Counted from the stretch's first letter, positions 1-64,000 are shown. The stretch is DNA of 64,000 nt from Octopus bimaculoides (GCF_001194135.2 NC_068992.1:7527380-7591379); one strand, 5' to 3'. A program made the numbers and translations. The notes: generated by a model not told the origin, from the letters alone.

Positions 1-45
1 TACTTACCACACAGCGACTCCTATGCCTCCATTAGATCCAGAGAA

Positions 46-520
46 GAGGTCAGTAAAGAAACCAAACTCACTTTCTTCACTTTGGTTTACGTGTCTATCC
101 TCACTTATGGTCATGAAGGTTGGGTTAAGCAGCTGAGATGGGGTTCCTCCAAAGGCTCTCTGGAGTAACCCTATGTAACAGGGTGCACAGCACGAAGATC
201 AGAGTATTTTTCCTGGTTGAGCATTTAGATCTCTGTATTGTGAACTCACTGCTGTAGTAATTTGTATGGACATGTGATCAAAATGTTGCAGGAAAGAATC
301 TCAAGACACATTCTTCAAACTGAGTCAACCAGCAGGTGGCGTAGGGGCAGACCAAGAACAAAATAGTTGAATAATACCCATACTTTCAGATGGTCATGTT
401 TGAGAATCCAACCTGAAAGTCGAATGATAGTTGCTTCTGATAAAACCTTATGGAAGAAGTGCCTGAGGATCTCTCGGCCCTCCCAGGGATGGTAGGCAGA
501 GAAGATGAATGGACGGAAAC
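46..520 (+). mobile_element. Decayed RTE-clade LINE, 3' fragment (RT C-terminus)
   Basis: Translates to EVSKETKLTFFTLVYVSILTYGHEGWV, AEMGFLQR, LYGHVIKM, RRGRPRTK with frameshifts and stops. Confidence 0.8.
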
Positions 521-628
521 TATTGTTTATGCACTTTTTGAAAAGTGGATTAAATTAGGAGGTAAATGAATTGTGTTGCTAATTAGCAGTTTATTTTAAA
601 AATTAACTTGAAATATTTTCTATTTCAG

Positions 629-38660
<38,032 letters not shown>

Positions 38661-38683
38661 TGATTCATGGTGCTTAAAAATGG

Positions 38684-38689
38684 AATAAA
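38684..38689 (+). terminator. Candidate polyadenylation signal (AATAAA) 23 nt after the mTOR stop; more distal sites possible
   Basis: Hexamer seen in sequence; use not demonstrable. Confidence 0.3.
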
Positions 38690-40630
38690 TGTTTGAGAAC
38701 GTAAAGAACTTCTTATCCAAACAAATAGAGAGACTGTCTGTACCAGTACTGGTTGTCAGCCGTCAGGCTAACAAAACCATAAGTGGATATAACCAAAAAT
38801 AAAAATCACTCCCAGAGAACTATTGGCTGATAGAATTGGCTGGGTCTTCATTTTTATCAATGAGTTTTAGTAATACAGAGATCTGTTCATCTGTATTAAT
38901 TTGGTGAATGTGGATTTTATTTTCGCATATCTTTATTATGCATAAAGCCACATGTTGTATGATTGTGCAATGTTGATACTTTTTACTGAATGCAATCTAT
39001 GCCTGCAACATGTGTGCCACATGTTGCAGTGTGCAAGTCACATATTAGAGACAGGGGTGGGGTGATCATACTCTAAAGCTAGGCCTTCTCATAAACATTC
39101 TTCAAGAGGTTTATGTGTTACATTCATTGAAATCCATTACTTACCTTACACCAAGGAATAAAACAAAAAAAAACAAGACATAAGCTTGAGACTCCGCTAC
39201 AATTATTTATATAATGAAACAATTCTTCTTTGTTTTGAAGTCCAGTTTACTAACCTGATGTATTATCTTGTGGAGACCACTCATTTATCTCCTCCAATTG
39301 TCTGTGTATGCATGTGTGTGTGTGTAAATCTTAAAATTTTTTTTTTCTTTTCTTTACAATTGTAAATTATTTTAATAGCATCTCCTGATAATTAAATTGA
39401 GCTTTATTTAAAATTGGTCTCTTGACATGAATTGTTTGTGATATGTATCGCTAGCAGCCAACTTAACAAAGCCCAAAGGAATACATGTTCAATTTCCTAA
39501 ACCTTAAAAACACATTAAAATGCTGCATTCCTTATACATTAAAGGAATTCATTACTCCCCCCCCCCCCCCCCCCTCCGTATACTTTTTCTGTATAAAACT
39601 GATTGGATTAGTTTTGTGTTAATATTTTAGAGGCATAGGTGGGGAGAAACGAGGGAGAGGGGGTGCAAAATTGCTTTAGGATTTTCACTGACAATTCAAC
39701 AAGGGATGAGATAAGGGGTTAGACATAAGGTTTATTTACTTTGCTGAAAGATTTTTTTTTTTTCTTCTTCTTAAACTTGATAAGCAAATAAGCTTTTTTT
39801 TTTTTTTATCCGAATTTGTCTGTGTAGGAGAGAAATTGTTTAGTTAAACTATAAGTACCAACATGATATTCTCCTATTTCACATAAATCAAGTTTTCTCT
39901 TTCATCAGCAAGTGAGAAGAAAATGAAAAGATGATTTGGTACATCAAAATATTAAAACTATCATTCCATTACCAAGTTGGTTTTTTTTTTTCTTTCTTTT
40001 TTTTCCATTACATTTTAATTTTCTGTAAAATGATTTTACAATAATTATTTTGGTTCTTTAATCAGATTTCTTACAATCAAAATTAAAATTCTTGGAAACA
40101 AAATCAATTATGATATTATTAAGAAAGTTATTTGAGACAATGGTTTAACTATTGTCAGAAGGTTTCATAATTAAAACGGAAAAAATTAAAAAATTTGGTG
40201 GTGACCACTAAATTATAGTCTTGTAAATATTTTTAGAATATTCTGCTTTAATTTGCTGCAGATACAGTAAGGTAATTCAATGTGTGTGTGTGATTCTTAA
40301 ATACAATTATTATATGCATATAATGTCTACTTGTCTGCTGACTCATTATTTCGGGATTTCAAGTGATGAAAGAACACTTCTGTGTTTTCTCAAGCTTCTA
40401 TGAACTATATTCACAGACTGATGATACTTCAACTGTTAAATTCTGTGGTGTTTATCTAATGTATCTTTTATTTGATAACACCTGATTGATTTCAGAGTCT
40501 TCAACCTGTTTAATATCATCTTTTGGTTTAATTATTTCTGCTGATTGTCCCACCACCACCACCACCACTAACCCCATCTGATTGTACAAACAGTTCATTT
40601 TAGTGAATGATATATTGAATGTGTTTAATT

Positions 40631-40866
40631 AAGGTGGCAAGCTGCTGGGCTTATTTCCACACCAGACAAAATGCTTGGCAGCATCTGTTCCCGCTTTACA
40701 TTCTCAGTTCAAACTCCACTGAGGTTGACTTTGCCTTTCATCCTTTCGGATGAAGTGAACTAAGTATCAGTTGAGTTCTAGAGTTGATGTAATTCACTGG
40801 CTCCCTCCCACCAAAATTTCAGGTTTTGTGCCTATAGTAGGAAAGATTATTATTATTATTATTATT
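40631..40866 (+). mobile_element. Short SINE with gaggttgactttgcctttcatccttt core and (ATT)n tail; further copies near 3540, 22790, 27500, 27790, 32415, 32656, 33380, 40880, 43700, 44020, 51240, 56690, 58822
   Basis: Recurrent core in both orientations; tRNA-like head; family name needs a library search. Confidence 0.75.
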
Positions 40867-41276
40867 ATCATTGAGTCAGTCAGATGACAGAATTGTTAGC
40901 AACATTCCTTTCAGCTCTTTACATTCTGAGCTCAAATCCTACCAATGTTAACTTAGCCTTTCATCCTTCAAGTGTCAGTCAAGTGCTTGGGATTTCATGT
41001 AATTGGCTGATCACTTCACCTCAGAATTGCAGGCTTTTTTGCCAAAATTATGATTATTTTACAAAACTTACCATGACTGGAAGTTGTCTCTTCTTTCTAG
41101 GTTTTTGATTTCCTGTTTTTCACTTTTCCATATAGACAAAAAAGAAGCAAATGACAAATTTATTGGGATTCCCCCCCCCCACGCCCCCAAGCTATCAATC
41201 ACTGTTCACTATTTTATTTTATACGTATTGTTGTACAGCTTGTTTAAGTGGGTATATATAGTAATCATTTATACAG

Positions 41277-41482
41277 TTAATCTCTTTTGTTACCAAATTT
41301 CTGTTTCAATTAATTTTAAATATAATGAAATATTTAGTAAAATAATTTTATTATTAATCTGGGACCCGGAGCATAAATTAACATGAAGTTTTGATGGAAT
41401 GTTTTAATTTAAATCGCTTTAAAACAGGAGGATTATATCATAACCGGGGTTGATCTGAGGCAGGTTGGTATCAAAAGGGTTA
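41277..41482. mobile_element. Second piggyBac-like MITE family; internally deleted copy at 44657-44712, relative at ~20170-20360
   Basis: ttaatctcttttgttacc...ggtatcaaaagggttaa. Confidence 0.55.
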
Positions 41483-42144
41483 AGCTATGACATCATCATC
41501 TTTGTATAAAAAACAAAAAAATCAACACCGTCTGTCTGTATGAATTACTTCTCTTCCATAGCTCAACTACAATCTCCCCAAATCATCCTGATATTTATTT
41601 AGATGAGGTAATAATAATGATAATGGTAATGATGATCTAGTTTAGCAATACGTAAGGAAGAGTTCTTTTTGTTTTTTAATCATATTTTACAAAAAAAAAA
41701 AAAAGGGCTTTTCTTTATTAACCCTTTTACTGCAGAAATCAGTTTTATATACAAATCTTTTTCTTGTTGAGGAATGTTTTTATGTTTGAAAATATTTTCT
41801 CTTGAGCTATGTTGAGTTTCATCAAGTAACAATGACTTGCAGAAAATGCAGTTTTATTTTTTTGGTAAATATTTAAATAAAATTCTTTTGTTATTCCAGT
41901 AATGGCATTAAACTCAGAGTGAAAGCATTAACAACTTTGCATTTGAGAGCTCCTTTGAATTTACTGATTTACACTAATCCTACTTGATTTAAATTTAGGG
42001 ACTTTATTAATCTTATTTATGGCCTAATACTGATTCTCTGTATGTAGATGCTTCATTTTTACATGAGACTTTTAGTTTTTGATGTGCTTCGTTCCTTTTT
42101 TCACATCCCCTTCCAAATACTTTATACATGTAAGTATATGTATC

Positions 42145-42188
<44 letters not shown>

Positions 42189-42190
<2 letters not shown>

Positions 42191-42367
42191 GTTTTAGGGA
42201 AAATAACCAATTTTCAAGAACTCATCGATGAAAATCCACTATCACATATAGAAAAATTAATAATTAAAACCACAATAATTATAAGGCTCAATTTAATTTT
42301 AATTTTTTATAAATTGATTTTAATTGAGTTTTTTACCTGTAATTTTGGATTTTGTCCCTAATAATAT
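42189..42367. mobile_element. ~175-bp MITE-like element embedded in (TA)n; second copy at 63207-63378
   Basis: Shared tagttttaggg..gaactcatcgatga..gattttaattgagtttttacctgtaattttgga..tccctaata. Confidence 0.65.
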
Positions 42368-43091
42368 TNNNNNNNNNNNNNNNNNNNNNNNNNNNNNNNN
42401 NNNNNNNNNNNNNNNNNNNNNNNNNNNNNNNNNNNNNNNNNNNNNNNNNNNNNNNNNNNNNNNNNNNNNNNNNNNNNNNNNNNNNNNNNNNNNNNNNNNN
42501 NNNNNNNNNNNNNNNNNNNNNNNNNNNNNNNNNNNNNNNNNNNNNNNNNNNNNNNNNNNNNNNNNNNNNNNNNNNNNNNNNNNNNNNNNNNNNNNNNNNN
42601 NNNNNNNNNNNNNNNNNNNNNNNNNNNNNNNNNNNNNNNNNNNNNNNNNNNNNNNNNNNNNNNNNNNNNNNNNNNNNNNNNNNNNNNNNNNNNNNNNNNN
42701 NNNNNNNNNNNNNNNNNNNNNNNNNNNNNNNNNNNNNNNNNNNNNNNNNNNNNNNNNNNNNNNNNNNNNNNNNNNNNNNNNNNNNNNNNNNNNNNNNNNN
42801 NNNNNNNNNNNNNNNNNNNNNNNNNNNNNNNNNNNNNNNNNNNNNNNNNNNNNNNNNNNNNNNNNNNNNNNNNNNNNNNNNNNNNNNNNNNNNNNNNNNN
42901 NNNNNNNNNNNNNNNNNNNNNNNNNNNNNNNNNNNNNNNNNNNNNNNNNNNNNNNNNNNNNNNNNNNNNNNNNNNNNNNNNNNNNNNNNNNNNNNNNNNN
43001 NNNNNNNNNNNNNNNNNNNNNNNNNNNNNNNNNNNNNNNNNNNNNNNNNNNNNNNNNNNNNNNNNNNNNNNNNNNNNNNNNNNNNNNNNNN

Positions 43092-43132
<41 letters not shown>

Positions 43133-45317
43133 GGTACATCAATTTTTGGGAACTTTTGGTTTCAAACCCCTTCCAGATTACTGACTTTTCCAAAACCAGG
43201 GCTGATCATACTGTAAATTAAATATTAAATTACCTTACAAAATACAGGACTAGCTACTGCAATAGCTTTGGATTGAAAGGCCCACAGTTGTGCATTGCCC
43301 ACCCAAAAGATTTGAGAGACCTAGATGAGGATGGATGTAGATATCTTTTAAACAGAACTGGCTCTCTTACTGTCAAGAGTCCCTGATAAACCAACTTTAT
43401 GGCAGGAAATGTAAATGATGGCAGCAACATGGAACTTTCATTTTTCAAATAGATGGTTAATGAAACACTAACGAAACCAGTAGTGGTGCTCCAGCGTGGC
43501 CACGGCTCTTGAGGTGAAACAAGTAAAAGAGTTAATTAAATGAAATACAAGTTTAATAACACTGTACCAAGGTACCAATTACAGGGTTTGGAACGTCACT
43601 GTTCTATCTACCTGGACTCTNNNNNNNNNNTTCTATCTACCTGGACTCTATCACATGGGTTTTCTGGGGGTTTTTTTTTTTTTTACTTTGACTCTCGAGA
43701 CCTCAGCTTTATAGGAGACGGGTAGGACCAGGTAGAGTCAATTGAATCGTCCCTCAGTATATATCTGGTATTGATTTTTCATAACCCAATAACAAAGTCA
43801 GTTTACCTTGGTAGGATTTGAATCCAACATTCTACTGTTTCTGCCAACTAAAAACTCATTTGGATGATGATTATAATAATAATAATAATAATGCACTATT
43901 ATAAATAATGGTGATTATGATTTATGATGAAAATAAACTTTAGAACCTTGCGCAATGACAATGTGACATGTTCAAAACTTTAGAAATATATCATCATCAT
44001 CATCATTATTATTCTGGATCTTTTCATTCTGAGTTCAAATCCTACTAAGATCAACTACGTCTTTCATTCTTTCAGCATCGATAAAAGCAAGTACCAGTCA
44101 AATGCTGGGGTTGATGGTATTGNNNNNNNNNNNNNNNNNNNNNNNNNNNNNNNNNNNNNNNNNNNNNNNNNNNNNNNNNNNNNNNNNNNNNNNNNNNNNN
44201 NNNNNNNNNNNNNNNNNNNNNNNNNNNNNNNNNNNNNNNNNNNNNNNNNNNNNNNNNNNNNNNNNNNNNNNNNNNNNNNNNNNNNNNNNNNNNNNNNNNN
44301 NNNNNNNNNNNNNNNNNNNNNNNNNNNNNNNNNNNNNNNNNNNNNNNNNNNNNNNNNNNNNNNNNNNNNNNNNNNNNNNNNNTTTGTTATTTATCCATAT
44401 TGTTGGTTGTTGTTGTCTTCCCTTAAAAATGGTATGAATTTTATTTGATAAAAAAAATCCCATAATTGTATATTTTCAGTGTTATTGTTCCGAAACATTG
44501 AGTGAAGTGGGTGAGGAAGTTTATTAAAGAGACATATTCCTAGGCAGAAATTCTCTACTTTACTGATCGATTGTCTTTCAAGATTGCTAGAGCATTATCT
44601 TCAACGGTGGGTTTATGTGGCATTTTGGAGAATAACCAATAGGAATCAATTGTTATTTAACCCATTTGATACCAACCTACCTCAATAGAAATGTGGTAAC
44701 AAAAGGGTTAAGCCTAAGTCTATCTTGGTAAAGTAGATCTACAATCAAAAGCATTTAACTAACCAGGGATATATCTTATCCAACATTAGGGCTTTTTATT
44801 TTTTAAGTCAATAATGAGAGATTTAACTACTGCTTCTTGCATGTCAAGCGACCAAGTAGAGATTTCCTCATAGGTTCACCAGAGGTTAAATAGATTTATA
44901 ATGCCAATTTATAACAGGGTTAGAAAGGTATTTTTGTTTTTTAAATATACAAAATATGGCTGCTCTGCTACAGATTAAGGTATGCTTTACTCTAGCAGTA
45001 TAACTAGTAAGAATCCTAAGCAAAAATTACAATAGCTTGAAAAGAAATATTATACTGGGGTTTGAACTCTGTCATTGGTACCTTTTTTTTATGTGTCCAA
45101 CTTTGGAGTGGTTTAAAAAATACTAATTTTTAAAAAAACTGCTATTTTTTAAAGAAAGCAACTGATTTGTTTGTTTGTGTTGAAGAAGTTTGTTTTCAAA
45201 GATCATCAAAAGAAGATTTTCAAGATATATAAATATTGACAAAGCAAGAATAAAGCATTCTTGAGCCTCAAACCATTGCTTTGTGTTTATCTCTCTCTCA
45301 TTATTATTATTATTATT

Positions 45318-45712
45318 AGGCATGGTTGTATGATTGAGAAGTTTGCTTCCCAACCACATGGTTTTGGGTTCAATCCCACAGTGCAGCACCTTGGGCAAGT
45401 ATCTCCTACAATTAGCTCCAGACAGACCAAAGCTTTGTAAGTGGATTTGGTTGACAGAAACTGAAAGGGACCCGCTGTGTCCATGTGTCCCCTTGTCTTG
45501 ACATCACATGATGGTTGTAAACAAGTATCACCATCATACAATTGGTGTTGTTTCCAGCTTTCCTTTGAAAGATGTATCTGACCATGGAAAATATTGCCCT
45601 GCTTGGAAATGTGTGGGAGTTGGCAACAGGAAGAACATCTAACCATAGAAAATGGACCCCAACAAATTCAATCTGATTCATGTGTGGAAAAGTGGACCTT
45701 AAATGATGATTT
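45318..45712 (+). mobile_element. Full-length tRNA-headed SINE with RTE-like 3' tail
   Basis: Pol III B-box GGTTCAATCCC; body shared with 46204-46626; tail catg..gaaaagtggac..taaatgatgat. Confidence 0.8.
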
Positions 45713-46203
45713 AATGTTTTGTTTTGTTTTTTGTTCTTCTGCTGCCTTGGGGTTGATGGGTCTTTCCACTCATTGCAGTTCTATGTCCTCTGACACAAAC
45801 AGAAAGCCAAATCCTTTTTGTGTGTCATGATGTTTGGGGCAATGTCATTCTTGTGTCTTTTATAGTTGGATACCATTCCCATCACCAGCTCTTTCACATT
45901 ATGGTTTTGATGTATTTTTTTTTCTAGTTCCAACAGTCAACCTCACCAAATAGCCTTAAACTATGTCAGTTACTCCACTTCCTTACAGCCAAGACAAACT
46001 CTCAGATAACTGAAAACACTCTGCAGTAAATGAACAACAAATACACATTAATATCTTTATTATGATACCTTCTTGAAAAGTGTGCACTTGTGCTAATTGA
46101 TTTGCCAATCAGTCAATTGCGGTTTCACATTTATTAGGTGTATATCAACAATATACCTGCTTGCCAATCAGTCCACTCACCCAAATAAAAGGAAAAAAAA
46201 TTA

Positions 46204-46626
46204 GGCACAGGCATAGCTGTGTAGGTAAGAACCTCACTTCCCAACCATGTAGTCTCGGGTTCAGTCCCACTGCATTGTACCTTGGGCAAATGTCTTCTAC
46301 AATAGCTTCAGGTCAACCAAACCCTTGTGAGTTGATTTATTGAAAGAAACTGGAAGAAGTGCATCATGTGTGTGCCCGCGCGCATGTGTGTATCTTTGTT
46401 ATGACATCACATAATGGTTTTAAATGAGCATTGCTGTTAAAGAAGTAATGCTGTTTGTTTCTTTTGCCAAAAACACGTCTAGCCAAGGGGCGAAATATTA
46501 CTTTGCCTGGAAATAGGCCACGGTTGATGACAGGAAGGGCGTCCAACTATAGAAAATCTGCCTCAGCAAATTTTATGTCATCCATGCAAGCATGTAAAAA
46601 TGGACAGTAAATGATGATGATGATGA
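46204..46626 (+). mobile_element. Full-length tRNA-headed SINE, same family as 45318-45712
   Basis: A-box TAGCTGTGTAGG; B-box GGTTCAGTCCC; (GAT)n tail. Confidence 0.8.
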
Positions 46627-47641
46627 TATATATGTGACGTAGTAAACTTTCCTCAGCATCAATTTACTGTATAGACTTGAGACAATCAAATCTTTTCAAG
46701 AAATCTTGAATCTTAGTCTTTCCACAGGGATTGTAATGTTGATTCAAAAATATTGTCATTGTAGTCTGGAGATACTTTATATAAAATTATTATAGCCCTG
46801 GGCCAAACAGAGCCAGAAACTGAAAGACGTCCATGTCACATACAAGTTGTAAACAAATGTCACCATCAAAAGGTATCGTTTTGCTTGCAATTTTTCATGA
46901 AAAATATCCAGACTAAGAGAAAAAAGGTTGGTATTATGAAAAGTATTTGGTTGTAGAAGATCTGACTCAAAGAAATTCATCTGACCAAAGCAAACATGGA
47001 AAAGTAGACATTAAAACAACAACAATGATGATGATATAATACAAAATGTTAATTAGCCTTAGCTTATTTAAACCAAAACACTTGTATTAAAAACTGGAAT
47101 GTTTATTATCATGCCATGGTTTAGCTCTCAGTGAGATCAAGTCTGTGTTTCTAAATCTGGGTTGTTCGACATGTGGAATTTAATAAATTTTGGAAGTATA
47201 AACTCCATAATTTTCATTATTCTCACAACTCTGAAGCTTCTTACTGGCCATGTGCTTTGATTGTTCCCAGGAGGGGAAAGAATAAAAATCGACCAAAGAG
47301 ATGACTACCAATATTTTTGTAGAGCTGCAAATGATTTTGTTGTGAGGCATAAATAGTGCACAGCAGTGCTAACAGTCTTCAGTGTTATCACAGAAATAAT
47401 ATAATTCTCATGTCTTCATGTTATATCATTTCAGGTTTTAAATGACAAGAAATCTACAGAAATCAATATTTACTGCTTGAAACATTTTCTTGCCATTCTT
47501 CATTTCCTCCTCTTTAATTATATATTTTTGGGGGGTTTTCTTTTGATGATTTTACATCAGAGATACAGTGATGAGAACTTGCACTTCATAAAACGAGAGA
47601 CTTCATCCATGTTCAGCAGTGTTCGGTTCAATGAAGTAAAT

Positions 47642-47842
47642 TTATTGGTGAAAAGGTTCATCCTTAGCTTCAATGTTTGTGTAGTTGGAGAATTTTTGGT
47701 GAATCCAGTCAGAATAGAAGGCAACACGCGTATAGACACTGGGATATCCAGACGTTCGACATCCACTCACTCCCCAAGATGTAATACCAACAAGATAGTA
47801 ATAGCCATTACGTACACAAACTAATGGTCCACCGGAATCTCC
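47642..47842 (-). CDS. Protease exon 6: GDSGGPLVC...SWG...YPSVYTRV...PFHQ*
   Basis: ttccag|GGA GAT TCC; TAA at 47644-47642. Confidence 0.96.
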
Positions 47843-50800
47843 CTGGAAATAATGAACAGATAGTTAAATGGGTAGACAAACAGACACATATAAAAAGAAT
47901 AAAAGACTGGTTGACATGCAGATATAAAAATACAAAGGTAGGCAAATAGATATACTTATAAATATTCTAGATGTACTTTATAAAGCATATAGTGTTGCAC
48001 ACACGGGTGCACACACACACACAGAGTAAACATAAACTTAATGGAAAGTTCAAAACGTCATTCCTTGTATTTCAATAGAATGGTTTATTCCAAATATGAA
48101 TCCATAACTTAAACGATAGCATTCTGTAAGTCCATATTGTTATGTAACCATTCCATTTCTTTCAGGTAACATTCTGCTAAATATTTGGTGTGGGGGGCCA
48201 CGTCTCACTCCCATGTAGAATTGCTGTCCATATACATGCATGATACCATCTTCCTTTCCTGCGGAGAGAGAAACTGTTCGTAGCTAACGGAGGGAAAAGC
48301 TCTCTGAATTTCCTCCATCCTATTACACTCTGCATTCATCACTACAATTCTGGTCCCCTAGGTAGCAGAAGTGAGCCACCGGTGCATTTGAGAGAGGTGG
48401 TTTATAAATAGAAATGAAAACAAATCCCCAATATACTTACATTACATGCTCCGTTATCACCATTTCCAACACAAATATGTGAATTGAGGATTCGTCGTCG
48501 ACCCCACCGGATAGAACACTCTGAATTACTTCTGACATGAACTTGCAGTTCTTGCAGAATGCTCTGGTCTCCATAATCTATTAGACAGAGGATGATAATT
48601 ATATTAATGAAACAATAATAAGCAGATGAGCAACATTAAACACTGATCTAGAGCTAGCCGACCAAGCAGAGCCTAGCACCCCACCTCCGCTTTCTTGGGA
48701 ATTGGCTGTTTGAACTTATCACTACAAGATAATGAAACATTTGTCACTTACACATTGCTGTCAATATCTATAGTGGTTAAGAGGTACCTATTTACGGTTA
48801 CACAGCCTGGATATTTCAATGTTAAATACCTTAGCCATAGAAACAACACTACACTGATGATAAAATACATGTAGACAGGCTTTAATTTATACTGAATTTA
48901 TAATGGGAACACTTAACAGTTCTATCCATTTAGCAGTATATATATATATATATATATATATATACCCTAGTAAAGTTGTTTACCCCCAAGTCAAGAATTC
49001 CTATAATGGAAGGTGTTCCAGTTGTAATCATCCCATCACTTGTATATCTAAGACTACACTATCCAATGTGCCATTTTATTTTCAAAACAACAGGATGTGA
49101 TTTAAGGAATGCTTAGCTGCTATTTCTAGCAGTAAGACTGATCACACAGTCTCCCTCTTTGACTCGTAGGAAAACTGAGGTTGCAATTCTCAATGGCATT
49201 TTGCATTAGAAGGAGTGGTAATACATGTCTAGCAAGTGTAATGACAATATTAAACTAGAAGACTGAGAATTTAAAATTTGACTAAAGCCCTGTGAATGGA
49301 TTTGGGAGATGGAAACTGAAAGAAGCCCACAATGCATGCATACATTTATGCGTGTTAGTGAGTTGATATTGAGTGATAGCAGTAAGAAAGCATCACCATC
49401 ATACAAGCAGTCTGTGTTGTGAGTTAATTAAGCATTTAATTAAACAAGAAGACTAATTGAGTCAGCTAATTTGTTGAAGCTAACTCCACTCTGTGTTACT
49501 GCAAATGTCCCCTAAGTAAAGCATCAACACCATAATATAAGCCTCTTCCTCCTCTACAGAAAGCAACATCTTCTGATAGGACCCTATAGAGGAAGTGCCT
49601 AAAGGCTATCCCTATAATTTCCACAGGAATAGTGGGTGGAGAAGATGAATAGAAGTTACTCCCTAAAATACATCACTAATGCTAATTTTCAACCCTTTTT
49701 AAGAACTAAAATGTAAAATAAAACTCAGTGAGGTTTGAACCTGAATATAAAGGATCCATTTTAGTTTCTGAATCTTTGTACCAACATCATCATTATAAAC
49801 AACTGGTAAAATAGATCTTACCTTTTGTCTCACCCCAGCCCATTGTCCAACATTCATCGCCAGGACGAAAGCCAGCATTCTTGTCTGGGATGCAAGCTTG
49901 TCTAACGTAAAAACCAGCAACATCAGCAGGATGATCCAAACGCATTAAAGCAATGTCATTTGGATAATTACCCCCATTTATAAAATTGGGGTGCTGAAAT
50001 TGACAGAAAAGAATATGCAGTAGTAGTAGTATTGGTGGTGGTAGTAGTAGTAGTAGTCGTAGTAGTAGCAGTAGTAGTAGTGGTGGTGGTGGTGGTGGTG
50101 GTCTTGACAAATACATTGTTTTACCATCACAACAATGTACTAGCAACAGATTGTGATCAATCAAATCAGAATAAGATCAATGTATAAGGAATAATAGAGG
50201 GACAGAAAGAGAGGGAGATAGGGTGAGAGAGAGAGAGAGAAAGGGGACACATACTAATTGAGGGGAAAGAAAGAAATATAATTAAATTGGGTGAAGAAGA
50301 CAGTAGAAAAGCCAAAAAAAACAGAAATATTTGTGTGAAATGAATCAAAATATTTAATGAAGCTGTTTTTTTGGTAGAATTAAAACACAAATAACAAAAA
50401 AGAAATGAAATAAAATAAAGCAGAAGAGCAAGAAAGTGTATATCATGTGCTTACCTTTTAATACATTTGCTATAGAAAAACAAACACAAAGCGAATAGAC
50501 TTTGCATTATCATTGAGACAAATGGAAAAGCTTAAGTACCACGAGGCCATTCTCATGAATGATGGCAAACTGGTGGCTGAAGTGGGTGCTAGAATTGCAG
50601 GAGCTGGTACAGTAATGCTTGGGTAACGATCGAAAGAACAACATCATGAATACACTCTACCAAAATGGGATTCCTCTGAACGATCTCTCAAGTACCATTA
50701 CTCGACAGGGTGCATAATTTGGAGATCAAGGAGTCTTTCCAGTTTGAGATGGTCACAGCTTCAGCACTATGGACATGTGATTAGAATGTTGTCGGAAAGA

Positions 50801-52935
50801 ACTGCAAGATGGATTCTAAAAGCCAAACCAACTAGCAAAAGATCTAGGGTCTGACTAAGAATGAGATGGTTGGGTAACATCCATTGTCTCAATTGGTCAA
50901 GCTTGGAAATCTAGCAGGAAAGTGTAATGATGGTTATTTCTGATAAAACCTTATGAAAGAGGTTCTTGACGAGCTTACCTCAACAATCTTCTCAGGAATA
51001 ATAGGTAAAGAAAATGGATAGATGGATGGATGGACAGAAACCCTACCCCCAAAACAGTGTTATGGCCAAATTAGACCAGCAGTCAACTAATATTAGCAAC
51101 CAGATCATGAGTTTGAGAGTTCCCATTAAAAAGGGATGTTATTCTACCTTGATAGGTATTTGTGTTCCAATAATGGTAATCGACTCTGATGGTACAAACG
51201 TGGCTTATCTCAAGAGAAATGAACTGATATTAGTTCTTTCTAATTTTGGCACAGGGCCAGCAATTTTAGGGGAGGAAGAAGTCTATTATATTGATCCCAA
51301 AAGGATGAAAGGTAAAGTAGACTTCAGCAGAATTTGAACTCAGAATGTAAAGATAGACAAAATGTAGAAACCATGCCAAATCAGACTGGAATCTAGTGCA
51401 GCTTTCCAGCCCTGGTCAAGCTACCCAACCCATGCCAGCAAGGACAATGGATGCTAAATGATGATGATTTACTAACAAAATAAAGAATAAAGAAGAGAAA
51501 TCATTTATATACCCGTAAGATAAGATCTATTTTCCGATGCATTTCCTTTCCAGTGTTGACTCCAAGCTGGAATTCTCCCAAGATAGCTCTCCAGTCACTT
51601 TCCTTCTCAAACTGATTCCTGAAATATAAATGCATAAACAGGCTACAAACACTACTTTTCTTTACTAACACTGTACAAATGTTAGTCTTTATTCAGCAAC
51701 ATTCCAGAAAGACTAGATTTCAATAACTAATATTCTACAAAAGCTAATCTTCCTGTCTTTACAGCCACCACAGCGGAATGGTGTGTCAGTGTGTGTGTTG
51801 ACTGACATAGCAAACGGCTGGAGATGAAACTCTTGACAAAAGACAATGAGGTCCTGGATCCAAAGTATATAAAATTACACAATTAAACTGTAAAAACCTT
51901 GCCAAAACTAACCTCGGCTATGCTTGTGCCACGTAAAAAGCACTAAGTCCACTCTGCTGAGTGGTTGGTGTTAGGAAGGGCATCCAGCTGTAAAAATCCT
52001 GCCAAAACAGTAACAGAAGTTTGGTGCAGGCTTCTGCCTGGCCGGCTCTTGTCAAACCATTCCACTCATGGCAGCATGGAAGGCAGATGTTAAATGATAA
52101 TGATAATGATGATGATGAAGATGATGAAAGGAGCACCGAAATTCTTTTAAGTGCTTAGGTCTTCTATGGATCTTAATCCAACCCTGTTTTGATCCCAGTA
52201 TTCATTTTATAGATCTCTATGAAATGGCTAAGATTTATCTTTTTTAAACATAAAGGCATTCTTCAGTTTAGACAAATATACAAGGAAAAGTCCATCTTGG
52301 TGATATTTGAATTCAGAACAGTGGGTTACCCACCTAAAGCCCTTGATTGTACTTCCAGTCCTTTATATTTATTTATCTATTTTTTCAGTGGTTTGGCAAT
52401 GGGGTTCACCAAAATGCAATGATAATTTCTTACCCAAAAACACAATGTGCTGCGGTGATCACCCAACGTGGATGAATTAATGTTCCTCCACACACATGGC
52501 GTTTGGCCCATGTCAGCCGTAACGAAACCATCCAAGGCCATTTGCCTTCTTTTGACGGGATACCTCCGACTATCATATGTGTAGTCGCAACACCACATTC
52601 AGCTGGAAAATAGAGAAGAAACAATAACAAGTTGATTATCTGTGAGGTTTTTGGAATGTACAACTTTGATTTGTGCTGCCTTCCTCACTAAACTGACCAA
52701 ACAGGTTGCCTCAATCAGCAGAACATTCGTTTTTGTTTATTTTATTTTATTTTTTGCTCAGATAGATAGAAAGAGAGATATACAGACAGACAGATAGCTA
52801 GATAGATACATAGATAGACAAACAGACAGACATATAGATAGATAGATAGACAGGCGGACAGACAGACAGACAGACAAACAGATAGACAGACAGATAGATA
52901 GATAGATAGATAGTTAGACAGGCGGACAGACAGAC

Positions 52936-52983
<48 letters not shown>

Positions 52984-53747
52984 TTGAAATAATTAAAGAA
53001 ATGGGATGTTATAACATTCAAACCTTCTCCAAGTACCTCAACAAGGTATGTGAAAAGAGGCGGTTTCAACGAAGAATAGAAACCGGCTTGCAGAATTGCT
53101 TCTTCTAACTTATTAACAAAAACGTCACGAAATAATTTTGAAAAATAAGAGATGAAACAACAGGAATTCTTACCAATAGGGATTTGAGTTGAAAGATTGT
53201 CTTGCACAGATGTTTGCCTTTCTTTCCACTGTTGTTTTCCAGATGTAGAATATTTCCATTGCTTCGATGTAGGAGTAACGTTTGGTTGGCCCTTAATGGA
53301 TTTTGATGCATGTGTTGTTACTTCAGTTGTCGATGCCTCTGAAGTGAGCAGAAATGAAAACCTAGAAGACGGGGATGTACCGAGGTGTGTAACTGTAGTT
53401 TTACCGGTCACAACTGGTCTTTTGTCGTTAATTCCTGTGGAATTCATTTCCATTCTTCCGACTGTCTTGCAGTCATCCCACCTGGAACCAACTGGAACGC
53501 AGTTTGTCACTTTGTTCGACCAGACTCTGTCCATGGGACAAGGTGGCATTTGATGAGGTACGCCGTGTCCACATACAAAATACATAGAACAGTTGAAAGG
53601 ATGTCGTACCCATTGCATATCTTTTGATGTACACGGAAATTTGGCAATTGGCATAAAACGTCTGCTACGCCAACGAAAGAAATATCTACGCCTTGAGCAA
53701 ACGTTCAATATGATGACTAATAATATTAGGGTTCGTAGAAATAGCAT
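47642..53747 (-). CDS. Secreted chitin-binding (CBM14/peritrophin-A) S1A serine protease, chymotrypsin/elastase-like; 452 aa; 6 exons
   Basis: Exons 53747-53174, 52602-52434, 51618-51513, 49993-49822, 48577-48441 and 47842-47642 join in frame (1359 nt), all GT-AG. Signal peptide; C-x13-C-x5-C-x10-C-x12-C-x9-C; IVGG; TAAHC; NDIAL; GDSGGP; SWG; YPSVYTRV. Confidence 0.95.
48441..48577 (-). CDS. Protease exon 5: [13 protein letters not shown]...[13 protein letters not shown]
   Basis: taatag| ... AAT|gtaagt; phase 1-0. Confidence 0.95.
49822..49993 (-). CDS. Protease exon 4: HPNF...[10 protein letters not shown]...[10 protein letters not shown]
   Basis: tttcag| ... G|gtaag; phase 0-1. Confidence 0.96.
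50018..50101 (+). repeat. Compound (TAG)n/(TGG)n trinucleotide repeat beside the protease exon 4 acceptor
   Basis: Direct reading. Confidence 0.95.
50520..51030 (+). mobile_element. Decayed RTE-clade LINE 3' fragment, same family as 46-520, in protease intron 3
   Basis: EKLKY...[15 protein letters not shown]; shares tatggacatgtgat and ttctgataaaaccttat with 46-520. Confidence 0.75.
51513..51618 (-). CDS. Protease exon 3: [36 protein letters not shown]
   Basis: tttcag| ... CGG|gtata; phase 2-0; absent from ORF track; bridges the His and Asp exons. Confidence 0.9.
52434..52602 (-). CDS. Protease exon 2: [14 protein letters not shown]...HVCGGTLI...TAAHCVF
   Basis: ttccag| ... GG|gtaag; phase 1-2. 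Confidence 0.96.
52760..52983 (+). repeat. Compound (TAGA)n/(CAGA)n tetranucleotide array in protease intron 1
   Basis: Direct reading. Confidence 0.95.
53174..53747 (-). CDS. Protease exon 1: signal peptide, cationic 13-mer, CBM14 (53633-53469), Ser/Thr-rich linker
   Basis: ATG at 53747; ...ATT G|gtaag; phase 1. Confidence 0.92.
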
Positions 53748-54045
53748 TCTTAAGGTCTTTATATATGTGCATATATTATTCTACATTGATACATGACAGA
53801 GGTGTATTGATCTGACGAAGTACCGAATTATTTAGGGTATATATATTCTTCAACAAGATCGAAAAACTGAAAATTATTGAAAGCCATCGTTTATTTATAA
53901 TTAATATTTCTTTTGAATATCAATTCAAATTTCTGAAATATTCATCTTGCATGATCATAAAAATATGACAGTGTGTGTGTGTGTATGTGCGTGCGTGCGT
54001 GTGTGTGCGTGTGTGTGTGGCTCTGAAACTGCATTTGTGTACATG

Positions 54046-54086
<41 letters not shown>

Positions 54087-55036
54087 TGAGTATTTTTTCC
54101 TCTATACCTTTGTTTAGAGATTGGACAAAAAAAATCTGTTAAAAATACATATTAATATAAGAATACTTAAATATTTTTAAAATCCATTTCTCTTTCTTTA
54201 CATTTTTCACCCCCTTACCAATAAATAAAATTCTAGGTAACTTCGAAAATATTCCAACAGTTGAGGGAAAAAATTAGGGGAAAAATATATTCATTTAAAT
54301 TTCAATTTGTAAGGGTTACACATCGGAGTATGAAGTAGTGGAGAACGGTATCCTAAACCACTTGAATGAGATTGTTTCGTTTTGAAGGTAATCGCTCAAA
54401 CAGGGGCAGGTGTTTTAAACAATATATATGTTTCAGAATTATTGTCATCATTGAAGGAAGTGTTAAAATTAATGACTACCGATCATAATAGTTAAATGTA
54501 AGTCACATAGATTCTCTGTGGTTGTTTAATATTGGCCTTACTCCGCACAATTTAAAACTCCTTTCGTTTGTTATCTCACTGAGACTTTCAATTCACACAT
54601 ATGTTACAGAACTTTGTCACGTTTGAAGGGGAAAAGAATCTTGTGTGAATGTGGTGTATATATGTATGTTTTATGGAGTTAGTAGGAGCAAACATTCGCT
54701 TTAGCTCTTTATCTTCGAGTCTTTATAAGCAAGCACACCGAACAGGTTCCCAGCAAGCCGGCCCTGCATAACTACAGATGACTGGGTCATTGTAAGAAAT
54801 GCTTTTAGTAAGCTGGTCACGAACTAGTGTTTGTTATTATCAAGCAACAGACGCGACATACAGTTTTCCTCGTGAAACCAAATGTAAGTTGTACGGCCTC
54901 TTTTCTTGCTTTTATAACACTGTTAACCCCGTTCTTCAAACCACCTGTCTACCCCTCCCCAGTACGCACTCGCCAACATGGAAAGACATGCTTACTTTAT
55001 CCCGTCCTTACACCACCACTACTACTCTGCTGTATA

Positions 55037-55080
<44 letters not shown>

Positions 55081-56874
55081 TACATATACACATATTTACA
55101 CACGTGCGCACCCAGCCAACCACACACATACACATCGCGCGCGCGCACTGATGCTAATATAATTTAATTCTCACACTCTCGGTAAATACGTCCGGCTCAA
55201 AGTTTTATTTTCTTTAACGTACCCGTCCACATGACCTTAAGTAGGGTATTTCATTTCTGAAGTACCGATCGTAGCGATTGTGTTGCTGCTGTTATTAGTG
55301 GTGATGAGGATGTTGGTGATAATGATGATGATGCTATGGGTGTTCTAGTGTCGATAGATGGGACGATGACTATGGCGGTGACGGTGACGGTGGTGGTTGT
55401 TTGTTGTACAGGTGTAGGTCATGGTAGTAGTGATGTCGATGATGATATTGGTGGTGGTGGTTGGGGAAGGCGGCAGTGACGATTGAGAGTCTGAGTTAAG
55501 GGGATATTGTTTATCTTGTCTGCTCGCTGATAAAACAACTTTCAGCTTGGATTAAATAGACAAAAAAAATAAATGCACACAAATACAAAAACGAGATAAA
55601 AACAAAAAAGATTGTTTGCGAGACGCACATACACATACCCCCTCCTCTCTGTCTCTCTCTCACACACACACACACACAACATTTCTTTATCGCAAACACA
55701 TACGCTATTTTGCACCAAATCACTCCAGTTGCATTTTGTTTCAAAATGGATTTTTCTTTTCTTTTTTGTTTTCGTCAAATTACAAGGTCTCGAAATGAGA
55801 AGTGGGTGAAGTTTATACTTTTCTCACTAGAATTGGTGAAATGAACTGATTTAATCTCAGAACAGGAATCAAGAAAACAACTCAAACGATCGTCTAAGTG
55901 AACCAATTTCTTATTTTGCTCCAAATGCACGAACTGACAGAGTGAGATAAAACTGTGTGACATTCAAACATTTTTAAGGGTGTAGAACGCTTGAATTAGA
56001 AACCGCGTTAGCTCAGTAACGAGAAATGGGTCTCAGTAGATTAGGCGACTAGCCCTGGGTTTTAACCAAATTTGTCCGGGTAATAAAGAATATAGAAGCA
56101 TTATTAGTAGGGTCATTTTCACCTTCACCAACTACGATTTAACGACCAGACCGCTTAAAAGAGACCAGAAGTGTAAGATGTGAGAATTGATTTTAATAGG
56201 CAATATATCAAAATTGGAATGCAAGTGGCTCGTCAGATTATACAATTATAACGGTACAATCTTTCTTACTAAATTCTTTTTTCTTTAACTAGGTGTCAGG
56301 GAAAGGTGAGATGTGTAATAGTTTAGTTGTGGATTCCTAGAGACATCAGTGAAATTACCCAGTATTAATCTGCAAGTGACGTAGTATGGCTTTTCGCTAC
56401 CCTGTGTGGTGGCCAAATTGGTTGCCCTCTTCTTGAAATGTAACATACCTTTGCTTATAGTAAACACACGTACGAAGAGTGGCCATCATATATGGTCCGC
56501 ATACATTGCACACCTCACTCTACGCCATTGCAATCAACCGAGCATCGAGACCAAATTGCGTTCTCGATTCTCGAGAGATTTGCATATTGTTCTATCAAGA
56601 GCTGTCTAGATTTTATAATTTATTTCTGTCGTTGAGACAAGACCATAAATTTTGCGTGAGTAAGCTCGATACAATCCACATTAGTTCTTGATTAACGCTT
56701 TAATTTATCGACCCCAGAAAGATGAAAAGTAAAGTTGACAGCGAGGGATTTGAACTTACATCATTAAAGGCTGTAACTAAATGCAGTAAGGTATCTCTGC
56801 AACCAGAAGAATACTTTACGCCAACCGTCTAGCATATCTTGAATGTTTTGCTTTTCTGGGCATGGACATACTAC

Positions 56875-57170
56875 AGCGTTGACGTCTAGAAGCTGACTTG
56901 CTAGAAACCCAAAAGATTATCCACCATGTCTCCAATAACAAATTTACCCATCTTTTTGAATTCAATACCTCTGCCACTCGTGGCCATGCTTATAAAAAAA
57001 AATTTTTATTATTCAGTCCGTTACTTTTGGAAACATTTTTTTCACGCTCAGACTCATTGAAGCAGAGAATAAATACTGACATTGGTGCATCTTTCAAAAA
57101 TTCTGTTCTTTCCGAAATTCACCAATACTGACATGTCTAGGCATCCTTTCCTCTTTACTGTCCACTTTTC
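56875..57170 (+). mobile_element. CR1/L2-like LINE 3' fragment
   Basis: RLEADLLETQKII...LFEFNTSATRGHAYK resembles the CR1 tail RGDLIETYKI...TRGH.YK. Confidence 0.7.
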
Positions 57171-57559
57171 TGTGTTTTTTTTTTTTTTTTTTTTTTGCCC
57201 AGTGTACTAATGTATATATTTTTGGCTATGATTGTTGTCTTTCTGTCTGTACTCGAACCATTGTCGTTTTATATCACCTTTTATTCTCTTCATTATCAGA
57301 TATTTACCGAGTCTCTTCTGACCCCACCCATTTCACTCCAGACAACTAGTATTTATTATGTTAATGAAGGCGAAACCGATTGAGTGAATGGTTGACAACT
57401 TCATGAGTATAGAAGTTGCCTTGACCCACAAAAGCAGCCCATCAGGCATGTTTTATGAAATTTTGACATGCCTCTGTCATCACTTCCAGTTTCTATCACA
57501 TACTTTCGTTTTTTAAGAACAATTTACTTTCACTTTTTTTAGGACAGTAAAAACTGCAT

Positions 57560-57780
57560 GTTGACATTTCAACAATCCAGTCGATCTACTACAGTTCTAT
57601 CTTCACTCTTATCCAACTGGTTCTCATGATTATTGTAAGTGGGAGTCATTTTGGAAAGTCCAGCAACAGGTATTCTTGGGTTGGCCCTTTTCCAGTTTCC
57701 CTTCTAGTATTCACGTATCCATGTCATTACATCTTTCGCATGGTCGACGCTGCAAATATTTTGTGTCTATACGCCCTAAT
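57560..57780 (-). mobile_element. Highly decayed LINE (RTE-like) 3' fragment
   Basis: Minus frame GNWKRANPR resembles G.RKRGRPR. Confidence 0.35.
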
Positions 57781-60564
57781 TCAACACGCTGTTAAGACTT
57801 ACCTGTAGTAGACTGTTCTACCTGTAATCGAGTGATATTCTATTTAGAAACTGGTGGAATTGATAGTGGTGGTAGAATTCATTAATCACTTAGTGATAAT
57901 GAATCCGAAAATTAAGCTGTAGACGAATGAAGCCTTCTATAATCTGGAGTAGGGGTGTCCCCGGTTTTTCTATACGCGTGTAATTGTGTATTTAGTACAG
58001 TTTATTTTTAATTACGTTGATAAAGAATCTGATCGCCGTTTAAATAACTTAGTAATTAGAAAAGACAAACATAATTGAAGCATTTGTATATTCTAACATA
58101 CTGAAACTAACAAGGAATATACAACAGGGGGCCTCTTCCATAAGTATCAGTGAACATACATGCATACATACATACACACATACATTTATGTACGCGCGCG
58201 CACGCACATACATACATACACGTCGACGATTTAGTGCTGAGTTTGTTTAAGTTTACGGGAATCAAACTGCTTACTTCGTAAAATCAAGTGCAGAATGATC
58301 AAACATCGATCTGAGCATTCAATGACACCGCGTACAGACGAACTTTCCAAGTAGATTAAACAGAAAAGGAGAAAGAAAGCGGTGCTTTTGCGATTGGTGA
58401 AGGTAGGGAGTAAGCCATCAGATTAATGTTACGTCTGAGCAAATAGTTTAAACTGCGGAATGTCAGCTTAACTGTGTGATGTCAAATGGGAGCACTGAGG
58501 ACATAAACAGACCACAGTTCAGAAAATTCATAGAGAAACTAAGTTAGCAGACGTGCGTATTTGAGATTATTAAGGTTGCGTTTCTCCCAAAATGGATTCA
58601 GTGAAAAAGTTTGGGGGCGAGGAGTAGGGGAGATAAAGGATCTGTTTTATAAAATTTCATATATGTGTATGTATCTGTGTGTATGCATACATACACATAT
58701 ATAGGTATATATATGTGTGCACATATATATATTCTTTTATTTTTTTTTTACTTGTTTCAGTCATTTAACTGCGGCCATGCTGGAGTACCGTCTTATGCAT
58801 GTATATATTTACATACACGCGGCAGCGAGCTGGCAGAAACGTTAGCACGCCGGGCGAAATGCTGAGCGCTATTCCGTCTGCCTTTACGTTCTGAGTTCAA
58901 ATTCCGCCGAGGTCGTCTTTGCCATTTAATTCTTTATAATATCAGTATCAGTACATGTTGTAAAGCTGAGTTTGTGAGTGTGTGTGTGTGTTACATCTAT
59001 AGAAATTCACACCTTACAAGATAGCAATTTGGGAGTCGCACCAATGGATTCCTCATGGTCGAAAATGCCCGGAATCAGCCATTTTTTTTTCCTTCTTCCT
59101 TCCTAACAGGTGAATTTTTGTATTAAAAATAATTTTAAACCATAACTTCTAACAATTTNNNNNNNNNNNNNNNNNNNNNNNNNNNNNNNNNNNNNNNNNN
59201 NNNNNNNNNNNNNNNNNNNNNNNNNNNNNNNNNNNNNNNNNNNNNNNNNNNNNNNNNNNNNNNNNNNNNNNNNNNNNNNNNNNNNNNNNNNNNNNNNNNN
59301 NNNNNNNNNNNNNNNNNNNNNNNNNNNNNNNNNNNNNNNNNNNNNNNNNNNNNNNNNNNNNNNNNNNNNNNNNNNNNNNNNNNNNNNNNNNNNNNNNNNN
59401 NNNNNNNNNNNNNNNNNNNNNNNNNNNNNNNNNNNNNNNNNNNNNNNNNNNNNNNNNNNNNNNNNNNNNNNNNNNNNNNNNNNNNNNNNNNNNNNNNNNN
59501 NNNNNNNNNNNNNNNNNNNNNNNNNNNNNNNNNNNNNNNNNNNNNNNNNNNNNNNNNNNNNNNNNNNNNNNNNNNNNNNNNNNNNNNNNNNNNNNNNNNN
59601 NNNNNNNNNNNNNNNNNNNNNNNNNNNNNNNNNNNNNNNNNNNNNNNNNNNNNNNNNNNNNNNNNNNNNNNNNNNNNNNNNNNNNNNNNNNNNNNNNNNN
59701 NNNNNNNNNNNNNNNNNNNNNNNNNNNNNNNNNNNNNNNNNNNNNNNNNNNNNNNNNNNNNNNNNNNNNNNNNNNNNNNNNNNNNNNNNNNNNNNNNNNN
59801 NNNNNNNNNNNNNNNNNNNNNNNNNNNNNNNNNNNNNNNNNNNNNNNNNNNNNNNNNNNNNNNNNNNNNNNNNNNNNNNNNNNNNNNNNNNNNNNNNNNN
59901 NNNNNNNNNNNNNNNNNNNNNNNNNNNNNNNNNNNNNNNNNNNNNNNNNNNNNNNNNNNNNNNNNNNNNNNNNNNNNNNNNNNNNNNNNNNNNNNNNNNN
60001 NNNNNNNNNNNNNNNNNNNNNNNNNNNNNNNNNNNNNNNNNNNNNNNNNNNNNNNNNNNNNNNNNNNNNNNNNNNNNNCGCCCATGTTCAATTTATATTA
60101 TAGATAGTAGACAAGCCGTCATGAGAAAAAGTGTGTGTGTACAAACATGGATGTATGCGTGTGCAATAAGTACAGAGCATTGAAAGAGTCTATAATATGA
60201 TGCTGGAAGAATGTTCAGACACAAGGATGATAAATACCAGTTCGTAGTCAAAGGTACACGATAGTTGAGATGCTGCCAGTTACTTGTTACAGAAGGTTGT
60301 TGCAGGTTGTATTTGCTGTTAACCATGGTGAAGTATTTCACAAACAGTGTTGAGATAGAACCTGTGCGAGTGTTGCTGGTTGCTGTGTACGTAGCAAGAA
60401 GTTGTTGACGACATTAAGAAGATGGAGATTGTCGTATGCTGTCGCCGAGTCTTGATGAGTCTTCATGTAGCTGCTGTTGTGTCGTCGTTGGAACTGGCTG
60501 TGTGGTCAGTGGCTAGACCTCAAAAGGTCTGGAACCGAAATACATCTACTCGATGTTACTAAAG

Positions 60565-60772
60565 TTTTATAGCGTGCTGTCGGCTCACCGGAAGTTCAGA
60601 AGAAACTGTCTCACATGACCTCCTCTGAAGGCTGCCATTGGTTGGGATGCATCTTGGCACACAATAGAGCAATATACAAATTGCGCCAATATCAACCAAT
60701 CAGAGTAGTGGACACAACAGGGCGGCCGAAGGTCAGTTGTTATCTACTACGTCTGCATTTATGTATATATAA
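60565..60772. promoter_or_regulatory. Promoter-like motif cluster, possibly bidirectional
   Basis: Minus TATAAAA (60565-71), ETS CCGGAAGT (60588-95), TCACATGA E/M-box (60611-18), minus CCAAT (60637-41), plus CCAAT x2 (60686, 60696), GGGCGG (60720-25), plus TATATATAA (60764-72). Confidence 0.35.
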
Positions 60773-61358
60773 CAGAGAGAGAGAGGAATTTCCCTTAAGT
60801 CGTATGCTAGAGATTTATCCTCTTTTCACTCCATAAAAGCTGTTTGGTGCCTAGCTCACCAGACAGATGACCCTGGGCATTTGAGCAGATGGCTTTGGAC
60901 TTTTGTGCAAACTCTCCCAGTCAGCAATAGTATCATTAACATCTTCCGTTGTAAATAGCCAACACATAATATCATTTCTGGTAATAAATATTAAAGTTAA
61001 AGGTCCATGGTTTTATTTCAGTTATTATTCACACATCTCACACCACAACAGTAGAACACCGACAAGCACACCACAGCAACAGTAATGATGCAACCCACTG
61101 CGACAATGGCGACACAAGACATTCACAGTTGACTACCTCAATACAAACAACCAAGCAACCTCATGGAAACAGCATGTCCATAAGAGATATCTCGGAACAA
61201 AATACCACATTAAATTTGCCTTTCATGATATATCTACATTAACGATGATACACTGATGGTTATTTTAATTTAATAATGTTTCTGTAGTGAATTTTTATTC
61301 AGCCAAGTTTTTTTGCAACATTAGTTATTCTTTATTCACTGTTTCATATATATATATA

Positions 61359-61391
<33 letters not shown>

Positions 61392-62284
61392 NNNNNNNNN
61401 NNNNNNNNNNNNNNNNNNNNNNNNNNNNNNNNNNNNNNNNNNNNNNNNNNNNNNNNNNNNNNNNNNNNNNNNNNNNNNNNNNNNNNNNNNNNNNNNNNNN
61501 NNNNNNNNNNNNNNNNNNNNNNNNNNNNNNNNNNNNNNNNNNNNNNNNNNNNNNNNNNNNNNNNNNNNNNNNNNNNNNNNNNNNNNNNNNNNNNNNNNNN
61601 NNNNNNNNNNNNNNNNNNNNNNNNNNNNNNNNNNNNNNNNNNNNNNNNNNNNNNNNNNNNNNNNNNNNNNNNNNNNNNNNNNNNNNNNNNNNNNNNNNNN
61701 NNNNNNNNNNNNNNNNNNNNNNNNNNNNNNNNNNNNNNNNNNNNNNNNNNNNNNNNNNNNNNNNNNNNNNNNNNNNNNNNNNNNNNNNNNNNNNNNNNNN
61801 NNNNNNNNNNNNNNNNNNNNNNNNNNNNATATATATATATATATAGGTGATGACAAATTTCATCTAAACATGTAGTTGGCTTTTGAGTACATGCTATTGA
61901 TACTGACATTGAAAGAGAAATGCATCTAACAGTCTCCCTGGGATGCTATGATGATTTTCGTCTCTAAGACCCTCGCTTTCTACTATAGCCTCATCTCGAT
62001 TAAAGCCTTGTAAGTGGATTTGGTAAACGGAAACCGAAAGAAGCTTGTCGTTATGTATGTGTGTGTGCGTTTGTCCCTTAACACCGCTTGACAACGGTTC
62101 AGTGAGAGACTAATAGCATAAGTAGCAGATTAAAGAACGTGATTAAGTTATCCTAATTAAATAATTAAAACAAATCAGAAACCGTTTATAACCATATAGT
62201 TACACTTATAATTAAATACATCATAAAACAAAATAAGAACTACACGTAAATGTGAAGGTGATTTAATTGTTCGGTTGAAGTTTA

Positions 62285-62441
62285 TGTTCAGGAACGACCA
62301 GTCGAAGGCGGCGCGTCATGAATACGTTTGCACATCTTTGCTATCTTTTTAGTAGGGAGGTTCTCTTGGAAGTTTTTATTCCGAGATATTTATGTCGGAA
62401 ATTGTCTCTTGTATTTCTTTGTCGCGTCATCTCAGTGAAAC
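62285..62441 (+). promoter_or_regulatory. CpG-rich promoter/5' UTR of DCP2
   Basis: Local CpG/GC enrichment (GGCGGCGCG, GTCGCG); two CGCGTCAT motifs; directly upstream of the ATG. Confidence 0.5.
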
Positions 62442-62527
62442 ATGGAACAACAAACTTCGGTGAAAGTTCTCAGCGCCACTCCGCAGCCATTTATCATTCC
62501 GGCTTATGTTTTAGATGACTTATGCAG
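62442..62527 (+). CDS. DCP2: mRNA-decapping enzyme 2, first coding exon: MEQQTSVKVLSATPQPFIIPAYVLDDLCS; remainder lies beyond the window or in a gap
   Basis: IPxxVLDDLCS is the conserved start of DCP2 Box A (human EIPGSVLDDLCSRF). Strong Kozak context (aaacATGg); AG|gtttgt donor at phase 2 in the Ser codon; CpG-rich surroundings. Confidence 0.85.
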
Positions 62528-63170
62528 GTTTGTTTGAATGTGTCTCTATTATGAATTATCTGTCAATCTATCACACACACACACACATATATATATACAC
62601 ATATATACACAATATATGTATATATATATATATATATAATTAAGTGTATTTCTTCTATCTTAATGAATAAAAATTCTTCTGATAGAATAAATGGGTTAAT
62701 AGAAACCAATGTAGCAAAGAACACAAAATAACTGGTTTAGTTCCTGTTACACACACACACACACACACANNNNNNNNNNNNNNNNNNNNNNNNNNNNNNN
62801 NNNNNNNNNNNNNNNNNNNNNNNNNNNNNNNNNNNNNNNNNNNNNNNNNNNNNNNNNNNNNNNNNNNNNNNNNNNNNNNNNNNNNNNNNNNNNNNNNNNN
62901 NNNNNNNNNNNNNNNNNNNNNNNNNNNNNNNNNNNNNNNNNNNNNNNNNNNNNNNNNNNNNNNNNNNNNNNNNNNNNNNNNNNNNNNNNNNNNNNNNNNN
63001 NNNNNNNNNNNNNNNNNNNNNNNNNNNNNNNNNNNNNNNNNNNNNNNNNNNNNNNNNNNNNNNNTTATATATATATATATACACACATACACAACTTTCG
63101 TGGTTTTTATTACTTGATATTATTTACCCGTTTAATATCCTCATCTTTTTGTTAGTTGGGAAGCTAGAAG

Positions 63171-63202
<32 letters not shown>

Positions 63203-63211
<9 letters not shown>

Positions 63212-63281
63212 TTAGGGGAAAGAACCAAGGTTTATGAACTCATCGATGATAAACCTTGGTTCTTTTCCCTAAAACTATATA
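63203..63281. repeat. Near-perfect inverted repeat: 32-bp arms, 1 mismatch, 15-nt loop
   Basis: Direct reading of both arms. Confidence 0.95.
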
Positions 63282-64000
63282 TTTTGTACTGTGAAACTTA
63301 ATTTAATTTCGGTTTTTAATACAATGATTTTAATTGAGTTTTTACCTGTAATTTTGGATGCTATCCCTAATATTATTTTATATATATATGTGTGTGTGTG
63401 TGTACTGCAAATATTCGAACAGAAATACAAAGAAAGAAAATAAATAATTTTAAAGCTTCCAAAACATGTCACAGTGTTACATTTACGTCAACATGACCTG
63501 GCAAAATTCATTCTAATTAATTAACTTCTAGTGAGGTAAATGAAAGCACATTTTATTACCTGTAGTCAGGGCTTCCTTGCACCACTTAATAATATCGAAA
63601 ACTTTACAACGATAAAATTTAGCTTTCAGAACTTCATTTAGATACAAAGGGTATAATCTATTCCGTTTTCCATGGCGGAATAGATTAGACGGTTTGAGTG
63701 GAACCGGTAAGTCGGAGAGCTTTACCAGGCACCAATCTGTTTATTTATACATACATAACTCGTTATATTTATAGTCGTCCAAGAAGCCATAAGTCGGCAA
63801 AAAACAGGCACTCGCATATTTGTCAAAAGAATGAGTATCCTAGTCAAAGTAAACAGTATTATAGATCCATTACAGCCAATCTGTTTCGCACTGGATATTA
63901 ACAGATATATATATATATATGTATGTATATATAGATATATATACAGATATATATGTATGTATATATAGATACAAATACATATATATGTATGTATATATAT

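Follow-up and report, generated by a model that had tools for sequence, protein, structure and literature searches.

Octopuses build several structures from chitin, including the beak, the radula and the sucker cuticle. A locus on chromosome NC_068992.1 of Octopus bimaculoides, in which a chitin-binding domain appears to be joined to a serine protease, raises the question of what a protease that carries its own chitin anchor does in such an animal. To our knowledge, no chitin-binding modular serine protease has been studied in molluscs. The locus was analyzed within a window of 64,000 nucleotides (the whole stretch of DNA considered here; all positions are counted from its first letter). Overall, the encoded protein is probably a secreted modular S1A zymogen of a mollusc-restricted family that is anchored by a CBM14 domain, tethered by a disulfide bond and works on the animal's own chitinous structures.

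Gene Structure and Database Identity

The gene is located on the minus strand (53747-47642), where six exons with GT...AG at all introns were spliced into a coding sequence of 1359 nt that encodes 452 amino acids. The start ATG at 53747 is the earliest Met codon downstream of an in-frame stop. The spliced product is identical to the RefSeq protein XP_014772000.1 (P0001; 100% identity, 100% coverage), which bears out the six exons and 452 amino acids of the original prediction, and the public record gives the gene a range that equals the CDS span exactly (47642-53747). The RefSeq entry is annotated as "serine protease 30" of Octopus bimaculoides; the earlier statement that the protein could not be placed in a named gene therefore has to be revised, albeit the name is automatic. 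The protein database search found no characterized one-to-one ortholog with an unrelated role, and a literature search found no paper that cites the octopus gene or its orthologs. The six-exon layout is common to Octopus, Argonauta and a chiton, and the single undivided first exon is also present in Argonauta and the chiton. The support from RefSeq and the shared exon layout far exceeds chance and confirms that the gene is real and intact. The features of the locus, all on the minus strand, are as follows:

47642-53747: whole coding region, 452 codons plus stop (splice reconstruction, RefSeq identity, public gene range)
53174-53747: exon 1, 574 nt, ends in phase 1; signal peptide, basic stretch, CBM14 and the entire spacer
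53694-53747: predicted signal peptide, aa 1-18 (hydrophobic N-terminus, modeled helix 2-17, ortholog signal peptides)
53655-53693: basic stretch of 13 aa directly after the signal peptide
53469-53633: CBM14 (peritrophin-A) domain, Cys39-Cys93, 55 aa, six Cys (Pfam, alignment, AlphaFold2, fold matches)
53174-53468: Ser/Thr-rich, Cys-free spacer, aa 94-192 (composition, pLDDT, ortholog lengths)
52602-52601: bases 2 and 3 of codon 192, which is split by intron 1
52434-52602: exon 2 (alignment to chymotrypsinogen numbering, plasma kallikrein alignment)
52595-52597: Cys194, equivalent to chymotrypsin Cys1 (exon 2)
52574-52576 / 52571-52573: activation bond between Met201 and Ile202 (exon 2)
52445-52447: His244, equivalent to His57 (exon 2)
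51513-51618: exon 3, catalytic domain aa 249-283
49822-49993: exon 4
49955-49957: Asp296, equivalent to Asp102 (exon 4)
49892-49894: Cys317, equivalent to Cys122, in QACIP (exon 4)
48441-48577: exon 5
48450-48452: Gly383, equivalent to residue 189, floor of the S1 pocket, within GNGDNGACN (exon 5)
47642-47842: exon 6; GDSGGP, Gly410 (216), Ser421 (226), C-terminal tail and stop
47834-47836: Ser389, equivalent to Ser195, in GDSGGP (exon 6)
47642-47644: TAA stop (exon 6)

Signal Peptide, CBM14 Domain and Spacer

Canonical signal peptides are found at the equivalent position in the orthologs, and the cleavage site in the octopus protein was placed by the -3/-1 rule (V-C-S). The basic cluster right behind the hydrophobic N-terminus is atypical of signal peptides.

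The six cysteines of the CBM14 domain (positions 39/53/59/70/83/93) have exactly the spacing given in the original prediction (13/5/10/12/9), and the domain matches Pfam CBM_14 (PF01607, aa 39-86). It scores 24.5 bits within the full-length protein, which exceeds the Pfam cut-off of 22.1 by 2.4 bits only, and 28.9 bits when the isolated domain is scanned. All seven family members tested are above the cut-off (7/7, best E = 3.8e-08), and the span from the first to the sixth cysteine is exactly 55 amino acids in 9/9 orthologs measured, Octopus included. The alignment revealed three invariant family motifs, W-V-R, VWSN and NCVP..SRW(D/N)DC, and the aromatic residues typical of CBM14 (YF before the third cysteine, W after the fourth and W before the sixth) are invariant or conservatively replaced throughout the family. 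An AlphaFold2 model of the domain (pLDDT 82.7) was used for a fold search in which the best ten PDB matches were all CBM14-type or tachycitin-fold domains, among them 5hbf, 4zce, 4z4a, 2mfk, 6so0, 8in6 and 1dqc and, by name, CHIT1 CBM14, Der p 23, Avr4, Blo t 12 and tachycitin. The matches have probabilities of 0.98-1.00 and TM-scores of 0.51-0.60, and their E-values (best 3.8e-03) are modest because the domain is small. Taken together, these data suggest that the domain binds chitin.

The spacer (aa 94-192) corresponds to the Ser/Thr-rich stretch of about 100 residues that had been predicted; it consists of 31% Ser and Thr, contains no Cys and is predicted to be disordered (AlphaFold2 pLDDT <50). 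Its length ranges from 89 to 353 amino acids across orthologs and its identity between Octopus and Argonauta is 38%, suggesting that both length and sequence are free to vary.

Catalytic Domain, Disulfide Bonds and Specificity

The C-terminal part of the protein matches Pfam Trypsin (PF00089) over the entire profile (aa 202-433, profile positions 1-220 of 220, E = 1.8e-60), so that Pfam finds both domains expected from the original prediction, and AlphaFold2 models the catalytic domain with a pLDDT of ~90. His244, Asp296 and Ser389 align with His57, Asp102 and Ser195 of chymotrypsin, in agreement with the intact triad noted earlier. Formation of the oxyanion hole requires Asp194 and the N-terminus at Ile16 (IVGG); the corresponding Asp388 and Ile202-Val-Gly-Gly are invariant in the family, as is the triad. 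A full-length Trypsin domain with an intact triad places the protein in the S1A (chymotrypsin fold) proteases and predicts protease activity.

All five chymotrypsin disulfides have their cysteines in the alignment, including the Cys1-Cys122 pair on which the original prediction had built the retention of the active enzyme on chitin. In the alignment, Cys194, eight residues upstream of Ile202, is the counterpart of Cys1 of chymotrypsinogen, and Cys317 (QACIP) that of Cys122. All aligned family members have Cys122 (8/8), and all but one have Cys1 (7/8); the lone member without Cys1 is a gene model that begins at a Met before IVGG. The Cys194-Cys317 disulfide is thus expected to form, and anchorage of the active domain to chitin through it is supported in silico by the Pfam matches (7/7), the fold matches and the conserved cysteines.

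The S1 pocket (Gly189/Ala190/Gly216/Ser226) is, together with Asn192, invariant across the eight aligned members. All recovered family sequences have Met or Leu as the P1 residue of their activation site (Met201 in Octopus bimaculoides); by contrast, ~80% of 438 fetched homologous S1A domains carry Arg or Lys at this position. Assignment to the trypsin-like class was rejected based on the lack of Asp189 (Gly189/Gly216/Ser226) and on Met201, rather than Arg or Lys, at P1, and "trypsin" or "tryptase" should be regarded as unsuitable names for the enzyme despite the automatic names of some orthologs. An open, uncharged pocket of this kind should favor cleavage after medium-to-large hydrophobic residues, as in chymotrypsin or elastase 2, but not after Arg or Lys. 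Both the Met-Ile activation bond (in place of Arg/Lys-Ile) and the non-tryptic pocket had been overlooked in the original prediction, and they change the likely activation route and the likely substrates.

Distribution of the Family

The gene is single-copy, with no paralog found within the 64 kb window, and syntenic between octopods: in Octopus and Argonauta alike, its neighbors are mTOR on one side and a NUDIX/DCP2 gene on the other. Family members were identified in three species of Octopus, in Argonauta, in the chiton Liolophura and in many gastropods (Patella, Haliotis, Batillaria, Babylonia, Nucella, Lymnaea, Physella, Biomphalaria, Aplysia, Elysia, Plakobranchus and Gigantopelta). Identity to the Octopus protein ranges from 98% (O. 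sinensis) down to 49% for the CBM14 domain and from 98% down to 60% for full-length catalytic domains, with 72% in the chiton; between classes, the catalytic domains of full-length models share 60-72%. A search with the Patella domain returned orthologs at 67-77% identity, followed by a gap to ≤48%. No bivalve ortholog was seen in this search, which matched at least 11 bivalve genera at 36-45% only and whose retrieval was patchy (it missed P0001, P0003 and P0004, the parent of the query). Representatives at 50% identity were used for the exhaustive search, and a bivalve member might hide inside another cluster. Decapodiforms and Nautilus gave no ortholog either, which may reflect database coverage. 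Overall, the sequences appear to form an uncharacterized, mollusc-restricted orthologous group. The automatic names of its members ("serine protease 30," "stubble," "TMPRSS9-like," "tryptase-2-like" and "mucin-5AC-like") are misleading and could give way to one family description.

Comparison with Known Modular Proteases

Sp22D of Anopheles gambiae, which binds chitin (PMC1761132), Drosophila Tequila (graal) and Apis SP23 are likewise secreted mosaic S1A proteins with N-terminal peritrophin-type domains and, like the octopus protein, have a mucin-like or low-complexity region ahead of the C-terminal catalytic domain. However, these insect proteins are far larger and contain 2-15 chitin-binding domains together with SRCR, LDLa and other modules, whereas Pfam identifies one CBM_14 and one Trypsin domain in the octopus protein and no further module. 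For Apis SP23, a trypsin-like specificity is predicted (Asp189/Gly/Gly), and its activation site has a Lys, IFQK/VVRG with the slash at the activation bond (PMC1761132), unlike the mollusc family with Gly189/Gly216/Ser226 and a Met or Leu at P1. Membership in the Sp22D/Tequila orthogroup was rejected based on the lack of multiple chitin-binding, SRCR and LDLa modules, the non-tryptic pocket and the absence of these proteins among the best homology-search matches.

ModSP (Drosophila), HP14 (Manduca) and MSP (Tenebrio), the autoactivating initiators of insect immune cascades, are non-tryptic S1A proteases with a hydrophobic P1 of their own, as in the octopus enzyme. ModSP and HP14 are chymoelastase-like, with a preference for Leu at P1, and their autoactivation takes place on polysaccharide together with recognition proteins (PMC10732536), and their honey-bee ortholog SP49 has the activation site SKTL/IVNG (PMC1761132). 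The match between the hydrophobic P1 and the non-tryptic pocket in the mollusc enzyme is a functional resemblance only; by analogy, the octopus enzyme may work like these initiators. Their recognition modules (LDLa, Sushi and Wonton) need separate pattern-recognition proteins, whereas the octopus protein has a built-in CBM14, and they are without a mucin-like spacer and not orthologous to the mollusc enzyme.

The best match among solved structures is plasma kallikrein (E = 2.4e-52), with an alignment that begins at the Cys1 equivalent. In plasma kallikrein, factor XI, enteropeptidase and the TMPRSS family the catalytic chain stays bound by a disulfide of the Cys1-Cys122 type, which is the same principle. 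These vertebrate two-chain proteases are all trypsin-like with an Arg/Lys activation bond, neither of which applies to the mollusc family; they are anchored by apple, LDLa, SEA or transmembrane modules rather than by chitin-binding domains, and their identity is ~35-40%.

The closest paralogs (36-48% identity) are lophotrochozoan chymotrypsinogen/elastase-like S1A proteins, several of which share GACNGDSGGP and hence Gly189. They fall outside the orthogroup by the identity gap (67-77% versus ≤48%) and have no uniform residue at the activation site (Arg, Lys and several others). Among them, precomputed Pfam domains include a CBM14 in Liolophura P0210 ("elastase-1-like") only, a second CBM14-plus-trypsin protein with a hydrophobic P1 (TTPY/IVGG).

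Proposed Mechanism and Role

After removal of the signal peptide, the N-terminal CBM14 would dock the protein on chitin, with the disordered, probably O-glycosylated spacer serving as a leash. Cleavage between Met201 and Ile202 would switch on the catalytic domain, which would remain covalently linked to its anchor by the Cys194-Cys317 disulfide. The hydrophobic-cutting pocket matches the enzyme's own Met/Leu P1, and the simplest model is therefore trans-autoactivation, in which zymogens crowded on a chitin surface would activate each other. Autoactivation is thus predicted from the activation site and the pocket, and the enzymes, once active, would trim proteins that are attached to the chitin or embedded in it.

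The favored role, and the least certain part of the model, is the processing or turnover of the protein matrix in the animal's own chitinous structures (radula, beak, and gut or sucker cuticle). It is favored because the classes with a radula have conserved the family, of which no member was seen in bivalves. Since bivalves have chitin too (shell and gastric shield), the family's link to the radula is no more than a correlation. The wide distribution of the family, including herbivorous snails, argues against a specialization for venom or crustacean cuticle and favors either the animal's own chitin or chitin-triggered immunity.

Alternative Explanations

A chitin-triggered immune protease is an unlikely alternative in which a humoral or haemocyte enzyme would sense foreign chitin (fungi, parasites or ingested cuticle fragments), autoactivate and start proteolytic defense, with Sp22D, ModSP/HP14 and horseshoe-crab factor C as analogues. 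The architecture resembles that of chitin-binding Sp22D and of infection-induced Tequila (PMC1761132), a non-tryptic enzyme with a hydrophobic P1 of its own is the signature of the autoactivating initiators ModSP and HP14, and the CBM14 fold matches include tachycitin, an antimicrobial chitin-binding protein. However, the 64 kb window contains neither a clip-domain or other cascade partner nor a paralog, and one would expect bivalves to have kept an antifungal sensor, whereas the patchy retrieval showed no ortholog in them. In addition, a catalytic identity of 72% between octopus and chiton fits a housekeeping or developmental enzyme better than a rapidly evolving immune recognition factor.

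A digestive or salivary (venom) protease that binds crustacean cuticle through CBM14 and digests the cuticle-bound protein, one of the roles first proposed for the gene, is disfavored by the present data and seems improbable. Octopus salivary glands do secrete plentiful serine proteases and chitinases (PMC12607849), a chitin anchor would gather the protease on prey cuticle and a chymotrypsin-like specificity suits bulk protein digestion. However, a cephalopod salivary or venom serine protease would be expected to be lineage-specific, multi-copy, fast-evolving and expressed in the posterior salivary gland, and copy number and conservation argue against such a gene here: it is single-copy in the window, where it forms no tandem array, syntenic between octopods and 72% identical to the chiton protein in the catalytic domain. 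Catalytic identities of 60-72% extend to a chiton, to herbivorous, grazing limpets and to freshwater pulmonate snails, none of which eat crustaceans. Digestive chymotrypsin-like enzymes are usually without a long tether, and no mention of such a protein was found in the salivary and digestive literature examined.

It is highly improbable that the CBM14 domain is a module for protein-protein or other ligand interactions that tethers the protease to something else: the fold matches do include Aplysia EHEP, which was solved with tannic acid and whose peritrophin-A-like domains bind phlorotannin, and within the full-length protein CBM_14 scores just above the Pfam cut-off, but the cysteine spacing and the CBM14 aromatic positions are maintained throughout the family and the best fold matches (CHIT1 CBM14, Der p 23, Avr4 and tachycitin) are proven chitin binders.

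Implications for Chitinous Structures in Molluscs

Modular chitin-binding serine proteases are known from insects. The mollusc family represents this design at its simplest, with a single anchor, a single leash and a single protease; between chitons and octopuses its catalytic domain shows unusually strong conservation, and the residues at its activation site suggest that it activates itself on chitin. A more far-reaching proposal is that a mollusc-specific, self-activating chitin-surface protease arose with the chitinous feeding apparatus (radula, jaws or beak) and was lost with it in bivalves. This proposal is tentative and rather doubtful; zymogens would dock on nascent or worn chitin, trans-activate at the Met/Leu-Ile bond and perform a conserved step in the maturation or recycling of the matrix. 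If the apparent loss in bivalves holds, the gene is a candidate for one of the enzymatic steps by which the radula and the beak are built or renewed, and if the link to the feeding apparatus is true, no protease before it would have been connected with radula or beak formation.

Gene Structure, Annotation, and Genomic Neighborhood

The protease gene was predicted to comprise six exons encoding 452 amino acids, and splice reconstruction gives the same gene. The minus-strand translation contains six open segments that are joined by canonical GT...AG introns throughout into a coding sequence of 1359 nt (452 codons), and an in-frame stop lies upstream of the start ATG at 53747 with no other Met in between. 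The gene is flanked by two plus-strand genes, mTOR and a NUDIX-domain gene (DCP2-like).

Genes and exons of the locus
1-38660, plus strand, 3' part of mTOR, filling the left 60% of the window; 2497-aa product in the public record, ending near 38660
53747-53174, minus strand, protease exon 1
52602-52434, minus strand, protease exon 2
51618-51513, minus strand, protease exon 3
49993-49822, minus strand, protease exon 4
48577-48441, minus strand, protease exon 5
47842-47642, minus strand, protease exon 6
62442-64000, plus strand, NUDIX-domain gene, 357-aa product; starts ~8.7 kb upstream of the protease gene, divergent

The spliced product matches XP_014772000.1 ("serine protease 30 [Octopus bimaculoides]") with 100% identity over its full length, and the locus lies on chromosome record CM046612.1 (assembly GCA_001194135.2). 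The original prediction could not place the protein in a named characterised gene; the gene is in fact already annotated, but under an automatic name only, and the family is uncharacterised. All protein names within the family are automatic, and at least eight of them are in use (serine protease 30, stubble, TMPRSS9-like, TMPRSS5-like, TMPRSS2, tryptase-2-like, plasma kallikrein-like, and mucin-5AC-like). The O. sinensis counterpart (XP_036363676.1) is likewise 452 aa long and the O. vulgaris model, named "proteinase stubble-like", is shorter. In the literature searched, no paper cites the accessions of the proteins from octopus, Biomphalaria, or Aplysia, and no characterised mollusc chitin-binding serine protease matching the family was found.

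A tblastn search of the protease against the whole 64-kb window returned only its own six exons, and the gene is therefore single-copy within the window. Venom proteases would be expected to form an array of tandem paralogs, and this search found none in the window. An mTOR HEAT-repeat exon is readable in the open reading frame at 2183-2608 (plus strand); mTOR and the protease gene are convergent, and mTOR also adjoins the Argonauta ortholog. In Argonauta hians the ortholog is flanked by the same pair of neighbors as in Octopus, one of them with DCP2 and NUDIX domains, so mTOR-protease-NUDIX/DCP2 represents a conserved octopod neighborhood with rearranged orientations. No neighbor was called within 10 kb of the chiton (Liolophura) locus.

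Domain Organization

The predicted domain features were all recovered. The CBM14 cysteines are Cys39/53/59/70/83/93 (spacing 13/5/10/12/9), and Pfam CBM_14 matches amino acids 39-86 with 24.5 bits (cut-off 22.1; 28.9 bits when the isolated domain is scanned). Pfam Trypsin matches amino acids 202-433 (E=1.8e-60). The spacer between them (amino acids 94-192) is Cys-free and contains 31% Ser+Thr, in line with the Ser/Thr-rich linker of about 100 aa that had been described. The activation region reads ECGVATTHM|IVGG, with a Cys (Cys194) eight residues ahead of Ile202 and its partner, Cys317, in QACIP. The CBM14 segments of seven out of seven orthologs tested also match Pfam CBM_14. An AlphaFold2 model of the isolated CBM14 reached a pLDDT of 82.7, and each of its top ten hits to solved structures is a CBM14 or tachycitin-fold domain (including human chitotriosidase, Der p 23, Avr4, Blo t 12, tachycitin, and Aplysia EHEP).

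Two other readings of the N-terminus were rejected. A type II membrane anchor, as implied by the TMPRSS-like automatic names, is disfavored by the sequence because the hydrophobic stretch is short and has the positive charges behind it rather than ahead of it, and because the signal peptides of the orthologs appear ordinary and cleavable. A conserved furin site (RSRR|F, amino acids 27-31) was also discarded; it is already not kept in Argonauta.

An Orthogroup within the Molluscs

Orthologs were recovered by searches of a large protein collection and by an exhaustive HMMER search of 50%-identity cluster representatives. The orthogroup includes three Octopus species and Argonauta among the cephalopods, the chiton Liolophura, and the gastropods Patella, Haliotis, Batillaria, Babylonia, Nucella, Lymnaea, Physella, Biomphalaria, Aplysia, Elysia, Plakobranchus, and Gigantopelta. 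All complete gene models share the same architecture (signal peptide, one CBM14, spacer, and protease), and Argonauta and the chiton also have the six exons in common, the first of which encodes signal, CBM14, and spacer together. Several gene models from Batillaria, Babylonia, Haliotis, Nucella, and Lymnaea lack the CBM14 exon, which is probably due to truncated prediction.

The CBM14 (Cys1-Cys6) is always 55 aa long, with 49-64% identity to Octopus outside the cephalopods, and the catalytic domain of about 250 aa is 90% identical to Octopus in Argonauta, 72% in the chiton, and 69% in Patella. The Cys-free spacer varies from 89 to 353 aa and is just 38% identical to Octopus in Argonauta. Such a pattern would be expected of two putative functional modules on a leash of which the general character alone would matter, and it agrees with the AlphaFold2 confidence of the protein (pLDDT about 90 in the catalytic domain, below 50 in the spacer).

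With the Patella catalytic domain as the query, orthologs displayed 67-77% identity and the next matches 48% or less. Retrieval in such word-indexed searches is patchy, and this search returned none of P0004 (the parent protein of the query), P0001 (XP_014772000.1), and P0003. Within these limits no bivalve ortholog was seen: eleven genera (Ruditapes, Ostrea, Crassostrea, Mizuhopecten, Dreissena, Saccostrea, Argopecten, Pinctada, Tegillarca, Sinanodonta, and Pecten) match only at 36-45%, as chymotrypsinogen-like paralogs, and the exhaustive search covered the 50%-identity representatives only. The comparison adds to the original prediction a mollusc-wide orthogroup with an apparent gap in the bivalves.

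Predicted Specificity and Activation

Eight family members were aligned with bovine chymotrypsinogen (the reference sequence was checked for length and landmark residues). The His/Asp/Ser triad is intact, as predicted; Asp194 is present, and so is the full set of five chymotrypsin disulfides, Cys1-Cys122 (Cys194-Cys317 in the octopus protein) among them. The S1 pocket residues Gly189, Ala190, Asn192, Gly216, and Ser226 are invariant. An independent alignment with plasma kallikrein also places Gly at kallikrein Asp189 and Ser at kallikrein Gly226. A protease with this uncharged Gly189/Ser226 pocket is predicted not to be trypsin-like, and the open pocket should accept medium-to-large hydrophobic side chains. 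Gly216/Ser226 corresponds to the pocket of elastase-2, which goes with a P1 residue of Leu, Met, Phe, or Tyr; we take this as a lead only.

All family sequences recovered carry Met or Leu directly before IVGG (HM, HL, KM, NM, NL, SM, and SL), and the same position is Arg or Lys in about 80% of the 438 S1A domains fetched as homologs. The predicted preference of the pocket thus fits the enzyme's own activation bond, as in autoactivating initiator proteases, which is the reason for proposing trans-autoactivation on chitin. Binding to chitin would concentrate the zymogen and favor trans-autoactivation, after which the active domain would stay tethered through Cys194-Cys317. The earlier suggestion that the active enzyme is kept on its CBM14 anchor by the Cys1-Cys122 bond stands, with both cysteines present in the alignment. 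New relative to it are the predicted non-tryptic pocket and the activation bond, whose invariably hydrophobic P1 points to an enzyme that activates itself on chitin.

Comparison with Known Proteases

The octopus protein is a putative modular chitin-binding S1A protease, a known class, and nothing about it is categorically new. The closest proteins in architecture are mosquito Sp22D, fly Tequila, and bee SP23, which differ in being much larger and in carrying SRCR and LDLa modules. Sp22D is described as binding chitin (PMC1761132), and bee SP23 is predicted to be trypsin-like with Lys at the activation site (PMC1761132). The octopus protein lacks the defining features of the Sp22D/Tequila family and is not an ortholog. 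In its likely activation mechanism it is closest to the insect autoactivating initiators ModSP and HP14, which share the hydrophobic P1 matched to the protease's own pocket (SKTL|IVNG in the honey-bee HP14/ModSP ortholog; PMC1761132) but have unrelated regulatory modules. The closest solved structures are plasma kallikrein, factor XI, enteropeptidase, and the TMPRSS family; the disulfide-tether principle is common to all, but these enzymes are tryptic and the octopus protease is predicted to be non-tryptic.

A second protein with a CBM14 and a trypsin domain was identified in Liolophura (P0210, "elastase-1-like", 414 aa). It is paralogous (42% identity to the Patella catalytic domain) and has Tyr at the activation P1 (TTPY|IVGG) and Gly189. 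It is separate from the orthogroup, and the CBM14-protease fusion therefore appears to have been made more than once in molluscs. Chitin-binding chymotrypsin-like proteases may have several origins in this phylum or belong to a wider set.

Noncoding Features

No RNA genes were found at 38-64 kb of the window, and the protease introns contain only microsatellites and a decayed LINE tail.

Noncoding features in and around the protease gene
50019-50090, (AGT/GGT)n microsatellite, intron 3, directly adjoining exon 4
50690-50860, plus strand, decayed retrotransposon tail, intron 3
52760-52983, (AGAT)56 microsatellite, intron 1
53757-53765, minus strand, TATA-like TATATAAAG, only 10-18 nt upstream of the ATG
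53971-54019, (GT)24 microsatellite, just upstream of the protease start codon
~30.4, 42.3-43.2, 44.1-44.4, 59.1-60.1, 61.3-61.9, and 62.7-63.1 kb, N runs (assembly gaps) with simple repeats, (TA)n or (TATG)-like, on their flanks

One frame at 50690-50860 resembles a motif (...LRW.GHV.RM...) found near the C-terminus of LINE reverse-transcriptase reading frames. The span of the protease gene in the public record is exactly the coding sequence; unless the 5' UTR is extremely short, the annotation lacks an upstream noncoding exon or the real start site. None of the assembly gaps lies within the protease gene, and at least two lie within or close to the beginning of the NUDIX gene. The long microsatellites could serve as polymorphic markers.

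Biological Role

The gene is single-copy, syntenic, and strongly conserved, and its owners include a chiton and grazing limpets as well as freshwater pulmonates and octopods. A role in immunity, with chitin sensing as in Sp22D, is a serious rival to a function in the animal's own structures. The venom component or crustacean-cuticle specialisation raised in the original prediction is disfavored, since a single-copy, syntenic, conserved gene that is shared with herbivores is a misfit with either. The protease family is unmentioned in the radula, shell-matrix, salivary-gland, and digestive-gland literature searched. A reading centered on the radula or other feeding structures is tempered by the other chitinous structures that bivalves have (shell and gastric shield). 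Overall, the comparative pattern suggests that the protease may act on chitinous structures of the animal itself, in its feeding apparatus or cuticle.
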